Shown here: in pieces, positions 1 to 11,595 of the stretch | How the letters are laid out: each line of letters begins with the position of its first letter | How positions within the stretch are numbered: the stretch's first letter is position 1 | Source of the DNA: a virus | Lineage: Duplodnaviria; Heunggongvirae; Uroviricota; Caudoviricetes | Reading direction: 5' to 3' (one strand) | DNA: 11,595 nt | Virus record (IMG/VR): IMGVR_UViG_2579778753_000002 | Location: 1-11,595 of that record | Made by a program: the position numbers and the translations under genes | Notes under the pieces: model-generated | What the model was told of the DNA's origin: nothing | Databases searched by the model: none | Seen by the model: only the letters and a program-made list of their open reading frames with translations

Positions 1-95
1 AGTTTGCTCCTGCCATAACGTGAAGAAGCAATGACCTGGTGGTCCGTGACTTCCCTACGCTGGCATTATCCAGATCAGGTGATACGGGTATTTCT
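1..95 (-). promoter_or_regulatory. thiM: 3' portion of the thiM TPP riboswitch / thiM 5' leader (thi-box 3' helices, P1 3' strand, SD), cut off from its 5' half by the island
   Basis: Reverse complement of 1-95 reads AGAAATACCCGTATCACCTGATCTGGATAATGCCAGCGTAGGGAAGTCACGGACCACCAGGTCATTGCTTCTTCACGTTATGGCAGGAGCAAACT. I recognise this from memory as the 3' two-thirds of the E. coli thiM thi-box leader ending at the SD (GGAG at 6-9, minus). The thiM ATG would lie immediately left of position 1, outside the window. Confidence 0.85.
82..95. repeat. att core / target-site direct repeat, left copy (ATACGGGTATTTCT)
   Basis: Exact 14-bp direct repeat with 11182-11195. Each copy is joined to one half of the thiM riboswitch sequence on its outer side and to island sequence on its inner side. 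Confidence 0.8.
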
Positions 96-154
96 TACTA
101 ATTTTTGTTATCAGTTGATAATTAATAAGTTTTTAAGCATATAAGAATTAAAAA

Positions 155-230
155 CCTCAAAAATGACCACACAACTGACCACACATTTCGTTGAAGCCCT
201 ACGAACAACGACGAACAATAACAAACAAAA
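155..230. repeat. Arm-type direct repeat (left), containing tandem TGACCACACA x2 and CGAACAA x2
   Basis: About 95% identical to 11031-11106 (4 differences over about 75 bp). In an excised circle the two copies would flank the core at roughly 60 and 85 bp, as integrase arm sites do in attP. Confidence 0.6.
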
Positions 231-466
231 GGGAAATTTGCTGGCAGTTTTGCTTAACCGTTATCATTTTTCGGCTATCCGCTATGAAGCTGGTGGATGA
301 TCACGGATAATCCGTTATGTGGATCCCCATATCGGCATCAGGCCCACCAGCGTGAAGCGTTTTTCATTTTTCGCGGGTATAAAAAATCGATGGGGCTGGC
401 AGTCCGGAAGACGTCAGGGTACAGAGATTTGACCCGCCCCTCCCTGTGCATGAGCACAATAAGTAA

Positions 467-490
467 CCGAAGGCGGAATTCCGCCCTCGG
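467..490 (-). terminator. Candidate intrinsic terminator for the leftward TerS-like/95-aa operon
   Basis: CCGAAGGCGG-AATT-CCGCCCTCGG: 10-bp GC-rich stem with one mismatch and a 4-nt loop. On the minus strand it is followed by TTACTTATTGT (T-rich). Confidence 0.4.
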
Positions 491-522
491 TGCTCACATA
501 TGAGAAACGATATTTCTTACAC

Positions 523-628
523 CGATACCCTTTATTTGGGTATCGCGAGTAAGCCCCAAAATCTGGGTGTTACTCTTACTACCCAAACTACGGGTAGTTT
601 CATAGTCGAGTTGCAGATCTGCAACTCG
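523..628. repeat. Cluster of three inverted repeats / palindromes in the island's terminal non-coding region
   Basis: 523-545 CGATACCC-tttattt-GGGTATCG (8-bp perfect stem). 585-600 AAACTAC-gg-GTAGTTT. 607-628 CGAGTTGCAGATCTGCAACTCG (perfect 22-bp palindrome centred on AGATCT/GATC). Confidence 0.6.
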
Positions 629-675
629 CCACCAGTTGCTAAGTGCATTTTTGCACTTTCGGTAATATCAACCAG

Positions 676-963
676 TTACCGCCGTAAGTGCTCCGGCTTC
701 CTCCACTGGTAAGTATTTTTCGCGCTCTCCCTCCGTTGTTGAGAACGGCGACGGTATGCCAGCAACTCAAGAACTCTGGTTCGTATGTTGCGCATATCCA
801 CGCCGTTAAGCTCAATACCGTCACGGCGCATTACCTCAGCCACCACACGCGCGTAATTTTCAGCGGTGACTGTATCCGGCTGCGCGGCCTGTTCGTCAGC
901 CAACTGGCTGATTCCACCAGCACAGCGGATTAATCGCAGTATTTCAGATTCGGTCATTATCAT
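676..963 (-). CDS. Hypothetical protein, 95 aa, Arg-rich basic C-terminus; translationally coupled to the upstream TerS-like gene
   Basis: ATG at 963-961 overlaps the TGA of the preceding ORF (ATGA overlap at 960-963). Ends in a basic tail (RRRSQQRRESAKNTYQWRKPEHLRR). No family recognised. Confidence 0.55.
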   Translation of the reverse strand: MIMTESEILRLIRCAGGISQLADEQAAQPDTVTAENYARVVAEVMRRDGIELNGVDMRNIRTRVLELLAYRRRSQQRRESAKNTYQWRKPEHLRR

Positions 964-1445
964 GCCTGTTTTGCGACCTCATTCACTACGTCATTTTTTA
1001 CCATCCGGCTGATAATCTGATTACGCAAATCGTCAATAATTGACTGCACTCTGTTTACTGCCATCGGTTTAAGCCCGGCATCACGTGCCAGAATATTGGG
1101 GAGTTTTGCCAGTTCCTCGCTTACGATTTCCCCCCATATAGCCATCTCTTTTCGCACATCATCGGCGGGTATGAGTTGCGCCGTTTCCTGTTCGAACCTG
1201 AGGCGCTCACGTTCGGACTGATACCAGGCCTTACGGTCATGTGGCTCCATTTCTTCCAGTGATGCCGGAACGGGAAGATCAAGAAAACAGGTCAGAATGT
1301 CAGTCACCCGATAGAGTTTTAGCTTGTCATGCCCTCCGGCTGGCTGGATGTTTTTCAGCCTTGCCGCCGCAGTCTGACGACATATTCCCGCTATCGCCGC
1401 CAGTTGATTAATGTTCAGCATCAGATTTTTCAGTTCTCGATCCAT
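960..1445 (-). CDS. Nu1-like small terminase-type HTH protein (candidate satellite TerS or Rpp-like packaging-redirection protein), about 161 aa
   Basis: The ORF-track start at 1532 is a TTG. I prefer the ATG at 1445-1443, preceded by GGAG. The N-terminus (MDRELKNLMLNINQLAAIAGICRQTAAARLKN...LYRVTDIL) has the layout of the lambda Nu1 winged-HTH DNA-binding domain, followed by a predicted helical region. Confidence 0.6.
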   Translation of the reverse strand: MDRELKNLMLNINQLAAIAGICRQTAAARLKNIQPAGGHDKLKLYRVTDILTCFLDLPVPASLEEMEPHDRKAWYQSERERLRFEQETAQLIPADDVRKEMAIWGEIVSEELAKLPNILARDAGLKPMAVNRVQSIIDDLRNQIISRMVKNDVVNEVAKQA

Positions 1446-1716
1446 ACCCGCTCCAGAATGTTTTAAACATGCATCTTGCGAACAACTTTCAGAAGAGGTC
1501 AAAAAATGCGCTATATGTTGAGCATAAAACAAGCAAAATTAACATGCCAAAAATAAAAATACTTAAAATTCAATACAATAGAAAGATGATGATGACGAAT
1601 GAAAATGCAAAAACTAGCCTTTTTCCGCGCCGCTCCCGCCCCGTGGCAGGCCACCTCACCGGGAGGACCCACCCAAAAAAGGCGACTGTCACTATTGTTT
1701 ATGCTCCATGAGCGAC

Positions 1717-1738
1717 AAAACCGCCCGCAGGCGGTTTT
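1717..1738 (-). terminator. Rho-independent terminator (usable in both directions) after the gpI-like gene
   Basis: AAAA-CCGCC-cgca-GGCGG-TTTT, 18 nt downstream of the gpI-like stop (1756). Confidence 0.7.
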
Positions 1739-1755
1739 ACATAAAACGTTTTGTA

Positions 1756-2397
1756 TCAGCGACCAATCACCACAATCTGGCCGCCATCCCCTTCATCTGC
1801 TGTGCTGATCTCTTGCGAAATCACCCGCGACCCGACGCGCATTTCACCGTACAGAACAGGCACAACATTGCCCTGGGCAACCATGTTATCCAGAGAGGAG
1901 AAATAGGTGTTCTGCTTACCGTTATCCGTGGTGCTGGCTGTTGCTGTGCTGGCTTTCGGTGCCAGCATCTGTGCAACACCACCAAGTGTCATCGCCGCCC
2001 CCATTGAAAAGAGAATGTCACTGAAAGCGATACTGATTCCTGGCATCCAGATTGCCGTAGCAATCAGCGCCGCACCAAGCACCGCCTGAAACACGCCGCC
2101 ACTTTTGGCACCAGCCAGACGCGGTACGATGTGGATCACGGCACCATTTTCCAGCGGTTCATTAAGACGGGCTGATAATTCGTTTTCGCCTGTATCACGC
2201 CCGGCAATACGCACCTGATACCAACCATCGCTCAGTTTCTGACGAAACGCTGGGATCTGCATGGCCAGCGCCCGGATGGCTTCGGCCCCCGTTTTCACAT
2301 GAAGATCGATGCGGCGGCCAAATCGTTGTAAATCCCCGTAAAGGCAGATGCGTGCCATGCCCGGTGACGCCAGAGGGAGTGTGTGCGTCGCTGCCAT
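1756..2397 (-). CDS. Lambda gpI-like tail tip assembly protein, 213 aa
   Basis: ATG start with an AGAGAGG RBS. The protein (MAATHTLPLASPGMARICLYGDLQRFGRRIDL...ADEGDGGQIVVIGR) matches my recollection of lambda tail assembly protein I almost end to end, with a shorter Gly/Ala-rich central region. Recalled, not searched. Confidence 0.65.
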   Translation of the reverse strand: MAATHTLPLASPGMARICLYGDLQRFGRRIDLHVKTGAEAIRALAMQIPAFRQKLSDGWYQVRIAGRDTGENELSARLNEPLENGAVIHIVPRLAGAKSGGVFQAVLGAALIATAIWMPGISIAFSDILFSMGAAMTLGGVAQMLAPKASTATASTTDNGKQNTYFSSLDNMVAQGNVVPVLYGEMRVGSRVISQEISTADEGDGGQIVVIGR

Positions 2398-2486
2398 TTG
2401 TCGGTATACCTCTCTCGTTTGCTCAGTTGTTCAGGAATATGGTGCGGCAGCTCGCCGCCCCACGTGTTCAAAGTACCGCCTTGTTG

Positions 2487-4400
2487 TCATGCTCCATTCG
2501 ATTTCAGCAATCCACGATAATCGAGGGCCGCGACACCTGCATCTATGCGCACCTTCCAGGCGACACCATCAACAGTAAAGCCCACCTGCTCCTCAAGATA
2601 TGGCGTATCCATACCATCAAGATAAGCGACTTCTATTGTGTCCATCCCCTTAGCTGCGGCTACATACCATTCCTTGCTATTGGCCTTATCAAGACGTGGC
2701 TCAACAATTACTTCTGCCATATCTTTCACAACGTTAATGATGCCGGGGTTCTGATTGATAGTACCCTCATCACCAACCGGAAAGACTGATGACGATGACA
2801 GAATGGCGCGACGCGCGGCAGATTCCAGCGCGGCAGGGACCAGAACAAAAGCAGGGGTAATATTCAGTGAGTCGCCGTTAGCATCCTCCTGGAGGCGCAT
2901 CAGCTTACGGGCTTCATCAAGCCCCACCATGTCCATATCCTTCGCAATAAGATTTTTATGATCGGCATGGAATAACGCTTTACCATCCGTAAACTTGCCG
3001 TTGCTGGTTAACAGGAGATAAACCAGATTGCCAACTGTTCTGGCGGCTGCGCGTCCCATCGCCATGGGGATTGTAGTTAACTGGGTCAGGTCATCGTTGA
3101 TAATGGCCTGACGGGTAACGGAAAAAATATTCCCGTACGTGGCCAGCGCAATAGGTACACCTTTATCGCTGGTGGTGATGTATTTATATTCCGCACCTTC
3201 CGGTACTTTATCCAGCTTTGAAAAACCATTCAGACCAACGCGCTTTGCTTCATGAAAGTTTGAAAGCGAACCGGTACGCGTCCATTTCTGGAACGTTTCG
3301 CCGCTGTCCTGCCAGCCTTTCAGTACAGATTTTTCAGCCCCACCAGCCAGAATATGAGAAAAATCACTGCTGCTGTGTGTAAAAGCCGCATTAACAACCT
3401 GCGAGCGATTAATAAAACCACTCACAGTGATACCACGATCAACCAGTGATGCCTGGGCCATTTCAAAAAGGCTCATCATCGCGTAAGGGTTGCCTCGTTC
3501 AGGGCGTTCATACCCAAGACGGGAATAAAGCCCCTGACGAATTGCATCACCTGTTATGTTTCCGTTTCCGGCATAGATATGAGGCGGAGTATTTTTATTG
3601 GATGGCGTGGACTCGCGCCCCAGCTCGTTCAACAGCTTTTCACGGGCCATTTCCGGTGTACATGATGCATCTTCCAGACACGCCATTTTGATCCCGTCGT
3701 AACGACTGCCGAACAGGCTAAACACTTCACTTATTCCATTGATGCGCTTCTGTTCATTACCAGCAATATTTGCCGCTCCCTGTGGCGGTGTAATCATTCC
3801 TTTAATGGTTTCCGGCATATGTAAAAAATCTCCTGTGCGCTTCGATTCAATTCGCGCCATTGCTCTGACGGATGGCAACAATTCATCAGCAAAACCGTGC
3901 TTAAGGCATTCTTTCCCGTCCATCCAGGTTTCATCTTCCAGCATGGCGGTAATTTCCTGTGCTGATTTGCCCGTTTTTCTGGCATAAGCAGGGACTAACA
4001 CGGTTTCCACCTTATCCAGCAAATCAGCATAATCACGCATATCACCAGCATTTCCGCCAGAGATACCCCACGGCTTATGTATCATCATCATGGCGTTTTC
4101 CGGCATCACAACACGATCGCCAGCCATTGCGACCACCGAAGCCATTGAAGCCGCAACACCATCGATATAAACCGTAATGTCTGCCGGATGATTCCGTAGC
4201 AGGTTATAGATGGCGATGCCTTCAAACACATCACCACCTGGTGAATGGATCCTCAGATTGATATGTGAAACATCGCCAAGGGCTTTCAGGTCTTCCGCGA
4301 ACTGCTTTGCAGTAACACCGAAGCCGCCAATCTCCTCATAGATAGATATATCCGCCGCTCCGCGAACATCCGCCGCCTTAATGGTGTACCAGCGATTCAT
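2487..4400 (-). CDS. Fusion of ClpP/S14-type prohead protease (N-terminal), linker/scaffold-like segment and HK97-fold major capsid protein (C-terminal), 637 aa
   Basis: N-terminus has ClpP-like motifs (HSPGGDVFEGIAIYN, GVAASMASVVAMAGD, MMMIHKPWG). The C-terminal 350 aa or so looks like a phage major capsid protein (ITPAFVLVPAALESAARRAI..., FTVDGVAWKVRIDAGVAALDYRG). ATG start with a GGGGGAA RBS. Long ORF with no internal stops. Confidence 0.85.
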   Translation of the reverse strand: MNRWYTIKAADVRGAADISIYEEIGGFGVTAKQFAEDLKALGDVSHINLRIHSPGGDVFEGIAIYNLLRNHPADITVYIDGVAASMASVVAMAGDRVVMPENAMMMIHKPWGISGGNAGDMRDYADLLDKVETVLVPAYARKTGKSAQEITAMLEDETWMDGKECLKHGFADELLPSVRAMARIESKRTGDFLHMPETIKGMITPPQGAANIAGNEQKRINGISEVFSLFGSRYDGIKMACLEDASCTPEMAREKLLNELGRESTPSNKNTPPHIYAGNGNITGDAIRQGLYSRLGYERPERGNPYAMMSLFEMAQASLVDRGITVSGFINRSQVVNAAFTHSSSDFSHILAGGAEKSVLKGWQDSGETFQKWTRTGSLSNFHEAKRVGLNGFSKLDKVPEGAEYKYITTSDKGVPIALATYGNIFSVTRQAIINDDLTQLTTIPMAMGRAAARTVGNLVYLLLTSNGKFTDGKALFHADHKNLIAKDMDMVGLDEARKLMRLQEDANGDSLNITPAFVLVPAALESAARRAILSSSSVFPVGDEGTINQNPGIINVVKDMAEVIVEPRLDKANSKEWYVAAAKGMDTIEVAYLDGMDTPYLEEQVGFTVDGVAWKVRIDAGVAALDYRGLLKSNGA

Positions 4401-4606
4401 TGTTCCCCCACCGATGCAAAACCATTCTGATTAAGCCAGGTGTTTACGGCATGTCTGACAATCTGCGCCACACCTGGTAATGGTTGGTCAGGATGATGAT
4501 TTATATGGTCGATCCTGTACTGCTTAAGGCGCATAACGGTCTGCGCATCCAGATGAACGGAACCACCTCTGGTATCACCTGTATTCAGGTCATTAATACA
4601 ACTCAC
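4397..4606 (-). CDS. Hypothetical small protein (69 aa), translationally coupled to the protease-capsid gene
   Basis: GTG start at 4606 preceded by AGAGGAAG. Its TGA overlaps the ATG of the capsid gene (ATGA at 4397-4400). Confidence 0.5.
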   Translation of the reverse strand: MSCINDLNTGDTRGGSVHLDAQTVMRLKQYRIDHINHHPDQPLPGVAQIVRHAVNTWLNQNGFASVGEQ

Positions 4607-4708
4607 AGCAACTTCCTCTGACTGACTAAACTATGCACATTATTGATCGATAAAAGTGGTAAATAAACATGTTTCTATCATAAAAACAGATTAATTAGAT
4701 TCAGACAC

Positions 4709-4731
4709 AAAAAAGCCGGATTTCTCCGGCT
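4709..4731 (-). terminator. Rho-independent terminator ending the replication operon / ori region
   Basis: On the minus strand: AGCCGGA-gaaa-TCCGGCT followed by TTTTTTG. Confidence 0.65.
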
Positions 4732-4867
4732 TCTGTCACTCGTTGCTTAAAACGGTATGTTATCCCCGTACGGATCATCATTCCCCGCCTGTTGTTTTGG
4801 TGTGCTTCGCTGTCATAGGCTTTATCTCACAGCAGTAAATTAAAATTTTTGCGTTTTAACCCTTCAC

Positions 4868-5090
4868 CTGTTCACCTTTTGATATTTTCTCTTTTAATTC
4901 ATAATGTTAAGGGGTGAACAGTTTCAAAAAAACTATTCACCAACTGTTCACCACTGTTCACCCTTGAAGCTCAATAAACAATCAAAAAGGTGAACAGTGA
5001 ATAGTTTGGTGAACAGTTCATAAATAACTGTTCACCCTATAATATACTGATATAAAAGATATTTATGACAGGGTGAACAGTGGTGAACAG
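4868..5090. repeat. Iteron array (at least 9 copies of GGTGAACAG / CTGTTCACC in both orientations) with an AT-rich stretch: candidate P4-type origin of replication
   Basis: Direct copies at 4913, 4989, 5009, 5072, 5082. Inverted copies at 4868, 4944, 4954, 5029. Degenerate copies at 4933 and 4997. AT-rich 5041-5069. Sits immediately 3' of the alpha-like gene. The motif contains TGTTCACC, which I recall as the P4 alpha-binding type I iteron. Confidence 0.75.
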
Positions 5091-5103
5091 TTATTCCATA
5101 AGT

Positions 5104-6921
5104 TTAATTTTTGCTATCGTCATTAGTGACCGATACACATGATGGCATCCAGTCTTCTGATTCCTCCGTCAGTGTCACGTTTGAACGCAAACCGTGCTTC
5201 GTTTTCCGTTTCATATACTCCCTGCCATATTCCGCCATTGCCCCCGGCATATCTTTACCGAAGCGCGTCAGTGTTACAGGTTTACCAAACCCATGTGCCC
5301 TCATATAAGCCAGATAGGCATGATAGAGATACCTGCGTGGGCTGAATGGCACAATTTCAGCATTACCCACTAACAGGCCATCACACATTACCGACGCCAT
5401 GAGATAGCCGCAGAAGTCCACCAGCGAATCCCCCTCTCGCTTTATCGCCAGTGCTTCTTCTGATTTCTGCTGCTCATATAACAGGCGTCTGGCTTCGTCC
5501 TGGTCAGCAAACCGTGTAAGCAGATGGCGAATCACTACCGCCAGCTCACCTTCTATTTTTTCCGCCAGCATTGGATCACGTTCGTTCTCCGGTACAACTT
5601 CCGAAAAATTGAATATCACCCGACGACGTGAGATCCCCCCGCTGCGGTCACTGAATGACATGGCGTTATTGTTAACCGCCAGCACTACTGCCGGAATACG
5701 CGTTGAGTAGGGGGCTTTGTGTTTCGGGTCAATTGCCACCTTGTCACCGCCTGTAATAGCCTTAATCCCTGCCCCATCACCAGCGTAGCGGGTCATATCC
5801 GGCATGATAATCAGCGAAAAGCCAACCACTAACGCGCGTTCCCTTGCATCTTCCAGCGCCTTCATGCTTGCCGATACTGTGTTGGCCTTACCCGCCAGCA
5901 TGGTGCAAATCTCCGCCATCACGCTTTTACCACTTCCCCCTGGACCTGTTACCTCAATGAATAACTGCCAGTCGTACCGGTTCGCCAGCACCATGAATAA
6001 TGCAGCCAGTACGCGATCCGCCTTGCGGTCATTCTCAGCCACCGAACGGCGTAACCACTTCCAGAAATTCGGCGCATGTGTTGCCAGCATTTCCCCCTCT
6101 GCTGGTGGGCTGAAAGGTAATTCACTGGCAATTAACAACCAGTCGTTTTTGTTATGCTCCCGAAAATTACCTGTTCTGGTATCAAATACCCCGTTACTGA
6201 ATCCAATCAGGTTACGGGCTGTATTCCCCATTACAGGCAAACTTAACTTCATGGTATCGACCGCCGATTTAATGGCGTTCTGCGAATAGCTGATCTCCGC
6301 ATCAATGAAAATCTGCGCCATAGCTCGCTGTAATTCTTTATCCTGTACTGGCTCCCATACAACGCCGTTGTAATGGTGAACAGTGTCAGAGTCAGCATGA
6401 ATCGCCAGTTCACCGCCATAATGTGCCAGGAGAACTTCGCCGCGTTGACTTGCTCCCATCTGGTTAAGCGCCAGTGATGAAGCGTTATCGTCTTTTACCC
6501 GCTCTTTTTTCTTTACAGGCAGTTCAACTACCTTTTTCTTTTCCTCCAGCTCTGCCCGTTCACGTTCCAGATATTCGCGCCAGTTCTCCCGTTTCTGGCT
6601 GTGCATTCCTTCAGGGTAATAATCAGCATCCCTGACACCTGCCGCTGCCAGTTTCTGCCCGATGGTATTAACAAGCCCCGGACGCAATAACCCCGCCTGA
6701 TAGAGACGCACGCGATAGCGTCCGTCCGGTACGATTTGCAGGTTGTCCAGTTCGGCAAGTTGTTGCTCTCCAAGCCAGACAGGAGGCACGTTATCGCCAG
6801 CCAGTCGCCCGTCCTGTTCCTGCCACTGCTTCGCATGTGCCCACGCATTACTACCCGCAAAAATGATGACTTCCGTCATTTTGTCACGCGGCTGGTGTTT
6901 TAAATTTGGCGCTTTTTTCAT
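5104..6921 (-). CDS. P4 alpha-like replication protein (D5_N-type domain plus SF3 helicase with Walker A GPGGSGKS; phage/plasmid primase P4-family C-terminal region)
   Basis: About 605 aa from the ATG at 6921 (GGAG RBS); the ORF track extends to a GTG at 6936. Walker A VTGPGGSGKS, Walker B-like LVVGFSLIIMPD. Adjacent to the iteron array. Confidence 0.85.
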   Translation of the reverse strand: MKKAPNLKHQPRDKMTEVIIFAGSNAWAHAKQWQEQDGRLAGDNVPPVWLGEQQLAELDNLQIVPDGRYRVRLYQAGLLRPGLVNTIGQKLAAAGVRDADYYPEGMHSQKRENWREYLERERAELEEKKKVVELPVKKKERVKDDNASSLALNQMGASQRGEVLLAHYGGELAIHADSDTVHHYNGVVWEPVQDKELQRAMAQIFIDAEISYSQNAIKSAVDTMKLSLPVMGNTARNLIGFSNGVFDTRTGNFREHNKNDWLLIASELPFSPPAEGEMLATHAPNFWKWLRRSVAENDRKADRVLAALFMVLANRYDWQLFIEVTGPGGSGKSVMAEICTMLAGKANTVSASMKALEDARERALVVGFSLIIMPDMTRYAGDGAGIKAITGGDKVAIDPKHKAPYSTRIPAVVLAVNNNAMSFSDRSGGISRRRVIFNFSEVVPENERDPMLAEKIEGELAVVIRHLLTRFADQDEARRLLYEQQKSEEALAIKREGDSLVDFCGYLMASVMCDGLLVGNAEIVPFSPRRYLYHAYLAYMRAHGFGKPVTLTRFGKDMPGAMAEYGREYMKRKTKHGLRSNVTLTEESEDWMPSCVSVTNDDSKN

Positions 6922-7217
6922 TTCTGCTCTCTCCACGCGGCAATCATGTTTTTCAGTTCCTGTAGTTTTTTATCAACATCCATACATGACACATGGTTAT
7001 TTCTGGAAGGCGGGATTTCCCGCCGGAATCTGCAAATAAAGATCTCCACGTTCAGCGAACTATGAAATGAATAGCCATCACGAATAAAATACACACGGTC
7101 AAACATCAGTTCTTTTACCGTTACTCTGTTACCGTTCTTATCCAGATAAATAGCGCCGGGGATAATTTTGGGGTGTGCATAACCGCTGGCAGTCAAGCCA
7201 GATATATATGTTCTCAT
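6918..7217 (-). CDS. Hypothetical protein (99 aa), translationally coupled to the alpha-like gene
   Basis: ATG start. Its TGA overlaps the ATG of the alpha-like gene (ATGA at 6918-6921). No family recognised. Confidence 0.55.
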   Translation of the reverse strand: MRTYISGLTASGYAHPKIIPGAIYLDKNGNRVTVKELMFDRVYFIRDGYSFHSSLNVEIFICRFRREIPPSRNNHVSCMDVDKKLQELKNMIAAWREQK

Positions 7218-7223
7218 GATTAT

Positions 7224-7544
7224 TTATCCCCGATTTGAATCAGTATTCGCTTTCTTTATGGCATTTAATGCATCTGTGGCATTTTCAATGGTGCACCGTA
7301 ACGAAATATCAAACTGCCCAAGCATTGCCAGTAACAAACCGATATTACCCATATCAATGCGCATGGCCTTTTCGTCATAGTCCTCATTTTCTGACGCATG
7401 CCACATCAGGCTACCAATTGACGCAATACCCATTGATATATTGTCAGTAGCCCCATCCGCAGCGGAATAAACCTTTTTAGCAATATCATGCTCACAGTTA
7501 AAATGCGGATTAATCAGGTACTGGTAATTGGTCATGTCAGGCAT
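7224..7544 (-). CDS. Hypothetical acidic protein (106 aa)
   Basis: ATG at 7544 preceded by AGGGGGGG. Ends 7 nt before the next gene in the same operon. No family recognised. Confidence 0.55.
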   Translation of the reverse strand: MPDMTNYQYLINPHFNCEHDIAKKVYSAADGATDNISMGIASIGSLMWHASENEDYDEKAMRIDMGNIGLLLAMLGQFDISLRCTIENATDALNAIKKANTDSNRG

Positions 7545-7740
7545 GGCACCCCCCCTGACGAATACGGGCGGCGAATACCATCACGCAGCCAGCCGGGGAT
7601 TGCTGGCGTGCTTCCTGTTCGCTGGTGGCCACGATGGTAATCACGCGCGGTTGTGCCGTGCTCAGGGCGATAAAACGCCAGATGTATTTATTCAGGTTGT
7701 GCGAGTCCCGCCCTTGCGGGTGTGTGGTATGATTTCTCAT
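7537..7740 (-). CDS. Possible small protein (67 aa), first gene of the replication operon
   Basis: ATG at 7740 with GAGG 7 nt upstream. Its stop overlaps the 106-aa start by 8 nt (ATGCCTGA). It is the C-terminal segment of a long, otherwise implausible 362-aa ORF. Confidence 0.35.
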   Translation of the reverse strand: MRNHTTHPQGRDSHNLNKYIWRFIALSTAQPRVITIVATSEQEARQQSPAGCVMVFAARIRQGGCHA

Positions 7741-7838
7741 AGCTGCCTCGATAATCTTGCTATCGTTGGTGGTTAGAAGCCCCGTTACTGCTCCTACAGT
7801 GCGGGGTTTCGTCGTTTCTGCACCTTGCATTAACAAGG

Positions 7839-7916
7839 TGTAAGTAACTTTATTTATAGGTGGCTTACATGTCAATGCTTTTATGTAAGACTTTTTATGT
7901 GTATATTGTCTTACAC
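7839..7916. promoter_or_regulatory. Divergent promoter/operator region with four GTAAG/CTTAC half-sites
   Basis: Half-sites at 7840, 7864, 7885, 7910, including CTTACAT-N12-ATGTAAG. Minus-strand promoter candidate: -35 TTGACA (7875-7870), 17-bp spacer, -10 TAAAGT (7852-7847). Plus-strand candidate -10 TATATT (7902-7907). Confidence 0.45.
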
Positions 7917-7936
7917 TTTCATTGAGAGGATTACAG

Positions 7937-8242
7937 ATGGCTACAGGTTCAAAAAACGCAAAATCACAATCACTGACAGCTCGGATCCCGCATGATGTTA
8001 TTGAAGGCATGGAATCCGTAAAACTGGACGGTGAAAGCAACGCCGGATTCATAGTAACCGCCATGCGCGGTGAAATCGCCCGCCGCCAGGCAGAAGGAAG
8101 CGGAGAAAACCTCCTGGTTTCTTCGCTCGATGCCCTAGCGCAGGTGGAAAAAATCGGAGTCAAAGCCGCCGAGGAGATCGGGCAACTCGTCACCGTCGCG
8201 CGTGAAGAACTCCAGCGACGCAAGGTCAAAGAGCAGGAATAG
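7937..8242 (+). CDS. Ribbon-helix-helix-like putative DNA-binding regulator (101 aa)
   Basis: ATG at 7937 with GAGAGGA 6 nt upstream (the ORF track's 7922 start is a TTG). N-terminal beta-strand-plus-helix pattern (SLTARIPHDVIEGMESVKL). Transcribed opposite to the rest of the island. Confidence 0.55.
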   Translation: MATGSKNAKSQSLTARIPHDVIEGMESVKLDGESNAGFIVTAMRGEIARRQAEGSGENLLVSSLDALAQVEKIGVKAAEEIGQLVTVAREELQRRKVKEQE

Positions 8243-8299
8243 CCACTATCAGCGCCATAGTTTGAGGAACGCAGGCGCATTGCTTTACAGGACAGCACC

Positions 8300-8479
8300 A
8301 TGAGCGACACAGAATCAACCAAAACACCATCACCAACTCGTAAGAGACGACGCAAAAATATAGCGCATGAACATGAATCAGAAAGATTCGCACCTTGTTC
8401 GTTTGCTCTTGAGAAATTCCTTAAAGAGCACAGGAAAAAGCTCTCGTTGCAAACCTTGGAACGAACCAAATCTGACTGA
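8300..8479 (+). CDS. Possible small basic protein (59 aa), downstream of the RHH-like gene
   Basis: ATG at 8300, in-frame TGA at 8477-8479, just below the 60-aa track cutoff. Lys/Arg-rich N-terminus (TRKRRRKNIAHEHE). Followed by a strong terminator. Confidence 0.35.
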   Translation: MSDTESTKTPSPTRKRRRKNIAHEHESERFAPCSFALEKFLKEHRKKLSLQTLERTKSD

Positions 8480-8546
8480 TCACATTGCCCACCAGCCGCA
8501 AATGTGGCATTGTTGGCGATGCGTTCAAGTTTAGTGTGTATCCATT

Positions 8547-8575
8547 GGCGACCGCCCCCGGTCGCCTTTGTTTTA
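8547..8575 (+). terminator. Rho-independent terminator of the rightward RHH-like operon
   Basis: GGCGACCG-cccc-CGGTCGCC (8-bp perfect stem) followed by TTTGTTTTAT. Confidence 0.8.
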
Positions 8576-8593
8576 TATGTCATATGCTCCCCT

Positions 8594-8818
8594 TTACGCT
8601 GCCTTACCTGAATTAACGCGGTCACGGCTTTGCACCCAGTCCATAACTTCGGAAAGCAACCAGCCTACAGAACGCCCCCCAAGATTACGGCGAGACGGAA
8701 AGCCCCCTTTCTTCTCCAGTTCGTAGCGTGTAGTACGGCTGACGCCTGTTAACTTACGACATTCATCCTCACGAATTACGCGATCTGTTAGTGATTGAAA
8801 TTGTGTATTTTGATTCAT
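8594..8818 (-). CDS. alpA: AlpA-family prophage transcriptional regulator (74 aa)
   Basis: ATG with GAGGGTG RBS. HTH region (CRKLTGVSRTTRYELEKKGGFPSRRNLGGRSVGW) matches the AlpA/MerR-like fold found next to P4-type integrases. Confidence 0.85.
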   Translation of the reverse strand: MNQNTQFQSLTDRVIREDECRKLTGVSRTTRYELEKKGGFPSRRNLGGRSVGWLLSEVMDWVQSRDRVNSGKAA

Positions 8819-8921
8819 AAAAACACCCTCGAACGTAACCGAACAAGGGCATCTTATTTACCATAGCAGTTGGTGCAATATTGGAAAAATAAACTTTATT
8901 CTAATTTATCGTTCTCCATGA

Positions 8922-9776
8922 TTAATTTTCATTAGATAACATTTTTCTTATTTTTTCTAAAGAATCGCTGCGCATTATTTTTTCTAAGAAGGGTTTTACA
9001 GTCTGAGCAATAGCAAAGGTGTCCTTTTCACCATCAGGATACAAAGATACGGCAAGCACCCCTAATGAAATTTTTCTATCTGTAGACAACTCCCAAGATA
9101 ATAAGTCAATTAATGGGATTATCTTATAATCAATAATTTTACGTCGTATGCTCTCCCAACTTCCTGCAATTGGTTTGTCTGGCTCAACAATTGAAAGTTC
9201 ACTACGCCATTTTGGTAATAGTTTTGTAAACGCTTCAATCAACTCATCATCTCTGTTATGTAGTAAGTCAACAGAAACAAGCATATTATCTAATGTATCA
9301 GAAAGGAGATTCACTGGTTCACGCATCACAGCCCAAAACATCCCATTATCTTCTGATATTAAACTTCCAACCATCTCATTATCTATGATGATTGGTTTAT
9401 CCTTCCAATATCCTCTTTCCGCAGTCAGTTTATTAATCATTGATATATCAAACCTTGTTACAGGTTTAATTCCATCATCATAACTTAGCTCAATTAACTT
9501 CGGTTGCACTTTATGGTCATATTCTTTTTGTTTATCACAAAACCAATCGTCTTCTTTCAGCTCTCCAAATGGATCCCCGTAATTATTATGCAACGGGTAT
9601 TCAGCACCAAACATAAATCCATATTCAGGCATCTCAGAATGTTTCATCGTTAAATCATCTTGTCGCCAATATAATTGGCGAAATAGATCTTTATCCGACA
9701 AGTTTTCTAGGCAATCATATTTGCCTAAATCAAATGACTTTGGTAAATCTTTTTTACTATTTACTTTTTTCGTCAT
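8922..9776 (-). CDS. Hypothetical protein (284 aa), AT-rich cargo gene between int and alpA
   Basis: Uninterrupted 855-nt ORF. Its ATG overlaps the int TGA (ATGA at 9773-9776). Visibly more AT-rich than the flanking int and alpA. No recognisable catalytic motif. Confidence 0.75.
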   Translation of the reverse strand: MTKKVNSKKDLPKSFDLGKYDCLENLSDKDLFRQLYWRQDDLTMKHSEMPEYGFMFGAEYPLHNNYGDPFGELKEDDWFCDKQKEYDHKVQPKLIELSYDDGIKPVTRFDISMINKLTAERGYWKDKPIIIDNEMVGSLISEDNGMFWAVMREPVNLLSDTLDNMLVSVDLLHNRDDELIEAFTKLLPKWRSELSIVEPDKPIAGSWESIRRKIIDYKIIPLIDLLSWELSTDRKISLGVLAVSLYPDGEKDTFAIAQTVKPFLEKIMRSDSLEKIRKMLSNEN

Positions 9777-10993
9777 TGTATCCCTCTCAATATCACAATA
9801 TTTTCATTATATCCTGCAATCATATCAAGACGCTCAACCCATAGATTCAGTGCGTCCCGTTTCGCCTGCAAATAGCGTGAATGGTTATAGGTTTTTTGCT
9901 GACCTGGCATCTGATGCGCTGTGATGTGCTCCACGATATGCGGATCGACACCTAAATCATTCAGCATAGTTGTAAACGTGTGTCGGAAATCATGCAGCGT
10001 CCAGTGTTCCTGCTTAAGCCGCTTATGCGCATTTCGTCCATATTGCGCCACCGTGGTATCTTTTTTCAGTTCGCCGAGTAATAACCCAGTGTGTGCGTTT
10101 TGCTCCACCAGCTTCTGAATGAACGGCAAAATACCATCAGGAATAGGTCGGAATATTGTTACCTTCGTTTTGCTGTGCTCTTTTGGCACTGTCCACAACA
10201 TTTCTTTCAGATCCCATTCTTTGATCTCTGAAAGTCTGATCTCTGCCGTTCTGCACCCGAACACAATTAACAAGCGCATTAACGCACTGTAATAGGGAGC
10301 GAACACATCACCATCAATAGCGCGTAGAATTTCTTTTAGTTCGCTGTTGCTGTGCACTCTCTCGCGGATTTCTGCTCTCTTACCCACATCAGTAACGATC
10401 AAATCGTCCAGGGCGTTGCTAAACGCGTAGCGCCGCCTGCGGCAAAACTTTAGCGCCTGTTTGCATGTCTGCATGACATGGCCCGCTGCTACTGGTGCTT
10501 TTTTTCGTACGCGGTCAAAACATGCGATCCACTGCCTTGTATCACACTTATCAAGGGGAATTGCCCCAATATGGCAAATGATGTGCTTATCCATACGCTG
10601 CACCAGCTTTATGTAATCTTTGCGGTTATCCTTCGCGTATTCCTCCAGCCAGTAGTTAATCGCTTCCTTCACCGTAACGGGTTTTAGTGCTTCCTGTACT
10701 GTGGCGCACAACTCATAACGGGGGTTTTTACCCTCAGCCAGCCATGCCCGGCACAGTGTGCGTTTTTCCCTTGCGGCTTTCAGCGACAATTCAGGGTAAG
10801 CCCCCAGCTTTAACCGCTCTGCGGCAACCTCACGGCCTCCCGTTCGGTACCGGAAATACCAGGTTAATTTGCCGCCCTTTGAGTGTTTAATCTCCAGCCC
10901 GCCCCCGTCGGAGTAAAAACGCTCTTTTTCTGCCTGGACAGCCGCCAATTTTTTTAACGTCGAATCGCTCAGTTTGTTTAGTGCTTTTCCCAC
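9773..10993 (-). CDS. int: P4-family tyrosine integrase (406 aa)
   Basis: GTG start with GAGGA RBS. N-terminal arm-binding-type region (GGLEIKHSKGGKLTWYFRYR...GAYPELSLKAAREKR). C-terminal catalytic region with HDFRHTF and a downstream Tyr. Adjacent to the att site. Confidence 0.9.
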   Translation of the reverse strand: MGKALNKLSDSTLKKLAAVQAEKERFYSDGGGLEIKHSKGGKLTWYFRYRTGGREVAAERLKLGAYPELSLKAAREKRTLCRAWLAEGKNPRYELCATVQEALKPVTVKEAINYWLEEYAKDNRKDYIKLVQRMDKHIICHIGAIPLDKCDTRQWIACFDRVRKKAPVAAGHVMQTCKQALKFCRRRRYAFSNALDDLIVTDVGKRAEIRERVHSNSELKEILRAIDGDVFAPYYSALMRLLIVFGCRTAEIRLSEIKEWDLKEMLWTVPKEHSKTKVTIFRPIPDGILPFIQKLVEQNAHTGLLLGELKKDTTVAQYGRNAHKRLKQEHWTLHDFRHTFTTMLNDLGVDPHIVEHITAHQMPGQQKTYNHSRYLQAKRDALNLWVERLDMIAGYNENIVILRGIQ

Positions 10994-11030
10994 TATCAGA
11001 TCCTCTTTTCAGTCCTCCAGCCTCAAAAAA

Positions 11031-11106
11031 CTGACCACACAACTGACCACACATTTTGTTGAAGCTCTACGAACAACGACGAACAACAACAAACAATAAA
11101 ACAGGA
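11031..11106. repeat. Arm-type direct repeat (right), partner of 155-230
   Basis: Same tandem TGACCACACA and CGAACAA sub-repeats. Lies in the int upstream region, about 40 bp from the int start. Confidence 0.6.
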
Positions 11107-11181
11107 TAATTTATTGTTTATCAAATACATACATAAACAACCACAAGCAACCCCGAACCACAAAAAACACTAAATGAGAAA

Positions 11182-11195
11182 ATACGGGTATTTCT
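11182..11195. repeat. att core / target-site direct repeat, right copy
   Basis: Identical to 82-95. Confidence 0.8.
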
Positions 11196-11238
11196 CAGCC
11201 TTCACGCAGAAGGGCACCCCGAGTCGTTTGGTTGCGAT
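11182..11238 (-). promoter_or_regulatory. thiM: 5' portion of the thiM TPP riboswitch aptamer (P1 5' strand, P2, P3, CUGAGA), separated from its 3' half
   Basis: Reverse complement reads CAACCAAACGACTCGGGGTGCCCTTCTGCGTGAAGGCTGAGAAATACCCGTAT, which I recognise as the 5' half of the thiM thi-box. Confidence 0.85.
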
Positions 11239-11322
11239 GATAAATCGCAGAGGAGGATGGTAATGTCCAGCGCACGCGTTGTAAACGAGGAAAAACGGCA
11301 GTTTTACAATCGCGTTAATAAA

Positions 11323-11595
11323 TTATTTGATATATGAATCCAGCACCTTCAGAACGACATCCAGATCTTCTTCACGTTTTAGCTCATCCCCCTGGTGAAC
11401 GATGTGTTCCGTCAGATGACCTTTAATCACTTCCCGCATCAGACCGTTTACCGCGCCACGGATAGCAGCAATCTGTTGTAAAACTGCAGCGCATTCGTGC
11501 GGCTCGTCGAGCATTTTCTTGAGCGCCACGACCTGGCCCTGAATCTTACTGGCACGCGCTTTCAGTTTCTGTTTATCACGGATTGTATGAGACAT
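11323..11595 (-). CDS. rcnR: RcnR, Ni/Co-responsive transcriptional repressor (CsoR/RcnR family), 90 aa, complete
   Basis: ATG at 11595. The protein ([64 protein letters not shown]...) matches my recollection of E. coli RcnR, including the His-Cys metal-site signature. Confidence 0.9.

Follow-up and report, generated by a model that had tools for sequence, protein, structure and literature searches.

An 11.1-kb phage-inducible chromosomal island (PICI) of the EcCI224 type lies between the two halves of a severed riboswitch in the window analysed here, which is a stretch of viral DNA of 11,595 nucleotides. The island appears to have been placed by its own tyrosine integrase at a 14-bp segment of identity within the thiM TPP aptamer, and this account, taken as a whole, is regarded as the best explanation with a probability of roughly 85%. 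The element is not new: the EcCI224 island and its 14-bp core were published in 2018 (PMC6092414), where the site is named "frmR-thiM" and the word riboswitch is used nowhere in the paper. Neither the riboswitch location of the core nor the lack of rebuilding was found elsewhere in the searchable literature, and the placement of the core in an aptamer, with the riboswitch left broken, appears to be unreported. What is added concerns the sequence that the island hits: it encodes a ligand-sensing RNA, which is severed between its pyrimidine-sensor and pyrophosphate-sensor arms.

Attachment site and junctions

Two exact copies of the 14-mer AGAAATACCCGTAT (minus strand) bound the island, the attL core at 82-95 and the attR core at 11182-11195, and no others occur in the whole window with up to two mismatches allowed; the chance expectation for an occurrence is 0.06. 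The core is identical to that published for EcCI224. All features given here and below are on the minus strand, except for the 70-nt repeats and the iterons, to which no strand is assigned. At positions 1-81 lies the thiM leader remnant, comprising the 3' part of the aptamer (J2-4 from CACC, P4/P5 and the P1 3' strand) and the expression platform (anti-SD, and the SD GGAG); the thiM ATG is directly left of position 1, and thiM is annotated as adjacent in one of the lysogens inspected. On the other side of attL, the AT-rich end of the island (96-158) stands in place of the aptamer 5' half and has no resemblance to it in the att alignment. Beyond attR is the orphaned 5' part of the aptamer (11196-11231; P1 5', P2 5', P3 and the CUG of CUGAGA), upstream of int and equivalent to positions 96-131 of the empty-site aptamer, followed in the chromosomal flank by rcnR (11323-11595), recognized from its ORF translation and annotation.

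When positions 1-95 are joined to 11196 onward, the product shares 100% identity across 190 nt with the uninterrupted thiM-rcnR intergenic regions of many complete E. coli genomes, in which PGAP annotates a riboswitch. A genome with an empty site has one copy of the 14-mer, not two, and its leader scores 71.2 bits against the Rfam TPP model RF00059, for which the gathering score is 54.3 bits. On the Rfam alignment of the empty site, attB is this single AGAAATACCCGTAT, running from the AGA of CUGAGA, at the end of J3-2, through the P2 3' strand to the third nucleotide of J2-4. The sequence-only reading, which had described the flanks of two 14-bp repeats as halves of one contiguous thiM leader and had placed the core in the J3-2/P2 3'-strand region, is borne out on these points.

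In attP, the 14-bp core is part of the palindrome AGAAATA-CCCG-TATTTCT, which the attR core forms with the island side, and repeated GTGTGGTCAGTT arm motifs are found on either side. A 70-nt direct repeat (D1) with GTGTGGTCAGTT-type motifs occupies 159-228, and is 94% identical to a second copy at 11027-11096, just upstream of int, that contains two tandem GTGTGGTCAGTT motifs. The first copy is likely an arm-type integrase binding region, the P' arm of attP, and the second a putative P arm. The excised attP form was absent from the viral contigs, metagenome contigs and complete genomes searched. A direct repeat around an insert is a trace of transposons too, so the 14-bp repeats could be read as a target-site duplication, or else as an assembly artefact, rather than as a crossover segment. 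Such an origin is improbable in the extreme, in that a tyrosine integrase and AlpA are encoded near one end of the island, attP has a palindromic core with repeated arm motifs, and identical junctions are present in 72-76 independent complete genomes and in Salmonella; int-attP function has also been proven experimentally in related E. coli PICIs (PMC6092414).

Integrase-mediated recombination at the 14-bp core leaves PthiM and the 5' third of the aptamer beside int, and its 3' two-thirds with the expression platform beside thiM. The thiM-proximal junction aligns to the 3' half of RF00059 alone, scoring 33.3 bits, which is below the 54.3-bit threshold, and at the rcnR-proximal junction (the 11196-11231 side) there is no TPP match to RF00059 at E<=1. 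An aptamer of at least 54.3 bits with P1-P5 and CUGAGA is found at neither window junction. The riboswitch is not rebuilt because, as had been anticipated, the thiM-proximal copy lacks the P1/P2/P3 5' strands and the CUG of CUGAGA, with island sequence instead. Restoration of the tRNA/tmRNA style is not found either: the 14 bp are all of the shared identity in the att alignment, and the flank on the island side bears no relationship to aptamer sequence. At the level of sequence, then, the aptamer is shown not to be reconstituted at either junction. It might still be proposed that the island end provides a functional substitute (a promoter with a cryptic half-aptamer, or some other regulator) by which thiMD regulation is essentially kept, and an unrelated lineage at this same site, discussed below, does bring a working aptamer copy of 75 bits. 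Here, however, the island sequence beside attL is unlike an aptamer 5' half, and in the 33.3-bit Rfam alignment the 5' half is made up of non-canonical pairs with an insertion of 48 nt, so that a substitute of this kind is very unlikely.

Class and gene content of the island

The window is 98.8% identical across 93% of its length to E. coli Ecol_224 (CP018948.1), whose EcCI224 (CP018948.1:1961620-1972242) is catalogued as a PICI with att core AGAAATACCCGTAT (Fillol-Salom et al. 2018, ISME J, PMC6092414, Table S1). The island is near-identical to this catalogued member at its catalogued att site, sharing the chromosomal site, the 14-bp core and the gene layout, and it differs in a few percent of sequence, as mosaic segments. 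Its 11,100 bp between outer core ends, with one core counted, fall within the PICI size range of ~10-15 kb. Int, an AlpA-type regulator, Pri-Rep and an adjacent iteron origin are laid out in one transcription direction, every large ORF being on the minus strand. On sequence grounds, the element is a Gram-negative PICI of EcCI224 type.

The tyrosine integrase (9773-10993; 406 aa) has an arm-DNA-binding domain (PF13356) and a catalytic domain (PF00589), and its closest cluster is from E. coli at 96% identity. An arm-binding domain of this sort (Arm-DNA-bind_3) is typical of P4-like integrases. Between int and alpA there is a variable slot, here filled by a DUF6387 accessory gene (8922-9776; PF19924); in related islands it holds a HEPN protein or another gene. 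The AlpA-family regulator/excisionase (8594-8818; PF05930, E=5e-16; PHROG 2790) is followed by a D5-type primase-helicase, Pri-Rep (5104-6936; Pfam D5_N, DUF5906 and Pox_D5; PHROG 864 DNA primase, E=4e-192). Directly downstream of the primase gene is a cluster of GGTGAACAGT iterons, some direct and others inverted (4868-5105; repeats D2, D3, D9 and D10, and I1, I2, I4, I6 and I13), which is the probable replication origin.

Toward thiM lie the phage-type genes recognized with Pfam and PHROG. They encode a fusion of a ClpP-type prohead protease with a major capsid protein (2487-4400; CLP_protease and Phage_capsid_4; PHROG 133/4523), a lambda tail assembly protein I-like product (1756-2397; PF06805, E=4e-23; PHROG 32) and a DUF1441, terminase small-subunit (TerS)-like protein (960-1532; PF07278, E=4e-36; PHROG 141 terminase small subunit). 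The last island ORF (676-963; 95 aa) is without a Pfam or PADLOC match and is annotated as hypothetical in a lysogen. In the window, the same two resources gave no match to lysis, portal, TerL or tail-tube genes.

The sequence-only reading had called the island P4-type, a label that is set aside in favor of the int-alpA-primase-ori layout of a PICI. P4 resembles the island in its size of ~11 kb, in having an arm-domain tyrosine integrase together with a D5/alpha-like primase-helicase and, probably, in depending on a helper; the island differs from it in its PICI organisation and in a site that is not tRNA-Leu, and no homologues of Sid, Psu, Delta or Epsilon were found among the 15 ORFs scanned (Pfam, PHROG). 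A P4-like satellite is rejected on these grounds. Assignment as a capsid-forming PICI was also rejected. The island resembles those of EcCIEDL933 type (bioRxiv 10.1101/2022.09.08.507074) in encoding its own protease-capsid fusion but, with this fusion and the TerS-like gene only, has no full head/packaging module, lacking the portal, large terminase, HNH and head-tail connector genes; EcCIEDL933 itself is at another locus, ~1.68 Mb. The attachment site had also been thought unusual for not being a tRNA gene. Location in a riboswitch and the absence of rebuilding are real, but the E. coli PICI att sites of PMC6092414 (Table S1) are all given as a protein-coding gene, gene pair or IS element, and none as a tRNA; non-tRNA sites are mostly the choice of E. 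coli PICIs.

Predicted effects on thiMD and int expression

The consequences of the insertion for thiMD and int are predictions, drawn from promoter scoring and RNA folding. The thiM promoter-like site (11257-11285; TTTACA-17-TACCAT) has a sigma-70 PWM score of 10.2 and points into the island and int. With no terminator-like site between PthiM and int, PthiM would read ~260 nt into int. By the same PWM, nothing scores above 6.1 in the final 700 nt of the island. Toward thiM, a terminator-like GC-rich hairpin of 11 pairs (466-491), a consensus match only with a weak U-tract, stands between the last island ORF and thiM, and nothing above 5.0 is found by the PWM downstream of it toward thiM, including 96-158.

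Folding of the native leader with the aptamer helices enforced gives P(SD unpaired)=0.00. For the attL leader the value is 0.20-0.78, strongly dependent on the assumed 5' end, and in its MFE structure the anti-SD is paired with GGGAAG. TPP binding would be lost in the thiM-proximal RNA. As the P1 5' strand is missing, the anti-anti-SD (GGGAAG) would remain paired to the anti-SD, and the attL leader would for that reason be locked in an "ON-like" fold. Having lost their own promoter, thiMD would rely on island-derived transcription, weak or read-through, and expression would therefore be TPP-independent and probably low.

A stronger form of this prediction is that integration silences thiMD wholly, leaving lysogens as thiamine auxotrophs, or dependent on salvage, until excision, in effect a reversible gene-inactivation switch. 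The promoter is 11 kb off, and past the last island gene comes a terminator-like hairpin with no convincing sigma-70 promoter between it and thiM (at best 5.0, against 10.2 for PthiM). According to PMC6092414, moreover, PICI operons stay off unless a helper phage is present. Nevertheless, thiM and thiD are annotated as intact in both of the lysogens inspected, one of them the O157 strain Al Ain, which argues either for continued expression and selection of the genes or for recent insertion. De novo TPP synthesis depends on ThiD, and complete silencing of thiMD would be costly because of this need. The split site moreover persists in many sources, the hairpin is poor in its U-tract, and foreign AT-rich DNA is often transcribed to some degree; complete silencing is accordingly rated as doubtful, and low, TPP-independent expression is preferred. 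In split-site strains thiD nonetheless lies behind an 11-kb island without a recognisable promoter.

Occurrence of the split site and a second integrase lineage

The site is split in ~76-87 of 5426 complete E. coli genomes (~1.5%): the att arms of the window occur in 76 genomes and the same junctions in 72-75, and an intact aptamer is missing in 87. The four occupied sites that were inspected each contain a PICI-type or satellite-like island. In Al Ain this is a cf-PICI-like island with a full head/packaging set and the same junction as in the window, its 406-aa integrase being in the same position, with similar att arms. Comparison of these island sequences shows that the cargo of one and the same integrase and att system varies, being an EcCI224-like island in the window and a capsid-forming PICI in Al Ain. 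The same junction has been made in two Salmonella cases by integrases that are 69-74% identical, and the GTGTGGTCAGTT motif is again beside int. Conservation of the core allows the integrase/att system to work in Salmonella too. These strains, in E. coli and in Salmonella, represent natural thiM riboswitch knock-outs.

An unrelated integrase lineage (IntB) targets the same riboswitch; it is present in 28-35 genomes of E. coli and also in several further species of Enterobacterales. Unlike the island in the window, IntB elements restore the target, which is rebuilt from an element-borne aptamer copy and then reaches 75 bits with Rfam. The supply of a working copy by the element indicates that selection for restoration exists at the thiM locus, and "break" and "rebuild" strategies can be compared side by side at one site. 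Because a second, unrelated lineage lands in this aptamer and restores it, the findings suggest that conserved riboswitch cores can serve as landing pads across genera, much as tRNA genes do. The riboswitch may have been picked for a tRNA-like reason, as a short sequence conserved across genera. A broader reading, offered tentatively and with the odds against it, would hold that riboswitch aptamers are an unrecognised cross-genus class of att site that two lineages break or rebuild, and that the breaking lineage acts as a reversible thiMD switch, uncoupling promoter and TPP sensing with a thiamine phenotype, while the satellite int is wired to a host metabolic promoter.

Integration at tRNA and tmRNA genes with restoration (Williams 2002, as cited in PMC12540744) likewise has a short, structured and highly conserved RNA-encoding target; in the window the target differs in being a cis-regulatory aptamer, in sharing 14 bp only, and in being left unrestored. 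That source also gives ffs as attB of phiEf11 and cites prophage insertion into pneumococcal csRNA. These insertions are likewise site-specific, fall in a non-coding RNA element and possibly change host phenotype, but they hit trans-acting RNAs; at thiM a ligand-sensing 5' leader is cut between two sensor helices, and a promoter is separated from its operon.

The thiM riboswitch at the island junctions

At one end the window stops at the base adjoining the thiM start codon (minus strand); at the other it reaches the rcnR start codon, with rcnR itself (11323-11595, minus strand) as chromosomal flank. Two minus-strand copies of the 14-mer AGAAATACCCGTAT are present, at 82-95 on the thiM side and at 11182-11195 on the rcnR side (chance expectation 0.06); no further copy is found anywhere in the window, with two mismatches tolerated. 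These repeats are exactly as the sequence-only reading had described them, and its proposal that the flanks are two parts of one contiguous thiM leader holds: once fused, 1-95 and 11196 onward match at 100% identity, over 190 nt, the thiM-rcnR spacer of the many complete E. coli genomes in which it is uninterrupted. Uninterrupted spacers carry a PGAP riboswitch annotation, and an empty site (L004) has one copy of the 14-mer and scores 71.2 bits on the Rfam TPP model (gathering score, 54.3 bits). In that alignment the 14-mer comprises the AGA of the invariant CUGAGA, the 3' strand of P2 and the first three bases of J2-4. Applied to the junctions, the model returns 33.3 bits on the thiM side, where the aligned part is its 3' half only, and the Rfam search of the window reports no TPP match on the rcnR side. 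The aptamer next to thiM is thus incomplete, as had been proposed, and the sequence-only account of the sequence is right throughout.

The thiM-proximal RNA lacks the 5' strands of P1 and P2, P3 and the CUG of CUGAGA, and so would have no pyrimidine-sensor arm and an unclosed P1. By thermodynamic folding, the Shine-Dalgarno (SD) sequence of the native leader is buried when the aptamer helices are enforced (P(unpaired) = 0.00), and that of the attL leader has a P(unpaired) of 0.20-0.78, varying with the assumed 5' end. In the minimum free energy structure of the attL leader the anti-SD is paired with GGGAAG, as in the ligand-free state, which supports an ON-like state; translation is therefore predicted not to respond to TPP.

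The only good promoter-like site is the native one, PthiM (TTTACA-17-TACCAT, 11257-11285; score 10.2 on a sigma-70 matrix). It points into the island, and a scan found no terminator-like site between it and int. Neither consensus nor matrix scanning gave a convincing island promoter driving thiM (best score ≤6.1 in the last 700 nt), and a strong hairpin with a weak U-tract (466-491) lies between the last island ORF and thiM. The main rival reading, that thiMD is silenced completely, would entail thiamine auxotrophy because ThiD is needed for de novo TPP synthesis; thiM and thiD are, however, annotated as intact in the two lysogens examined (L001 and L002), and complete silencing is considered rather unlikely. 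With PthiM now aimed at the island and only weak sites at the island end, low, TPP-independent thiMD expression through read-through or weak promoters is expected instead, together with capture of PthiM by int.

A catalogued phage-inducible chromosomal island

All large ORFs of the window are on the minus strand. In transcription order, a tyrosine integrase gene (406 aa, with an arm-DNA-binding domain) is followed by a DUF6387 gene (8922-9776) in the slot between int and alpA, the AlpA gene, several small genes (among them an Icd-like and a DUF4222 gene) and a D5-type primase-helicase gene. Just downstream of the latter is a dense array of GGTGAACAGT iterons, direct and inverted (4868-5105), that is probably the island origin. 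A ClpP-protease/major-capsid fusion gene, a lambda-I-like tail assembly gene, a DUF1441 small-terminase-like gene and a 95-aa ORF of no assigned function complete the order. This is the layout of a Gram-negative phage-inducible chromosomal island (PICI), not of the P4-type satellite first suggested. The window matches E. coli Ecol_224 at 98.8% identity across 93% of its length, and the matching region is listed in Supplementary Table S1 of Fillol-Salom et al. 2018 (PMC6092414) as PICI EcCI224, 10.6 kb, with att core AGAAATACCCGTAT and att gene "frmR-thiM". Island and core have therefore been published already. Use of a non-tRNA site, which had seemed unusual, is the rule for E. coli PICIs in the same table (PMC6092414); what stands of the earlier interpretation is the location of the core inside the riboswitch aptamer and the unrestored switch, both of which are real.

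In the searchable full-text literature, which lacks most subscription journals, that 2018 table is the only relevant match, and the word riboswitch is absent from the paper (PMC6092414). No paper found there connects a TPP riboswitch with the att site of a satellite or prophage. Both the PICI and its att core were thus known; the position of the core within a riboswitch aptamer and the lack of restoration of the switch appear, as far as searched, to be unreported.

Several minor features of the island deserve mention. In closely related islands the slot at 8922-9776 holds a HEPN-domain protein or other genes in place of DUF6387, so the position may be a variable one for accessory or defence genes; neither the small ORFs nor DUF6387 gave any match in Pfam and PADLOC scans, and this slot has no PADLOC match. 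A mechanically called 362-aa ORF (7537-8625, minus strand) overlaps several short genes from the annotation of related genomes (Icd-like, YlcI/YnfO, HTH regulator), its translation is low-complexity and Ser/Arg-rich, and it is probably not a real gene. An Rfam match to MIR1508 at 4930-5019 (E=0.52) was discarded as an artefact of the palindromes and inverted iterons within the putative origin. Between the last island ORF and attL, about 580 nt (96-675) are without a convincing gene and include the 466-491 hairpin and a GC-rich GGGGCGGG segment near 420-440. This region could house the packaging (cos) site; inspection by eye found no clear lambda or phi80 cos match in it. Finally, NZ_CP148328.1, a 10,790-bp record deposited as a replicon of its own, is 98.5% identical to window 330-8786 with the int/att end unmatched; it probably represents a PICI in excised, circular form that shares this backbone but has another integrase module.

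Attachment-site anatomy, frequency and host range

Written in thiM-sense orientation, attB consists of GAAGGCTG, the core and CACCTGATC; attL of AAATTAGTA, the core and CACCTGATC; and attR of GAAGGCTG, the core and TTTCTCATTTAG. In the attP deduced from these three sequences, AGAAATA-CCCG-TATTTCT therefore forms a perfect palindrome. Each side of the attP core has one copy of a 70-nt direct repeat (159-228 and 11027-11096, 94% identical) bearing GTGTGGTCAGTT motifs, which also adjoin the integrase gene in Salmonella and are putative arm-type sites for the integrase N-terminal domain. The excised junction was sought as an exact 26-mer and 22-mer, both absent from viral contigs, the 26-mer also from metagenome contigs; a 240-nt reconstructed attP gave no joined match across E. 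coli genomes or their plasmids. Matches at 75% to the reconstructed attP are not excised forms, as they reflect the 70-nt arm repeat matching twice at attR.

With a 97-nt aptamer-only query, and a copy counted when at least 80% of the query was covered, the aptamer is present in 5338 of 5426 complete E. coli genomes, and 87 are without any. The att arms of the window island family are found in 76 complete E. coli genomes, and the same junctions in 72-75. A first estimate from the 190-nt empty-site query, 13% of genomes disrupted, was rejected as an artefact, inflated because O157:H7-type genomes keep the riboswitch and carry a different segment upstream of it. In such genomes, as in E. coli F3398 (L005, 17726-19998), the thiM riboswitch is intact and a different segment of ~2.2 kb, which encodes HTH-like, hypothetical and outer membrane proteins (one of each), separates it from rcnR.

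In the O157 strain Al Ain the same junction, similar att arms and a likewise positioned integrase of 406 aa accompany a quite different island, whose portal, terminase and connector genes resemble the gene set of a capsid-forming PICI. Outside E. coli, the integrase has its nearest relatives in Salmonella, two proteins at 74% and 69% identity. A locus search of genome contigs with the integrase alone confirmed no relatives; the Salmonella loci were reached by protein homology and then through the contigs encoding those proteins. Both genes lie ~190 nt from GAAGGCTGAGAAATACCCGTAT joined to TTTCTAA, that is, the 5' part of the Salmonella thiM aptamer joined to the same attP side as in E. coli. 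E. coli integrases of 67% identity (L008, L009) are at a different locus, beside a LysR-family regulator gene (with an AlpA gene next in L008), which may be the site listed as 'lysR-smrA' among the published PICIs. Target specificity therefore shifts between 67% and 69% identity, and the distribution of these relatives marks the window integrase clade as specialised on the thiM aptamer in two genera or more.

A second integrase lineage at the same aptamer

In 28-35 E. coli genomes a different island is found in the thiM-rcnR spacer (e.g., L003, 10162-10259 and 15981-16077; L010, 1184-14815). Its tyrosine integrase, of 452 aa, has no detectable similarity to that of the window; the lineage is also represented at L022, L028, L031, L032, L044, L047, L079, L087, L096 and L114. 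The E. coli genomes concerned have two copies of ~70 nt of the aptamer. On the rcnR side the copy (53.3 bits) is native through GCGUAG and directly followed by the integrase gene. On the thiM side the 5' part comes from the element, the P3 loop differs and J2-4 has U for C; this copy reaches 75 bits and is therefore an intact riboswitch. Two integrase lineages thus exploit the thiM aptamer core with opposite outcomes, split versus rebuilt, a contrast of some general interest. Genes for an ATP-dependent nuclease and a major capsid protein are present in the E. coli H8 copy of this island.

When species-representative genomes were scanned for GCTGAGAAATACCCGTAT, at least 124 matches were obtained, of which at least 79 precede a thiM homologue by no more than 300 nt, in Enterobacter, Pantoea, Serratia, Erwinia, Edwardsiella, Hafnia, Yersinia and other genera. 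In most of the matches listed, GCTGAGAAATACCCGTAT continues into TACCTGAT, an arrangement shared with the rebuilt copy. Homologues of the second integrase (57-93% identity) lie beside non-thiM copies at no fewer than nine loci, in Enterobacter, Mangrovibacter, Pantoea and other species. The second lineage occurs in several Enterobacterales species besides E. coli, and conservation of the aptamer core is thus broad enough for it to serve as a cross-genus landing pad. In Enterobacter nematophilus, one contig carries two islands of the second lineage in tandem.

Follow-up and report, generated by a model that had tools for sequence, protein, structure and literature searches.

What becomes of a host operon when a mobile element integrates inside the riboswitch that controls it? 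The question arises at one end of an 11,595-nt stretch of DNA (the window, an IMG/VR record of a tailed virus), where non-coding DNA of an integrated element runs directly into the leader of Escherichia coli thiM, the first gene of thiMD. Depending on what that end of the element supplies, the operon might be silenced, left to leak, driven from the element, or switched back on when the element departs.

The anatomy of the insertion is certain. The minus strand of the window from 95 to 1 reads AGAAAUACCCGUAUCACCUGAUCUGGAUAAUGCCAGCGUAGGGAAGUCACGGACCACCAGGUCAUUGCUUCUUCACGUUAUGGCAGGAGCAAACU, the 3' portion of the thiM leader of E. coli, and the match over 1–95 is identical from AGAAAUACCCGUAU through the base preceding the thiM ATG. 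The ATG itself lies just to the left of base 1, and the window contains no thiM coding sequence. In the carrier Ecol_224 (98.9% identical), thiM occupies 12212–13000, window base 1 aligns at 13001, and thiD follows thiM. The thiM-side junction is genuine and not a chance match. The elements of the divided leader and its flanks are as follows.

1–34, minus strand: 3' end of the thiM 5'-UTR, with the Shine-Dalgarno (SD) sequence AGGAG at 7–11 and the anti-SD sequence UGCUUCUUC at 22–30
12–64, minus strand: anti-sequestering (ON-state) hairpin, in which GGGAAG is paired with CUUCUU
53–81, minus strand: retained P4/P5 (pyrophosphate-sensor) arm of the TPP aptamer, placed by cmscan alignment
82–95: att core copy beside thiM, ATACGGGTATTTCT on the plus strand and AGAAAUACCCGUAU in the RNA, spanning J3/2 and the P2 3' strand
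11182–11195: second copy of the att core, an exact repeat
11194–11227, minus strand: orphaned 5' half of the TPP aptamer (P1 5' strand, P2 5' strand, P3 and CUGAG), now aimed into int
11237–11285, minus strand: native thiM promoter region, with candidates TTTACA-17-TACCAT and TTACCA-15-TATCAT
11323–11595, minus strand: rcnR, in the host flank

The window contains just two copies of the 14-bp core ATACGGGTATTTCT (0 expected), and an 11.1-kb satellite (96–11181) is inserted at this core within the thiM TPP aptamer. Core copies in direct repeat at the two ends, together with the tyrosine integrase adjoining the right-hand copy, are the marks of site-specific integration. When 1–95 is joined to the sequence from 11196 onward, the resulting 227 nt are 100% identical to many island-free E. 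coli genomes, in which RefSeq labels the matching sites 'riboswitch'; the uninterrupted site is present in 4728 of 5426 complete E. coli genomes. Because the flanks joined at the core equal the empty sites, precise excision would recreate the wild-type leader, as the first-pass annotation had anticipated in proposing that excision restores regulation. Its claim that thiMD has been severed from its promoter and from the ligand-binding half of its aptamer is likewise confirmed: the promoter and the pyrimidine-sensing half now lie 11.1 kb away at 11194–11285, and the SD and the expression platform remain beside thiM. The same annotation had placed thiM after about 580 bp of non-coding DNA and an SD-bearing half-aptamer. 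That adjacency stands, with the corrections that the thiM coding sequence is outside the window and that the 580 bp consist of a cos site, a terminator and an attP arm.

The inserted DNA (96–11181) is a PICI-like phage satellite. All of its genes lie on the thiM strand (minus) and run from int through the DUF6387, AlpA-like, primase, protease-capsid fusion and TerS-like genes to the 95-aa gene, which is followed by cos.

9773–10993, minus strand (the thiM strand): tyrosine integrase, Phage_integrase with an N-terminal Arm-DNA-bind_3 domain
9776–8922, minus strand: DUF6387 protein
8818–8594, minus strand: AlpA-like excisionase/regulator
8625–7537, minus strand: 362-aa protein with a repressor-like C-terminus
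7217–6918, minus strand: DUF4222 protein
6936–5104, minus strand: D5-type primase
4400–2487, minus strand: ClpP-protease/major-capsid fusion
2397–1756, minus strand: lambda tail-assembly-I-like protein
960–1445, minus strand: small-terminase-like gene (DUF1441, phrog_141)
676–963, minus strand: last island gene, 95 aa, phrog_1561

This gene layout agrees with the pattern described for Gram-negative PICIs (PMC6092414): an integrase, an AlpA-type regulator and a primase are present, transcription runs one way, the length falls within ~10–15 kb, and there is no lysis module or full tail module. The packaging signal expected of a PICI is represented at 267–349, which has cos homology to helper-type phages. 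Taken together, the cos, TerS and capsid components point to a satellite that would be mobilised by a helper. The cargo (from about 311/330 to 8786) is also seen with other integration modules at other sites, which indicates that the int/attP module can be exchanged; a related cargo makes up a 10.79-kb record of its own. A match to MIR1508 at 4930–5019 falls on an iteron-rich inverted repeat and was set aside as fortuitous.

Between the core and the last island ORF, which stops at 676, lie 580 bp (96–675) without a supported gene; two plus-strand ORFs that overlap this interval (297–503 and 500–712) have no PHROG match and were taken as spurious. The features of this end, and of the corresponding arm at the other end of the satellite, are as follows.

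96–302 (right edge approximate): attP arm, conserved with a different-cargo element at the same core (O157 Al Ain)
267–349: satellite cos site, 92–95% identical to the SfII, SfV, SfI and ST64B genome ends and to the annotated phiP27 cos-site
456–491, minus strand: intrinsic-terminator-like hairpin with a T-poor tail, downstream of the last island gene and facing thiM
526–628: inverted repeats, imperfect over 526–596 and a perfect 22-bp palindrome at 607–628
10994–11181: integrase-proximal attP arm, with arm-type repeats at 11031–11053 and a promoter-like TTGATA-17-TTTTAT at 11096–11124 (minus strand)

Since the segment from 96 to ~302 is shared with a different-cargo element at the same core, it is part of the integration module. 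Its thiM-proximal portion (96–160) is only 18% G+C. The arm-type repeat (C/A)TGACCACACA is present in two copies at 163–185 and two at 11031–11053 (0.17 expected), within a ~75-bp block (155–235) that recurs at 11021–11100, and repeat blocks that flank the core on both sides in this way are the usual layout of integrase arm-type sites. The assignment of 267–349 as the cos site of the satellite follows from its match to the extreme ends of phage genomes and to the phiP27 cos-site; the deposited phage ends map to ~297–313 within it.

The candidate terminator that the first-pass annotation had placed at 467–490 is recovered as a terminator-like hairpin (466–491, minus strand) that has 11 pairs, 8 of them G-C, with a fold z-score of −4.95 and the tail TACTTATTGT. 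An identical hairpin is found in the SMS-3-5 element, whose packaging genes differ. The weak point is the tail (UACUUAUUGU), which has only 5 U in 8 below the strong G+C-rich stem, so read-through may be substantial when the island late operon is on.

How the leader would behave on a transcript that does arrive depends on which parts of the switch were kept. In the native thiM switch, TPP binding stabilises the aptamer and P1, and a stem that sequesters the RBS and AUG can then form; when TPP is absent, the anti-sequestering stem leaves the RBS exposed; and repressed thiM translation leads to Rho termination in early thiM (PMC5499598). The leader in the window retains the P4/P5 arm and the thiM expression platform (53–81 and 1–64, identical to the native leader), and with them the anti-SD, the SD, the P2 3' strand and the P1 3' strand. 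It lacks an intact P1 and the pyrimidine-sensor arm (P2, P3 and J3/2 CUGAGA), the native 5' half of which is 11.1 kb off. Minimum free energy folds of the hybrid leader contain the 12–64 hairpin for 8 of the 8 5' ends tried (window 100 to 465). For short 5' ends, thermodynamic prediction gives a probability of 0.74–0.79 that the SD is unpaired; the native leader without ligand gives 0.48. As the 5' end is lengthened, predicted long-range pairing brings SD accessibility down to 0.2–0.5. From the parts kept and these folds we infer that TPP can no longer bind or form P1, that the leader would be locked in the translation-competent ON fold, and that any transcript reaching thiM would be translated without TPP control.

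This conclusion would fail if the end of the island had restored a working sensor, in the way that tRNA islands rebuild their tRNA. The Rfam TPP model (RF00059) can indeed be stretched by cmscan at full length over 35–169 (minus strand), and a second class of islands (class B, below) does rebuild the riboswitch at the same leader. The stretched alignment, however, needs a 48-nt insert and leaves the P1, P2 and P3 positions non-pairing; it scores 33.3 bits, below the gathering score of 54.3, whereas an intact site scores 71.2 bits with the same model. Identity to the native leader ends at the 14-bp core, the island end does not supply the sensor part, and RefSeq annotates no riboswitch before thiM in any of the 10 carriers examined. 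We reject a rebuilt sensor in the window and give it next to no chance.

The class B islands show what restoration looks like. A second integrase (435 aa) targets this leader in 192 of the 5426 genomes (~3.5%), ATCC 8739 and B7A among them. It shows no significant pairwise similarity to the window integrase, the best BLASTP segment having E = 0.52. Its islands lie between copies of an 82-bp repeat (CAACCAAACG...GCGTAGGG) spanning nearly the whole aptamer, and a complete riboswitch, annotated as such by RefSeq, therefore stands before thiM. In the island DNA ahead of the rebuilt riboswitch, the promoter-like site TTGCAT-17-TAAGCT (8.6 bits) is spaced as the native promoter would be, and a second, near-complete aptamer (61.3 bits) lies before the integrase gene. 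With both an 82-bp copy and a promoter-like site in class B, a replacement is evidently detectable where one is present. In the O157 strain NZRM3614, that island-derived upstream stretch is present and the integrase is missing, an arrangement that resembles a remnant.

With TPP control predicted to be lost, the expression of thiMD would turn on transcription. A strict sigma-70 scan of the minus strand of 1–676 found no promoter. With our own position weight matrix (home-made and approximate, and run with two different backgrounds), the best site downstream of the terminator scored 3.9–5.2 bits, below the median shuffled best of 8.9; the native thiM promoter region scored 9.9–10.4 bits with the same matrix. 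An outward sigma-70 promoter was accordingly dropped as a candidate, as neither scan gave anything above the shuffle level. A search for an internal thiD promoter within thiM gave a best site of 7.3 bits, again below the shuffle median (8.3). The first-pass annotation had posed island-driven, TPP-blind expression and terminator-blocked expression as the alternatives. These were the right ones to pose; no outward promoter rises above chance, and this, together with a terminator conserved across different cargo, leans toward insulation.

We consider it a little better than an even bet that thiMD is insulated and blind to TPP, with low, leaky expression at most. Integration at this conserved RNA-coding target has cost thiM its pyrimidine-sensor half and its promoter, which now aim into int from 11.1 kb upstream. 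The hybrid leader, which keeps the SD along with the pyrophosphate-sensor arm and the anti-sequestering stem, would adopt the ON fold without binding TPP. What transcription reached thiM would be leak past the 456–491 terminator or weak starts in the AT-rich attP arm, and the low expression of thiMD that resulted may still cover a trace need for ThiD. The disruption would then be collateral to the integrase's choice of target and not an evolved switch.

Substantial constitutive expression, in which a promoter in the attP arm or read-through from the TerS/95-aa operon would drive thiMD to at least wild-type levels without TPP control, strikes us as unlikely. It would be helped by the retained ON-state fold with an open SD in short leaders and by the T-poor terminator tail; the 18% G+C stretch at 96–160 could hold weak promoters beyond the reach of a simple matrix, and with our matrix the arm of the O157 Al Ain element has a 7.2-bit site. 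Yet the best site in the window's own arm falls under the shuffle median and the terminator hairpin is strong. The late operon, moreover, would normally be silent without a helper, to judge from the helper-dependent induction described in PMC6092414.

At the opposite extreme, the terminator and the lack of a promoter would shut thiMD off altogether and leave the carriers as thiamine auxotrophs living on gut or environmental thiamine. The stakes of this alternative are set by the second gene. ThiM is a salvage enzyme, as the first-pass annotation assumed of thiMD as a whole. ThiD, which that annotation understated, also turns HMP-P into HMP-PP on the de novo thiamine route (PMC3020362), and a fully silent operon is therefore predicted to cause thiamine auxotrophy. 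Complete silencing would agree with the failure to find a promoter-like site above chance toward thiM, with the conserved terminator and with the absence of a predicted internal thiD promoter. It sits less well with the distribution of the insertion and the state of the genes, to which we now turn.

The thiM-side junction (window 1–260, at least 80% covered) is present in 76 of the 5426 genomes and the rcnR-side junction (window 10950–11330) in 72; the attP arms are present, never contiguous, in 81, and at least 80% of the whole window is found in 18. The riboswitch-splitting insertion is thus carried by ~1.5% of complete E. coli genomes, and the two integrase lineages together by ~5%. Its ~72–81 carriers belong to many lineages and come from many hosts, with environmental isolates among them. 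All 10 sampled carriers (which include ST131, ST648-like, ETEC, O114:H49, O157 Al Ain and SMS-3-5) have full-length thiM and thiD (263 and 267 codons respectively, stop codons counted) and an identical junction. Decay of thiM or thiD in carriers was thus rejected, in a comparison that is uninformative if acquisition was recent: several carrier alleles of thiM and thiD also occur in non-carriers, so the intact ORFs may reflect only recent acquisition.

The de novo role of ThiD, intact thiM and thiD in diverse carriers and the lack of a predicted internal thiD promoter together argue for some expression or for the use of exogenous thiamine. The breadth of lineages and habitats and the intact genes in 10 of 10 carriers count against complete silencing, as does the consideration that trace expression would meet a need at the level of a vitamin. 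Terminators with T-poor tails are, in addition, rarely complete. We therefore regard full shut-off as improbable and hold to insulated, leaky expression. The searchable literature yielded nothing relevant on the thiamine phenotypes of carrier strains. Among GTDB species representatives, a protein query returned no relatives of the integrase and the junction pattern was absent, results that are uninformative on spread beyond E. coli.

The first-pass annotation had also suggested that the element acts as a reversible regulatory switch. Any precisely excising element restores its site, and satellites normally excise on induction of a helper phage, usually ending in lysis. PMC10111431 quotes a general rule that a replacement for the target is usually present in attP; the exceptions are candidates for regulated gene integrity, a concept established for other islands (PMC10111431; PMC7192596). 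The satellite in the window is such an exception, with an attP that lacks a replacement for the severed part: the target is disrupted, attP leaves it unrestored, and excision would restore the wild-type site exactly. Non-lethal excision and reintegration could then switch both the expression and the regulation of thiMD, and the AlpA-like excisionase/regulator would suit such a cycle. Against this, the contiguous attP of the excised form was found in none of the 5426 E. coli assemblies and nowhere in IMG/VR, and with cos, TerS and capsid the element is fully equipped as a helper-dependent satellite. Nor is there a visible link between thiamine status and the island regulators, or any sign of non-lytic, cue-dependent excision. 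The switch is left unsupported, and we rate it as very improbable.

A broader reading joins the two island classes. The thiM riboswitch would be a recurrent hot spot for two unrelated integrase lineages (~5% of E. coli), one restoring and one breaking it; carriers of the breaking lineage would be natural knock-outs of the thiMD riboswitch and promoter, with de novo synthesis tied to the state of the satellite, and would be either conditional thiamine auxotrophs or strains in which excision or induction switches synthesis back on. As a whole, this reading is speculative and in our judgement quite unlikely. Whatever its fate, the locus offers a natural experiment on the worth of a riboswitch, in which ~1.5% of sequenced E. 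coli lack the sensor and promoter and another 3.5% have had both rebuilt. The place of ThiD on the de novo route turns the question of silent, leaky or driven thiMD into a simple growth phenotype. A riboswitch aptamer also joins tRNA, tmRNA and ffs among the conserved RNA-coding landing sites of integrases; the searchable literature (subscription journals were outside its coverage) gave us no description of an attachment site in the thiM riboswitch or in another riboswitch.

As a mechanism, site-specific integration with a polar effect is ordinary, and the element belongs to a kind already known, the integrative satellites that interrupt a target and leave it unrestored. Gene-disrupting elements without a replacement include SpyCIM1 in mutL, phi10403S in comK and skin in sigK. 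The HE-PICIs in prophage late genes are further examples (PMC10111431). Like the satellite described here, all of these cut a host transcription unit site-specifically, lack an attP replacement and restore the unit on excision, and SpyCIM1 and the HE-PICIs are, in addition, PICI-like satellites co-oriented with their targets. The window satellite differs from them in that it cuts a riboswitch aptamer and not a coding sequence, leaving the genes intact and removing the promoter and sensor, and it differs from the regulated-gene-integrity systems in giving no indication of regulated, non-lytic excision.

The islands that target tRNA or tmRNA genes, and the class B islands, share with the satellite a tyrosine integrase with an arm-binding domain, a structured RNA-coding attB and arm-type repeats on either side of the core. 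Their attP restores the target, whereas the satellite shares only 14 bp with its target and restores nothing. In its gene content the satellite is closest in plan to the EcCICFT073-type PICIs and cf-PICIs of E. coli, with which it has in common the int-AlpA-primase order, one-way transcription, a length of ~11 kb, its own cos, a small-terminase-like gene and a dedicated chromosomal att site (PMC6092414). It departs from them in having a protease-major-capsid fusion and a lambda tail-assembly-I-like gene without a portal or large terminase; in relatives integrated at this att site, P27-type TerS/TerL takes their place. For the leader, the nearest counterparts are the non-binding or truncated thiM riboswitch mutants (e.g. 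G40A, PMC5499598), which have lost TPP binding and adopt the ON state with its anti-sequestering stem, as is predicted for the leader in the window. Those engineered mutants retain the native thiM promoter (PMC5499598), whereas the hybrid leader of the carriers has lost the promoter as well.

Analysis of satellites related to the element in the window points, at the level of sequence, to exchange of modules, in which one break point would lie close to cos and another close to the alpA-like gene. This reading rests on two findings. The cargo module (window 311/330-8786) is found elsewhere in chromosomes, beside other integrases, and the int/DUF6387/attP module (window 96-310 and 8787-11181) occurs at the thiM site with at least two cargo types, one with a DUF1441 TerS and a protease-capsid fusion and the other with a P27-type TerS/TerL. 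In one assembly, cargo matching window 330-8786 at 98.5% identity lies on a separate 10,790-bp record (NZ_CP148328.1), which suggests a related satellite with a different integration module that may be excised or episomal.

The cargo includes one gene related to phage tail assembly:

1756-2397, minus strand, lambda tail-assembly-protein-I-like gene, satellite cargo

This is unusual cargo for a satellite that lacks a tail module. In close relatives the gene is adjoined by a truncated 'phage tail protein' pseudogene (L007, a compared locus, 4104-4265). Just 3' of the primase gene, approximately 10 copies of GGTGAACAGT are present in both orientations (window 4867-5096); these are probably iterons of the satellite replication origin. 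A weak Rfam match to MIR1508 (4930-5019) was rejected as a fortuitous match to the GGTGAACAGT inverted repeats.

At the right end of the element, window 11194-11285 holds the aptamer's orphaned 5' half together with the promoter region of thiM. Both are now aimed at int, which is on the same strand and starts (10993) approximately 240 nt downstream. Transcription of int from the host thiM promoter is possible; int also has its own promoter-like site (TTGATA-17-TTTTAT, window 11096-11124). At the left end, RefSeq annotates a 'hypothetical protein' across the half-aptamer and attP arm in some genomes carrying the element:

L009 1831-2100 and L012 1963-2100 (approximately window 31-300), plus strand, 'hypothetical protein'

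Comparable ORFs in the window gave no PHROG match, so the call is probably spurious.

The thiM leader is also targeted by a second, unrelated integrase (435 aa), found in 192 of the 5426 complete E. coli genomes surveyed. The islands that carry it (class B) are bounded by an 82-bp aptamer repeat, which re-creates the full riboswitch and a promoter-like site ahead of thiM, and have a near-complete TPP aptamer (61.3 bits) immediately 5' of the integrase gene:

L006 (ATCC 8739) 1765-1861 and 10666-10761, class B island aptamer sites
L002 2984-3079, class B island aptamer site

In the O157 strain NZRM3614 the DNA upstream of the thiM aptamer (L003 3131-5400) is a class B island end, containing an HTH-like gene and the same promoter-like site as class B, with the integrase absent. 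Judged by its sequence, this DNA looks like a decayed class B island that now serves as the source of the thiM promoter.

Follow-up and report, generated by a model that had tools for sequence, protein, structure and literature searches.

Paired repeats just inside the ends of an EcCI224-type chromosomal island are probable arm regions of its attP

The window (the whole 11,595-nucleotide stretch of DNA that we analysed) contains an island of 11.1 kb between two 14-bp direct repeats. Just inside each end, the island carries one copy of a longer repeat; the two copies run in the same direction and match at 93–94%. We propose that these copies are probably the accessory (arm) regions of the island's attP, and that they combine candidate integrase sites, arranged as doublets, with arrays of candidate AlpA sites. 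The two arm modules have the same composite anatomy, their layout and spacing are conserved in relatives, and the doublets covary with the integrase.

A repeat search of the window aligned 159–228 with 11027–11096 (direct, ungapped, 70 nt, 94% identical). BLAST aligned 155–228 with 11021–11096 (71/76 identical, two 1-nt gaps, E = 9e-28), and in a gapped alignment, fainter similarity continues to about 239 on the left and about 11112 on the right. We take the left copy (155–239, + strand) as the accessory module of the int-distal arm, or P' arm, and the right copy (11021–11112, + strand) as that of the int-proximal arm, or P arm. The initial annotation of this DNA described near-identical direct repeats with tandem sub-repeats inside both island ends, and the repeat search, BLAST, and counts of the sub-repeats all confirm this. 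Its description was otherwise accurate, but the right copy, given as 11031–11106, was about 10 nt out of register with the left copy. It also placed the right copy in the upstream region of int, which is borne out: this copy ends 28 bp from the GTG start codon of int at 10993.

Each repeat has a composite structure: a tandem pair of 12-bp units (ACTGACCACACA), then 15 bp of spacer, then three units of the ACGAACAA type that are phased at 10 bp. The sequence TGACCACACA occurs exactly four times in the whole window, at 164, 176, 11032, and 11044, or twice per repeat copy with a period of 12 bp. The doublets that contain these sequences are our proposed integrase arm-type sites. On the P' arm, the doublet is AATGACCACACA followed by ACTGACCACACA (162–185, + strand), and it is conserved and covarying in relatives. 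On the P arm, the doublet is ACTGACCACACA twice (11030–11053, + strand; in the sense of int, TGTGTGGTCAGT twice), and it is also a possible operator for int. Beyond the spacer, ACGAACAA, ACGAACAA, and ACAAACAA follow at 10-bp steps, starting at 201, 211, and 221 on the left and at 11069, 11079, and 11089 on the right. The triplet of the P' arm (ACGAACAACG, ACGAACAATA, ACAAACAA; 200–229, + strand) has analogous GAAC arrays in relatives, and we propose that its units are RDF (AlpA) sites. The distal triplet of the P arm (ACGAACAACG, ACGAACAACA, ACAAACAA; 11068–11097, + strand) was identified from the sub-repeat search and from aligned relatives.

The P arm alone has another cluster of phased GAAC-like units near the core (AAACAACCAC AAGCAACCCC GAACCACAAA; 11133–11165, + strand). 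Counterparts of this cluster are found in all of the aligned P arms, such as ATGAACATTA ACGAACCATG ATAAACTGCA in the group of relatives whose integrases are 55% identical to the island's (the 55% group). Between the two GAAC arrays of the P arm lies an IHF-like element, TATCAAATACATA (11119–11131, + strand), with one mismatch to WATCARNNNNTTR, and most aligned P arms have a WATCA(A/G) element in the same column. A palindromic IHF-like element, TTATCAGTTGATAA (108–121), lies between the core and the P' doublet; it is weak, with one mismatch per strand. None of the matches to the IHF consensus within the arms, including the one at 11119–11131, is significant on its own.

All of the island's genes are on the minus strand. 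int (9773–10993, − strand) encodes a tyrosine integrase with an N-terminal arm-binding domain: the protein matches PF13356 (P4-type, Arm-DNA-bind_3; 1.9e-17) over residues 8–94 and PF00589 (8e-17), and its N-domain matches solved N-domains of CP4-like integrases (PDB 3JTZ and 3JU0). In the AF2 model (pLDDT 82.7), the arm domain forms a four-stranded sheet with a helix. alpA (8594–8818, − strand) encodes an AlpA-family excisionase/regulator (PF05930, 4.8e-16; phrog_2790; PDB 8C3T), which is our candidate for the binder of the 10-bp-phased units. (We found no sequence match between this AlpA and the solved structure of TorI.) A D5-type primase-helicase gene is annotated at 5104–6936 (− strand), and the further genes include DUF6387, DUF4222, lambda-I-like tail assembly, and DUF1441/TerS-like genes. 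A fused ClpP-protease/major-capsid gene (637 aa) and the lambda tail-assembly-I-like gene lie at 1756–4400 (− strand). Portal and large terminase genes are absent from the island, so the captured phage late genes are a partial set. Just downstream of the primase-helicase gene, 4868–5100 contains about 10 GGTGAACAGT iterons in both orientations, with nested inverted repeats; this is probably the island's replication origin.

As expected for a phage-inducible chromosomal island (PICI) of the Gram-negative type, int, alpA, and pri are co-oriented, with the origin downstream of pri, and the island has a site-specific att along with captured late genes. From this gene content and the att sequence, the island is an EcCI224-type PICI. 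An entry for rcnR_thiM.EcCI224 in the supplement of PMC10111431 gives AGAAATACCCGTAT as the identity block, which is the same block as the island's, so the island and its core were already catalogued. A match at 98.8% identity to 93% of the window is found in the genome of E. coli strain Ecol_224.

The 14-bp att identity block, ATACGGGTATTTCT, is an exact direct repeat at 82–95 and 11182–11195. The left block forms the junction with the 3' half of the TPP aptamer upstream of thiM, and the right block forms the junction with the 5' half. The intact target site scores 71.2 bits against RF00059 and is an annotated riboswitch (L134, 1235–1331), with the core in the middle of the aptamer, where AGAAAUACCCGUAU comes right after CUGAG. 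The split site in the window scores only 33 bits, which is below the threshold. The two parts of the split site are at window 35–95 (− strand) and 11196–11231 (− strand). After insertion, thiMD has lost its promoter and keeps only the 3' half of the aptamer, and the island supplies no replacement for the 5' half. The Salmonella relatives have the same core as the island. The catalogue in PMC10111431 names the site "rcnR_thiM" and does not mention the riboswitch, and our search of the literature on PICIs plus thiM, or on riboswitches as integration sites, found nothing specific. Of the 5426 E. coli genomes, 4953 have the reconstructed empty thiM site in one piece, whereas the island is in only 76; the other genomes (about 470) may have another insert at or near the thiM site, or a divergent spacer between rcnR and thiM.

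If the island is circularised, then the two repeat copies flank the core in direct orientation. In the resulting attP, measured from where the core block starts, the P doublet begins 150 bp before and the P' doublet begins 82 bp after, so that the doublet starts are 232 bp apart. TGACCACACA is repeated on both sides of the core and is unrelated to the core sequence, as expected for arm sites. The initial annotation suggested that, upon circularisation, the repeats would flank the 14-bp core in the way that arm-type sites of an integrase do. This geometry, the PF13356 domain of the integrase, and the conservation and covariation described below all support the suggestion.

We gathered relatives from three sources: complete E. 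coli genomes, contigs with genes for homologous integrases, and a scan of viral contigs with a degenerate pattern. (Searching genome contigs for related loci with a single integrase as the query found no relative.) Because loci were picked by their doublet pattern, using a per-position variability map of the window-type arms for the doublet would be circular, and the map was not used for this. Upstream of int, at least 60 loci, with integrases that are 53–100% identical to the island's, share one layout. Moving outward from int, the 12-bp unit comes first, as a doublet (consensus AYTRACYNCACM), and after about 15 bp of spacer there are GAAC-type units, two or three of them, spaced in 10-bp steps. 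Then come an AT-rich segment with WATCA(A/G), a second phased cluster of GAAC-type units, AAAAACAC, and, last, the core. The same layout is kept across relatives whose integrases are 40–100% identical. The int-proximal end of the doublet is 24–38 bp from the start of int (38 bp in the window) for integrases that are 55–100% identical. Over the same range of integrase identities, the doublet starts exactly 147 bp before AAAATACGG in 30 of the 30 loci that have that core motif.

Wherever both ends of the element were available, which gave 16 arm pairs including the window's, the other end has a second, co-oriented doublet and phased GAAC units. (The copy at the end of contig L044 was too short to compare, and the Salmonella contigs L001–L003 stop inside the island, which puts their P' arms outside the comparison.) As reconstructed, the doublets of the two arms are 232–234 bp apart in attP. 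In L044, L057, and L094, which are metagenomic or viral contigs of relatives, the attP junction is intact and the doublets are spaced by 232–234 bp. Comparison with the attP regions of related islands had been put forward in the initial annotation as a check on its reading, and both the layout and the spacing turned out to be kept.

The 21-nt doublet is 90–100% identical between the arms of every element. Over the 41 nt outside the doublet, the identity between arms is 93–98% in the window and L004, 78% in L090 (whose integrase is 98.8% identical), 49–63% in the 67% integrase group, and 34–41% in the 55% group. Only the sub-sites and their positions are kept in distant relatives, so the long near-identical repeat points to homogenisation of the arms within one lineage. 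Near-identity over the whole 75 bp would not, then, be a requirement of the mechanism. The initial annotation considered the repeats to be unusually long for arm sites. The near-identity is indeed peculiar to this lineage, but the length is explained by the presence of two arrays, the 12-bp doublet and the 10-bp-phased triplet.

Among 5426 complete E. coli genomes, 76 carry an 80-bp version of the repeat, in 154 places, all of them chromosomal and with two or more in every genome; int, counted from 90% DNA identity upward, is likewise found in 76 complete E. coli genomes. In at least one genome, the 80-bp repeat occurs four times, which suggests either two such islands in its chromosome or a tandem array of them. 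Where islands share int but differ in cargo (L004, which is of the capsid-forming type, and L090), they have window positions 1–310/355 in common and then diverge. Conversely, in islands with the same cargo but other integrases, the match with the window starts only at 311–330. Since the segment at 96–310/355 goes with int across different cargos, the left repeat, which lies within it, is part of the integration module and not of the cargo.

These results also bear on whether the repeats have a role in integration at all. The 93–98% identity over 75 bp within the lineage looks recent, as if from a functionless duplication, and the initial annotation noted that a tandem duplication found only in this strain would undermine its reading. 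Dispersed repeats or MITEs, replication iterons, or a packaging site could also be considered. However, a strain-specific tandem duplication or a dispersed repeat is ruled out by the presence of at least two copies in each of the 76 genomes, and the copies are always paired and are at the ends of the island only. The sub-sites and their spacing are kept in relatives whose integrases are 40–100% identical, and the island's iterons have a different sequence. Furthermore, the module is inherited with int rather than with packaging genes, and a search of the phage collection with the reconstructed attP gave no match. We consider this family of explanations to be highly improbable.

The sequence of the doublet varies among relatives. 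Its 9-mer is TGACCACAC in the window and close relatives, TGACCTCAC in two Salmonella relatives, TAACTACAC in the 59–67% groups, either TGACTACAC (A-type) or TGACTGCAC (G-type) in the 55% group, and TGTATTGC (in the sense of int) in helper-embedded PICIs (HE-PICIs). L009 and L010 (int at 10001–11218 and 9951–11168), whose integrases are 64% identical to the island's, lie beside lysis/late genes of Stx prophages, which is a helper-embedded-like position; their doublet is TAACTGCAC/TAACTACAC and not the published TGTATTGC motif. The two 9-mers are identical in 15 of 26 distinct doublets, as compared to a mean of 2.6 and a maximum of 9 in shuffles. In 15 of the 16 arm pairs, the two arms agree in unit type. 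The exception is L024 (IMGVR_UViG_3300011481_000018), with doublets at 366 and 11163: TGACTACAC is on the int-proximal arm and TGACTGCAC is on the other. L024 may be a recombinant island, or its integrase may tolerate either base there.

Within the 55% subgroup, which has 17 unique integrases, just 3 of 407 integrase columns split the TGACTACAC elements from the TGACTGCAC elements. Two of the three are residue 55 (S/T versus E) and residue 58 (P versus S). In the AlphaFold model, both residues are in the hairpin loop of the arm domain (50–58), between the strands at 43–49 and 59–66. No column of AlpA splits the A-type from the G-type elements in this subgroup. L078 and L094 have near-identical AlpA proteins but different doublets, and in L044 and L126, whose AlpA proteins are 92% and 79% identical to the window's, the doublet is that of their own integrase group. 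Elements that share a host species also differ in doublet type, which speaks against a host factor as the binder. The sequence of the doublet thus seems to follow two residues in the hairpin loop of the integrase's arm domain, and not AlpA. Because it tracks the arm domain in this way, we assign the doublets, as putative sites, to the arm domain of the integrase, with four units for four protomers. The loci that covary are linked: their covariation is inflated by linkage and by common ancestry, and it is partly confounded by phylogeny. The mixed arms of L024 also count against our assignment, as the variable position in the doublet is perhaps tolerated rather than read.

We also considered that the whole module, including the doublet, might be an operator at which AlpA or another regulator controls int and late transcription, with no binding by the integrase. 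The P copy is directly upstream of int, and PMC10111431 leaves AlpA as a possible binder of a similarly doubled motif. However, this seems inconsistent with the different doublets of L078 and L094, with the way that the doublets of L044 and L126 stay with the integrase type, and with the splitting of doublet types by two residues of the arm domain and by no column of AlpA. Furthermore, an operator at a promoter needs no second copy about 11 kb away, which in attP lies at a fixed 232–234 bp. It is quite unlikely, we think, that the module is only an operator. The initial annotation had raised an AlpA/Xis-type site as an alternative for the entire repeat; this is still plausible for the 10-bp-phased array, but the doublet appears to covary with the arm domain of the integrase instead.

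Turning to the phased arrays, the pattern RAACMA occurs 8 times on one strand of the 437-bp attP, where 0.55 occurrences are expected. The GAAC core is unchanged from 40% to 100% integrase identity, in elements from E. coli, Salmonella, Cronobacter, and other hosts. Provisionally, and with lower confidence than for the doublets, we propose that the GAAC arrays are candidate AlpA sites. RDF sites are typically direct repeats one helical turn apart (PMC7498355), and TorI sites contain GTTCG (the complement of CGAAC), with three in a block, and overlap the intS promoter (PMC2951348). The island's arrays are also direct repeats one helical turn apart within an att arm, with three units per arm, and the island has alpA. 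L044 and L126, with AlpA similar to the window's, have CGAACAA units, while the rest of their integrase group, with a different type of AlpA, has GGAACAA. But the type of AlpA is weakly linked to the base that precedes GAAC (C, G, or T), and the link breaks down in the 55% group.

Could the arrays be extra arm sites for the integrase, or sites for a conserved host factor such as a response regulator of the OmpR/PhoB type? A GAAC core that is constant across the elements of many hosts would fit any conserved binder, and strands of the integrase's N-domain (TWYF.YR and KLG) are conserved as well. Also, the RDF sites of lambda, P2, 186, and KplE1 are on one arm only, while the island's distal arrays are on both arms, and only the cluster at 11133–11165 is specific to one arm. 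This is atypical for RDF sites and counts against our assignment of the arrays to AlpA. Against another binder are the one-turn spacing of the direct repeats, which is the usual RDF pattern, the recognition by TorI of GTTCG in a block of three sites, and the CGAACAA units that accompany window-like AlpA in L044 and L126. On balance, we consider it unlikely that the arrays are bound by something other than AlpA.

Two CGAAC units, 10 bp apart, are also found upstream of alpA, at 8830–8846. These are in the loop of a covarying hairpin and are inverted (GTTCG) in relatives, so they are not clean support for binding by AlpA. The hairpin and a T-run (8819–8853) come directly before the start codon of alpA, and the stem has compensatory changes among relatives (CCCTCG/CGAGGG, TCCTCG/CGAGGA, GCTCTCG/CGAGAGC, GCTCCCG/CGGGAGC, and GCTCCTG/CAGGAGC). 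The structure resembles a conserved terminator or attenuator ahead of the master regulator.

In our preferred explanation, the four 12-bp units of each attP (TGTGTGGTCAGT twice per arm, in the sense of int) would serve as binding sites for the arm domains of four integrase protomers. The integrase would bridge the arms and the core, with the DNA bent at the AT-rich, IHF-like segments, to form the intasome. Protomers of the AlpA-family RDF would bind cooperatively to the GAAC triplets, including the core-side third triplet that only the P arm has, and would thereby determine directionality. Because the P module is so close upstream of int (28–60 bp before its start), its occupancy should regulate int too, as in KplE1 and P4. 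We infer which protein binds which array, as well as the regulatory role, from these comparisons. A promoter scan found no sigma-70 consensus promoter between the core and int, only a promoter-like site on the thiM side, so the role of the P module as an operator is a conjecture. That site (TTTACA-17-TACCAT; window 11257–11285, − strand) is chromosomal and is the sole sigma-70-like promoter upstream of int; after insertion, it points into int by way of the aptamer's 5' half and the P arm. The island's genes are co-oriented with thiMD, so read-through either way is conceivable.

A bolder variant, which we find doubtful, is that directionality in this clade works differently than in lambda, P2, or KplE1. 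The two identical doublets, 22 helical turns apart, would clamp four integrase arm domains, and AlpA or the integrase would polymerise like a filament on the three phased GAAC arrays, with nine sites over both arms. What sets the switch between excision and integration, as well as the expression of int, would then be how both arms are occupied and not how one arm is bent. Gene conversion between the modules, which are 232 bp apart in the circle, would maintain the identity of the arms in the thiM lineage.

Our preferred explanation has precedents in better-known systems. The attP of lambda has arm sites P1, P2, and P'1–3, Xis sites X1, X1.5, and X2, and IHF sites H1, H2, and H'. As proposed here, lambda combines a heterobivalent integrase, arm sites that are unlike the core sites, phased tandem RDF sites, and AT-rich bend sites between arm and core. 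The attP is also of similar size, at about 300 bp here and about 240 bp in lambda. But lambda has five dispersed arm sites and has Xis sites on the P arm only, whereas the island has 2 + 2 units and phased arrays on both arms. IntS of ICEMlSymR7A is a P4-family integrase, like the island's. According to PMC11963761, this integrase uses a 283-bp attP with five P/arm-type motifs (TGKTGGTATC), all of which are needed for integration; attP-bound IntS represses intS, and a wHTH RDF binds within attP. The arm motifs differ from the island's in that they are not symmetrical doublets, and a consensus RdfS site was not found (PMC11963761).

In the attP sites of P2 and 186, the type of arm unit (tgTGGaCa versus tgccGCCActt) goes with residues in the N-terminal domain of Int, and TGTGGACA of P2 resembles the island's TGTGGTCA (PMC3448106). 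However, the integrases of P2 and 186 lack PF13356, and their RDF sites (for Cox and Apl) are on one arm only. In KplE1 (CPS-53), the att arm at attL extends, as in the island, over the region upstream of the integrase gene; int of KplE1 is repressed by Int as well as by the RDF (PMC2951348). The RDF sites of KplE1 contain GTTCG and form blocks of two sites and of three, the latter being 2 nt apart (PMC2951348). KplE1 differs in that the arm sites of IntS carry TAAA motifs rather than a 12-bp doublet, and in that all of the TorI sites are on one arm.

The closest likeness is to the doubled attP motif of HE-PICIs, tgTGTATTGCantgTGTATTGCa, which occurs as two co-oriented copies, 81 and 132 bp from the centre of attP (PMC10111431, 2023). 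That study called the doubled motif unique to HE-PICIs and listed integrase arm domains, AlpA, or an unknown protein as its possible binders. The island shares the tandem doubling with a 12-bp period in the sense of the integrase, and the two co-oriented copies per attP (PMC10111431). The int-distal copy is about 76–86 bp from the centre in the island, as compared to 81 bp in HE-PICIs, and the int-proximal copy is about 136–146 bp away, as compared to 132 bp; taken to the nearest edges, the island's two distances are about 76 and 136 bp. Among the HE-PICIs that we retrieved, the integrases are 40–45% identical to the island's, and the motif starts 29–42 bp upstream of the start of int. The units of both have the prefix GTGT, and both have GTTCG-N5-GTTCG units further upstream. 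The core of the unit differs, with TGTGGTCA (in the sense of int) in the island and TGTATTGC in HE-PICIs, and so does the target, which is the thiM riboswitch for the island and a late gene of a prophage for HE-PICIs. The island's repeats are the same doubled-motif architecture with a different unit sequence, and the doubled motif is a general feature of this clade of integrases, wider than HE-PICIs.

Arm sites that flank a core are textbook biology, and our finding, while real, is largely ordinary. What it adds is modest: the doubled architecture extends beyond HE-PICIs, and the computational evidence points to the arm domain of the integrase as the binder of the doublet. This bears on what binds the doubled motif of HE-PICIs, as the sequence of the doublet would follow the hairpin loop of the arm domain rather than AlpA. 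It also provides a sequence-level map of the attP of an EcCI224-type satellite, with the core, four proposed arm sites, three phased arrays, and bend sites, and a putative specificity code that relates residues 55 and 58 of the integrase to position 6 of the unit. If integrases from this clade become tools, then the map may be of use in defining minimal attP sites.

Follow-up and report, generated by a model that had tools for sequence, protein, structure and literature searches.

The locus described here raises the question of what a short stretch of non-coding DNA, crowded with inverted repeats and located near the end of a phage satellite genome, may be doing there. Positions 467–628 of the window, by which we mean the whole 11,595-nt stretch of DNA analysed (positions 1 to 11,595 of IMG/VR record IMGVR_UViG_2579778753_000002), had been singled out from their letters as a cluster of perfect palindromes that could mark a cos or packaging site, a regulator operator array or a structured RNA. 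The window holds a phage satellite of ~11.1 kb inserted in the leader of the E. coli thiM gene, and in E. coli Ecol_224 the same element is located between thiM and rcnR. The ends of the island are marked by a 14-bp direct repeat, the att core ATACGGGTATTTCT, found at 82–95 and again at 11182–11195; since the copy at 82–95 is an island end, positions 96–675 constitute a terminal non-coding region, just as the original prediction had it. All the substantial genes of the window lie on the minus strand. They encode the integrase (9773–10993), a DUF6387 protein, a repressor-like protein, a DUF4222 protein, a primase of the D5/P4-alpha type (5104–6936), a ClpP-protease/major-capsid fusion (2487–4400), a lambda tail-assembly-I-like protein (1756–2397), a homologue of the DUF1441 small terminase, TerS (960–1445/1532), and, as the last gene of the packaging operon, ORF93 (676–963), a 95-amino-acid hypothetical protein of phrog_1561. 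The island also possesses a P4-type replication module, the iteron cluster of which (TGTTCACC, 4860–5100) represents the origin; the flagged interval was excluded as a replication origin in favour of these iterons, and it was excluded as an att arm as well.

The flagged interval turned out to be the middle of a larger unit. A non-coding module of ~215 nt (about 466–681) forms the 3' flank of ORF93 and carries eight consecutive hairpins, from the ORF93 stop codon to a GC-rich hairpin at 466–491. Folds of 455–690 display eight stem-loops on either strand, with nearly every base used (minus strand −101 kcal/mol, z = −8.5; plus strand −92 kcal/mol, z = −9.2). Perfect stems of 7 bp or longer number five in the 162 nt of 467–628, whereas 2000 dinucleotide shuffles averaged 0.07; not one of these shuffles yielded five such stems or contained an 11-bp stem, and no other interval of the window is so dense in perfect stems. 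Chance is thus excluded as the source of the hairpin density, which bears out the initial suspicion that so much dyad symmetry was unlikely to have arisen by accident.

The four elements initially noticed within 467–628 are all present at the positions reported for them, although two of them are not perfect throughout. The GC-rich hairpin that forms the terminator-like end of the array (ACCGAAGGCGGAATTCCGCCCTCGGT, 466–491, minus strand), credited with a 10-bp stem, comprises 11 pairs, 8 of them GC, around an AATT loop; its perfect core is limited to 7 bp (472–485), and one position is A.C on the plus strand and G.U on the minus strand. This pair is G.U on the minus strand (A.C on the plus strand) in 22 of the 26 variants that have letters there, and the hairpin, helix 8 of the array, shows compensatory changes among relatives. 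The other dyads are assigned to neither strand. Between the GC hairpin and the 8-bp-stem hairpin lies a small hairpin AGAAAC GAT ATTTCT (500–520), which is predicted in the folds of both strands and kept in relatives of the window, L005 and L007 types. The hairpin CGATACCC-TTTATTT-GGGTATCG (523–545) has a perfect 8-bp stem, as claimed, and a variable 7-nt loop, and it has undergone two compensatory events (C-G to T-A at the base, and A-T to C-G in locus L058). In the hairpin GAGTAA..CCCA-AAATC-TGGG..TTACTC (548–576, 6+4 pairs) the inner part is unchanged in all relatives, and the outer stem varies by wobble on either strand, without compensation. Two dyads overlap at 578–600: a hairpin with a 7-bp stem and a 7-nt loop, CTACCC-AAACTAC-GGGTAG (578–598), and the 16-bp palindrome AAACTACGGGTAGTTT (585–600), which proved to be imperfect (7+2+7), its central GG having no self-complementarity. 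Most relatives carry at 578–600 a 9-nt tandem duplication, GTAGTTTCC, and one-arm substitutions in this region are uncompensated.

The 22-bp palindrome CGAGTTGCAGATCTGCAACTCG (607–628) is perfect and centred on GATC in the window. The GATC itself is not conserved: the centre varies between AGATCT, AAATCT and AAATTT, the first and the last of which are fully symmetric, and the conserved unit is GAGTTGCA-N4-TGCAACTC. As a separate observation, a stretch of 22–32 nt here is nearly identical to part of the KilA-N genes in SfII, in Stx2a phages and in Yersinia phages (the 'ELQICNS' codons), a match that is probably due to chance or to an old fragment, given its E value of about 0.1 and its absence from most of the cos-sharing phages (SfV, SfI, ST64B, phiP27). 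Besides the hairpins at 548–576 and ~500–520, a 33-nt imperfect inverted repeat (526–558/564–596) adds to what had been seen inside the interval. To the right of it there are two further hairpins: AAGTGCA-TTTT-TGCACTT (641–658), in which pairing is kept while the stem sequence differs (GTGCA, CGCAA, CCCAT and GGCGG variants), and CGGTAA-N10-TTACCG (660–681), which overlaps the ORF93 stop codon and encloses an IHF consensus.

By homology, the island possesses two cos sites of unrelated types, one HK97-type and one lambda-type, and neither of them falls within the flagged interval. The first, an HK97/SfV/phiP27-type cos homologue on the minus strand, occupies 362–444. In BLAST searches against phage genomes these 83 nt displayed 82–95% identity to sequence at the ends of the genomes or in the cos regions of vB_EcoM-720R4, SKA5, SfII, ST64B, 118970_sal3 and phiP27, and SfI, SfV and SfIV gave partial matches to the block. 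The annotated cos-site of phiP27 maps to 392–401 of the window, the 10-nt cohesive-end sequence being GGGGCTGGCA in the island and GGGGCGGGCA/G in the phages; the record ends of SfV and SfIV map between 408 and 409, and that of SfI to 392. HK97 TerS binds an A-tract that lies 15–29 bp downstream of the cut (PMC10370121), in agreement with which the A-tract flank of the island site (362–391) faces the phage terS side. The second site, of the lambda/mEp460/phi458 type (~1587–1700, minus strand), lies directly upstream of the gene for the DUF1441 protein, which shares 62–70% identity with the TerS proteins of mEp460, phi458 and Ayreon. The aligned identity of this site to the region upstream of phage phi458 terS is about 85% and extends over a lambda-like cosN (GGGCGGGAGCGG, ~1630–1641). 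Two cos sites have also been reported for EcCICFT073 (PMC6092414, PMC6739421). The phage homology of the first site ends at 444, 23 nt short of the flagged interval. Between 445 and 700 no cosN-like GGGCGG... sequence of the kind expected of a lambda-type cos was found, and a BLAST search of this region against phage genomes returned only short weak matches, with nothing significant and no phage cos among them. In the phages the order on this strand is an HNH gene, cos, terS (P27 family) and terL, so the flagged interval takes the place of the HNH gene, on the side that is packaged last.

Sequence comparisons indicate that the array is conserved in hundreds of E. coli phage-satellite islands that differ in their packaging modules. 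In a BLAST survey of complete E. coli genomes, 445–675 had matches in 709 of 5426 (about 13%), at 808 places, with 1–6 places per genome; coverage was at least 80% in 446 genomes, and the minimal shared part was about 520–630. Two pattern scans of IMG/VR contributed 87 further loci with 46 distinct variants, some of which possess two copies of the module 434 nt apart. Looked at across related islands, as the original prediction had suggested, the module is present in E. coli and also in Salmonella, nearly always just after ORF93: the core (548–630) was matched by local blastn in 94 fetched loci, and ORF93 adjoins it in 88 of them. The ORF93 homologues number 862, all from Enterobacteriaceae and all labelled 'hypothetical protein'; the idea that ORF93 is Rpp was rejected by sequence, and no PDB match was found for it.

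The islands in question are of several kinds. The module lies directly downstream of the ORF93 homologue in a capsid-fusion island adjoining a truncated prophage (L005), and it follows the ORF93 homologue in islands at tqsA with either P27-TerS and TerL (L006) or capsid, decoration and Nu1-like genes (L008), and in a CFT073-like PICI that carries an Abi gene on the far side of the module (L007). A Salmonella island that is located at thiM and has a capsid/Nu1 module of the lambda type keeps the whole block 311–958 at 88% identity. Taken together, the module co-occurs with terminase genes of the P27, Nu1/Rpp and DUF1441 types. The HK97-type cos stands beside the core (within 2.5 kb, at a fixed spacing) in only about 27 of the 94 loci, and about two thirds are devoid of it. 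Conversely, loci L098–L101 carry ORF93 and the left cos region (a homologue of window 254–405) and no core; in E. albertii islands and in the read-assembly contig L098 ORF93 is followed by non-homologous hairpins and then by the 254–405 homologue, and in L098 an iteron module is located between ORF93 and that homologue. In a P4-like element that lacks ORF93 (L094), another small gene is followed, in a 3' region where two genes converge, by a reduced module; this consists of an ACACCCAAAATTTGGGTGT hairpin, the palindrome and a further hairpin, together with the ATCAA...TTA motif. The module was not found in bona fide phages. The module is a mobile unit in its own right, one that can be parted from cos, from the type of terminase and, on occasion, from ORF93. 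When one genome per species was scanned, neither an exact pattern nor a protein seed brought up further occurrences, so that the diversity considered here is drawn from IMG/VR contigs, E. coli, E. albertii and Salmonella.

The manner of conservation was assessed by aligning 31 variants and scoring them on the local-hairpin structure. Paired cells made up 90.6%, and changes on both sides of a pair were seen in 8 of the 51 pairs against 6.3 in shuffles, 105 of the 500 shuffles being equally high, at a covariation power that is limited by the closeness of the relatives (Escherichia, Shigella, Salmonella). Covariation among related islands, which the original prediction had pointed to as a check, is confined to the outer hairpins: all the both-side changes fall in 641–658, 523–545 and the GC hairpin, and the central hairpins (548–576, 578–598 and 607–628) display none, 14 of their 25 pairs being invariant and the rest varying by mismatch only. 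The loops of the hairpins at 548–576 and 578–598 are conserved to the same degree as their stems. With no compensation in the central hairpins and with loops no more variable than the stems, sequence-specific recognition fits these data better than a generic structural role, and we infer that the near-invariance of the central ~80 nt may reflect recognition by some conserved factor. The 8-bp arms of the 22-bp palindrome are invariant in all 31 variants, although this invariance, like that of 551–591, is partly by construction and so inflated, since the IMG/VR loci were gathered by patterns inside the core; the BLAST survey and the palindrome-only matches support real conservation, with the bias of pattern sampling remaining.

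As to the strand, wobble-type variants of the core amount to 17 cells on one strand and 17 on the other and the fold z-scores of the two strands are alike, so there is no sign of selection on a one-strand RNA; moreover, the two symmetric states of the palindrome centre are not what a 4-nt RNA hairpin loop would require. RNAalifold gave a covariation term of ~0 and preferred an alternative, long-range pairing between the TACCC and GGGTA arms of neighbouring hairpins. Rfam searches of the window and of six related loci, at gathering and at permissive thresholds, gave nothing relevant: the window had no match at the gathering threshold, and the only one within 300–800, with E = 7.7, is spurious. 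Neither a tRNA nor a tmRNA was detected by ARAGORN. The suggestion of a structured RNA has weak support, being favoured by the terminator-like hairpin and by the few compensatory changes in the outer hairpins and opposed by the central hairpins and by the lack of a strand-specific G.U signal. A regulator operator array shared with other parts of the island, such as its promoters, was rejected: the island, its regulatory region included, contains no ACCC-N5-9-GGGT or TTGCA-N2-8-TGCAA dyads outside 523–628, and the array shares no 9-mers of note with the rest of the island.

What the evidence leaves is a module, conserved and non-coding, that sits where the packaging operon has its 3' end, and any reading of it has to accommodate the density of its hairpins, their placement after the ORF93 stop codon, their conservation across different island backbones, their independence of cos and the presence among them of one terminator-like hairpin. 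The reading that we rank first, tentatively, is that the stem-loops serve the packaging operon as a 3'-end and terminator module. On transcription of the operon the module would fold into about eight stem-loops, the last of which would be the GC-rich terminator-like hairpin read from 491 to 466; this structure would end the operon transcript and insulate it before the cos (362–444), the att core (82–95) and the accessory and host genes beyond, and it may in addition protect the 3' end of the mRNA. The position and strand of the module, the terminator-like nature of its last hairpin and the covariation of the outer hairpins all agree with this reading. The sole terminator-like site within 250–1000 is 491–466, on the minus strand and 185 nt past the ORF93 stop, and it alone has the features of an intrinsic (Rho-independent) terminator, with a weak tail (TACTTATTGT, 5 T in 8). 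Even where ORF93 is missing, as in the P4-like element, the reduced module stands in a 3' region between convergent genes, which supplies a genomic context for a 3'-end function. However, the T-rich tail is modest, and it occurs only in the islands that also carry the adjacent HK97-type cos, being absent from the L005, L006 and L007 types, which argues against a terminator; the IHF consensus repeated in relatives points, against a 3'-end RNA, to a nucleoprotein site at the level of DNA. That the module acts as RNA and terminates or stabilises the transcript is what we infer.

A close second, nearly level with the first and likewise tentative, is the possibility that the module works as duplex DNA, namely as a cis-acting site in which putative protein-binding dyads (of the TACCC-N7-GGGTA type and GAGTTGCA-N4-TGCAACTC) are organised by IHF. 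A factor common to the satellites, which might be ORF93 or a helper or host protein, would bind them and assist packaging, handle concatemers or take part in another DNA transaction near the genome end. Such a site would account for the fact that the central ~80 nt are kept as sequence, with loops and spacers included and covariation absent, for the equal symmetry on both strands and for the alternation of the palindrome centre between two fully symmetric states. Other cis sites cluster in the terminal non-coding region too (cos and att, and an iteron module in L098 and L021). The perfect IHF consensus (WATCAANNNNTTR) has a single match in the window, a predicted site at 666–678 of the plus strand (TATCAACCAGTTA), outside the flagged interval; with 0.79 matches expected by chance per window this lone match is not significant, but the motif ATCAAC-NNG-TTA recurs in 1–3 copies in related loci, every time on the same strand. 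The case for ORF93 as the binding factor is likewise two-sided: it is the constant neighbour of the module, always comes after terminase-related genes and has a basic C-terminal tail, but its AlphaFold model, all helical, is of low confidence (pLDDT 66), ORF93 occurs without the core in L098–L101, and L094 has a core-like element without ORF93. A role specific to terminase is unlikely, given that the module accompanies three terminase systems with cos adjoining or not.

A broader proposition, which we regard as rather unlikely as it stands, is that the invariant core of ~80–110 nt (about 548–630 with flanking hairpins) represents a previously undescribed satellite-specific functional non-coding element, be it RNA or protein-bound DNA, that exploits helpers or interferes with them. 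Such an element would be common to PICI-like and cf-PICI-like backbones and to a P4-like one. It might, for instance, be recognised by a factor of the helper or the host or divert that factor as a decoy, or it might act in trans as an RNA. The last variant, taken by itself, is still less likely. It would be a regulatory RNA such as a 3'-UTR-derived sRNA ending at 491→466, whose invariant loops pair with helper-phage or host transcripts, and it would explain the invariance of loops and linkers, the terminator-like hairpin at the 3' end on the gene strand and the restriction of the module to satellites, phages being without it. The likeness of the palindrome to the KilA-N segment of SfII and Stx2a phages would be in line with this as well, but the E value of that match speaks for chance. 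The analysis found no promoter-like site, the U-tail is a poor one for an sRNA of the Hfq type, and neither an Rfam match nor a strand bias was detected.

It is quite improbable that the flagged interval is part of a functional cos, either as a cosQ-like or termination-side extension of 362–444 or as an array of binding sites for the DUF1441 TerS. The array is 23–240 bp away from the cos block, on the side packaged last, the spacing is fixed where both occur, and island-specific cosB regions are known in E. coli PICIs (PMC6739421). Nevertheless, helper-type phages have the HNH gene at the place where the homology stops, most core loci are without this cos nearby, L098–L101 have retained ORF93 and the 254–405 homologue and lack the core, and the module keeps company with terminase genes of three types, one of which, the DUF1441 TerS, comes with a lambda-like cos of its own, the cosB side of which lies immediately upstream of the gene. 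The original suggestion of a packaging site consequently holds for the neighbourhood, where a cos adjoins, and not for the interval itself, the core of which is separable from cos.

A small plus-strand protein of 70 codons read from the ATG at 500 (...QNLGV...ELQICNS...) can be dismissed as very improbable: its frame is open in 31 of 31 variants, the 9-nt and 36-nt indels are in frame and several third-position changes occur in 602–640, but another frame is equally good there, the 11 synonymous and 26 non-synonymous changes in 521–600 are about as expected and do not favour this frame, the variable sites of that region fall at codon positions 1, 2 and 3 in numbers of 13, 7 and 9 with no third-position excess, the start codon is not conserved in its position and lacks a Shine-Dalgarno sequence, a 1-nt deletion occurs in one variant, and no PHROG match was obtained. 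Plus-strand coding was rejected on these grounds, there being no frame-specific synonymous excess.

Among known systems, the module resembles the cos regions of E. coli PICIs (EcCICFT073 cos1 and cos2) and the lambda- and HK97-type cos in that it is non-coding, located at the packaging end of a satellite and adjacent to real cos sequences; in contrast to those sites, the flagged interval has neither a cosN-like sequence nor phage cos homology and occurs independently of cos types. Multi-hairpin 3' intergenic elements of the REP/BIME type include the IHF-binding BIME/RIP elements. Like these and like intrinsic terminators, the module consists of tandem stem-loops after a stop codon, with a terminator-like GC hairpin, an IHF consensus beside the hairpins and a location 3' of genes or between convergent ones; unlike REP/BIME, it is limited to satellites and not dispersed over the chromosome, its centre is kept as sequence rather than as structure, and inspection by eye revealed no recognisable similarity of sequence. 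The CI RNA of P4 and the c4 antisense RNA of P1 (the Rfam C4 family) exemplify the small structured RNAs with which phage satellites and prophages act on transcripts of the helper or on their own. Our island has a P4-type replication module, but its array gives no Rfam match and lies 3' of the packaging operon rather than in the immunity region. A full-text literature search found no paper that contains the core sequences; the papers on PICIs and cf-PICIs describe cos and Rpp, and the module is absent from them.

The phage satellites of E. coli (PICIs, cf-PICIs and P4-like elements) are carriers of virulence and defence genes, and their packaging and their interference with helpers are topics of active research. 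The analysis sets the true cos sites of the island apart from the neighbouring non-coding module, so mapping or cloning of cos in this island should be aimed at 362–444 and ~1587–1700 rather than at 467–628. Whichever function the module may have, it is a handy marker for the ORF93 end of the islands. If it only terminates and stabilises the transcript of the packaging operon, it would be an ordinary element; should the invariant core prove to be a binding site or a regulatory RNA, satellite biology would gain a new shared component.

The 11-kb satellite carries a ClpP-protease/major-capsid fusion and a gene resembling lambda tail-assembly I (1756–4400), and it contains no portal and no large terminase gene. 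The gene set of the island is intermediate between those of classical PICIs and of capsid-forming PICIs. The tail-I-like gene is missing from some close relatives or replaced there by a HEPN gene. The small conserved gene ORF93 (676–963, minus strand) belongs to phrog_1561 and has 862 homologues, all of them enterobacterial and all 'hypothetical'. It is always the last gene, following terminase-related genes that encode TerL, a Nu1/Rpp-like protein or a DUF1441 TerS. The C-terminal tail of its product, RRRSQQRRESAKNTYQWRKPEHLRR, is Arg-rich and appears to resemble the arginine-rich motif with which lambda N binds RNA.

The att core (82–95 and 11,182–11,195) lies within the thiM TPP riboswitch (35–97 and 11,182–11,231), and the aptamer is therefore split by integration. 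Its 3' half remains beside thiM, while the 5' half is displaced, together with the thiM promoter side, by 11 kb to a position beside rcnR. The two halves score 33.3 and 20.6 bits, both below the Rfam threshold of 54.3, and the P2/P3 helices of the aptamer are not restored by the sequence of the island end. A Salmonella island, L102, has the same junction. A direct repeat of about 80 nt (TGACCACACAACTGACCACACATTT...CTACGAACAACGACGAACAA) is present on either side of the att core, at 140–240 and 11,017–11,110; its copies would flank attP in the excised circle and are candidate arm sites for the integrase or an excisionase.

The 22-bp palindrome (607–628) with its 8–10 flanking bases (597–628) shows 87% identity to a stretch within the KilA-N-domain genes of phage SfII (33,596–33,627), Stx2a phages, Kati, 2H10 and Yersinia YeP1-3. 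These genes likewise encode 'ELQICNS' in frame. The E value is about 0.1, and the similarity probably reflects chance or an ancient fragment.

Directly downstream of the D5-type primase gene, a cluster of about 11 copies of GGTGAACAGT/ACTGTTCACC (4860–5100) is arranged in both orientations around A/T-rich spacers. The motif includes TGTTCACC, the P4 type-I iteron. This cluster is very probably the origin of the island, and the replication module would then be P4-like. In some islands (IMG/VR loci L013, L021, L038 and L058), the hairpin core (here about 548–630, within the conserved non-coding stem-loop module at about 466–681) occurs twice at a distance of 434 nt, and an iteron module of TTGCGGGTTA repeats lies between the two copies. 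In the locus L098 (2783–3320), the same TTGCGGGTTA-type iterons are located between ORF93 and the cos-left block (the homologue of 254–405) as inverted sets flanking an A/T-rich stretch, an arrangement that is origin-like.

Chi (GCTGGTGG) occurs ten times in the 11.6-kb window (at 289, 344, 914, 3168, 3340, 5418, 6101, 7621, 8489 and 10,105) against 0.34 expected from shuffles. Most relatives have an additional minus-strand Chi immediately abutting the 22-bp palindrome (GGCTGGTGGGTGAGTTGCAG). No Gam is recognisable in the island, and one possibility is that the Chi sites protect the concatemer or cut ends against RecBCD.

An inverted Chi pair, 289–296(+) and 344–351(−), adjoins the first of two mutually unrelated cos-type sites. 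This one (362–444, cos-site 392–401) is of the HK97/SfV/phiP27 type, and its cognate P27-TerS, HNH and TerL genes are absent from the island. The block between it and att (250–361), with its own palindrome CCGTTATGTGGATCCCCATATCGG at 312–335, is 82–93% conserved in cf-PICI-like islands, those of E. albertii included, that do possess HNH, P27-TerS and TerL; the block may be the island-specific TerS-side (cosB-like) portion of the HK97-type cos. The second site, of the lambda/mEp460 type (about 1587–1700), is immediately upstream of the DUF1441 TerS gene that the island itself carries. The presence of two such unrelated sites suggests that two different helper families are usable by the island.

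Follow-up and report, generated by a model that had tools for sequence, protein, structure and literature searches.

A close variant of the Escherichia coli PICI EcCI224 with a capsid fusion, a putative lambda-like cos site and an apparently chimeric small-terminase gene

The window analysed here, 11,595 nucleotides of a Caudoviricetes record (IMGVR_UViG_2579778753_000002), contains an island that is bounded by two copies of a 14-bp att core. The core at the thiM-side end (82..95) reads ATACGGGTATTTCT on the plus strand, the reverse complement of AGAAATACCCGTAT, and is an exact 14-nt direct repeat of positions 11182-11195, where the second core, the one facing rcnR, adjoins the 5' half of the thiM TPP riboswitch. 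This riboswitch, between thiM and rcnR, is the integration site. Two copies of a 70-nt repeat, 94% identical to each other, lie about 65-155 nt inward of the att cores, one inside the thiM-side end (159..228, with a doubled CTGACCACACA motif) and the other inside the integrase-side end (11027..11096); to judge from the sequence, they are probably an integrase arm-type binding region. Between the cores the genes are arranged in the order integrase, cargo, AlpA, small regulators, P4-alpha-like primase-replicase, iteron origin and packaging module, which is the standard order for Gram-negative PICIs.

The tyrosine integrase (9773..10993, minus strand) is a distant homologue of P4 Int (22% identity). 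It is followed by a gene with the RefSeq product name DUF6387 (8922..9776, minus strand), which occupies a variable cargo slot between int and alpA, is low in G+C (0.35-0.38) and had no match in PADLOC, Pfam or NCBIfam. The AlpA-family regulator/excisionase (8594..8818, minus strand; Phage_AlpA 5e-16) is 48% identical to P4 Vis. The regulatory or 'Bro' zone (6918..8242) comprises four genes, a YlcI/YnfO-like gene on the plus strand (7922-8242) and, on the minus strand, an Icd-like gene (about 7537-7740), a 106-aa ORF (7224-7544) and a DUF4222 gene (6918-7217). The primase-replicase (5104..6936, minus strand) has D5_N, DUF5906 and Pox_D5 domains and corresponds to the helicase and origin-binding part of P4 alpha (49% identity to residues 301-771); the N-terminal primase domain of that protein gave no match. 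The replication origin (4869..5101) consists of TGTTCACC / GGTGAACA iterons in both orientations that flank an AT-rich stretch. Nine exact TGTTCACC octamers are found at 4869-5089, and this octamer is the one annotated in P4 as 'ori type 1 repeat'. The P4-like nature of this half, as proposed in the initial annotation, is thus borne out by Int, AlpA/Vis, the alpha-like helicase and the iterons. P4 itself uses an external scaffold, Sid, and no capsid homologue. Neither sid, delta, psu and epsilon nor the cI/kil region and gop/beta/cII of P4 were found in the island, and a search for the C4/isrK RNA gave no match there. Terminator-like hairpins on the minus strand lie between the origin and the late module (4711..4734) and past the last island gene (466..491; 11-pair stem with 8 G-C pairs).

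The five ORFs described before in the packaging module were all confirmed, on the minus strand. The first, of 69 aa (4397..4606; phrog_4934 5e-33), overlaps the start of the following gene by 4 nt with its 3' end. It is open in four islands, and in one of them, sister island L007, residues 16-45 are identical despite a nucleotide divergence of 10%. The head operon of mEp460, as annotated, has no counterpart of this ORF, and the fusion gene there begins 14 nt past the portal gene; EcCICFT073 has a 68-aa ORF in this place, which is not homologous.

The second gene (2487..4400, minus strand) encodes a 637-aa fusion of a ClpP-like protease, a scaffold and the major capsid protein (CLP_protease and Phage_capsid_4 domains) and reaches 900 bits with the NCBIfam model NF045540, 'ClpP-like prohead protease/major capsid protein fusion' (cut-off 475). 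Island and phage protein share the ClpP-like motifs VAASMAS and MMIHKP; in our own reading, these motifs would hold the catalytic Ser and His. The same late module is present at three integration sites, thiM/rcnR, clpS/cspD and next to a UDG-family gene and rpoD, and the fusions of these PICIs are 97-98% identical to each other and about 60% identical to those of phages and prophages. PICI fusions are uniformly 637 aa long, phage and prophage fusions 652-675 aa, and the linker of the PICI protein is shortened by 29 residues relative to the phage protein. A comparison of two islands gives dN/dS values of 0.087 (fusion) and 0.085 (terminal 95-aa ORF), and the genes are intact, in agreement with the earlier impression that the module is under selection. 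By these sequence comparisons the capsid fusion forms a PICI-specific lineage that is old and constrained.

Strong purifying selection, the distinct and uniform 637-aa lineage and the linker deletion argue for a PICI-specific function of the fusion. The cos-type staphylococcal PICI SaPIbov5 also encodes a homologue of the helper major capsid protein (Ccm), and both this homologue and that of PmCI172 have been connected with small capsids. It is quite possible, if not the reading that we favor, that the gene has no role in size redirection, being dispensable or serving another purpose, and that about four tandem copies of the island are packaged as a head-full into normal helper capsids. Four times 11,100 bp are 44.4 kb, which is near the genome sizes of the candidate helpers mEp460 (44,510 bp) and PhiR55_1 (42,916 bp); EcCICFT073 is packaged in full-sized capsids, for which about four tandem copies are reported, and PICI capsid genes were reported to be unnecessary for transfer (PMC10111431). 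Moreover, deletion of the capsid homologue of EcCICFT073 failed to restore normal plaque formation by lambda, i.e. did not relieve interference, and redirection of capsid size by the fusion is therefore unproven.

Downstream of the fusion gene, a 788-bp segment of a lambdoid tail operon is inserted (1691..2478, minus strand). It comprises a 3' remnant of gene K (K'), a gpI gene and a terminator, and is 85.8% identical to nucleotides 14176-14936 of mEp460. The gpI-like tail-tip protein gene (1756..2397, minus strand; Lambda_tail_I 4e-23, phrog_32 2e-83) is intact, and its product is 82% identical to gpI of mEp460 (dN/dS 0.26). Sister island L007 lacks the insertion while both flanks align, EcCI224 lacks it as well, and the insertion junction occurs in 23 of 5,426 E. 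coli genomes. By these comparisons, gpI is a recent accessory capture carried by a minority of the islands. It is also the only atypical gene of the module, since tail genes are 'forbidden' components in the PICI model of SatelliteFinder. In sister islands the fusion gene is followed by a terminator, GGCGGCGACAGCCGCCTTTTTT, that is split here by the insertion, so that transcription of the fusion gene reads into K' and gpI; from the sequence, it should stop at a hairpin brought in with gpI (1717-1738). Separate termination of each of the three units, as given in the initial annotation, thus does not hold. Nor is the order foreign to phages, as had been claimed: fusion, K'/gpI, cos and TerS are colinear with a circularised phage map.

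Directly upstream of the TerS gene lies a cos site that had been overlooked. Its core of 85 nt (1586..1670, minus strand) shows 92-99% identity to the sequence that precedes TerS in phages and prophages, matching mEp460, PhiR55_1, 606R10 and prophage L014, with unrelated sequence further upstream. The core is present in 36 phage records and occurs once in the window (0 of 200 shuffles). The 12-mer GGGCGGGAGCGG at 1641..1630 is the presumptive cosN, and the records of phages cdtI and Tritos start exactly at GGGCGGGAGCG. Between cosN and the TerS start codon lies a cosB-like region (1446..1585, minus strand). Prophage L014 matches it with 97.1% identity, mEp460 and PhiR55_1 reach 68-69%, and the values for other PICIs are 47-70%. 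By its sequence, this is a lambda-like cos site of the cdtI/mEp460/Gifsy-like phage class. SaPIbov5 and P4 likewise carry the cos site of their helper, with the difference that their proteins and hosts are unrelated.

The small-terminase-like gene (960..1445, minus strand) lies in an ORF spanning 960-1532 that matches Pfam DUF1441 (4e-36) and phrog_141 'terminase small subunit' (3e-57). Its true start is probably the ATG at 1445, as in the RefSeq annotation of near-identical copies, which gives a protein of 161 aa. Per-segment identities, the TerS alignment and the genomic contexts in prophages and PICIs reveal two parts. The cos core, cosB and TerS codons 1-97 (1155-1445) are of helper type, with 96-99% identity to a complete lambdoid prophage; codons 98-161 (963-1154) are 58% identical to the same prophage and 99.5-100% identical to other PICIs. 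Close relatives of the island carry differing cassettes of cos, cosB and N-terminal half in front of one shared C-terminal half. On this evidence from sequence alone, the gene is a chimera of a helper-type DNA-binding half and a PICI-specific C-terminal half of 64 codons. Because cosB and the DNA-binding half equal those of the helper, this TerS alone cannot discriminate between island and helper DNA. The acidic tail conserved in phage TerS is missing from the PICI-type half, which may not bind TerL at all. One could imagine that the protein is an Rpp-like modifier or decoy and not a working TerS: its helper-identical half would pair with helper TerS or occupy cosB, and its C-terminal half would block or rewire the link to TerL and so interfere with the helper. 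We regard this as rather unlikely. The protein is colinear with phage TerS over its full length, including the central conserved helix, and resembles neither RppA nor any PDB chain in sequence. In addition, cosB of EcCICFT073 differs from that of its helper, whereas cosB of the present island equals that of the presumed helper, so that redirection to a different cosB, as in the Rpp system, is impossible.

The terminal ORF of 93/95 aa (676..963, minus strand; phrog_1561 3e-51) has no Pfam match. A tblastn search of 50,697 phage records gave zero matches, but the protein shares 72% identity with the product of the final ORF of EcCICFT073 and 82% with that of the final gene (93-97 aa) of capsid-forming PICIs, and is found in 907 protein clusters. 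By this distribution of its sequence, it is a chassis gene specific to PICIs and not a lambdoid virion gene, as had been assumed before.

PICIs are defined by integrase, AlpA, primase-replicase, a capsid homologue and a small terminase (Moura de Sousa et al. 2023), and E. coli accounts for 97% of the complete 'Type A' elements reported in that study. The island has all five of these SatelliteFinder components in canonical order (integrase, AlpA, primase-replicase, capsid gene, TerS) and also fits the four-zone layout of PMC10111431, in which the 'Late zone' holds late genes captured by PICIs from their helpers. EcCI224 is a reference Gram-negative PICI (Fillol-Salom et al. 2018, ISME J, Table S1; strain Ecol_224, CP018948.1 1961620-1972242). 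The Ecol_224 region that holds it is 98.8% identical to the window over 93% of its length, with the same integration site (thiM/rcnR; frmR-thiM in the paper) and the published att core AGAAATACCCGTAT. The two share integrase, DUF6387, AlpA, YlcI/YnfO, Icd-like, DUF4222, primase, ClpP-capsid fusion, DUF1441 and the 93-aa ORF, and differ in the 788-bp K'-gpI insertion. The best explanation of the whole, which we consider highly probable, is that positions 96-11195 are an 11,100-bp PICI of the EcCI224 family and 676-4606 its packaging ('late') module. The island is a close variant of EcCI224 and employs no new piracy strategy. While the gene inventory of the initial annotation was correct, its interpretation as something undescribed and unlike E. 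coli PICIs fails, as the type is already catalogued.

That the island nevertheless belongs to an undescribed satellite class, in which a P4-type chassis exploits lambdoid helpers by a new strategy of capsid fusion, gpI and TerS, is very improbable. The P4-like alpha homologue and the identical iterons, the atypical gpI and the finding of no mention of DUF1441 in a satellite in the literature searched would fit such a class. However, the family is already named, its gene set is that of a Type A PICI, homologues of sid, delta, psu and epsilon were not found and, since gpI is missing from EcCI224 and most relatives, there is no conserved three-unit design. We have also rejected, as extremely improbable, that the module is the remnant of a degraded lambdoid prophage adjoining or merged with a P4-like island. 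The truncated gene K fragment next to gpI could be taken in its favor, but all genes lie between the two att cores, in a compact island of 11.1 kb, the module recurs at three integration sites with a dN/dS of about 0.09, and other prophage genes are absent. As stated earlier, there is no portal, TerL or tail set between the att cores, and none of these genes is among the 12-14 CDS that RefSeq lists in near-identical copies, one being a pseudogene fragment in those with gpI. The initial annotation was probably right in taking the island for a helper-dependent satellite.

Among other PICIs, EcCICFT073, the model E. coli PICI with Rpp-mediated redirection of lambda/phi80 packaging, resembles the island in chassis order and in having a small ORF, a capsid homologue, a packaging-specificity gene by the cos region and the 93-aa ORF; like it, sister islands have two cos copies. 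It differs in its lambda gpE/gpD-like capsid genes and in its specificity protein RppA, whose sequence shows no relation to that of the DUF1441 protein. Capsid-forming PICIs (EcCIEDL933 type) share with the island the terminal gene family, the kinds of integration sites and a capsid protein and protease of their own, but in addition have portal, connectors, HNH, Terminase_4 TerS and TerL, all absent here.

We infer from the sequence that the helpers are cdtI/mEp460-like lambdoid phages. The head genes of the cdtI/mEp460/Gifsy-like class are a DUF1441 TerS, a GpA-type TerL, a portal and a single protease-scaffold-capsid fusion, and homologues of TerS (58 records), fusion, gpI and cos core (36 records) are found in largely one and the same set of phages, of the mEp460/cdtI/PhiR/Stx type. 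The helper would activate AlpA and the island would excise; the alpha-like helicase would start replication at the TGTTCACC origin and produce concatemers. Helper TerL would cut the island cos, guided by the chimeric TerS either by itself or in a mixture with helper TerS, and the DNA would enter through the helper portal before helper tails are joined. The protease-scaffold-capsid protein of the island probably co-assembles with or replaces the helper capsid protein, leading to an altered capsid size, a proposal modelled on Ccm of SaPIbov5. Island gpI, where present, may be incorporated into the helper tail tip. The genomes listed usually have a single copy of the cos cassette, so a co-resident helper is not the rule. 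Excision is supported by one assembly, the circular 10,790-bp record NZ_CP148328.1, which joins both ends of a sister island.

The module at 676-4606 is best read as the combination of a cos site, a chimeric small terminase (TerS), a capsid-building protein of PICI lineage and chassis ORFs, matched to lambdoid helpers of the cdtI/mEp460 type. The window covers E. coli sequence that starts shortly upstream of thiM and reaches to rcnR. Except for a YlcI/YnfO-like ORF on the plus strand, the large ORFs all lie on the minus strand and are directed toward thiM. They start with a tyrosine integrase (9773-10993), a DUF6387 protein of low G+C content (8922-9776), AlpA (8594-8818), small ORFs (YlcI/YnfO-like, Icd-like, 106 aa and DUF4222; 6918-8242) and a primase-replicase with D5_N/DUF5906/Pox_D5 domains (5104-6936). 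Past the TGTTCACC iterons (4869-5101) follow a 69-aa ORF (4397-4606), a ClpP-protease/capsid fusion of 637 aa (2487-4400), a gpI-like protein (1756-2397), a DUF1441 TerS homologue (960-1445) and a 95-aa ORF (676-963). ORF listing and domain annotation bear out the gene inventory that the initial annotation had given for 676-4606, and its statement that portal, large terminase (TerL) and tail set are missing holds for the island ORFs. None of the further genes of capsid-forming PICIs (portal, head-tail connector, adaptor, HNH, TerL) was among them.

The suggestion that this is an undescribed strategy has to be given up. The island is a variant, with gpI, of the catalogued E. coli PICI EcCI224, and as a class it is ordinary. 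The genome of the EcCI224 host, Ecol_224, is 98.8% identical to the window across 93% of its length, and the gene annotation is the same except for gpI. PICIs have been defined by an integrase, an AlpA-type regulator, a primase-replicase, a capsid-morphogenesis gene and a small terminase, and 97% of those elements that have all five components (Type A) come from E. coli (Moura de Sousa et al. 2023). Their zones are ordered Integration, Bro, Replication and Late, with captured helper late genes in the Late zone; a capsid gene is present in 21 of 29 reference PICIs, and some PICIs have a CLP_protease gene (PMC10111431). As is typical of Gram-negative PICIs (att-flanked islands of about 10-20 kb at PICI-specific sites), the island has 11,100 bp between 14-bp cores, a terminal integrase with an AlpA-family regulator and one direction of transcription, an iteron origin immediately 3' of the primase-replicase gene, and a late module past the origin that lacks lysis genes and a full structural set. 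The single tail gene gpI is a "forbidden" marker in SatelliteFinder, tolerated by post-processing when it is the sole one. At a coverage of 80% or higher, 115 of 5,426 complete genomes contain the module. This PICI subfamily is without an experimental model, and sequence comparison supplies testable handles: the TerS chimera, the constrained single capsid-building gene, the minority capture of a tail-tip gene and a terminal gene common to three packaging types. They could clarify helper choice and helper interference in Gram-negative PICIs.

The boundaries are given by an exact 14-nt direct repeat, ATACGGGTATTTCT, at 82-95 and 11182-11195. Reverse-complemented it reads AGAAATACCCGTAT, which is the published att core of EcCI224 (Fillol-Salom et al. 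2018, Table S1; att alignments in PMC10111431). Because the cores are at these positions, the island is 96-11195. The core falls within the aptamer of the thiM TPP riboswitch, the 3' half of which is at 1-81 and the 5' half from 11196 onward. Carriers have 11.1 kb between the promoter with the 5' aptamer half on one side and the 3' half with thiM on the other. The TPP riboswitch match at the island end consists only of the chromosomal 3' half and unpaired island sequence, and since the island-side half does not pair, its Rfam score (33 bits) stays below the threshold of 54. Two 70-nt direct repeats just inside the island ends (159-228 and 11027-11096, 94% identical) were considered as att sites and rejected, since the published core puts the true cores at 82-95 and 11182-11195. 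Each has a doubled CTGACCACACA motif, and a circular attP would place them around the core; they are probably arm sites of the integrase.

The label "P4-type" suits the replicon, in its helicase/DNA-binding part and iterons, but not the element as a whole. In P4, homologues exist only for the integrase (22% identity), Vis/AlpA (48%) and, from alpha, the helicase/DNA-binding part (49-50%), and the iteron octamer TGTTCACC is identical to the P4 type 1 repeat. The replicase aligns with P4 alpha only from residue 131 on, over the helicase and origin-binding parts; its first ~130 residues match phrog_2850 and stand in place of the 300-residue primase domain of P4 alpha, and this N-terminal P4 domain found no match in the island replicase. 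With P4 proteins as queries (tblastn, E ≤ 0.01 for the first three), neither sid, delta and psu nor epsilon and the cI/kil immunity region were matched in the window, and a P4-type immunity RNA (C4/isrK) gave no Rfam match there at E ≤ 0.1.

The initial annotation had passed over a cos site, which we found at 1586-1670 on the minus strand, between gpI and the TerS gene. This segment is 92-99% identical to the region upstream of TerS in the phages mEp460, PhiR55_1 and vB_EcoS-606R10 and in one full prophage; further upstream the sequences are unrelated (36-40%). The record of phage cdtI starts with GGGCGGGAGCGTCGCGG and ends with GGTGGCCTGCCACG, and that of phage Tritos starts at the same base. 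The left end of lambda is GGGCGGCGACCTCGCGG. Because of these record starts and the lambda end, cosN was placed at 1641..1630 (GGGCGGGAGCGG), and the overhang would be 12 nt long. Five of the 12 positions of this cos deviate from lambda cosN, and it escaped a scan of the window for lambda cosN that allowed up to 3 mismatches. The scan hit GGGCGGCGAGCT at 2449-2460 (minus strand; 1 mismatch), which is coding sequence of a gene K remnant near an insertion boundary; gene K of mEp460 has largely the same sequence at the matching place. Of 5,426 E. coli genomes, 848 contain the cos core, as do 36 phage records, and among the matches listed the cassette is mostly single per genome. Two related islands, L007 and L002, have a second copy of the core (89-95% identical; 12531-12614 and 4781-4853, respectively), which is oriented like the first and separates the replication module (ori/ssb) from the 69-aa ORF. 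Two copies recall cos1 and cos2 of EcCICFT073, the model PICI with the Rpp system, whereas the window has one.

Downstream of cos, the origin of the sequence changes within the TerS gene. We compared the nucleotide identity of the window with L014, a complete lambdoid prophage, and with L017 and L013, PICIs at other sites (next to a UDG-family gene and rpoD, and next to clpS, respectively). The prophage has the order Q, holin, lysozyme, Rz, cos, TerS, GpA-type TerL, portal, a 675-aa fusion, decoration protein, and Gifsy-2 and Z-like proteins. The cos core is 98.8% identical to L014 and 88-92% to the two PICIs, the cosB-like region 97.1% versus 47-70%, and TerS codons 1-97 96.2% versus 69-76%. 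For codons 98-161 the relation is reversed, with 57.8% identity to L014 and 99.5-100% to the PICIs. Judged from these segments, the island TerS gene is a chimera, with the crossover at the end of an invariant central helix, RKAWYQSERERLKFEQETAQLIPA. In an alignment of 32 sequences the phage-type C-terminal half (VVQVLETLPDILERDC to an acidic tail) is nearly invariant across Enterobacterales, and the PICI-type half (IVSEELAKLPNILARDA to KNDVVNEVAKQA) is found behind three different N-terminal alleles.

How does this TerS relate to known types? A phage TerS of the DUF1441 type would be homologous over its full length, carry the phage C-terminal half with its acidic tail and have TerL as neighbour. 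The island protein keeps the N-terminal half and the central helix; its C-terminal half belongs to a distinct PICI type, and next downstream comes not TerL but the 95-aa ORF (93 aa if counted from the second ATG). With Rpp it shares an N-terminal winged helix-turn-helix that mimics the DNA-binding domain of the helper TerS, yet it has no sequence similarity to RppA (BLASTP E = 0.67), and a phmmer search of the PDB matched no Rpp chain. Moreover, in the Rpp system the cosB of the island differs from that of the helper, whereas here it is that of the presumed helper (97.1% to L014). A chimeric TerS with exchange of a cassette is not described in the searchable literature, and this is the only part of the module worth following up: the specificity cassette would track helper alleles while the C-terminal half stays fixed.

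The fusion gene has a different history. It encodes 637 aa in every PICI examined and is 97-98% identical among islands at three integration sites; identity to the fusions of L014 (675 aa) or mEp460 (652 aa) is about 60%. The ClpP-like motifs VAASMAS and MMIHKP are kept, and, compared with the phage protein, a stretch of 29 residues is lacking from the linker. Between two islands dN/dS is 0.087 at a dS of 0.16. These values mark the fusion as an old PICI lineage, a single-gene capsid-building protein under strong constraint in satellites. The gene set had been considered too small to form capsids. This argument is weaker than it looks, because in phages of the cdtI/mEp460 class protease, scaffold and shell come from one gene (NCBIfam name scaf_prot_MCP1), and the island would have to steal no more than portal and completion proteins. 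A live alternative to an own shell is that multimers are packaged in full-size helper heads; four island copies amount to 44.4 kb, about one helper genome. In EcCICFT073, lambda was still subject to interference when the capsid homologue had been deleted.

The 95-aa ORF at the end of the module has no phage homologue (tblastn of phage records). The last ORF of EcCICFT073, which sits downstream of rppA, shares 72% identity with it; with the last gene of capsid-forming PICIs, which overlaps the stop of TerL there, identity is 82%. A terminal gene of 93-97 aa (676-963 in the window, 3374-3655 in L008, 6001-6294 in L020-L023) is thus common to three packaging types of E. coli PICIs, Rpp/lambda, DUF1441/ClpP-capsid and capsid-forming, with 72-82% identity. 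In all three types it is the final gene ahead of the att site, and it has no recognised domain; all 907 clusters of the family are named "hypothetical". Residues 26-93 of the 93-aa protein are nearly invariant and dN/dS is 0.085, and we regard the ORF as a PICI chassis gene. A remnant of the TerL N-terminus was considered and rejected, as the ORF has no similarity to TerL of mEp460. The AlphaFold2 model of the 93-aa protein is of low confidence (pLDDT 67).

It is tempting, if rather speculative, to combine these parts. The subfamily would be intermediate between classical and capsid-forming PICIs; its single protease-scaffold-MCP gene would build an own, probably smaller, shell round a stolen portal; and TerS would be a modular adaptor whose cos/cosB/DNA-binding cassette is swapped by recombination to suit the available helper, while the fixed PICI C-terminal domain rewires the helper terminase and might act with the universal 93-aa terminal protein. 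We consider this joint reading unlikely as a whole.

The gpI gene is absent from EcCI224. Relative to the sister island L007 it lies on a 788-bp insertion (1691-2478). Besides intact gpI, this insertion contains ~160 nt from the end of gene K and a hairpin terminator, and lambdoid tail operons match it at 86-88% identity (mEp460 14176-14936). The insertion site is inside the terminator 3' of the fusion gene, GGCGGCGACAGCCGCCTTTTTT, which is intact in L007 and split in the window. The junction of cos and gpI occurs in only 23 of 5,426 genomes, compared with 115 that have 80% or more of the module; L002, an island with a different integrase, shares this junction. All this points to a recent, minority capture. 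In lambda, gpI is a trimeric component of the tail tip and acts as the plug of the tube, with hydrophobic helices that may enter the outer membrane (PMC11101478). The island gpI differs from that of mEp460 mainly in the hydrophobic stretch; the gene may also be a neutral hitch-hiker. Helper-embedded PICI genotypes of Klebsiella have Lambda_tail_I after TerL (PMC10111431, supplement), and satellites must therefore have acquired gpI on more than one occasion. If the doubtful joint reading were true, such separate captures would mean that satellites also tune the tail-tip plug of their helper. The Klebsiella genotypes with this arrangement, Kpn6334.16 and Kpn6433.16, are of the capsid-forming type (PMC10111431).

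The remaining genes are less conspicuous. The 69-aa ORF is open and conserved in four islands and unrelated to the ORF at the same position of EcCICFT073. The DUF6387 gene between int and alpA has a G+C content of 0.35-0.38 and may mark a defence or cargo slot; cargo and small ORFs gave no credible PADLOC defence match. Several near-identical islands list an extra HEPN-domain protein. A 362-aa ORF (7537-8625, minus strand) spans the interval from AlpA to Icd and overlaps the plus-strand YlcI/YnfO-like ORF; it is probably spurious, and the RefSeq annotation covers just the final ~67 codons, under the name of an Icd-like protein. Finally, evidence of mobility comes from one assembly, which contains a circular "plasmid" of 10,790 bp, the one episomal copy in the plasmid collection, whose ends join both ends of a sister island. 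From this junction, the record is read as the excised form of that island.

Follow-up and report, generated by a model that had tools for sequence, protein, structure and literature searches.

A DUF1441-class small-terminase homologue next to a lambda-like cos in an Escherichia coli PICI may give the island its own packaging specificity

The satellite island analysed here encodes, immediately behind its own predicted cos site, a homologue of the phage small terminase, which we name terS(sat). The window is the whole stretch of 11,595 nucleotides that was analysed (IMG/VR record IMGVR_UViG_2579778753_000002, positions 1 to 11,595), and all coordinates refer to it unless another genome is named. 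The observations that bear on the function of terS(sat) are its homology, its position, the cos site, the mosaic structure of the gene and its distribution in the population. Taken together, they suggest that TerS(sat) probably provides the island with a packaging specificity of its own, with the large terminase (TerL) of a helper phage cutting at a cosN that island and helper share. Redirection of a helper terminase by a satellite is of a known kind, of which the DUF1441 form described here would be a new variant.

The 10.9-kb PICI-type satellite lies in an E. coli chromosome between thiM and rcnR, as annotated in RefSeq for a 98%-identical island. It is bounded by att direct repeats with a spacing of 10,868 bp, and all of its genes run in the direction of the minus strand. 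The att repeats, int, alpA and the primase gene in one direction, followed by a late/packaging zone, comprise the canonical layout of a Gram-negative PICI. The features of the window are listed below.

159-228: left copy of the att direct repeat, 70 nt, 94% identical to 11027-11096
229-675, minus strand: structured terminal non-coding block, palindrome-bearing, not cos, 90-93% identical in islands with other packaging modules
676-963, minus strand: 95-aa conserved terminal satellite gene, matching phrog_1561 end to end (E 3.3e-51)
960-1445, minus strand: terS(sat), 161-aa small-terminase homologue (DUF1441 class), ATG start with GGAG 8 nt upstream
960-1145, minus strand: codons 101-161 of terS(sat), satellite-specific C-terminal helical half without the family's acidic tail (from the identity pattern)
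1191-1445, minus strand: codons 1-85 of terS(sat), winged-HTH half, exchanged with phages together with cosB (from the identity pattern against prophage L015 and satellite L018)
1446-1616, minus strand: cosB-equivalent spacer from cosN to the terS start, occurring in distinct types that vary together with the TerS HTH type
1617-1670, minus strand: cosQ-cosN block, 54 bp, 94-98% identical in every phage and satellite examined
1641-1630, minus strand: predicted 12-nt cohesive end GGGCGGGAGCGG
1717-1738, minus strand: GC-rich hairpin with T run, AAAACCGCCTGCGGGCGGTTTT, read from the sequence, closing the upstream gene just 5' of cosQ
1756-2397, minus strand: lambda tail-I homologue
2487-4400, minus strand: ClpP-protease/major-capsid (ClpP/MCP) fusion (PF00574 and PF25209)
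minus strand, between the fusion and the primase in gene order: 69-aa gene
5104-6936, minus strand: D5-type primase
minus strand, between the primase and AlpA in gene order: DUF4222 protein
8594-8818, minus strand: AlpA-family regulator
minus strand, between AlpA and the integrase in gene order: DUF6387 protein
9773-10993, minus strand: integrase
11027-11096: right copy of the att direct repeat, 70 nt, adjoining int

The late module, which consists of the ClpP/MCP fusion, cos, terS(sat) and the 93-95-aa gene, is retained across islands that differ in replication module and integration site. Within this module, the ClpP/MCP fusion is a steady companion that sits 5' of cos-terS(sat) in satellites L018-L024, and the version in the window shares 57% amino acid identity with its prophage counterpart. 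A hairpin similar to that at 1717-1738 is found 5' of cos in EcCICFT073 and in satellites L018-L021. The initial annotation of this DNA had reported that no large terminase follows the 161-aa ORF, which holds for the whole island, as none is encoded anywhere within it. Rfam and tRNA scans of the window returned no matches. A 310-bp spacer separates the tail-I homologue from the 161-aa ORF. For this neighbouring tail-I gene, a role in tail-assembly interference (Tai) was considered and rejected, as the Tai paper draws no link to lambda I-like proteins. A tail gene captured recently and a pseudogene fragment are also present in the island.

The 161-aa protein matches the DUF1441 family PF07278 with an E-value of 2.4e-36 and 125.3 bits, relative to a gathering score of 35.1, and matches phrog_141, 'terminase small subunit', with an E-value of 9.6e-57. 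In tblastn searches, it shares 66-71% identity over residues 1-150 with TerS of mEp460, phi458, PhiR55_1 and related coliphages, and 44-47% identity with TerS of Gifsy-2 and Stx2a phages. Within phages and prophages, DUF1441 terS lies 3' of the lysis cassette and is followed, with overlapping stop and start codons, by a GpA-type TerL gene, which itself precedes genes for a small head-tail protein, the portal and a ClpP/MCP fusion. With its ATG at 1445, terS(sat) is the first gene 3' of cos (cosQ-cosN-cosB), but it differs from the phage genes in that the 95-aa gene, rather than GpA-type TerL, comes next. Based on its homology, the 161-aa ORF is a genuine small terminase of the DUF1441 class.

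An AlphaFold2 model of the protein, which was built from a 36-sequence alignment and has a mean pLDDT of 78, predicts a winged HTH that comprises a strand (residues 9-11), two helices (12-19 and 23-32), a hairpin (37-46) and a further helix (47-55), with three long helices on its C-terminal side. The Nu1-type N-terminal layout that had been ascribed to this protein is consistent with the model, and residues 9-55 of the DUF1441 profile align with residues 2-51 of lambda Nu1 with the winged HTH in correct register, albeit weakly (hhalign E 0.0021, probability 13%). The lambda Nu1 family PF07471 gave no Pfam match to the 161-aa protein, phmmer and profile searches of PDB sequences with the protein and the family profile gave no match to Nu1 or RppC, and neither was matched significantly when folds were searched with the full-length model (Foldseek 6hn7_A, E 0.39). 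BldC and CbpM are the best local structural neighbours of the model, and the local Foldseek matches to the MerR-type winged HTH of BldC have TM scores of 0.64-0.67, none of them significant; MerR-type neighbours (BldC) have likewise been reported for RppC. Helices 2-3 of TerS(sat) keep the invariant family residues L112, P116, R121, D122, V133, Q134 and D138.

The palindromes downstream of the 95-aa gene had been put forward as the packaging site of the island. They exist, at 466-491, 526-596 and 607-628, and the terminal non-coding block that contains them has an RNA fold z of -7.0 and no Rfam match within 229-675. However, the sole match in the window to a lambda-like cosQ/cosN pattern lies upstream of terS(sat), at 1625-1670 on the minus strand; 0 matches were expected in the window by chance. 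From 1670 to 1617 on the minus strand, the cosQ-cosN block reads GGGTCCTCCCGGTGAGGTGGCCTGCCACG GGGCGGGAGCGG CGCGGAAAAAGGC. When the block is aligned base for base to the left end of lambda and the lambda-type cos of EcCICFT073, the lambda cohesive end GGGCGGCGACCT coincides with GGGCGGGAGCGG, and the flanks common to both are a cosQ-like GGGTCCT..CCGGTG on the 5' side and CGCGG on the 3' side. R-type repeats were looked for in cosB (1446-1616) and none were found. As judged from these alignments, the lambda-like cos of the island is located directly upstream of terS(sat) and not in the palindrome cluster.

Nucleotide identities between the window and either prophage L015 or satellite L018 display a mosaic structure across cos and terS.

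cosQ/cosN: 98.1% to prophage L015; 94.4% to satellite L018
cosB: 97.7% to prophage L015; 73% to satellite L018
terS nt 1-255: 98.0% to prophage L015; 72% to satellite L018
terS nt 256-300: 77.8% to prophage L015; 100% to satellite L018
terS nt 301-486: 57.5% to prophage L015; 100% to satellite L018
downstream of terS: unrelated in prophage L015; 94.5% in satellite L018 (95-aa gene)

Codons 101-161 show 99.5-100% nucleotide identity to other satellites and 57.5% to prophage versions, and the C-terminal tail reads ...RMVKNDVVNEVAKQA in terS(sat) and ...EAGADDEEELQQEE in phages. The breakpoints coincide with two stretches that are conserved in all members, namely cosQ/cosN and the invariant central helix RKAWYQSERERL.F.QE, from which we infer that cosB and the HTH may move as a cassette by homologous recombination.

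The link between tail type and gene neighbourhood was assessed in 93 loci, which consist of 80 IMG/VR contigs together with prophages and satellites fetched by protein identity. An acidic C-terminal tail was accompanied by TerL downstream in 49/49 loci, and a satellite-type tail by the 95-aa gene in 35/35, with the downstream gene lost at contig ends in 6 more; 3 further loci, 2 of which have a satellite-variant tail, were unclassifiable for the downstream gene. Throughout this set, HTH types are common to phages and satellites. Loci with the same HTH type have a median cosB identity of 95-97%, including 46 satellite-phage pairs at 96.7%, and loci with different HTH types have a median of 71%. 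We also surveyed tail charge among the 120 closest database relatives. Full-length phage-type DUF1441 proteins, drawn from many enterobacterial genera, have an acidic C-terminal tail, with the last 16 residues carrying a net charge of -3 to -10. The satellite class alone is without one, its net charge over the same stretch being 0 or -1 (-1 for TerS(sat) of the window).

The distribution of these forms was determined in 5,426 complete E. coli genomes using bands of BLAST identity and coverage, which makes the counts approximate. The satellite form of terS is present, with its ORF intact, in 195 of these genomes; across the full gene, 187 of the 195 copies match the window at 95% identity or more, and cos, terS(sat) and the 95-aa gene occur together in 187 of the 5,426 genomes. 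Phage-type DUF1441 terS is present in approximately 1,363 of the 5,426, with approximately 909 matching type B (phi458) at at least 95% identity and 542 matching type C (PhiR55_1) at at least 99%. The HTH of the window, type A, was found joined to a phage C-terminus at at least 99% identity in 2 records only, and nearly all other high-identity matches to that query are partial and attributable to satellites. These counts indicate that the cosB/HTH type of the window is, by sequence identity, near-private to satellites. Types A and B have nearly identical recognition helices (RQTAAARL[KQ]N), and the island cosB is 71-73% identical to the common prophage types B and C and 98% identical to rare type-A prophages. 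A difference in specificity from type-B helpers is assumed from the divergence of cosB (73% identity). The frequency of this cosB/HTH type in satellites, set against its rarity in prophages, is suggestive of a packaging specificity that is private, although the island site would not be private if the rare prophages of the same cosB/HTH type served as helpers.

Among the closest known systems is Rpp of EcCICFT073, for which we recovered the end of the island (L025) from the CFT073 chromosome. In order, this end contains a terminator hairpin, a lambda-type cos (~2528-2580 of L025), approximately 100 bp, a 144-aa winged-HTH gene (rppA, 2660-3094), a 93-aa gene (3374-3655) and phoQ. We identified the 144-aa protein as RppA because its length matches that published for RppA (144) and because its residues R21, T22, T23, R25, W27 and K29 match the DNA-contact residues of RppC, which are described as highly conserved among RppA, B and C (PMC6739421). 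Like terS(sat), rppA encodes a TerS-related winged-HTH protein of a PICI and is first after the island cos in an island without TerL. The slot order is common to both (terminator, cos, ~100-190 bp, winged-HTH gene, 93-95-aa gene, conserved non-coding block, att), and both proteins have a helical C-terminal part and lack the C-terminal end of phage TerS. They differ in that no sequence similarity of the 161-aa protein to either RppA or RppC could be detected; the comparison with RppA yielded a BLASTP E-value of 0.67 and an hhalign E-value of 0.037 (probability 1.4%), which is limited to the HTH. The proposal in the initial annotation of a packaging-redirection TerS stands with respect to the TerS homology, the missing TerL and the rppA slot, but membership in the Rpp family does not. 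Of the similarities that it named, the one to TerS was found (PF07278 and phrog_141), the alignment to Nu1 was weak, and none to RppA or RppC was detectable.

Rpp is described as having a diverged DNA-binding domain that is 25% identical to lambda TerS, dimerisation helices of its own and no TerL-binding end, and as pairing its DNA-binding domain with that of the helper TerS on a cosB unlike that of the helper (PMC6739421, PMC9026076). In contrast, TerS(sat) and its cosB are 98% identical to those of a few prophages in the DNA-binding half, and it is the C-terminal half that has diverged. The helper family also differs, with DUF1441-TerS/GpA phages having the cosN GGGCGGGAGCGG here and lambda/phi80 for Rpp. 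The phage DUF1441 TerS proteins (mEp460, phi458, PhiR55_1, Gifsy-2 and Stx2a phages) share with TerS(sat) their Pfam family, length, position behind cos, an N-terminal half that is identical or nearly so, and the invariant central helix RKAWYQSERERL.F. However, terS(sat) is without TerL after it, its last 60 residues are deeply diverged (57.5% nucleotide identity), and KNDVVNEVAKQA stands in place of the acidic tail.

The TerS of SaPIs differs from phage TerS in DNA recognition, whereas TerS(sat) has a phage-like N-terminal half and a private C-terminus. The SaPI system, in which TerS (TerS-S) acts with Ppi, resembles the window island insofar as the satellite supplies a TerS homologue and a packaging site while TerL comes from the helper, as summarised in bioRxiv 10.1101/2022.09.08.507074. 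It differs in that SaPI packaging is of the pac/headful type and the window island has a cos, and no Ppi homologue was identified in the window island. P4, cos-SaPIs and the pac mimicry of PLE offer another likeness, as the cosQ/cosN of the window is essentially that of the helper family, but recognition does not depend on a satellite-encoded TerS in those cases, whereas the window island keeps terS and has a cosB type mostly absent from prophages. Finally, cf-PICIs of the EcCIEDL933 type have in common with the window island a terminal 93-97-aa gene, part of the terminal non-coding block and a capsid protein of their own, but they have a complete set of head and packaging genes (portal, HNH, TerS and TerL) where the window island encodes only the ClpP/MCP fusion and TerS.

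We propose that terS(sat) and the lambda-like cos immediately upstream would function as one unit. After induction and replication of the PICI (~10.9 kb), the N-terminal winged HTH of TerS(sat) would bind the island cosB and thereby place the helper GpA-type TerL on the adjacent cosN/cosQ, which is common to a helper family of mEp460, phi458 and PhiR55_1-like lambdoid phages. Island concatemers would then be cut and packaged instead of, or alongside, helper DNA. DNA binding, recruitment of TerL and any interference with the helper are the steps of this model that we infer. The satellite-specific C-terminal half, in which the acidic tail is lost, may couple TerS(sat) to the helper machinery. 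For this coupling, we slightly favor co-assembly with the helper TerS, as for Rpp, over direct binding to TerL, as for SaPI TerS, because of the lost acidic tail and the Rpp-like position; direct TerL binding would be possible because the invariant family residues of helices 2-3 are kept. Given that the acidic tail has been lost and that the C-terminal half has diverged deeply, TerS(sat) might not engage TerL at all. Four island units amount to 43.5 kb (4 x 10,868 bp), which is near the helper genome sizes of 42.9-44.9 kb and makes the packaging of concatemers into helper-size heads plausible. Such packaging has been reported for other E. coli PICIs. Small heads that are built from the island's own capsid fusion would be an alternative.

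The main rival to a packaging specificity conferred by TerS(sat) is cos mimicry, in which the helper TerS recognizes the helper-type cos of the island, as with P4 and cos-SaPIs, and the tail-less TerS(sat) serves as a dominant-negative decoy that lowers helper yield by occupying cosB or poisoning helper TerS assemblies. We regard this explanation as unlikely, even though cosQ/cosN is common to phages, cosB/HTH is identical to that of some prophages, the acidic tail is lost in TerS(sat), and Rpp also blocks helper packaging (PMC6739421). The rarity of the island cosB type among prophages implies that most potential helpers would be blind to the island without TerS(sat), and a decoy with a specificity equal to the island's own cosB would block packaging of the island as well.

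The initial annotation had coupled the 161-aa ORF to the 95-aa ORF as a dedicated pair. Both ORFs, at 960-1445 and 676-963 on the minus strand, are real and conserved, as indicated by their Pfam and PHROG family matches. The stop codon of terS, TGA at 962-960, overlaps the ATG at 963-961 (ATGA, 963-960), and RefSeq places the start of the downstream gene at the ATG at 957, which results in 93 aa and a 2-nt gap after terS. The 95-aa protein has the basic tail that had been noted for it, RRRSQQRRESAKNTYQWRKPEHLRR, which ends in the conserved motif Y-x-W-[KR]-K-P-E-x-L-R-R, and AlphaFold2 predicts three helices in addition to this tail. Its model has no significant structural match in the PDB, and the protein has no Pfam family, no tblastn match in 50,697 phage records and only a marginal match to BrxA in PADLOC (E 0.0068); a representative-library search recovered close relatives only, plus repeat-protein noise. 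Mimicry of the TerL N-terminus was considered for the 95-aa protein and rejected, as BLASTP against mEp460 TerL gave no match.

The 95-aa family comprises 862 clusters at 90% identity, nearly all of which are enterobacterial. Its members are located directly after TerL in cf-PICI-like islands, after a Nu1-family gene in lambda-cos islands with E/D-like capsid genes, and after rppA in EcCICFT073, where the 93-aa gene is 72% identical to the 95-aa ORF of the window (E 8e-48); in DUF1441-type islands, the family is the last gene. A conserved non-coding block that reaches att accompanies the family. Because the family follows TerL, a Nu1-family gene or rppA in other satellites, the 95-aa gene is a terminal gene of E. 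coli PICIs and cf-PICI-like islands in general and not a dedicated partner of TerS. Of the post-ori genes of EcCICFT073 that had been cloned for testing, c1503 alone blocked lambda (PMC6739421); if the 93-aa gene was one of them, it would not be an interference factor on its own. In EcCIEDL933, a mutant of 'hypothetical gene 1792', a possible counterpart of the 97-aa homologue, transfers poorly. We flag the 95-aa gene as common to three satellite families.

A dedicated Rpp-like pair of the 161-aa and 95-aa proteins, with the palindrome cluster as cos, is improbable. Translational coupling through the ATGA overlap and a gene order like that of rppA and the 93-aa gene in EcCICFT073 are consistent with it, but the 95-aa family and the palindrome block are common to islands with HK97-type TerS/TerL, Nu1-type and Rpp modules, the cos homologue upstream at 1617-1670 largely refutes the proposed location of cos, and the 161-aa protein has no sequence similarity to Rpp. 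Conservation makes two further explanations unlikely. We consider it very improbable that cos-terS(sat) is a decaying remnant of captured phage head genes without current packaging function: PICI capsid genes are reported as dispensable for transfer in an E. coli model (PMC10111431, which cites Fillol-Salom 2018), and the captured tail gene and pseudogene fragment would fit decay, but 195 genomes carry the ORF in intact form, conservation extends to the cos block and reaches 99.5-100% in the C-terminal half among satellites whose remaining sequence differs, and the association with the 95-aa gene is perfect. Least probable of all is a MerR/Xis-like transcriptional or recombination regulator that merely resembles TerS, for which the MerR-type winged HTH and the neighbours BldC and CbpM could be cited, as the homology extends over the full length of proteins located between cos and TerL in phages and the HTH type co-varies with cosB.

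If TerS(sat) functions as proposed, the TerS-related satellite proteins characterized so far, which represent two solutions (private site recognition by SaPI TerS and the Rpp mimic), would be joined by a third design for non-lambda helpers, in which a phage-grade cosB/HTH cassette is combined with a C-terminal domain found only in satellites. Three unrelated phage papers mention DUF1441 in the searchable literature, where we found no paper that links PICIs with mEp460-type phages or describes a satellite DUF1441 TerS. A broader and more speculative proposal, which we advance only tentatively, is that this represents a third, undescribed form of cos-terminase piracy: a tail-less TerS whose private C-terminal domain co-assembles with or replaces helper TerS, a cosB and HTH cassette that is swapped as a unit between cosQ/cosN and the central helix, and a 93-97-aa gene, found in Rpp-PICIs, DUF1441-PICIs and cf-PICIs, that acts as a universal transfer factor of enterobacterial satellites. 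The natural chimeras split the DNA-recognition half from the motor-coupling half, which makes the TerS-TerL interface of this phage group testable. Of the complete E. coli genomes, approximately 3.6% have the arrangement and approximately 25% have the helper-type terminase. Satellites spread virulence, resistance and defence genes, and the capture of a packaging motor decides which phages move them. If the proposal is true, satellites, and occasionally phages, would switch packaging specificity in a single step, in an arms race over the identity of cos.

In every member of this island family, a ClpP-protease/major-capsid fusion gene is found upstream of cos and terS(sat), the satellite's small terminase gene. 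In the window, three features of this end of the island are relevant:

2487-4400, minus strand: the satellite's own copy of the ClpP-protease/major-capsid fusion (637 aa)
1756-2397, minus strand: homologue of lambda tail-assembly protein I, with 88.7% identity to coliphage I proteins
229-675, minus strand: structured non-coding block flanked by the 95-aa gene and att

The satellite fusion shares only 57% identity with the prophage version (675 aa); the C-terminal half of TerS has diverged to a similar depth. The island fusion might build satellite-size heads. The tail I homologue is preceded by a remnant of tail gene K (a fragment extending to ~2470), which RefSeq annotates as a pseudogene in the twin island. 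The sister satellites L018-L024 were found to be without a tail I homologue, which makes the copy in the window look like a recent capture.

Homologues of the 95-aa gene are the last gene of the late operon in islands L006-L009 and L010-L013 and in the rppA island EcCICFT073 (L025:3374-3655). In cf-PICI-like islands the homologue follows TerL, in lambda-cos islands with E/D capsid genes it closes the late operon, and in EcCICFT073 it comes after rppA. A cf-PICI preprint describes poor transfer of a mutant in the packaging-module 'hypothetical gene 1792', a candidate for the homologue of this family there.

The adjacent non-coding block is unusually structured, with an RNA minimum free energy of -164.5 versus -119 +/- 6.5 in shuffled sequences (z = -7.0). 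It is conserved at 90-93% among islands whose packaging modules are unrelated, and its final segment, which carries inverted CGCTGGTGG / CCACCAGC arms, is found even in cf-PICI-like islands. Rfam returned no match to the block, which could represent a structured RNA, stacked terminators or arm sites for Int/Xis.

Toward the other end of the island, two further features were considered:

7537-8625, minus strand: 362-aa ORF from a mechanical ORF listing
8922-9776, minus strand: DUF6387 gene between int and alpA

The 362-aa ORF is probably spurious. At this place in the twin island, RefSeq has only small genes: one for an Icd-like inhibitor and, on the plus strand, one of the YlcI/YnfO family. 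PADLOC gave no match for the DUF6387 gene. Close relatives of the island have a RefSeq-annotated HEPN-domain gene in this region, which suggests that the int-alpA region is a variable accessory or defence slot.

In the usual site of PICI replication origins, the 500-bp gap directly 3' of the primase gene (end 5104) and before the 69-aa gene, a 21-mer that contains GGTGAACAGTT occurs three times (4912-5101; spacing 95 and 74 bp). Sister satellites L022-L024 share the late module of the others (SSB, ClpP/MCP, cos, terS(sat) and a 94-aa gene) and encode an AAA_25 helicase-type replication gene instead of the D5-type primase, and their integration site differs. We therefore conclude that the late module moves between replication backbones. 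The type-A cosB/HTH cassette, the type found in the window, is satellite-typical outside a few lambdoid prophages (L015-L017, H157 and H158), where it is joined to the usual phage-type TerS C-terminus and TerL. The cassette may have passed from satellite to phage or the other way round. An arms race over cos identity is one possible reason for its presence in those prophages.

Follow-up and report, generated by a model that had tools for sequence, protein, structure and literature searches.

We identified a complete tail tip gene of the lambda gpI type inside a PICI-type satellite, where it lies between the satellite's capsid gene and its cos site on a single 755-bp fragment of a lambdoid tail operon. 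Judged from sequence comparisons, and with a probability of roughly one half, we consider it to be a captured, still-functional gene for the tail-tip plug that would add to the helper's own supply of gpI. The window to which all coordinates below refer, unless another locus is named, is the whole stretch of 11,595 nucleotides that was analysed. The satellite occupies most of it and consists of the following features:

Between thiM and rcnR: integrated element of 10,868 bp, bounded by 70-nt direct repeats that are 94% identical
159-228, plus strand: left att repeat, a direct-repeat match to 11027-11096
11027-11096, plus strand: right att repeat, a direct-repeat match to 159-228
9773-10993, minus strand: tyrosine integrase (open reading frame and profile matches)
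After the integrase and before the AlpA-type regulator, minus strand: gene for a DUF6387 protein
8594-8818, minus strand: AlpA-type HTH regulator
Between the AlpA-type regulator and the primase, minus strand: small Icd-like and DUF4222 genes
5104-6936, minus strand: D5-type primase
About 4880-5100, just downstream of the primase gene: iterons
Between the iterons and the capsid fusion, minus strand: open reading frame of 69 aa
2487-4400, minus strand: ClpP-like prohead protease/major capsid fusion gene (Pfam PF00574 and PF25209)
1625-1670, minus strand: cos core GGGTCC...ACGGGGCGGGAGCGGCGCGG, directly downstream of the insert
960-1445 as annotated by PGAP (161 aa), to 1532 in the mechanical open reading frame, minus strand: DUF1441 TerS-like gene (PF07278; PHROG 141 'terminase small subunit')
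After the TerS-like gene, minus strand: open reading frame of 95 aa

An integrase at one end, an AlpA-type regulator, a primase with an adjacent origin, att repeats and a size class of about 10-15 kb are all traits of PICIs, as are a helper-type cos and a TerS-related packaging protein, and at the level of sequence they show the window to hold a PICI-type Gram-negative cos satellite. The iterons, CTGTTCACC / GGTGAACAG, are densely arrayed and presumably mark the origin of replication of the satellite; a strong terminator-like hairpin follows on the minus strand at 4711-4734. Matches to head or packaging proteins are confined to the protease-capsid fusion and the TerS-like gene, with no open reading frames for portal, head-tail adaptor, connector or TerL. 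Both have relatives among helper-type phages: the capsid fusion protein is 57% identical to its counterpart in a helper prophage that embeds a related PICI, and for the DUF1441 protein the identity to the helper-type TerS located ahead of gpA is 71%. A search of solved structures with the DUF1441 protein gave no match, including to Rpp entries if these were present in the copy searched, and an Rfam scan of the window returned nothing. One trait is broken, namely the rule that PICIs carry no tail or lysis genes (termed 'forbidden' in SatelliteFinder; PMC10085698, PMC6092414), since one intact tail-tip gene is present.

The region between the primase and capsid genes differs among relatives. Some sister PICIs at the thiM/rcnR site that lack I carry a HEPN-domain gene there (L008, 4975-5688), and in the window the same spot holds nothing comparable; an accessory and defence hotspot adjoining pri has been described for this position in the study of Tai (PMC11364771). 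Loci L003 (5938-6010), L004 (12500-12572) and L010 carry a second cos-like copy between the primase and capsid genes, which in L003 and L004 is 94.5% identical to the 73-nt cos stretch, and a second cos-like copy has likewise been reported for EcCICFT073. Within the window itself the cos core occurs as a single exact copy, and the same core is found in related PICIs. By comparison with lambda cos, the stretch at 1625-1670 is a lambda-like core.

The imported DNA and its junctions are made up of the following features:

2458-2486, minus strand: left junction (by comparison with the empty sites in L007 and L008)
2295-2457, minus strand: K remnant, the last 53 codons and stop of lambda K, a C40 peptidase (blastn and translation)
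1756-2397, minus strand: I gene, gpI-type tail tip protein, an ATG-to-TGA open reading frame of 213 aa
1703-1755, minus strand: lambda I-J spacer (alignment with lambda and a prophage)
1717-1738, minus strand: I-J hairpin AAAACCGCC-TGCG-GGCGGTTTT, within the I-J spacer
1675-1702, minus strand: right junction (by comparison with the same empty sites)

The I gene encodes a full-length gpI homologue. Its product matches Pfam family PF06805 (Lambda_tail_I) over aa 14-97 with E=3.9e-23 and 82.1 bits, well over the gathering cut-off of 23.8, and is covered end to end by PHROG 32 'tail assembly protein' (E=1.8e-83). In a search of solved structures, residues 1-213 aligned to residues 1-223 of 8IYK chain I (E=5e-104), and lambda gpI as represented in 8IYK, 8IYL, 8K35 and 8XCG is collinear with the satellite protein over its whole length; residues 126-212 additionally align to a fragment in 9E7M. 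The layout is therefore that of an N-terminal Lambda_tail_I domain, two central hydrophobic helices and a C-terminal plug/beta-strand domain, and the sole gap relative to lambda gpI is a 10-residue deletion in the hydrophobic middle. Identity to the satellite protein is about 77% for lambda gpI and 84-89% for the I proteins of lambdoid coliphages, and the C-terminal domain differs from the phage copies by three conservative substitutions. The preliminary description, made from the letters alone, had assigned the gene to the gpI family, which the Pfam, PHROG and 8IYK matches bear out, and had correctly recognized its setting, a satellite in which the capsid fusion lies on one side of it and the TerS-like gene on the other; it had called the gene near-full-length, where the 213-aa product is in fact full-length.

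Nucleotide homology extends well beyond the gene. Window positions 1703-2457 correspond to lambda 14713-15497 in one unbroken stretch, as seen by blastn and by alignment with lambda and with a prophage, and this 755-bp fragment comprises the last 53 codons of K, the whole of I including its native RBS, and the I-J spacer. The K remnant has neither a start codon nor the N-terminal 146 residues, and the corresponding piece in relatives is labelled by PGAP as 'phage tail protein, incomplete, missing N-terminus'. As in lambda, I begins within K, so that the final ~100 nt of the remnant belong to both genes, and the native RBS of I (GAGAGG, 11 nt upstream of the ATG) lies inside the remnant. At the other end, homology to lambda stops 8 nt short of the position of the J start codon, and in the alignment with lambda and the prophage no J sequence was found past the fragment's end. 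The hairpin core AAACCGCCTGCGGGCGGTTTTGTC in the spacer is identical in lambda. A promoter and terminator scan did not score this hairpin as a canonical terminator, with only 4 U directly after the stem.

By these alignments the RBS, the I gene and the hairpin are one contiguous piece of a lambdoid tail operon and no autonomous unit. It was thus misleading to present the gene as self-contained with its 'own RBS and terminator', both of which are native lambda sequence within the fragment. The lambda arrangement that had been given for comparison proved accurate, with K (14276-14875) overlapping I (14773-15444) and J starting at 15505. The K-I-J order recurs in 21 of the 21 long loci from species-representative genomes, which makes an I gene outside this setting, with K cut to its last 53 codons and J absent, unusual. 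That the gene stands alone, as first described, holds insofar as there is no K-I-J tail operon around it, but a K remnant lies upstream and overlaps I.

The insertion site can be read from two sister PICIs (L007 and L008) at the same thiM/rcnR position, whose backbones are near-identical and in which the fragment is absent. At these empty sites, CAACAAGGGCGGCGATAGCCGCCTTTTTTT separates the capsid stop codon from cos and forms a strong hairpin with a T-run. In the window, the capsid stop is followed at 2476-2486 by CAACAAGGCGG, which is common to the PICIs without I and formed part of the left arm of the former terminator, and then by about 16-18 nt of unassigned filler that leads into the K remnant. 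At the right junction, 12 nt of likewise unassigned filler (ATAAACAATAGT) precede GACAGTCGCCTTTTTT, which at 1675-1690 represents the remainder of the same terminator (loop, right arm and T-tract), now parted from the left arm. A simple junction model based on microhomology (GGCGGCGA) was considered as a full explanation and rejected, given the 12-18 nt of filler at both junctions.

Because the fragment was inserted between the two arms of the hairpin, the capsid terminator has been destroyed. A sigma-70 scan found no promoter-like match between the capsid gene and I, and from this, together with the loss of the terminator, I is probably transcribed together with the PICI late operon, as its final gene. 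The imported hairpin, with four U after its stem, would then act as a weaker stop ahead of cos. The sole minus-strand sigma-70-like match in the late region (TTGGCA-18-TATGCT, 1521-1550) is found past cos, ahead of the start that PGAP assigns to the DUF1441 gene, and the TerS-like gene may thus have a promoter separate from the capsid-I transcript.

In a survey of 5,426 complete E. coli genomes, the capsid-K'-I-cos junction was present in 23 and the empty junction in 162, so that about 12% of the family carries I. The carriers belong to different backbones, situated at thiM/rcnR, at clpS/cspD, at tRNA-Ile(mug)/nfeF and inside a prophage terminase gene, with differing integrases and sites, and the same junctions were found in every I-bearing copy examined. 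Identical junctions indicate a single capture event, and comparison of the loci shows that this capture has later spread onto at least four PICI backbones. Public assemblies contain the exact satellite I protein in 293 indexed blocks, and among the matches listed the context was that of a PICI in 10 of 10. Four loci in IMG/VR and four in metagenomes are all of the same element type, and an exact-match scan for the right junction among species-representative genomes returned none.

Two of the carriers (L010, at 8362-19642, and L018) have the same I-bearing late module in a PICI located within the large-terminase (gpA) gene of a prophage, and hence embedded in a helper. The surrounding prophage encodes a DUF1441 TerS and a protease-capsid fusion, together with a lambda-type tail that has a K-I-J of its own; its I protein is 85% identical to that of the satellite, with differences mainly in the hydrophobic helices. 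Such differences could have a functional effect in either direction. Another I-bearing PICI (L003, NZ_CP148328.1) forms a circular record of 10,790 bp, labelled a 'plasmid', within a complete E. coli assembly. On the chromosome of that strain the junction query matched best to the K-I region of a prophage, covering 63% of the query, and none of the matches listed was an integrated copy, which suggests either an excised, replicating episome or an assembly artefact. A tblastn search against plasmids found no other small circular satellites with I, and only one 10.8-kb record.

Certain other matches do not belong to this distribution. Loci L040-L054, in assemblies of unrelated organisms such as Neobacillus, Shewanella, Pseudomonas, Bradyrhizobium and Enterococcus, contain sequence that is 100% identical to lambda K and J and 77% identical to the query I, matching lambda's own I; they often occur on contigs of ~48.4 kb or at low coverage, and look like lambda DNA contamination of the assemblies. 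Escherichia phage 500465-3 (13.5 kb, unannotated) was considered as a possible I-bearing satellite and set aside, its pattern of open reading frames being that of a fragmented tail region.

The nearest prophage copy of I among the matches listed from the 5,426 genomes is 93.5% identical in nucleotide sequence; therefore, either the donor is unsampled or the capture was not very recent. The preliminary description had itself raised the alternative of a fragment identical to a resident prophage and flanked by K and J remnants. Half of this applies, in that a K remnant is present, while the gene is complete and no listed prophage copy exceeds that identity. At least four I-bearing loci (L004, L012, L014 and L016) have mosaic alleles, in which lambda-like or other phage-like sequence occupies the middle or the 3' end of I with differing breakpoints while the PICI junctions are kept. 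The satellite I therefore continues to recombine with phage I genes. Neither cointegrates nor extended captures that include J, L or M were found in any I-bearing locus.

None of the 25 complete copies, which were drawn from complete genomes, IMG/VR, metagenomes and other assemblies, has a disrupted gene; the product is 213 or 223 aa long, and the class-1 I-bearing copies are at least 99% identical. Outside the recombinant tracts, five point variants are synonymous and two non-synonymous, one of the five synonymous variants coming from a sample selected on protein identity. Intactness and this 5:2 bias constitute weak evidence of selection (binomial p about 0.01-0.04) because the I-bearing clade is young, and in a young clade few disabling mutations are to be expected anyway. 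Between the satellite gene and its nearest prophage copy dN/dS is 0.12, compared with 0.20-0.27 among the phage copies themselves; the low value could largely be older than the capture. These integrity and substitution data fit a functional I, short of proof.

What a second copy of gpI might do is suggested by the role of the protein in lambda, where it forms a trimer inside the tail tip. Its C-terminal strands thread the gaps of the gpJ hub, its plug closes the lumen, and it binds the C-terminus of the tape-measure protein gpH (PMC11101478, PMC12617516). Moreover, its two hydrophobic helices have been proposed to enter the outer membrane upon tip opening (PMC11101478). In one sublineage, a lambdoid fragment consisting of the 3' end of K, I and the I-J spacer entered the capsid-cos terminator, probably by illegitimate recombination. 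With the capsid terminator lost, I would become the final gene of the late operon and be translated from the RBS that it brought along, with transcription partly halted at the imported I-J hairpin. The product would be a working gpI that co-assembles into helper tails, serving as an extra or alternative supply through dosage or complementation. Co-assembly appears the most likely outcome because the C-terminal domain that contacts J and H is almost unchanged. As 88% of the PICI family does well without I, the gene is dispensable; any benefit of the satellite gpI would be small.

The principal alternative, which we regard as distinctly less probable though still a serious candidate, is that the K'-I segment is debris of recombination during co-replication with a helper, without effect on satellite or helper whether or not it is expressed, and kept only since it is recent and harmless. 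The useless K remnant and spacer came in together with I, the insert is limited to 12% of the family, diversity within the I-bearing clade is low, and PICIs are known to gain helper late genes and then lose most of them (PMC10111431), all of which agree with such a passenger; set against it are the absence of disruption in any of the 25 copies, the lean of the point variants towards synonymous change, the occurrence of the insert on at least four backbones and a dN/dS that is not raised relative to the phage copies, each of them a weak objection in a clade so young. In an opposite scenario, which follows the idea in the preliminary description that helper tail-tip assembly could be interfered with or retargeted, the satellite gpI would compete with the helper's gpI for gpJ, gpK or gpH, so that tip assembly is poisoned or tails are made that are dead for ejection, and the output of the helper or of a superinfecting phage would fall, by analogy with Tai and Tab. 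Blockade of tail assembly is indeed proven for PICIs and prophages (Tai, PMC11364771; Tab, PMC10884400), and the satellite allele does differ from that of the embedding helper in the central helices. We nevertheless consider this improbable: the satellite's own transfer needs the same tails, and any interference with their assembly would be paid for with its own vehicle; the J- and H-contacting domain is only three conservative substitutions from the phage copies; no counter-defence partner is visible; and the placement of the gene suits late co-expression rather than constitutive expression. An identification of the satellite I as a Tai was rejected, since PICI Tai proteins are described as small, encoded adjacent to pri and without homology to known systems according to the authors (PMC11364771); PADLOC 2023, whose library is older than Tai and Tab, gave no match. 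Given the near-identical C-terminal domain, embedded in gpJ and in contact with gpH, simple co-assembly would be more likely than poisoning, and the satellite I looks like a retained captured gene and no dedicated inhibitor.

Two further readings concern what the insert might change. Receptor specificity is a property of gpJ and the side fibres and not of gpI, which counts against the view that a built-in satellite gpI alters ejection, for example through insertion of its H1/H2 helices into the outer membrane, and thereby gives satellite DNA access to recipients closed to the helper (for example lysogens with DNA-entry exclusion) or broadens the set of helpers. The proposed membrane insertion of the gpI helices (PMC11101478) and the centring of allele variation and swapped mosaic tracts on the helix region would suit this reading, but it is purely inferential, and homologous recombination alone yields a mosaic pattern without selection; in both of its parts we rate it marginally below interference. 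A looser form, in which satellite gpI acts in helper tails as tip plug and outer-membrane-insertion module and either alters entry or rescues I-defective helpers, is doubtful too, if a little less so than interference. Lastly, 755 bp of helper homology might serve as a site of homologous exchange with helper genomes that promotes late-gene capture or cointegrates. Among about 25 copies, phage I alleles have contributed sequence on at least four independent occasions; such exchange is, however, the expected by-product of any shared sequence, and neither cointegrates nor J, L or M captures are seen in the I-bearing loci. This is the least probable of the readings considered here.

Relative to lambda, the satellite retains the domain order of gpI, the native RBS and the downstream hairpin. 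It differs in that the gene is placed after a capsid gene and ahead of cos, outside a tail operon, and in that the protein is 10 residues shorter in its hydrophobic middle, a length that also occurs in some phages. PICIs have been shown to acquire late genes from helpers, which lie in a downstream 'Late zone' (PMC10111431), and the I insert shares with those cases its location in this zone downstream of the replication module, its nucleotide similarity to prophage late genes short of identity and the prophage-embedded state of some carriers. That study stresses capsid genes and large clusters, whereas here a single tail-tip gene has defined junctions within a terminator; among the entries listed in its supplement, Lambda_tail_I appears in two Klebsiella gene profiles of the capsid-forming type. 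The I capture is thus a new and well-resolved example of known late-gene capture by PICIs and not a new type of system.

The backbone resembles that of the EcCICFT073-type cos PICIs with Rpp (PMC6092414, PMC6739421) in int, alpA, pri with an origin, a capsid homologue, a lambda-like cos, a small TerS-related protein adjoining cos and a size of about 11 kb. It differs from them in that the small protein is of the DUF1441 type and close to the helper TerS. In those accounts the absence of phage structural genes is a trait of PICIs and no PICI-borne tail gene is described (PMC6092414, PMC6739421), and among the papers searched none uses both the terms 'PICI' and 'tail assembly protein'. The cf-PICIs likewise bring structural virion genes of their own and rely on the tails of a helper; they encode their own portal, head-tail adaptor, connector and TerL and no tail parts (PMC10085698), while the element in the window is the reverse, with one tail-tip gene. 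Tai and Tab (PMC11364771, PMC10884400), compared by their descriptions only, are also encoded by mobile elements and act at the tail-tip and tape-measure stage of siphophage assembly, where gpI works. They are, in contrast, small proteins without known homologues that serve in defence and in many cases come with a counter-defence gene, whereas the satellite I is an orthodox structural tail gene.

These observations bear on how PICIs are recognized, since they are defined, and found by software, partly by their lack of tail genes, and elements that carry I are likely to be rejected or misfiled. The insert also provides a clean natural case of helper late-gene capture, with defined junctions, an empty site for comparison and later allelic exchange, and isogenic PICIs with and without I exist in nature on the same backbone. 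Should the satellite I do nothing, it would be a dated snapshot of gene capture before decay. Should its product enter tails, it would offer a handle on the role of gpI in tip opening and outer-membrane insertion. PICI particles and the helper virions made in the same cell would then carry a satellite-encoded tail component, and this would be the first PICI to contribute a tail part instead of only stealing tails.

Follow-up and report, generated by a model that had tools for sequence, protein, structure and literature searches.

A probable iteron-type replication origin adjoining the rep gene of an integrated EcCI224-type PICI

The window, by which we mean the whole stretch of 11,595 nucleotides analysed here, carries att cores at positions 82–95 and 11182–11195 and thus contains an entire 11.1-kb island, located between thiM and rcnR. 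Its gene content comprises int, a DUF6387 gene, alpA, an Icd-like gene, a DUF4222 gene, rep, a putative origin, a ClpP/capsid fusion, a tail-assembly I gene and a TerS-like DUF1441 gene. The main features of the island are as follows.

82..95, minus strand: att core AGAAATACCCGTAT at the int-distal island end, as in Table S1 of PMC6092414
960..1532: DUF1441/TerS-like gene
1756..2397: homologue of the lambda tail-assembly I gene, beside a tail-protein remnant annotated as partial by RefSeq in strain 751
2487..4400: ClpP-protease/major-capsid fusion
4711..4734, minus strand: intrinsic-terminator-like hairpin ending the rep operon
4861..5090: iteron array, the putative origin
5104..6921, minus strand: rep (Pri-Rep, 605 aa, ATG at 6921; identified with Pfam; the mechanical ORF begins with GTG at 6936)
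8594..8818, minus strand: alpA, AlpA-family regulator (Pfam PF05930)
9773..10993, minus strand: int, tyrosine integrase (Pfam)
11182..11195, minus strand: att core AGAAATACCCGTAT at the int-proximal island end, as in Table S1 of PMC6092414

The window shares 98.8% identity with the segment of E. coli Ecol_224 whose coordinates are listed for the PICI EcCI224, which was catalogued in 2018 by Fillol-Salom et al. (Table S1) with the att core AGAAATACCCGTAT and the site frmR-thiM (PMC6092414), and both the core and the site of the island match those published for EcCI224. Three features by which a PICI is recognized are found here: an island in the range of about 8–12 kb with a specific att core at a non-prophage site; int, alpA and rep, all on the minus strand, followed by an origin directly 3' of rep; and two sets of iterons with AT-rich sequence, arranged collinearly with the ori of EcCICFT073. 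In EcCICFT073, AlpA is the activator of the PICI cycle (PMC6092414), and helper-phage-dependent induction, replication and packaging have been demonstrated for this element and a few others only (PMC6092414).

The first-pass annotation had taken the element for a functional, autonomously replicating satellite, by implication of the P4 type, rather than a decayed remnant, and we compared its gene content with the definition of P4-like satellites published by Moura de Sousa and Rocha in 2021 (PMC8628076). The markers of such satellites present in the island are the integrase, AlpA (PF05930) and the alpha marker PF03288 only. Psu (PF07455), Delta (PF04606) and Ash/epsilon (PF10554) gave zero matches among the 18 larger or annotated ORFs scanned, and no sid candidate is apparent among the morphogenesis genes, which are those for the capsid/protease, tail I and the TerS-like protein. 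Nor is there a homologue of Cnr, the copy-number control protein of P4; a pair of small ORFs precedes rep, one of them with the 106 aa of P4 Cnr, and neither resembles Cnr. With these three domains and Cnr all missing, the island falls outside the published definition of a P4-like satellite. On sequence grounds, the element is a PICI of the EcCI224 type and not a P4-like satellite. The impression of an intact element was well founded, given that the 12 iteron slots are in place, along with int, alpA, an att core at either end and a rep of full length, but its placement among P4-type satellites was not.

Two regions of the island deserve description in their own right. The morphogenesis region (960–4606) looks mosaic; it contains neither a portal nor a large terminase gene, and the window lacks a lambda-type cosN of the kind seen in EcCICFT073. 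The region 7537–8625 is spanned by a mechanical ORF of 362 aa, in which similarity to a known family (Icd-like, or the 'transcriptional repressor' PHROG) is confined to the C-terminal ~90 aa. This region varies among relatives, in which the short Icd-like gene alone is annotated, and some carry a HEPN-domain gene there.

The domain organization of Rep was defined by Pfam as an N-terminal domain of ~130 aa, D5_N, an SF3 helicase (DUF5906) and a C-terminal Pox_D5 winged-helix origin-binding domain. The parts of the protein that bear on origin recognition map as follows.

5143..5433, minus strand: winged-helix origin-binding domain, Rep residues 497–593; phmmer match to PDB 1KA8, E = 1.8e-24
5167..5223, minus strand: wing segment REYMKRKTKHGLRSNVTLT, Rep residues 567–585, which co-varies with the iteron across relatives

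From residue ~126 onward, Rep shares 49% identity with residues 301–771 of P4 alpha, including the GPGGSGKS Walker A motif, and its last ~100 residues match the origin-binding domain of P4 alpha, for which a crystal structure is available (PDB 1KA8). The earlier designation of the gene as alpha-like is borne out by this homology over the helicase and the origin-binding domain. In contrast to alpha, Rep lacks the N-terminal zinc-finger/TOPRIM primase domain with its EGYATA motif, and a fold comparison of the Rep N-terminal domain returned TOPRIM-like matches that were weak only. Rep is 49% identical to the Pri-Rep of EcCICFT073 over its full length, including the N-terminal domain, and 86% identical to the Pri-Rep of EcCIRM13514. 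We interpret Rep as an SF3 helicase with an origin-binding domain that is probably cognate to the type I iteron next to its gene. It should be noted that residue 25 (codon 6847–6849, minus strand) is Asn in this Rep and Asp in EcCI224, in strain 751 and in 24 of 24 homologues of the alignment. The substitution affects a nearly invariant acidic residue of the N-terminal domain and might impair the Rep of this copy.

The first iteron is found 13 nt from the rep stop codon (5104–5106, minus strand). The first-pass annotation had reported at least nine copies of the repeat in both orientations, and the number of exact 9-mers within 4868–5090 is indeed nine, five on the plus strand and four on the minus strand. 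Together with three degenerate copies, they make up 12 iteron slots in 4861–5090, with the following positions.

4913, 4989, 5008, 5072 and 5082, plus strand: exact iterons GGTGAACAG, five copies
4868, 4944, 4954 and 5028, minus strand: exact iterons, CTGTTCACC as read on the plus strand, four copies
4861..4868: degenerate iteron CCTTCACC
4933..4941: degenerate iteron CTATTCACC
4996..5004: degenerate iteron AGTGAATAG

When one mismatch was allowed, the iteron matched 14 times in the whole window against 2.2 expected, a count reached in none of 200 shuffles. Across 11 PICI-type relatives with the same iteron class (class A, below), the six-base iteron cores are conserved at 88%, compared with 54% for the other columns of the ori (p = 2e-12). 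An Rfam search of the window at gathering thresholds returned zero matches.

Only one further exact iteron occurs in the 11.6-kb window, at 6375. This copy (6375–6383) lies inside rep with an inverted partner carrying one mismatch (6406–6414), and we considered the pair as an internal or autoregulatory site. It is probably a chance occurrence, as it is found only in the lineage of the window and strain 751 and is absent from the other class A loci. A second iteron cluster, as would be expected of a P4-like bipartite origin, was found neither in the window nor in vB_KppS-Ant or EcCICFT073, each of which has a single cluster.

The array as a whole forms an imperfect dyad of two modules, each with six iteron slots and one AT-rich tract.

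4861..5090: whole iteron origin, centre near 4975; defined by inverted repeats, the layout map and the alignment of relatives
4861..4962, plus strand: module A (rep-distal), collinear with the reverse complement of P4 ori1 (X51522 9310–9413) and matching P4 ori1 in blastn
4877..4912: AT-rich tract 1, 36 nt, 81% AT, candidate DNA-unwinding element
4963..4988: central spacer between the modules, 26 nt, 73% AT
4989..5090, minus strand: module B (rep-adjacent), defined by alignment and the layout map
5037..5071: AT-rich tract 2, 35 nt, 80% AT, candidate DNA-unwinding element

In the minus-strand direction away from the rep stop codon, module B consists of two direct iterons, the 35-nt AT tract, an inverted iteron, 11 nt and three direct iterons (one of them degenerate), and it is followed by the 26-nt spacer and then by the mirror image. 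Module A accordingly has the order CCTTCACC-TGTTCACC, 36-nt AT tract, GGTGAACAG, 11 nt, CTATTCACC, CTGTTCACC, CTGTTCACC. The AT content of the window overall is 53%. The AT-richness noted in the first reading of the locus is thus real, although it resides in two tracts rather than in a single segment. From the coordinates, neighbouring iterons are spaced by 9–11 bp, inverted pairs by 20 bp and iterons across the AT tracts by 44–45 bp, indicating that most sites lie approximately whole helical turns apart.

A motif of AT tract 1 is common to the spacers of P4 ori1, P4 crr and EcCICFT073. The tracts have more in common than their AT content: in the window (4877–4912 and 5037–5071), as in L002 (9361–9395) and L004 (~7030–7065), positions around TTTTAATTCAG...TTAA are shared with P4 ori1, P4 crr and EcCICFT073, and these conserved positions may represent a start signal for melting or priming. 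Beyond the last iteron, an AT-rich block of ~30 nt (4830–4860; AAATTAAAATTTTTGCGTTTTAACCC on the plus strand) is kept in class A PICI-type relatives of several genera.

The rep operon ends at a terminator-like hairpin (4711–4734, minus strand; AGAAGCCGGAGAAATCCGGCTTTT and TTGTGTCTGA), the only one of its kind. The repeats had been described as bounded by a terminator, which is only loosely right: the hairpin exists, but it is separated by 126 nt from the last iteron slot (4861) and by 133 nt from the last exact iteron (4868). Because the hairpin lies beyond the repeats, the rep transcript would read through the iterons before termination. A similar hairpin with a T-run occurs at the equivalent relative place in vB_KppS-Ant (L001, ~4430–4460).

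The comparison with P4 is instructive at several levels. P4 alpha binds the type I iteron, and the minimal origin ori1, as reportedly delimited by Tocchetti et al. in 1999, comprises six type I iterons and 35 bp of AT-rich sequence within 123 bp. The GenBank record of P4 (X51522) labels the 8-mers of ori and those of crr alike 'ori type 1 repeat', so that the identification of TGTTCACC as the P4 type I iteron in the first-pass annotation is correct. The iteron of the island (GGTGAACAG / TGTTCACC) is identical to that of ori1, and both modules align column by column with the ori1 core (X51522 9310–9413) as well as with the left half of the EcCICFT073 origin, with the same order, spacing and AT tract per module. 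The initiators of the two elements are homologous in the SF3 helicase and the winged-helix origin-binding domain.

The differences from P4 concern the arrangement of these parts. The P4 origin is bipartite, with ori1 and crr (the cis replication region) 4.7 kb apart, whereas the island has, in the manner of PICIs, a single site with two ori1-like modules fused head to head. According to the GenBank annotation, the cluster directly 3' of alpha in P4 is crr, a cis-acting site, and initiation takes place at ori1, away from alpha, whereas the putative origin of the island adjoins rep. Like crr, the array of the island lies directly 3' of the initiator gene, is built of iterons of this family placed in both orientations and has a two-module structure, and the first ~70 nt of its modules also align with each crr repeat. 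However, crr consists of two direct 120-bp repeats located 60 bp apart, has degenerate iterons and is not the initiation site, whereas the modules of the island are inverted, adjacent and ori1-like. In addition, P4 has a terminator between alpha and crr, whereas that of the island is located past the repeats. The site shares iteron specificity, module design and initiator domains with P4 but is not a P4 replicon.

The site belongs with the origins of the Gram-negative PICIs EcCICFT073, EcCIRM13514 and EcCI224, with which it shares the position directly 3' of pri-rep, the architecture of Rep and the iteron dyad around AT tracts. EcCI224 is the same type of element at the same att site, and only one or two bases distinguish the ori of the window from its counterparts in EcCI224 and strain 751. 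In EcCIRM13514, whose Pri-Rep is one of four allelic variants compared in PMC6092414, the Pri-Rep gene is followed by the same TGTTCACC origin as in the window. Nothing essential separates these origins from that of the window. The ori of EcCICFT073 has the same layout with another iteron, CTGTCTACC as opposed to CTGTTCACC in the window; its rep-ori module maintains a plasmid in a manner dependent on both rep and ori (PMC6092414). What sets the window copy apart from the other Gram-negative PICIs is the D25N substitution in Rep. A further known origin system, compared at the level of design rather than sequence, is similar in general design and position (PMC6092414); its initiator sequence and iterons are unrelated.

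Outside the bacterial satellites, parallels in design are found in the virus origins served by SF3 helicases, such as SV40 large T antigen and papillomavirus E1. These origins likewise consist of an inverted array of short sites bound by the helicase's own origin-binding domain and flanked by easily melted tracts, an arrangement that would suit the head-to-head loading of two rings. The likeness is a mechanistic analogy only, there is no relationship between the origin sequences, and double-hexamer loading is hypothetical for P4 alpha and PICI Rep.

Iterons and initiators were then compared across Enterobacterales. A scan of one genome per species yielded 80 related loci, all of which (80/80) have repeated 7–8-mers within 350 nt 3' of the rep stop codon; 77 of them fall clearly into an iteron class. 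P4, vB_KppS-Ant, EcCICFT073 and strain 751, analysed alongside, likewise carry repeats 3' of rep and are classifiable, and together with the window they bring the number of classified loci to 82. At least four iteron classes were distinguished, and the dyad layout is kept across them.

Class A: iteron TGTTCACC; 65 loci, including P4 and full-length alpha genes of Xenorhabdus and Photorhabdus; wing KRKTKHGLRSN
Class B: iteron TGTCTACC; 7 loci; wing KRKQCTRGTISN
Class C: iteron GTCTCCAC; 6 loci; wing IRKKSTKGMRSN
Class D: iteron TGTCCGCC / TGTCCACC (TGTCCRCC); 4 loci; wing KKAESKKKIQSN

The iteron class is tracked by the wing segment (residues 567–585) and residue 541 of the origin-binding domain. 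The overall identity of the origin-binding domain was also considered as a predictor of class and was rejected, since P4 is 45% identical and belongs to the same class, whereas one locus (L008) is 67% identical and belongs to a different one. Two Kluyvera loci provide the sharpest contrast: between K. ascorbata (L005) and K. georgiana (L013), the helicase cores are 98% identical whereas the wings share 42% identity, and the iterons are TGTTCACC and TGTCTACC, respectively. The pair evidently represents a natural swap of specificity, in which the wing and the origin would have been exchanged together. The co-variation of iteron and wing supports direct recognition of the iteron by the origin-binding domain.

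Of 5426 complete E. coli genomes, 594 (~11%) contain the 271-bp ori (window 4840–5110) irrespective of identity, and 567 contain it at an identity of at least 95%. It occurs at up to six places per genome and twice on plasmids, indicating that the same rep-ori module resides in islands at several att sites. This distribution fits a spreading, selected module.

Taken together, the repeats, their layout, their conservation and the homology of the adjacent gene agree with the initial proposal of an iteron-type origin next to the gene of its expected binder, and we consider it very likely that 4861–5090 is the replication origin of the integrated EcCI224-type PICI. Origins of this kind have been described before, as have the island and the Rep variant. 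From the same evidence we infer that this copy of the island is competent for replication.

Two other functions could be assigned to the repeats. Given that the cluster directly 3' of alpha in P4 is crr, with initiation at ori1, and that the first ~70 nt of each crr repeat align with the modules of the window, the array could be a cis-acting helper site of the crr kind, with initiation elsewhere in the island, for example at an iteron-free site such as P4 ori2. This is improbable: the 11.1-kb island has no second iteron cluster, the extra copy at 6375 being lineage-specific, the modules fit the full six-iteron arrangement of ori1 better than that of crr, and the homologous rep of EcCICFT073 together with its 3' region alone supports replication (PMC6092414). 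Still less probable, in our estimation, is that the repeats serve as operators with no origin function, either for autoregulation of rep or for control of the downstream capsid/protease operon. Such a role would be in keeping with a rep transcript that crosses the repeats before the terminator at 4711–4734 and with the start of the next operon ~260 nt away, but no sigma-70-like promoter was found in 4380–5300, and two 35-nt AT tracts combined with helically phased iterons constitute the layout of P4 ori1 and of the tested PICI ori. Regulation and origin function are, moreover, compatible with each other.

A different kind of doubt concerns the copy rather than the site. The array could be a true ori that survives here as a relic in an island that is replication-dead or decaying, as the D25N substitution at a nearly invariant Rep residue and the mosaic morphogenesis region (a capsid/protease fusion, tail I beside a remnant and a TerS-like gene, with no portal or large terminase) might indicate. 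We regard decay as rather unlikely, since the island retains its full set of 12 iteron slots, an att core at either end, intact int and alpA genes and a full-length rep, and its ori is only one or two bases away from those of EcCI224 and strain 751. An impaired copy is in any case compatible with the assignment of this DNA as a replication origin.

With 4861–5090 as the origin, replication of the island could proceed along the following path. A helper phage would turn on AlpA and the rightward operon, so that the island makes Rep, whose C-terminal winged-helix domain would recognize the iteron CTGTTCACC. Rep assembled on the two mirror-image six-iteron modules may then melt the AT tracts of 35–36 nt, and the dyad would allow helicase rings to be loaded in opposite directions. 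Loading of the rings would lead to bidirectional replication of the excised circle, which would later be packaged by the helper phage.

The island thus appears to carry both the cis and the trans parts of a working replicon, and its placement as a PICI rather than a P4-type element changes which helper phages and which mechanisms of hijacking are to be expected. The wing changes with the iteron in what looks like a simple specificity code, and natural swaps of the Kluyvera kind could serve as a guide in designing orthogonal satellite replicons. The P4-type iteron specificity is common to two satellite families, and the ori is present in ~11% of complete E. coli genomes, which makes cross-talk between the families a testable question. 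Because the iteron is identical, the origin-binding domains are homologous and the initiator is the helicase itself, it is possible, and we offer this tentatively, that P4 and the PICI lineage cross-fire or compete at each other's origins in a shared cell, with alpha acting on the PICI ori and Rep on ori1 or crr. If true, such cross-talk would link two satellites whose helper phages differ, and the iteron/wing classes would define incompatibility or insulation groups, evolving through joint swaps of wing and ori.

Follow-up and report, generated by a model that had tools for sequence, protein, structure and literature searches.

The window, by which we mean the whole stretch of 11,595 nucleotides analysed, contains a PICI-type island of ~10.9 kb that lies between thiM and rcnR in E. 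coli. The island is bounded by two copies of a 70-nt direct repeat, the partner copy (11027-11096) being 94% identical to the one at 159-228. Three ORFs of 67, 106, and 99 aa are present on the minus strand upstream of the primase/helicase gene, where the first-pass annotation had placed them. The genes and features that frame them are as follows.

159-228, no strand assigned: attL, one copy of the 70-nt direct repeat that bounds the island together with its partner copy (repeat search)
4867-5096, no strand assigned: replication origin, at least nine GGTGAACAGT iterons in both orientations, downstream of the primase gene (repeat search)
5104-6921, minus strand: Pri-Rep primase/helicase gene, 605 aa, with D5_N, DUF5906, and Pox_D5 domains
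6918-7217 (7217 to 6918), minus strand: orf99, DUF4222/RgdR family, 99 aa, pI 9.6
7224-7544 (7544 to 7224), minus strand: orf106, acidic (pI 4.6), predicted two-helix hairpin, start within the ATGCCTGA overlap
7537-7740 (7740 to 7537), minus strand: orf67, ATG start, Icd/Kil family, 67 aa, pI 10.7
7937-8242, plus strand: ylcI, matching NF041551 at 71 bits (cut-off 30), divergent from orf67 and antisense to the long frame described below
8594-8818, minus strand: alpA, PICI activator gene and proposed upstream transcription entry point, matching PF05930 at 58.8 bits

As that annotation had proposed, the chain is tightly coupled into the replication gene, through an 8-nt overlap, a 6-nt gap, and an ATGA overlap. 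Its description of the boundaries as overlapping fits orf67/orf106 and orf99/primase, whereas orf106 and orf99 are separated by the 6-nt gap (7218-7223). Positions 7537-7544, common to the orf67 stop and the orf106 start, read ATGCCTGA on the minus strand, and positions 6918-6921, common to the orf99 stop and the primase ATG, read ATGA. Each gene of the chain is preceded by a Shine-Dalgarno sequence (GAGG, GGGGGG, GGGGA, and GGAGAG). The primase starts at the ATG at 6921 and not at the upstream GTG at 6936 given by the program-made ORF list, in agreement with RefSeq, where the annotated CDS spans 1818 nt.

RefSeq annotates all three small ORFs, and the orf67-orf106-orf99 module recurs in 1609 of 5426 complete E. 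coli genomes (~30%). In 22 related loci, the joins of the icd-to-primase chain are mostly overlaps of 4 or 8 nt, and the overlap at the Icd stop has one of these two lengths in 19 of the 22, across many genera and regardless of the next gene. The dN/dS ratio for the ORFs is 0.2-0.5 at informative distances, which is only moderately below 1 and comes from a measure that is saturated at long distances. Both orf67 and orf99 exceed curated family cut-offs. Given two family matches above cut-off, the spread over 1609 genomes, the conserved junctions, and the dN/dS values, the chain is more than chance: the three small genes are real and form the start of the replication operon of an E. coli PICI phage satellite. 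That at least one of the ORFs is a chance reading frame is scarcely credible. orf106 has no Pfam or NCBIfam family, as such a frame would, but a profile search returned more than 120 relatives of it in Klebsiella, Erwinia, Serratia, and other genera (25-40% identity), its predicted fold is confident, and the RefSeq calls, conserved junctions, and dN/dS below 1 all speak for genes.

In composition the island is a Gram-negative PICI: int, alpA, and pri-rep share a strand, the iteron origin follows the last of these, att repeats flank the whole, a late/packaging module is present, and the size is in keeping with the ~10-15 kb expected. Iteron origins have been described for Gram-negative PICIs, and that of the island matches (PMC6092414). 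The same work establishes AlpA as the PICI activator and describes an AlpA-dependent downstream reporter; in Gram-negative PICIs it is the helper that induces the island, via alpA, and not the island that derepresses the helper (PMC6092414). In the window, the alpA product is 45% identical to P4 ORF88. EcCICFT073 and EcCIEDL933 (OI-51/Sakai Sp7) share with the island the order int, alpA, divergent ylcI, leader, and Icd-like ORF, followed by small overlapping ORFs, a 99-aa DUF4222 gene, an iteron origin, and a late module; in the island, as in EcCICFT073 and Sakai Sp7/OI-51, a 4-nt overlap joins the DUF4222 gene to the primase. The island differs from both in its middle cassette (a single 106-aa gene, as against three or four unrelated 60-80-aa ORFs), in its late module (ClpP-capsid fusion, tail assembly protein, and DUF1441), and in its integration site (thiM/rcnR). 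Because two of the small genes fall in known families, the locus counts as an unexceptional example of a layout already known, one present in EcCICFT073, EcCIEDL933, and ~30% of complete E. coli genomes.

Families of the three small proteins

None of the three proteins had been considered recognisable in the first-pass annotation; two of them are. orf67 matches NF033153, the Icd-like host cell division inhibitors, at 70 bits (cut-off 25), and orf99 matches PF13973 (DUF4222) at 61.7 bits (gathering threshold 27). A sequence search of the PDB returned no match for orf67, orf106, or orf99.

orf67 is an Icd/Kil-family protein, encoded by the first separately initiated ORF of the operon and nested in a longer frame, with a conserved GAGG-ATG start. 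P4 Kil scores 76 bits against the same NF033153 model, and P1 Icd also belongs to the family. The identity of orf67 to P1 Icd is 32%, in an alignment that spans the whole P1 core (aa 12-51), with R22, E41, A58, and R59 corresponding to R15, E32, A48, and R49 of P1 Icd, residues for which FtsZ contacts are predicted. In P1 Icd, the core is sufficient for FtsZ binding, the FtsZ contacts being AlphaFold3 predictions (PMC11897509); from the 32% identity, orf67 is predicted to bind FtsZ as well. In Xenorhabdus and Photorhabdus, the counterpart of orf67 has shrunk to 32-53 aa and lost the AxxExEAR core, yet retains the start, both termini, and the 8-nt junction. Retention of the ORF and its junction without the Icd core argues for a role in cis, in which translation is coupled to downstream expression. 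The label "transcriptional repressor" on Icd-like PHROGs is a propagated misannotation.

orf99 is a DUF4222/RgdR-family protein and the positional counterpart of RgdR (ECs1581). It has the same length as RgdR (ECs_1581) and the CFT073 homologue (C1493), to which it is 32% and 35% identical, respectively, and its pI is 9.6, compared with 10.1 for RgdR. RgdR is an EHEC regulator that activates LEE1 and represses motility; the RGD at residues 20-22 is needed for DNA binding and LEE activation, and all tested variants affect motility even without an intact RGD (PMC3378721). Residues 20-22 of orf99 are PGA. A DUF4222 gene also adjoins xis in the lambdoid helper prophage of CFT073.

orf106 is a conserved two-helix protein of an uncharacterised, satellite-specific family. 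Its only family match is phrog_15327, and it occupies the same operon position in two further loci (L080 and L083). Structure prediction (AF2), which the first-pass annotation had suggested as a check, gave a confident model of orf106 (pLDDT 83.7, helices 19-51 and 58-105) and a poor one of orf99 (pLDDT 57). A fold search with orf106 returned generic helical hairpins alone (E > 0.5), and no relatives of it were found among the small ORFs of the model PICIs EcCICFT073 and EcCIEDL933. Kinship of orf106 with TPR-like or other repeat proteins was considered and dropped, the large matches (P0058, P0060, and P0065) being summed weak partial matches of repeat proteins. The name "ubiquinol-cytochrome C reductase" on the orf106 family is likewise a propagated misannotation.

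The position of these genes had been compared with that of P4 epsilon, and the comparison holds: the 8-nt overlap between the orf67 stop and orf106 has its P4 counterpart in that between kil and eps, which places orf106 exactly in the epsilon position. The equivalence is one of position only. No protein of the window matches PF25738, the Derepression protein family, against which epsilon scores 168 bits; comparison of the orf106 family with epsilon by hhalign yields a probability of 0.09%, and BLAST is also negative. With BLAST, Pfam, and hhalign all negative, any homology between orf106 or orf99 and the P4 proteins eps, ORF151, and ORF106 was rejected. A visual likeness of P4 ORF151 to DUF4222 was not supported. 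The PADLOC defence models matched none of the three ORFs, and no protein of the window passed the 0.001 default; the only match below the 0.01 limit used was BrxA (E = 0.0068), to a 95-aa ORF at 676-963, outside the three-ORF locus. The helper-directed or anti-defence roles that had been suggested for the small proteins are guesses, given the known families of orf67 and orf99, the absence of any epsilon likeness or PADLOC match, and induction of the island by the helper via alpA; orf106 is the only candidate for them.

Long frame, leader RNA, and candidate operators

Four further features lie between the end of alpA and the orf67 stop.

7537-8625, minus strand: long stop-free frame, from the end of alpA to the orf67 stop, with the geometry of P4 eta
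7744-7814, minus strand: conserved structured leader, with an interrupted hairpin, an invariant UCUAACCA, and a small stem beside the Shine-Dalgarno sequence, just upstream of the orf67 ATG
7847-7875, minus strand: candidate sigma70-like internal orf67 promoter, TTGACA, 17 nt, TAAAGT, 10/12 in a consensus scan
7839-7915, no strand assigned: candidate operators, four TGTAAGnC octamers and two palindromes (repeat search)

The long frame comprises 362 codons from a GTG at 8625, or 348 from an ATG at 8583 that is preceded by a Shine-Dalgarno sequence; AGGGGAGcatATG lies 11 nt past the alpA TAA. It contains no stops over 902 nt, compared with 21 and 17 in the other two frames. Across the window, other loci (L001, L002, L009, L015, and L025), and P4, 0-1 in-frame stops stand against 12-23 in the other frames (2-3 over 171 nt in P4). 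EcCICFT073 has the same open frame, of 367 codons, whereas the antisense open stretch of K-12 ylcI, taken as a control, runs to only 90 codons. As with P4 kil/eta, orf67 has a start of its own but makes up the 3' end of a longer frame, here one of ~350 codons that has been kept open all the way from alpA. ylcI is antisense to the long frame in ~36 satellite loci, and the third codon positions of the two coincide, so that codon-position substitution patterns cannot separate them. In the part of the long frame that precedes Icd, neither the window nor any of seven other PICI-type loci has a Pfam match that reaches or approaches threshold; one PICI-type frame gives a sub-threshold V-ATPase_C match (13.5 bits, cut-off 23.1). 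The Phage_ASH (Bro-network) domain, which scores 82 bits in P4 Eta and 61 bits in locus L017, is absent from the long frame of the window. Lacking a domain upstream of Icd and having a composition unlike that of a protein, the long frame may not be translated.

The conserved leader occupies the position of the C4/CI RNA of P4. Covariation analysis found 90.7% of cells paired, with both sides changed in 10 of 17 pairs and 0 of 500 shuffles reaching this. The leader model (R1) scores 66.4 bits in the window and matches 50 of 82 sources, none of them a P4-like element bearing C4/isrK. No Rfam family matches the leader, with no match in the window at E ≤ 1 or to the leader alone at E ≤ 10. A C4/CI-type RNA in the leader was rejected for lack of an Rfam match, whereas P4 and two satellite loci (L017 and L033) match clearly; as positive controls, P4 returned C4 and isrK, and the other two returned C4, isrK, and c4-a1b1. 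Elsewhere in the window, no complementary partner for the invariant UCUAACCA was found.

Taken alone, the internal promoter match is not significant, matches in the region being no more frequent than in shuffled sequence. A -35-like hexamer (TTGACA, TTGACG, TTGAAG, or TTGAAA) lies at about the same distance upstream of the ATG in most PICI-type leaders. The palindrome at 7839-7869 overlaps the candidate orf67 promoter at the -10 and abuts it at the -35, and the one at 7884-7915 adjoins the ylcI start. Other islands carry island-specific motifs at the same positions, co-varying with the N-terminal strand of YlcI. The ylcI product, of the YlcI/YnfO family, is a candidate regulator of the orf67 promoter.

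The left operon of P4 (vis/ORF88, eta/kil, eps, orf151, orf106, and alpha) has the same gene order from the alpA-like gene to the primase. In both elements, an NF033153 Kil/Icd ORF is the first to be separately translated, ends a long frame that starts beside the alpA-like gene, overlaps the next gene by 8 nt, and has an internal promoter upstream, a candidate one in the island. There are also differences. The island primase is 49% identical to P4 alpha over residues 301-771 only, the N-terminal 300 residues of alpha being absent; the C4/CI RNA, isrK/seqA, and c4-a1b1 elements of P4 are missing, with another conserved leader hairpin instead; the long frame is without the Phage_ASH domain seen in Eta and, unlike eta, passes antisense through ylcI; and there are no homologues of epsilon, ORF151, or DUF5375. 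The P1 immI operon (c4, icd, and ant1/ant2) also has an Icd-family ORF that follows a regulatory leader and overlaps the next gene, icd overlapping ant1 by 4 nt and being annotated as required for ant expression. This dependence of the next gene on icd translation is proposed for the island by analogy. The genes downstream are an antirepressor in P1 and small satellite proteins plus the primase in the island, which lacks the C4 RNA and the a/b target sites of immI.

A proposed gate on the replication genes and its alternatives

By analogy, the regulation of the operon looks like that of satellite P4. The explanation that we favor, and consider probable, is that the ORFs are the promoter-proximal genes of a PICI early/replication operon with P4/P1-like gating. 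As in P4 kil/eta and P1 icd-ant, transcription would enter at two points, an AlpA-activated upstream promoter and an internal promoter just before the leader. From the AlpA-activated promoter, ribosomes would translate the long frame across the antisense ylcI region. Translation of orf67 would then serve as the gate, with re-initiation at ATGCCTGA and shielding of the mRNA from polarity allowing orf106, orf99, and the primase to be made; if initiation at orf67 were blocked through the leader, the replication genes would be silent. For P4, kil/eta translation is reported to prevent termination (summarised in PMC10111431, section 20, citing Forti 1999). In a P4-type module this would be Rho-dependent termination upstream of the replication genes; for the island, retention of the ORF and its junction without the Icd core is indirect support for such an effect. 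Control in P4 and P1 depends on the C4/CI RNA and on isrK/seqA, which are missing from the window and from the PICI-type loci, so that the gate mechanism would be a borrowed one. In trans, Orf67 may transiently block FtsZ-ring assembly, as P1 Icd does; Orf99 may bind DNA, as a small basic protein whose production keeps pace with that of the primase, with a part in replication or in RgdR-like host regulation; and Orf106 may bind some partner. Two observations on orf99 run against this explanation, the absence of the RGD needed for RgdR activity and the poor AF2 model.

Other accounts of the same genes were weighed against this gated operon. orf67 could be solely a trans-acting toxin or division inhibitor, its overlap with orf106 being ordinary packing and the long frame an untranslated by-product of antisense ylcI. 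The Icd domain is indeed intact with its key residues conserved, overlaps of 4 or 8 nt are frequent in phage operons, the frame antisense to ylcI in wobble alignment has no stops even in K-12 DLP12, and the long frame is odd in composition and devoid of recognisable domains. We regard this account as unlikely: only in satellites does the open frame exceed ylcI by hundreds of nt on both sides (200-433 codons, versus 90 in DLP12), it has its own Shine-Dalgarno sequence and ATG directly after alpA, and a purely toxic role does not predict that Xenorhabdus and Photorhabdus would drop the Icd core yet keep the ORF, start, and junction. P4 and P1 also offer precedent for a cis role (for P4, PMC10111431). 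A helper- or defence-directed function, in which the small proteins would be analogous in function to P4 epsilon and its neighbors and would act by sensing or derepressing the helper or by countering host defences, appears quite unlikely. Its attractions are the exact epsilon position of orf106, with the 8-nt overlap of a Kil-family stop; the wide variation of the icd-primase cassette in number (1-6 small ORFs) and content, as an arms race would give; and the small, acidic, predicted helical hairpin of orf106, a shape frequent in protein-binding inhibitors. Set against these are the failure of any window protein to match PF25738, the hhalign probability of 0.09% for the orf106 family versus epsilon, the lack of a PADLOC match for any of the three ORFs, the membership of orf67 and orf99 in families with other known activities, and the induction of Gram-negative PICIs by the helper through alpA (PMC6092414).

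It is also possible, if rather doubtful, that orf99 acts mainly as a regulator of host genes like RgdR, on virulence, motility, or surface properties, and is thus island cargo rather than a replication accessory. The DUF4222 gene that takes this position in OI-51/Sp7 is RgdR itself, which represses motility as well as activating LEE1, with variants lacking an intact RGD still affecting motility (PMC3378721), and both proteins are basic. An identity of only 32%, PGA in place of the required RGD, and the absence of LEE from most hosts of this island type argue otherwise. So does the genomic setting: the DUF4222 gene always overlaps the primase, implying translational coupling, and is also found beside xis/int in a lambdoid prophage, which together suggest a function native to the mobile element.

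Beyond the gated operon that we favor, a broader and doubtful proposal is that Gram-negative PICIs run a P4-like immunity/induction switch built from other parts, namely the YlcI repressor, the leader RNA, and an Icd-ORF/long-frame translation gate. A ribbon-helix-helix-like YlcI repressor would bind island-specific operators over the orf67 promoter; the structured leader RNA, replacing C4/CI, would control initiation at the Icd-like leader ORF; and translation of the Icd-like ORF, or of the ~350-codon frame that is coupled to alpA and antisense to ylcI, would permit expression of the replication genes. If true, this switch would supply two things that the PICI literature calls unclear for these elements, the "global repressor" and a post-transcriptional gate. 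The YlcI operators, the new leader RNA, and translational gating are testable candidates for the silencing of PICI replication genes, a question open in the literature.

In the founding PICI paper, Int, AlpA, and Pri-Rep were the only components counted as distantly common to P4; the Kil/Icd leader ORF is a fourth component, linking PICIs to both P4 and P1. RgdR, known only as an EHEC virulence regulator, is the conserved primase-coupled gene of PICIs, which suggests that its native role lies in the life cycle of the satellite.

The early operon and its island

The three small ORFs ahead of the primase gene are an ordinary example of a Gram-negative PICI early operon. The ORF listing places them as follows:

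7740 to 7537, minus strand: orf67
7544 to 7224, minus strand: orf106
7217 to 6918, minus strand: orf99

The minus strand reads ATGCCTGA at 7537–7544, which combines the orf67 stop with the orf106 start, and ATGA at 6918–6921, which combines the orf99 stop with the primase start. Both junctions described in the first-pass annotation are present; orf106 and orf99 do not overlap and are separated by a 6-nt gap. A Shine-Dalgarno sequence lies ahead of every gene of the chain, and the ATG at 6921 is the start of the primase (605 aa), in agreement with the RefSeq annotation. The same annotation had found none of the small proteins recognizable, which was wrong for orf67 (Icd-like) and orf99 (DUF4222); the RefSeq names are 'host cell division inhibitor Icd-like protein', 'hypothetical protein', 'DUF4222 domain-containing protein', and 'DNA primase family protein'. 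The module was found in 1609 of 5426 complete E. coli genomes, 442 of which cover at least 80% of the query (6800–7900). Its dN/dS is 0.2–0.5 at intermediate distances and saturated beyond. Across 22 loci, one to six small genes lead to the primase, mostly with −4 or −8 overlaps; the junction at the stop of the Icd-like gene is an 8-nt overlap (ATGnnTRR) in 14 loci and a 4-nt overlap in 5, regardless of the gene that follows.

The surrounding island sits between thiM and rcnR and has two repeat features:

159–228 and 11027–11096: 70-nt att direct repeat from a repeat search, bounding an island of about 10.9 kb
4867–5096: at least nine iterons, GGTGAACAGT, in both orientations, flanking AT-rich DNA directly downstream of the primase gene

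The minus strand carries int, a DUF6387 gene, alpA, orf67/orf106/orf99, and a D5_N/DUF5906/Pox_D5 primase-helicase. The iteron region is likely the island origin, matching the description of E. coli PICIs, and beyond it lies a late module comprising a ClpP-capsid fusion, a tail assembly protein, and DUF1441. This is the published Gram-negative PICI architecture (PMC6092414; PMC10111431). In EcCICFT073, the genes are arranged alike: int, alpA, and a divergent ylcI, then an Icd-like gene of 66 aa, four small ORFs that overlap, a DUF4222 gene of 99 aa with a 4-nt primase overlap, SSB, PerC, and capsid genes. Sakai Sp7 (OI-51, an EcCIEDL933-type cf-PICI) likewise shares its gene order with the window.

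Late modules of at least three kinds are joined to the regulatory and replication module: one has a ClpP-capsid fusion and a tail assembly protein, another a complete cf-PICI head module, and a third TerS and a capsid-family protein. The int/alpA/ylcI/icd/orf106/DUF4222/primase module is 98% identical between the window and the related loci L001, L002, and L084, which occupy different chromosomal sites. These islands exchange modules at the primase/late boundary. The late module of the window encodes a lambda-I-like tail assembly protein (1756–2397, minus strand), and L002 holds a fragment of a 'phage tail protein' pseudogene at 3804–3965; such tail genes may derive from a helper as captured late genes, or may be left over from a time when the island was embedded in a helper. 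The DUF6387 gene (8922–9776, minus strand) occupies the place between int and alpA, and closely related islands, with 92% or 87% of the window covered, list a HEPN-domain protein in addition, suggesting that these islands have, at some place, a variable hotspot for accessory or defence genes. Abutting the attL repeat (159–228) is a partial TPP riboswitch match (35–169, minus strand), which scores 33 bits, below the gathering score of 54; 48 nt are inserted in it, and its outer helices are broken. Insertion of the island seems to have taken place at the 5′ edge of the thiM leader, and regulation of thiMD may therefore be altered. Of P4 alpha, only residues 301–771, which make up its helicase and C-terminal portion, align with the 'primase' of the island (5104–6921, minus strand). 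The first ~125 residues of the island protein show no relation to the primase domain at the N-terminus of alpha, and its sequence therefore gives no evident sign of primase activity.

Candidate operators and leader ahead of orf67

Between alpA and orf67, the following elements were located:

7937–8242, plus strand: ylcI
7839–7915: four TGTAAGnC octamers forming two palindromes, one over the orf67 promoter core and one adjoining ylcI
7875–7847, minus strand: TTGACA-17-TAAAGT promoter match from a consensus scan, not significant alone
7744–7814, minus strand: conserved structured leader between the promoter and the orf67 ATG, with an interrupted hairpin, an invariant UCUAACCA, and a small stem beside the Shine-Dalgarno sequence

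Most PICI-type leaders have a −35-like hexamer (TTGACA, TTGACG, TTGAAG, or TTGAAA) about equally far ahead of the ATG. In other islands, different motifs occupy the same three places, and changes in the motif go with changes at the variable residues of the N-terminal strand of YlcI (K-S-Q-xxxx-R-[IVF]-P-H). Loci with the same strand have the same motif, even when they belong to different genera. Such a link could also be the product of joint inheritance of YlcI and its operators as a linked block. On the reading that YlcI recognizes these operators, it may be the island-specific repressor missing so far for Gram-negative PICIs; our literature search returned no report on YlcI/YnfO function.

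The leader is paired in 90.7% of cells, against 27–43% in slid controls. Ten of its 17 pairs are altered on both sides, and none of 500 shuffles matched the observed values. A covariance model matched in 50 of 82 sources, on the operon strand every time, and extended beyond the training set to about 30 Xenorhabdus and Photorhabdus loci and one Erwinia satellite. By this model, the element is present in Sakai Sp7 and absent from P4, the P4-like loci L017 and L033, P1, the CFT073 lambdoid prophage, and DLP12. Leader and C4/isrK never occur together among the sampled loci. With no Rfam family matching it, the leader is a candidate new RNA motif, found in no catalogue.

orf67 and the frame that encloses it

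On the NCBIfam model NF033153 ('phage_ICD_like'), orf67 scores 70 bits (cut-off 25), and the P4 Kil sequence scores 76. P4 Kil corresponds to the last 65 residues of an ORF still entered in the P4 record as 'cI gene product (AA 1-137)'. The Icd-like PHROGs phrog_6196 and phrog_1743 are named 'transcriptional repressor', an annotation artefact that probably stems from the obsolete P4 'cI gene product ORF137' entry. Identity of orf67 to P1 Icd is 32%, and the alignment includes the P1 12–51 core, which suffices for FtsZ binding and growth inhibition (PMC11897509). The P1 residues R15, E32, A48, and R49, predicted to contact FtsZ (PMC11897509), are all identical in orf67. By homology and analogy, we infer that FtsZ would be the target of orf67.

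A role in cis is also suggested by the smaller relatives. In Xenorhabdus and Photorhabdus (among the related loci L018–L070, e.g., L035:4420–4545), the ORF behind the leader has just 32–53 aa; its N- and C-termini are retained, as is the 8-nt ATGnnTAA junction, and the AxxExEAR Icd core is lost. The ORF and its junction are thus better conserved than the FtsZ-binding part, which fits the precedents of P1 and P4. Expression of P1 ant needs icd translation, according to the record annotation, and in P4, translation of kil/eta keeps transcription from terminating prematurely (PMC10111431, section 20). By homology and analogy with these systems, translation of orf67 would gate expression of orf106, orf99, and the primase. 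In EcCICFT073, a reporter placed downstream of alpA depends on AlpA (PMC6092414), which is in keeping with read-through from the upstream promoter.

The first-pass annotation had likened the position of the chain to that of the P4 early genes; the analogy is borne out and is closer than was stated. orf67 is the end of a long open frame:

8625 to 7537, minus strand: stop-free frame of 362 codons, about 350 of them from the alpA stop onward
L078:14752–16053: its counterpart in a related locus

The frame has its own Shine-Dalgarno sequence and ATG (AGGGGAGcatATG at 8583), 11 nt past the alpA stop. Over the 902 nt between alpA and the Icd domain, it contains no stop codon, compared with 21 and 17 in the other two frames. 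The pattern recurs in P4 and in five related loci (L001, L002, L009, L015, and L025), and EcCICFT073 has 367 open codons, its other frames holding 28 and 19 stops. Where an additional gene follows alpA, the long frame begins at the stop of that gene. Across genera, the internal start is conserved in the form E-[VA]-x-x-M, encoding GAGG-N-ATG. The geometry of orf67 within the long frame matches that of kil within eta, although here without the Ash domain: a Phage_ASH domain forms the upstream part in P4 and in two P4-like loci, as in Eta, and no domain can be recognized in this part in PICI-type loci. There, the frame runs antisense through a YlcI/YnfO-family gene (through ylcI and orf59 in the window), and the third codon positions of both frames coincide. 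At ylcI of K-12 DLP12, the control, the open antisense stretch is 90 codons as opposed to 200–433 in satellites, and the long frame is therefore specific to satellites. Within its first codons lies a GC-rich hairpin with a T-run (8547–8566, plus strand) that looks like a terminator closing the ylcI–orf59 unit; because of this terminator-like hairpin, other loci have an apparent conserved 'KTKA..GRQ' peptide motif at the N-terminus of the frame.

Of interest to specialists are the link of PICIs to P4 and P1 through Kil/Icd, the P4-like nesting preserved without Ash or C4, the uncatalogued leader motif, and the candidacy of YlcI and its operators for the missing PICI repressor.

orf99 and orf106

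orf99 scores 61.7 bits on Pfam DUF4222 (cut-off 27), a family with a characterized member, RgdR (ECs1581) of EHEC O157:H7 OI-51. RgdR (99 aa, pI 10) is an activator of LEE1 and type III secretion, a repressor of motility, and a DNA-binding protein with no sequence specificity. It requires the RGD at residues 20–22, and the ED1a orthologue, which carries R20C, shows no activity (PMC3378721; PMC10877973). Because Sakai ECs_1581 lies within 'prophage Sp7' and overlaps the primase gene ECs_1582 by 4 nt, it is the positional orthologue of orf99. The window protein is of equal length and basic (pI 9.6); it shares 32% identity with RgdR and 35% with the CFT073 homologue, but has P-G-A where RgdR has RGD. 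AlphaFold2 models it poorly (pLDDT 57). Because it is invariably coupled to the primase, orf99 may have a native role tied to replication or early regulation. A 79-aa DUF4222 protein also adjoins xis/int in the CFT073 lambdoid helper prophage.

The position of the chain had further suggested helper-derepression or anti-defence functions. These roles are without support, because searches with the P4 epsilon family and the PADLOC defence models gave no match for orf67, orf106, or orf99; orf106 is the sole remaining candidate. It matches no Pfam or NCBIfam family, its sole match being phrog_15327. Kinship with P4 epsilon was ruled out by family comparison, and none of the small ORFs of the model PICIs is related to orf106.

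Close relatives of orf106, which is acidic (pI 4.6), occur in E. coli only, and a profile search extended the family to more than 120 proteins of ~100–106 aa with 25–40% identity in Klebsiella, Erwinia, Serratia, Raoultella, and Phytobacter. Many members (among P0075–P0163) are named 'ubiquinol-cytochrome C reductase', which we take to be a misannotation. AlphaFold2, run on a 65-sequence alignment, predicts two long helices (19–51 and 58–105) with a pLDDT of 83.7. A fold search returned generic hairpins only (E > 0.5), and a sequence search found no solved relative. The most that we infer is that orf106 binds a protein partner. Distant members occupy the same operon place: one precedes a small ORF, DUF4222, and a D5_N primase in a PICI embedded in a Klebsiella helper, and another is found in the Erwinia satellite L083, which has a Toprim/DUF927 primase and then RexAB.

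Follow-up and report, generated by a model that had tools for sequence, protein, structure and literature searches.

A predicted ribbon-helix-helix repressor and cis-antisense RNA as a candidate quiescence switch in a Gram-negative phage satellite

What holds the replication operon of a Gram-negative phage satellite in check? For Gram-negative PICIs the global repressor has been described as "unclear", and AlpA, the known activator of EcCICFT073, is the activator on record (PMC6092414); later surveys list only Bro-type proteins and C4/isrK RNAs in the same zone of these islands (PMC10111431). The window analyzed here, 11,595 nucleotides in all, is a PICI-type phage satellite of ~10.9 kb in E. 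coli. Gram-negative PICIs are recognized by int, alpA, and a pri/rep gene in one direction, a length of ~10–15 kb, flanking att repeats, a cos site, and the absence of a full virion gene set (Fillol-Salom et al. 2018). Of these features, the window contains int (9773–10993), alpA (8594–8818, minus strand; Pfam Phage_AlpA, E 4.8e-16), a D5-type primase (5104–6936), att-like repeats at 164 and 11032, and a lambda-like cosN sequence with one mismatch (GGGCGGCGAGCT, 2449–2460). The alpA gene points in the direction of the leftward replication operon, and between the two sits a plus-strand unit, convergent with alpA, that consists of a 101-aa gene, a 59-aa ORF, and a terminator.

The original prediction read this region as a divergent switch, with an RHH-like protein operating through four half-sites, and our analysis supports this reading with refinements: the sites occupy fixed positions, and their sequence follows the predicted DNA-reading residues of the protein, not AlpA. 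The model that we consider probable is that an autoregulated RHH repressor and a cis-antisense RNA together silence the replication operon and form the quiescence (immunity) module of a Gram-negative PICI, which may act as the "immunity/induction switch" of the original prediction. We infer binding, repression, and the expression and mode of action of the RNA from sequence, conservation, covariation, and strand asymmetry. A literature search on the YlcI/YnfO family, RHH proteins of PICIs, Icd-like proteins, and repressors of cf-PICIs, which covered few subscription journals, retrieved no prior description.

The plus-strand gene that the original prediction had called RHH-like is confirmed as an ORF that runs from an ATG at 7937 to a stop at 8242. 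Its 101-aa product matches the NCBIfam family NF041551 (YlcI/YnfO) over residues 9–50 (E 4.7e-20, 71.4 bits against a cutoff of 30), and the YlcI/YnfO name is given by PGAP to the protein in a 99.4% identical locus (L001) and in hundreds of E. coli genomes. The protein is predicted to combine an Arc-like ribbon-helix-helix N-domain with a long C-terminal helix. The predicted elements are a β-strand at about residues 11–18 (QSLTARIP), helices at 19–28 and 35–54, and the long helix at 59–100; the AF2 monomer (pLDDT 79) has an extended segment at 12–18, the same two helices, and then the long helix. The RHH order of strand, helix, and helix, with a G-x-S/T/N turn before the second helix, is thus found in both the AF2 model and the sequence. 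The turn is G32-E33-S34, with E33 invariant among relatives, and the R16-x-P18 signature, in which R16 and P18 are likewise invariant, resembles R13-W-P of Arc.

Profile matches to known RHH proteins are weak when sought directly. With hhalign, residues 9–53 align with Arc at E 0.009, and Mnt is matched at E 0.068. Pfam returned no match for the 101-aa protein at E 0.1, PF07704 was seen in 17 of 24 relatives at a best E of 0.0024, which is below cutoff, the PDB profile search had no RHH protein among its matches, and fold searches gave no support for an RHH fold. The N-domain aligns at E 4.6e-5 with short proteins that fill the same slot in other islands, and these short proteins in turn have as their best PDB matches Arc (E 0.0045), a further protein of the Arc family, Mnt, and AmrZ. 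The RHH fold is a prediction, based on profile matches that are either weak or transitive and on the sequence signature above. A helix-hairpin-helix domain in the C-terminal half (Hef 1x2i_A, E 0.0078, and one HHH_2 match) was considered and not adopted, because AF2 gives one continuous helix over 59–100 with pLDDT 83–95 and because the G-h-G hairpin lacks its first glycine. The protein is also not Rpp, the packaging-redirecting protein of PICIs, which is a winged-HTH mimic of TerS whose gene is placed after the origin (PMC6739421).

Two promoters lie upstream of this gene. The leftward promoter, P_L (7847–7875, minus strand), has a −35 element TTGACA at 7875–7870, a 17-nt spacer, and a −10 element TAAAGT at 7852–7847, amounting to 10 of 12 matches, and is predicted to drive the operon of the icd-like gene, DUF4222, and the primase. 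Relatives, read by eye, keep TTGAC and, 17 nt downstream, a TAnnnT hexamer. The rightward promoter of the RHH gene, P_R (7898–7907, plus strand), is a putative one: TGTG precedes a −10 element TATATT at 7902–7907, the −35 is poor, and a consensus promoter scanner makes no call; at this position most relatives keep TGTGTATAAT, TGTGTATACT, or TGTGTATATT. The well-formed minus-strand promoter of the original prediction therefore stands, but its proposed overlap with the plus-strand promoter does not, since the −35 regions (7870–7875 leftward, ~7879–7884 rightward) place the two back-to-back. At the predicted +1 of P_L lies a palindrome, CACCTTG-N6-CAAGGTG (7821–7840), which had gone unnoticed earlier. 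Its right arm overlaps the first operator site described below, and when the minus strand is folded the palindrome becomes the stem-loop at the 5' end of the leftward transcript. The two arms co-vary between relatives, with no strand bias found (39 versus 35 of 76); the palindrome may be an mRNA 5' hairpin or a protein site.

The four GTAAG/CTTAC half-sites noted earlier do extend over both promoters. The hexamer TGTAAG, part of a longer form (A/G)TGTAAG, occurs six times in the whole window, and four of the copies fall within 77 bp (7839–7915), at 7839 (plus), 7864 (minus), 7884 (plus), and 7910 (minus); when the intergenic region was dinucleotide-shuffled 5000 times, a hexamer present four times within 80 nt arose in 5 of the shuffles. 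The predicted sites (7837–7917) bracket the cores of the two back-to-back promoters. Site 1 (GGTGTAAG, 7837–7844, plus) covers the predicted +1 of P_L, and site 2 (CATGTAAG, 7864–7871, minus) lies in the P_L spacer with a 2-nt overlap of its −35. Site 3 (TATGTAAG, 7882–7889, plus) takes the −35 position of P_R, and site 4 (AGTGTAAG, 7910–7917, minus) covers the predicted P_R +1. The centers of the predicted half-sites are 20–26 bp apart, far wider than in the operators of Arc, Mnt, MetJ, or CopG.

These positions, about −98, −74, −53, and −29 from the ATG, are kept in all related loci across many enterobacterial genera, 21 of which were found via the protein and 12 more from IMG/VR. The site words were taken by extraction at fixed offsets, as plain word-count motif finding is confounded by T-runs. 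Most classes have their sites oriented right-left-right-left; the K-N classes have right-right-left-left. Across the 33 loci the site word tracks residues 12 and 14 of the predicted β-strand in eight classes without exception: S,T goes with GTGTAAG, L,T with GTGTTTC, x,N with the GTGT(G)TAT type, Q,N with GGTATTC, Q,S with GTGATT, A,A with GTGTWWAC, and M,S with GTGTAGTC. The reading of DNA by alternate residues of the N-terminal strand is a hallmark of RHH proteins, and the co-variation is indirect evidence that fits it.

Could another factor, whether AlpA or a host or helper-phage protein, bind the repeats, so that co-variation with the RHH protein reflects linkage only? The repeats adjoin the gene and would be inherited together with it, and no regulator other than AlpA has been shown to act in such islands. 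AlpA itself is ruled out as the reader, as its identity does not follow the site sequence: AlpA proteins that are 92% identical accompany differing sites, and AlpA proteins that are 62% identical accompany the same sites. The variable residues of the otherwise conserved 101-aa protein are, moreover, gathered in the predicted DNA-reading strand, and the site word goes with those residues rather than with overall identity, a 64% identical Klebsiella protein with S,T having the same site and an 85% identical E. coli protein with L,T a different one. We consider binding by another factor highly improbable and continue with the RHH protein as the predicted reader of the sites.

The second element of the proposed module lies on the plus strand at 7741–7818, where we predict a cis-antisense RNA of ~78 nt. 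The original prediction had placed a GC hairpin at 7780–7806; the hairpin is real, but its stem spans 7776–7810 (SL2, the terminator stem), and the U-rich tail UUUCGUCGUUUC overlaps the end of SL2 and extends to 7818. The U-tract is interrupted in the window, and relatives have U-rich tails such as GGGGCGTTGTTTTTTG. A first stem-loop upstream of it (SL1, 7741–7774), which the earlier reading had missed, has an outer stem 7741–7747/7768–7774 and an inner stem 7749–7753/7761–7765. The predicted promoter of the RNA (7725–7733, plus strand) consists of TG at 7725–7726, one base, and a −10 element TATGAT at 7728–7733; there is no good −35, which is why the consensus scanner did not call it. A TAnnnT hexamer (TATGAT, TATGCT, TAGACT, TACGAT, TATAAT, or TAATAT) stands exactly 7 nt upstream of the 5' helix of the RNA in more than 60 related sequences. 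It is kept in two coding contexts of the overlapping first gene, with varying codons (N-H-T, N-R-T, D-Y-I, D-I-T); as this −10 lies in coding sequence, its conservation could be partly protein-driven. The distance from RNA start to tail is constant among relatives, at 78–86 nt, and their invariant segment is UGGUUAGA.

The structure is itself conserved. The plus-strand fold of 7741–7818 has an energy of −33.1 kcal/mol (z = −4.9), and RNAalifold recovers both stems with 17 as well as with 41 relatives. Among the 17, 95.6% of cells are paired and 11 of 19 pairs have changed on both sides, which none of 500 shuffles reaches. A covariance model built solely from non-E. coli relatives matches 7741–7820 on the plus strand with 67.8 bits (E 1.3e-12) and has no match in 95 kb of control DNA, namely two CFT073 stretches of 46–49 kb (a lambdoid prophage and core genes). 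Rfam reports no family at gathering score in the whole window; at E up to 10, the region 7400–8900 yields only chance matches (P31, snoR86, SprD), and neither C4 (RF01695), even at E 10, nor isrK, nor a model of P22 sar, should Rfam include one, is matched there. What marks a cis-antisense small RNA is found together here: a predicted −10, a conserved plus-strand structure, a terminator stem with a U-rich tail, and complementarity to an RBS.

The original prediction left two roles to the hairpin, a small regulatory RNA and a leader structure. The hairpins might be a translational operator or stability element in the leader of the leftward mRNA, with plus-strand RNA irrelevant; the minus strand, too, folds better than its shuffles (−32.3 kcal/mol, z −3.7), the first stem enclosing or abutting the Shine-Dalgarno sequence. 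The pattern of substitutions points to the other strand, however. In the 17 loci, 32 cells are G.U pairs when read on the plus strand and not one is when read on the minus strand, 307 of 321 cells pair on the plus strand versus 275 on the minus strand, the alifold energy is −24.3 versus −10.2, and the plus-strand fold is the more stable in all 17; the covariance model has no minus-strand match in the window. These data favor assigning the hairpin to a small plus-strand RNA rather than to a minus-strand mRNA leader, which we regard as a very unlikely function for it.

Strand asymmetry and a U-rich tail indicate that the structure works at the level of plus-strand RNA and are silent on where that RNA starts, and the proposed RNA promoter has no −35. 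The structure could therefore be a mere terminator or attenuator, one that insulates the repressor promoter from stray antisense transcription that leaves the replication operon, or attenuates a long repressor leader with an upstream start, with no dedicated small RNA. A bare terminator, however, would not need the second conserved, co-varying stem-loop at the 5' end, nor would it explain the TAnnnT hexamer at exactly 7 nt before the first paired base or the constant length from start point to tail. We consider this alternative unlikely, and proceed with a dedicated small RNA.

The presumed target is the first gene of the leftward (replication) operon, which encodes a 67-aa Icd-like protein (7537–7740, minus strand; NCBIfam NF033153 phage_ICD_like, E 1.3e-19) and whose counterpart in L001 is likewise named Icd-like by PGAP. 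Its Shine-Dalgarno sequence GAGG (7749–7746) falls inside the predicted RNA, and the 5'UTR downstream of ~7818, Shine-Dalgarno included, is fully complementary to it. An overlap between the icd-like stop and the start of the following gene (7544) points to translational coupling of the two. A 362-aa ORF at 7537–8625 is spurious except for its last 67 codons.

In the mechanism that we propose, control would have two layers. The Arc/Mnt-like repressor would be made from the weak rightward promoter, and its dimers would read the four 7–8-bp (A/G)TGTAAG sites via β-strand residues 12, 14, and 16, the long C-terminal helix probably serving to assemble dimers into larger complexes. The core of the promoter of the icd-like/primase operon would be bracketed by sites 1 and 2 and the repressor's own promoter by sites 3 and 4, so that a single protein would both silence the replication operon and keep its own production low. 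In the second layer, the ~78-nt RNA would start at A7741 from its own −10, within the first icd-like codons, and end at the terminator 7776–7810. Being perfectly complementary to the leftward 5'UTR and its Shine-Dalgarno sequence, it would block icd-like translation or trigger mRNA cleavage, and downstream genes would be affected as well through coupled translation; leaky transcripts would therefore stay silent. How the switch is thrown is a matter of speculation: helper-induced transcription of alpA might run leftward across the convergent repressor unit and on into the operon. As a counterpoint, published work on EcCICFT073 accounts for induction by AlpA alone.

This arrangement recalls immI of P22, in which Susskind and co-workers reportedly found the RHH repressors Mnt and Arc, the divergent promoters P_ant and P_mnt, and the antisense RNA sar. 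In P22 and, by our prediction, in the island, a small RHH repressor with a C-terminal helical oligomerization part (as in Mnt) is divergent from the operon under its control, the divergent promoters are closely spaced and carry the operators, and a cis-antisense RNA of ~70–80 nt with its own promoter is complementary to the RBS of the operon. The resemblance is one of logic, as no sequence relationship is detectable (by the hhalign values above for Arc and Mnt, and with no Rfam match). P22 immI has one compact 17–21-bp operator, whereas four separate sites are found here; its RNA is directed at the antirepressor, whereas the RNA here would be aimed at the icd-like first gene; and the operon under control here would be a satellite replication module, which lacks a second repressor of the Arc type. 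Our best model is a switch with the logic of P22 immI, in a group of satellites, the Gram-negative PICIs, for which no repressor has been described so far.

Other systems share single features. The immI region of P1/P7 comprises c4 RNA, icd, and ant, and there too an Icd-family gene opens the operon, an RNA is positioned over its RBS, and downstream genes are probably coupled; c4, however, is cut from a same-strand transcript and pairs via short loops, whereas the RNA proposed here is from the opposite strand with full complementarity. The asymmetric 7–8-bp unit in both orientations is reminiscent of omega of pSM19035, CopG, and ParG, RHH repressors whose targets are arrays of short repeats, recognized whichever way each repeat is turned; the omega heptads abut, in contrast to units 2 to 2.5 helical turns apart at fixed promoter positions. 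The 42-residue N-terminal domain that defines NF041551 is common to the 101-aa protein and to YlcI (DLP12) and YnfO (Qin) of E. coli K-12, which are shorter and uncharacterized; their genes lie in lambdoid late regions, and PMC and bioRxiv texts on the two yielded no functional study. Some Gram-negative PICIs carry C4- and isrK-type "immunity RNAs", comparable to the CI RNA of P4 (PMC10111431). As with these, an RNA immunity element would lie in the zone that separates a satellite's integration module from its replication module; they are same-strand RNAs that act by premature termination and are detectable with Rfam, unlike the opposite-strand RNA of the window, which has no such match. Stl/Rpr are the master repressors of Gram-positive PICIs (SaPIs) (PMC6092414), and they share with our candidate a gene divergent from the excision/replication operon and a control region between the integrase and replication sides. 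They are larger helix-turn-helix proteins lifted by helper-phage proteins, in contrast to a 101-aa RHH protein in an island that also has AlpA.

Among 5426 complete E. coli genomes, 478 have the module, one of them Ecol_224 (NZ_CP018948.1) with 100% identity, and a larger number have the RNA part; a capsid-forming PICI carries the module with 99.4% identity. The module looks like the missing "off switch" of Gram-negative phage satellites, together with an antisense RNA not previously annotated. If the model is true, ~9% of complete E. coli genomes encode a repressor protein that is so far undescribed and whose specificity can be read and swapped, and in still more of them an antisense RNA that lacks annotation keeps watch over a cell-division inhibitor and satellite replication genes. 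What silences satellites, and what a helper phage must overcome, would then be testable with a few point mutations predicted by the co-variation, and orthogonal repressor/operator pairs would be available for engineered PICI "drones". A bolder extension, which we offer tentatively, is that the 101-aa RHH protein is the missing master repressor, equivalent to Stl, of a large share of Gram-negative and capsid-forming PICIs, with at least eight immunity specificities and a conserved C-terminal helix that serves as the sensor, to be overcome either by a protein of the helper phage or by transcription that AlpA drives; the ~78-nt RNA might then found a new family of satellite immunity RNAs, and its UGGUUAGA segment could act in trans on helper-phage or host messages.

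The RHH gene is followed, as had been noted before, by a basic 59-aa ORF (8300–8479, plus strand; phrog_21027, E 5e-15). It is intact in E. coli relatives, with a 2-codon in-frame indel, and has dN/dS of 0.15–0.23 compared with 0.56–1.4 in a shifted frame; its conservation is confined to E. coli loci. We take it to be probably a genuine gene that shares a transcript with the RHH gene. The two could form a toxin-antitoxin-like or otherwise self-contained cassette in which the repeats serve only autoregulation and the replication operon is left uncontrolled. Most loci with the protein, sites, and RNA are without the 59-aa ORF, however, two of the four sites are located not on the protein's own promoter but on the leftward one, at its +1 and in its spacer, and the gene is invariably paired with a divergent icd-like operon. 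A self-contained cassette is thus a very improbable account, and control of the replication operon by the RHH protein is the reading that we retain.

The rightward unit ends at an intrinsic terminator (8547–8575, plus strand; GGCGACCGCCCCCGGTCGCC then TTTGTTTTA), which agrees with the strong terminator noted earlier. Its stem (8547–8566) has 8 pairs, 7 of them GC, is followed by TTTGTTTT, and is called on the plus strand only. This hairpin is not a cos site: no match occurs there within 3 mismatches, and the lambda-like cosN lies elsewhere, as given above. In relatives, the identical terminator sequence follows other repressor types, where it appears in spurious ORFs that read ...PLATAPGRLCFMCH.

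The original prediction read this region as a divergent switch in which an RHH-like protein acts on four GTAAG/CTTAC half-sites, and comparative sequence evidence supports that interpretation; all of its elements are present. The RHH-like gene begins at ATG 7937 on the plus strand and encodes a 101-aa protein of the YlcI/YnfO family (NCBIfam E 4.7e-20). Downstream on the same strand are the 59-aa basic ORF (8300–8479), which matches phrog_21027, and the terminator of the unit (8547–8566), which is called on the plus strand only. The minus-strand promoter consists of TTGACA, a 17-nt spacer and TAAAGT (7875–7847). An in-frame indel of two codons leaves the 59-aa ORF intact in E. coli relatives. 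The ORF is under purifying selection, its dN/dS of 0.15–0.23 (about 0.2) being similar to that of the preceding gene. Among the related islands compared, the ORF is absent outside E. coli, where other small ORFs or Bro-N genes occupy its position. A 362-aa open frame (7537–8625, minus strand) spans the entire repressor unit in antisense and is a trap for gene callers, since all of it except the final 67 codons, which are the Icd-like gene, is spurious.

Homologues of the 101-aa protein with 64–99% identity occur in Escherichia, Salmonella, Citrobacter, Yersinia, Klebsiella, Enterobacter, Serratia, Edwardsiella, Erwinia, Pectobacterium, Cronobacter, Xenorhabdus and Photorhabdus; in a few sources they are called "Arc-like DNA binding domain" or "CopG family". 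Their alignment varies only at residues 11–15 and is otherwise conserved end to end. AlphaFold predicts an extended segment at 12–18, helices at 19–28 and 35–54, and one long helix at 59–100 (pLDDT 79); we take the R16-x-P18 motif and the G32-E33-S34 turn to be Arc/Mnt signatures. The RHH fold has weak direct support: hhalign against Arc gives E 0.009, PF07704 matches in relatives are sub-threshold, and fold searches with the protein were uninformative on this point. The better evidence from sequence is transitive. Islands without the YlcI/YnfO protein carry 57–67-aa proteins in its slot, whose profile matches Arc (E 0.0045), an Arc-family protein, Mnt and AmrZ in the PDB, and the N-domain of the 101-aa protein aligns to that profile with E 4.6e-5. 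Because of this link, we treat the protein as an RHH domain with a C-terminal helical extension. Mnt has a similar architecture (RHH plus C-terminal helix), a likeness of layout that need not mean homology. The C-terminal half (residues 45–88), drawn by AlphaFold as one long helix, also weakly matches the helix-hairpin-helix of the archaeal Hef nuclease (E 0.0078).

The half-sites are confirmed, with four of the window's six TGTAAG words lying within 7839–7915 as two inverted pairs; 5 of 5000 shuffles of the intergenic region reached four copies. Site 1 (7837–7844) falls on the predicted +1 of the leftward promoter, and site 2 (7864–7871) occupies the spacer of that promoter and touches its −35. 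Site 3 (7882–7889) takes the −35 position of the rightward promoter and site 4 (7910–7917) lies on its predicted +1, the rightward −10, TATATT (7902–7907; TATAAT in many relatives), being assigned from conservation. The array has two-fold symmetry about the gap between both −35 regions, with hexamer centre spacings of 25, 20 and 26 bp that are unusual for RHH operators. A palindrome, CACCTTG-N6-CAAGGTG (7821–7840), lies on the predicted leftward +1 and overlaps site 1. Across 76 relatives the two arms co-vary without strand bias; candidate roles for the palindrome are a hairpin stabilising the 5' end of the leftward mRNA, a second terminator and a protein site.

The strongest result, at the level of sequence, is the co-variation of operator and protein. 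Searches based on the protein alone, by genome scan and exact-protein look-up, yielded 21 loci, and IMG/VR supplied 12 more; all have four sites, at about −98, −74, −53 and −29 from the start codon. Between loci the sequence of the sites differs, tracking residues 12 and 14 of the predicted strand. With S,T at these residues the site is GTGTAAG (the window, Enterobacter soli and Klebsiella electrica), and with L,T it is GTGTTTC (Xenorhabdus, Photorhabdus, Serratia and E. coli). L/V/I/M,N goes with GTGTGTATTT-like sites, the two inner ones inverted, Q,N with GGTATTC, Q,S with GTGATT, A,A with GTGT(A/T)(A/T)AC, and M,S with GTGTAGTC. Overall protein similarity does not predict site class: the window's site recurs with a Klebsiella protein of 64% identity that has S,T, whereas an E. 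coli protein of 85% identity that has L,T goes with another site. AlpA is uncoupled from site class: at 92% identity it accompanies another class, and at 62% identity the same one. The GTG(T) prefix is common to all classes, which would fit the invariant R16. In Xenorhabdus vietnamensis a single 16.6-kb contig carries two modules of one operator class (L010 and L011), oppositely oriented and separated by a few kb, which may be tandem or nested satellites. A typical enterobacterial-type module (L007) on a 7.5-kb contig labelled Martelella alba, an alphaproteobacterium, may be contamination of that assembly.

The predicted GC hairpin is real, though longer than first reported, extending over 7776–7810. 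An alignment, from 17 loci, of the DNA separating site 1 from the first leftward gene reveals two conserved stem-loops on the plus strand, with 95.6% of cells paired and 11 of 19 pairs changing on both sides (reached by 0 of 500 shuffles). The plus strand has 32 G.U cells and the minus strand would have none; the alignment fold energy is −24.3 kcal/mol for plus versus −10.2 for minus, and the plus strand is more stable in every locus. This asymmetry is the decisive sequence argument for a plus-strand structure. A pattern scan of IMG/VR gave 120 loci, with a YlcI/YnfO-type gene about 165 nt downstream in 45 and, in 50, the end of an Icd-like gene about 25 nt upstream; short RHH proteins stand in where the YlcI/YnfO gene is missing. 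In a 76-sequence alignment a T-rich tail, often a clean run, follows the 3' stem, and the first paired base (AGC...) is preceded, at a distance of exactly 7 nt, by a TAnnnT hexamer; this spacing holds in two different reading contexts of the overlapping gene, even as the residues encoded there change. The hexamer in the window is TGgTATGAT (7725–7733, plus strand), and from its spacing the RNA is predicted to start at A7741, immediately beside the Icd-like start codon, and to end near 7812–7818. A covariance model trained on non-E. coli relatives only matches 7741–7820 (plus strand; 67.8 bits, E 1.3e-12), with zero matches on the window's minus strand or in 95 kb of CFT073 DNA. No Rfam family matches the predicted RNA, and genome records of module carriers have no RNA annotation at its position.

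The following mechanism joins this anatomy to functional claims drawn from comparative sequence evidence only. RHH oligomers on sites 1 and 2 would block the leftward promoter, and those on sites 3 and 4 would restrain the repressor's own synthesis. Of the ~100-nt leftward 5'UTR, the antisense RNA would pair with about 75 nt, GAGG (7749–7746) among them, and prevent translation of the Icd-like protein, whose family is named after the cell-division inhibitor of P1; translation of the downstream genes would also be lost via the overlapping stop/start at 7537–7544. Since alpA lies upstream of the operon in the same orientation, and the sole terminator between them faces the plus strand, helper-induced alpA transcription could, speculatively, pass in antisense across the repressor unit and on into the operon. 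Pseudomonas AlpA is a processive antiterminator (PMC7969949, PMC9371919), an analogy that makes such read-through plausible here rather than proven.

The module sits in an integrated element of ~10.9 kb within the 11.6-kb window, adjoining rcnR and flanked by att-like direct repeats (164–~229 and 11032–~11097; 25 nt exact, longer with mismatches), presumably attL and attR. The minus strand carries a tyrosine integrase (9773–10993), a DUF6387 gene, alpA (8594–8818; Pfam Phage_AlpA E 4.8e-16), the Icd-like gene (7537–7740), two small genes, a D5-type primase (5104–6936), and then a protease-capsid fusion gene and a DUF1441 gene, the order described for Gram-negative PICIs (PMC6092414). The probable cos site of the island, located between the fusion gene and a 213-aa gene, is a lambda-type cosN, GGGCGGCGAGCT (2449–2460, minus strand), that has one mismatch to the lambda cohesive-end sequence GGGCGGCGACCT. 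Another strain, PEC414, has a capsid-forming PICI (L001) whose control region matches positions 7500–8900 at 99.4% identity; satellites of different types have therefore exchanged the module. The int, alpA, repressor and primase half of the PEC414 island is almost identical to the window's (compared with window 1–7200). Its late region is that of a full capsid-forming PICI (separate capsid, protease, portal, HNH, TerS and TerL), whereas in the window the same half is joined to the protease-capsid fusion, 213-aa and DUF1441 genes, which indicates a recent late-module replacement.

The module is widespread: at least 80% of 7725–8242 is present in 478 of 5426 complete E. coli genomes, and some part of it in 1502. 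Its closest logic is that of P22 immI, where Mnt/Arc RHH repressors act on divergent promoters together with the sar antisense RNA; P1 immI, in which an RNA masks the ribosome-binding site of the Icd gene, is a lesser likeness. The module is a member of neither, as there is no sequence or covariance-model match and the operator geometry and controlled genes differ; P1 c4 differs in strand from the RNA here. In the published picture, Gram-negative PICIs have an AlpA activator and no known repressor (PMC6092414), and some carry C4/isrK-type RNAs (PMC10111431). A literature text search, with most subscription journals outside it, returned no description of the protein, sites or RNA. The module is a variation on known kinds of regulation, in an element class without prior description of it.

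Several IMG/VR islands (L027, L044, L045, L054, L064, L077, L094 and others) keep the antisense-RNA element and Icd-like gene without the YlcI/YnfO protein, and have unrelated-looking 57–67-aa Arc/CopG-like proteins at +70 to +305 from the RNA motif. Some of these share an ...RRGIEPKG tail with certain YlcI/YnfO-type proteins, a sequence likeness that suggests domain swapping among repressors.

Follow-up and report, generated by a model that had tools for sequence, protein, structure and literature searches.

A DUF6387-family gene is an optional, exchangeable cassette at the int-alpA junction of PICI-like phage satellites

Introduction

Hotspots for accessory genes have been described in P4-like satellites and P2-like phages. 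Such a hotspot (Rousset 2022, as cited; PMC13586616) is a slot beside the integrase gene, bordered by core genes, in which AT-rich accessory content is swapped between otherwise near-identical elements, and the locus described here resembles it in each of these respects. P4 hotspots harbor dozens of known systems and are hardly ever found empty (PMC13586616). PICIs and cf-PICIs (Fillol-Salom 2022, cited in bioRxiv 10.1101/2025.02.11.637232 and PMC13586616) are the element class in which the satellite studied here is placed. They are helper-mobilised and carry int, alpA, a primase and capsid or packaging genes. Their immune loci are described on either side of the packaging module, or between att and int, and not between int and alpA (bioRxiv 10.1101/2025.02.11.637232, PMC13586616). 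A variable gene downstream of alpA is listed in the cf-PICI comparison, in which the int-alpA slot does not figure (bioRxiv 10.1101/2025.02.11.637232).

In the present study we analyzed a DNA stretch of 11,595 nt (IMG/VR record IMGVR_UViG_2579778753_000002, positions 1 to 11,595), referred to as the window, in which a gene occupies the space between int and alpA. The family of this gene is already catalogued in Pfam as DUF6387 and annotated in RefSeq; a literature search found no paper that characterises DUF6387, PF19924 or WP_000163378, the family being mentioned in two papers, in gene tables only. What is new here is the definition of the slot and its borders, the tie of DUF6387 to alpA, and the recognition in the same slot of an unrelated alternative family, designated ALT.

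Results and Discussion

The satellite and the gene between int and alpA

The window contains essentially the whole of an E. coli phage satellite of ~11.1 kb whose insertion site adjoins rcnR. Its genes are arranged in the order int, DUF6387, alpA, a YlcI/YnfO-like gene on the plus strand, an Icd-like gene, DUF4222, a primase gene, iterons, a protease-capsid fusion and a TerS-like gene. The primase belongs to the P4 family, the prohead protease is ClpP-like and fused to the major capsid protein, and the TerS-like gene resembles that of a small terminase. Judged by this content, the element is a PICI-like phage satellite, a class recognised here by int, alpA, primase/replication genes together with iterons, a few capsid or packaging genes, att repeats and a size of ~10-15 kb, with a tail-fibre or lysis module absent. 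The features concerned are as follows.

82..11195, no strand: whole satellite, ~11.1 kb (att-like repeats, gene content)
82-95 and 11182-11195: exact 14-nt direct repeats, candidate att core (repeat search)
159-228 and 11027-11096: 70-nt arm-type repeats (repeat search)
4912-5101: GGTGAACAGT iterons (repeat search)
9773..10993, minus strand: P4-type tyrosine integrase, 406 aa (Pfam Arm-DNA-bind_3 and Phage_integrase)
9782..9786, minus strand: GAGGG Shine-Dalgarno sequence for the DUF6387 gene, inside the last int codons, 5 nt upstream
9773..9776, minus strand: ATGA overlap of int stop and DUF6387 start (shared bases)
8922..9776, minus strand: DUF6387-family gene, 284 aa (ORF call, ATG start, Pfam PF19924 match)
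8594..8818, minus strand: alpA, AlpA-family regulator, 74 aa (Pfam Phage_AlpA, E=4.8e-16)

On the minus strand bases 9776-9773 read ATGA, in which the ATG of DUF6387 overlaps the TGA of int. Through this overlap the translation of DUF6387 is coupled to that of Int. The alpA gene lies 103 nt downstream of the DUF6387 gene. The GC content of the ORF is 0.338, compared with 0.482 for int and 0.484 for alpA, and at this base composition the probability of a 285-codon frame staying open by chance is ~1e-11. A motif scan of the 284-aa protein revealed no Walker A, Rx4-6H (HEPN) or HNH motif. Since the maximum Kyte-Doolittle value over a 19-residue window is just 0.91, the protein has no transmembrane segment. 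Leucine, aspartate, lysine and glutamate are abundant in it, and among 40 aligned family members the median pI is ~5.1 and the median net charge -9. The motif scan and the Kyte-Doolittle profile agree with an earlier note on this DNA, which had reported that P-loop, HEPN, nuclease and TM signatures are absent. The same note described a 284-aa ORF between int and alpA with an ATGA overlap at the int stop, far more AT-rich than its neighbours and encoding an acidic, Asp/Glu/Lys-rich protein, and this description was borne out. Its statement that the protein could be assigned to no family was contradicted by the match to PF19924 described below.

The DUF6387 family

The 284-aa protein matched PF19924 (DUF6387) with a score of 108.8 bits, against a cut-off of 28.9 (E=4.6e-31), its residues 3-272 aligning with positions 2-252 of the 258 in the model. 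In RefSeq it is named 'DUF6387 family protein' (WP_000163378.1). The allele, at an identity of at least 99%, is present in 50 of 5426 complete E. coli genomes, including that of SMS-3-5. The ORF is a genuine gene. A word-indexed search yielded 57 homologues, every one of which carries PF19924, and an HMM scan of 1.84 billion cluster representatives (E<=1e-3) yielded 1263 family matches, nearly all of 250-330 aa. The present protein is an ordinary full-length member with the same single-domain build of ~250-330 aa; when unusually long members were examined for fused domains, no second Pfam domain was found.

Conservation is concentrated at the two ends of the protein, in an N-terminal part of approximately residues 1-40 and a C-terminal domain of approximately 161-270. 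The centre, approximately 41-160, is hypervariable and rich in indels. Across 145 diverse members F15, Y20, R38, D176, R191, Y217, D224, W228, P247 and T259 are near-invariant. An AlphaFold2 model of the protein is confident and mostly helical (pLDDT 86, pTM 0.68). A comparison of this model with PDB and BFVD using Foldseek gave nothing below E=3.8 and no enzyme fold match, and the family profile gave no match at E<=10 among the sequences of PDB chains. The winged-helix signal for the protein is marginal. An invariant N-terminal segment, 'SDKDLFRQL', resembles by eye an AlpA/Xis-type HTH recognition helix; the resemblance was supported neither by Pfam at E<=10 nor by hhalign with an AlpA profile.

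A search of NCBIfam with the protein gave no match, and in PHROGs it matches a family of unknown function only. In PADLOC-DB v2.0.0 no family was matched at E<=0.1 by the 284-aa protein, nor at E<=0.01 by any of 64 diverse DUF6387, ALT and YfjH proteins. No effector domain of the nuclease, NTPase, TIR, HEPN or pore/transmembrane type was found in DUF6387 by Pfam, motif and fold searches.

Distribution and the tie to alpA

The arrangement of int, DUF6387, usually with a 4-nt overlap, and alpA ~40-110 nt further on recurs in Klebsiella, Morganella, Serratia, Enterobacter, Providencia, Yersinia, Tenebrionibacter and locus L021, and in these loci the replication and capsid modules downstream vary. 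A survey covered 93 DUF6387 genes encoding 53 distinct proteins, and most of those with enough flanking sequence have int upstream and alpA downstream. The gap to int among them is -4, sometimes -1, 0, +2 or +90, and alpA follows at 42-203 nt. The order int-DUF6387-alpA is also found for members 27-35% identical (L093-L097), and in Neptunomonas the order is int, DUF6387 and an HTH_17 gene. In other islands int is placed differently. In Pasteurellaceae DUF6387 is preceded by a packaging module and followed by alpA, and int lies at the opposite end and on the other strand; in EARL-type islands DUF6387 is the first gene and is followed by those for AlpA and H-NS; and one Serratia island has the order DUF6387, AlpA, int. 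DUF6387 is thus directly upstream of an AlpA-family gene in every sampled lineage, and its link to alpA outlasts its link to int. In two loci, L014 and L085, divergent DUF6387 paralogues stand in tandem.

Phages and plasmids almost lack the family: it was matched in 2 records out of 50,697 for phages and in 4 out of 72,556 for plasmids. Two of the plasmid matches, on large plasmids, sit in EARL-like islands, and a third, a record of 17 kb, may be an excised satellite.

Content and borders of the int-alpA slot

The slot was compared among satellites with closely related integrases. Where int is 92-97% identical, the slot contains the present DUF6387, a DUF6387 36% identical to it, the unrelated ALT, or an AT-rich spacer. 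At the rcnR site itself, the gene after an int of 96% protein and 92% DNA identity encodes an unrelated protein of 239 aa, a member of ALT. The slot at cspD in O157:H7, and likewise that at yhdJ, is filled by relatives of this protein. Of the IMG/VR integrases that share at least 95% identity with the one in the window, one is followed by a 331-aa DUF6387 (36% identical), one by ALT and one by a spacer of ~410 nt. In three backbone lineages the int genes are at least 90% identical, yet the DUF6387 proteins are 36-44% identical. The identities of int and alpA are correlated with a Spearman coefficient of 0.84, compared with 0.49 for int and DUF6387.

The borders of the cassette were mapped by alignment. 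On the left, when the 3' ends of int from satellites with different cassettes were aligned, similarity was seen to end ~45 nt before the int stop, so that the last ~15 int codons (~9773-9824) diverge together with the cassette. On the right, similarity resumes ~45 nt before the alpA ATG, just upstream of the second of two hairpins that lie between DUF6387 and alpA:

8883..8917, minus strand: stem-loop with U-run directly after the DUF6387 stop, cassette-specific (RNA fold)
8819..8853, minus strand: conserved hairpin with T-run, ending 5 nt before the alpA ATG (alignment, consensus fold)

In 80 IMG/VR relatives of the integrase the slot is empty in 71, holds DUF6387 in 7 and ALT in 2. An empty slot is an AT-rich spacer of 200-420 nt, and the spacers are ~82% identical to one another. 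The idea that the spacer is a decayed slot gene was rejected, as it contains no remnant of DUF6387 or ALT. In most of the distinct int-slot-alpA loci the occupant, be it DUF6387 or ALT, overlaps int by 4 nt. No known defence system was found in the slot at ~130 loci (51 distinct int-slot-alpA triples and the 80 IMG/VR integrase relatives). DUF6387 is therefore an optional, exchangeable cassette at the int-alpA junction. It is accessory, because the slot is empty in most related PICIs, including those that have been studied experimentally. The suggestion of the earlier note that a variable slot lies next to int is supported. The note also asked whether homologues sit in the same int-alpA slot of other islands with differing neighbours; such homologues were seen in Klebsiella, Serratia and others.

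The same note took the AT-richness of the gene as a sign of separate acquisition. This argument is not supported. In a sample that included E. coli, Klebsiella, Serratia, Morganella, Yersinia, Providencia and others, the GC content of each DUF6387 gene was ~8-19 points below that of its own int, whatever the host, and ALT, yfjH and the empty spacer are as AT-rich as DUF6387. Low GC is consequently a trait of the slot and its families and gives no sign of recent arrival in the present island.

ALT proteins are 239-257 aa long (WP_000775337.1, WP_000775339.1, WP_001553506.1) and gave no match in Pfam or PADLOC. Remote homology between DUF6387 and ALT was rejected at an hhalign probability of 0.2%. 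ALT proteins with ~40% identity elsewhere have nearly the same sequence over their C-terminal 70 aa, and a model of ALT has a confident N-terminal strand-helix-helix-strand unit and a beta-rich centre. The segment 'LPEAAKKLGC..D.YHF' of ALT was tried as an AlpA/Xis-type HTH helix; neither Pfam (E<=10) nor hhalign against AlpA gave support, and the predicted topology alone is suggestive. In CP4-57 of E. coli K-12 the same slot is occupied by yfjH, which is AT-rich, on the opposite strand and divergent from alpA, and YfjH matched neither the DUF6387 nor the ALT HMM. ALT and YfjH share with DUF6387 the int-alpA slot, a size of 239-318 aa, a GC content of 0.32-0.39 and the status of uncharacterised proteins. 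ALT further resembles DUF6387 in its 4-nt overlap with int, its acidity and its conserved ends around a variable centre. In the models, however, the centre of ALT is beta-rich whereas DUF6387 is mostly helical.

The slot can now be set against the P4 and P2 hotspots. Close relatives differ in its content within core-gene borders, as at a hotspot; recognised defence systems, by which a hotspot is also known, are not among its occupants. In contrast to the P4 and P2 hotspots, the int-alpA slot as surveyed here has three contents (DUF6387 subtypes, ALT or nothing), along with yfjH in CP4-57, is mostly empty (71/80), and harbors no recognised defence gene. DUF6387 also differs from the genes of those hotspots in that it has not spread to mobile elements of other types.

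Possible roles of DUF6387

The reading we favor, with a probability of roughly 0.4, is that DUF6387 is a non-enzymatic binding or specificity factor working with the Int/AlpA switch of its own island. DUF6387 would then be a helical, acidic binding protein and no enzyme. Its conserved N- and C-terminal modules would contact the island DNA or the Int/AlpA machinery, the C-terminal one perhaps being winged-helix-like, and the hypervariable centre would set the specificity for a partner, either a helper-phage protein or a competing island. Acting in this way, DUF6387 could tune the timing of the AlpA switch (excision, induction) or could confer an 'immunity type' on the island. We prefer this reading because the family is confined to few kinds of element, the slot contains no known systems, an effector domain is lacking and the immune loci of PICIs are located elsewhere. 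A portable defence gene should occur in mobile elements of many types and share its slot with known systems, and neither is the case here. The tie to alpA, the non-portability, the specificity-like evolution and the absence of any other domain or of a PDB sequence match also speak for it. In addition ALT, the alternative occupant, looks from its model to be DNA-binding too.

Several observations go against the favored reading. The DUF6387 protein is acidic overall, and its N-terminus did not resemble AlpA-type HTH domains in hhalign. The att/int upstream region is essentially identical whatever cassette is present, and hence no operator in that region co-varies with the cassette. Any regulatory role must be dispensable, since the slot is empty in 71 of 80 related islands, and islands of this kind are known to be inducible through AlpA alone. 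Divergent paralogues in tandem are seen more typically among conflict genes than among regulators. The swapping of cassettes, the AT-richness and the accessory status would be just as compatible with a gene for defence or counter-defence.

A broader proposal, which we put forward tentatively, is that DUF6387, ALT and perhaps YfjH are alternative alleles of a previously unrecognised specificity locus at the int-alpA junction of AlpA-controlled islands. They would act either as Gram-negative counterparts of Stl-like sensors, deciding by which helper phage or rival island the AlpA switch can be tripped, or as a new class of effector-less, single-gene phage-interference proteins that function in the context of the island only. 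In staphylococcal pathogenicity islands the master repressor Stl is encoded beside int. It varies strongly between related islands and is modular, with a variable part by which a helper-phage protein is recognised. Stl is a loose analogy for the mode of action of DUF6387, with neither sequence nor fold pointing to kinship. Stl is divergent from the operon that it regulates, whereas DUF6387 is co-directional with int and alpA. Unlike Stl, DUF6387 has no HTH detectable in its sequence, and it is optional, AlpA-driven PICIs working without it.

DUF6387 might instead, as the earlier note suggested, be stand-alone, single-gene anti-phage or abortive-infection cargo, the centre sensing the phage and the conserved domains killing or arresting the cell or blocking the phage. 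We consider such a function possible, if doubtful. The rapid exchange of cassettes at 92-97% int identity, the AT-rich and accessory nature of the slot occupants, the hypervariable centre of the protein and the tandem paralogues at some loci are all in keeping with it. Moreover, 6 of 8 randomly chosen unknown genes from P4 hotspots proved defensive (PMC13586616), and one PICI without a recognisable defence system still gives superinfection immunity (PMC11773190). However, neither the protein nor the 64 diverse DUF6387, ALT and YfjH proteins matched PADLOC, and DUF6387 is devoid of nuclease, NTPase, TIR, HEPN and membrane domains. The slot, without a known system at ~130 loci, is usually empty, while empty P4 hotspots are extremely rare (PMC13586616); the defence loci reported for PICIs flank the packaging module or lie between att and int. 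The family is nearly absent from phages and plasmids and always found beside alpA, unlike portable defence genes, and expression coupled to int would be odd for a sentinel that is needed at all times. Alternatively, DUF6387 might be an establishment or counter-defence factor made with Int on entry into a new cell, where it would shield the incoming DNA or neutralise a host or prophage system. Owing to the translational coupling it would be produced exactly when Int is. Its acidity (pI ~5.1, and ALT likewise), the fast turnover of alleles and the accessory status agree with this, as anti-defence genes diversify quickly (PMC13586616). We nevertheless regard this role as unlikely: no similarity to solved structures or to predicted viral structures was found (PDB, BFVD), the protein is merely mildly acidic, and the islands of Pasteurellaceae and of the EARL type keep DUF6387 beside alpA in the absence of int coupling.

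That DUF6387 is a recombination partner of Int, as a directionality, target-site or assembly factor in integration or excision, appears very improbable. The ATGA coupling to int is kept across genera, and overlaps of this type are common between proteins that work together. Directionality factors of the Xis/AlpA/Vis type, however, are small, basic HTH proteins (~60-100 aa), and DUF6387 differs from them with 284 aa and a pI of ~5.1. The member of that group in the present island is the neighbouring 74-aa AlpA, by which an excisionase-like role is already filled. A role as Int cofactor or in target-site choice is unlikely also because integrases 92-97% identical, the same rcnR site and identical att and arm DNA occur with ALT or with an empty slot. 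Finally, we assign practically no probability to a functionless ORF, be it a product of chance or a pseudogene in decay. Nothing argues for it beyond the absence of a known function, and it is opposed by the open-frame chance of ~1e-11, the full-length Pfam match, the 1263 cluster representatives, the 50 E. coli genomes at an identity of at least 99% and the model with a pLDDT of 86.

Since the family is always found directly upstream of alpA and is exchanged in the manner of an immunity allele, it is an evident candidate modulator of the AlpA switch. If DUF6387 is instead a defence or counter-defence gene, it is one without a recognisable effector. In both cases the int-alpA junction is a defined site of exchange with mapped borders. 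Natural, near-isogenic backbones exist with each of the three surveyed contents, and the question is therefore directly testable. Should no phenotype emerge, the finding amounts to one more annotated domain without a function.

Hairpins between DUF6387 and alpA

The RNA of the minus strand from 8805 to 8925, which includes both hairpins, folds with -29.2 kcal/mol (z = -3.6). The cassette-specific stem-loop at 8883..8917, with its U-run, looks like a terminator of the int-DUF6387 transcript. The hairpin at 8819..8853 contains in its 3' arm a GAGGG that is the sole Shine-Dalgarno-like sequence for alpA. In a consensus fold of 10 islands this hairpin has 8 pairs, 6 of which show compensatory double changes.

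Ends and target site of the island

Two pairs of repeats were found towards the ends of the window:

82-95 and 11182-11195: exact 14-nt direct repeat, candidate att core
159-228 and 11027-11096: 70-nt repeat, 94% identical, just inside each island end

The copies of the 14-nt repeat lie 11,100 nt apart. From these repeats, we conclude that the window contains a complete island of ∼11.1 kb. Both TGTGGTCAGTT and GTTGTTCGT motifs are present within the 70-nt repeats, which are probably arm-type integrase sites. The target site of the island adjoins rcnR, and no tRNA gene is present.

Other occupants of the int-alpA junction

At other loci (numbered, with the prefix L), the junction between int and alpA contained the following genes:

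L023:9316-10035, L024:9316-10089 and L025:9273-10010: ALT genes (alignments A2 and A7)
L190:3145-4101, opposite strand: yfjH of E. coli K-12 CP4-57, between intA and alpA
L014:6007-7684 and L085:1524-3264: tandem DUF6387 pairs, between int and alpA

ALT proteins, an uncharacterized family of 235-262 aa, occupy the same slot as DUF6387 and had no match in searches of Pfam and PADLOC. Their N-terminus is confidently modeled as a strand-helix-helix-strand unit, and the center is β-rich and variable. The C-terminal 70 aa are nearly identical among proteins that share only about 40% identity elsewhere; this pattern indicates mosaic recombination. The product of yfjH (318 aa; GC 0.37) belongs to no Pfam family, and the start of its gene is 44 nt from that of alpA. 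yfjH is a further unrelated, AT-rich occupant of the junction. The tandem DUF6387 paralogues are divergent; of the two loci that carry them, one is a Providencia locus and the other is metagenomic. We also found a DUF6387 gene, 71% identical to that of the window, following an integrase gene in CP018459.1 (match H93), a 16,971 bp Klebsiella pneumoniae record deposited as a 'plasmid'. It may represent a satellite that had been excised as a circle and was then assembled as a replicon.

Sequences flanking alpA

Features on both sides of alpA were as follows:

8819-8853, (-): conserved hairpin and T-run, directly 5′ of alpA
L099:6411-7457, L100:6411-7229 and L023:8247-8990: variable ORF directly downstream of alpA in related islands

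The T-run stops 5 nt short of the alpA ATG, and the sole Shine-Dalgarno-like sequence, GAGGG, lies in the 3′ arm of the hairpin. When ten islands were compared, compensatory double changes were found in 6 of the 8 pairs. Together these features suggest control of alpA by terminator read-through or by sequestration of the ribosome-binding site, which could be relevant to how a helper phage switches on alpA.

The variable ORF encodes 247-348 aa, has no Pfam family, and is missing from 8243-8593 of the window. Its position matches the variable region described in cf-PICIs as the 'gene downstream of alpA', making this a second small exchange site.

Remaining features of the window

7537-8625, (-): 362-aa GTG ORF
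4912-5101: cluster of ∼8 GGTGAACAGT iterons in an AT-rich stretch

The 362-aa ORF overlaps the YlcI/YnfO-like gene (7922-8242, +), has a low-complexity and implausible translation, and is almost certainly spurious. In annotated islands related to this one, its place is instead taken by a short Icd-like gene. The iterons, some of which form inverted pairs, are located just downstream of the primase gene and probably mark the satellite replication origin.
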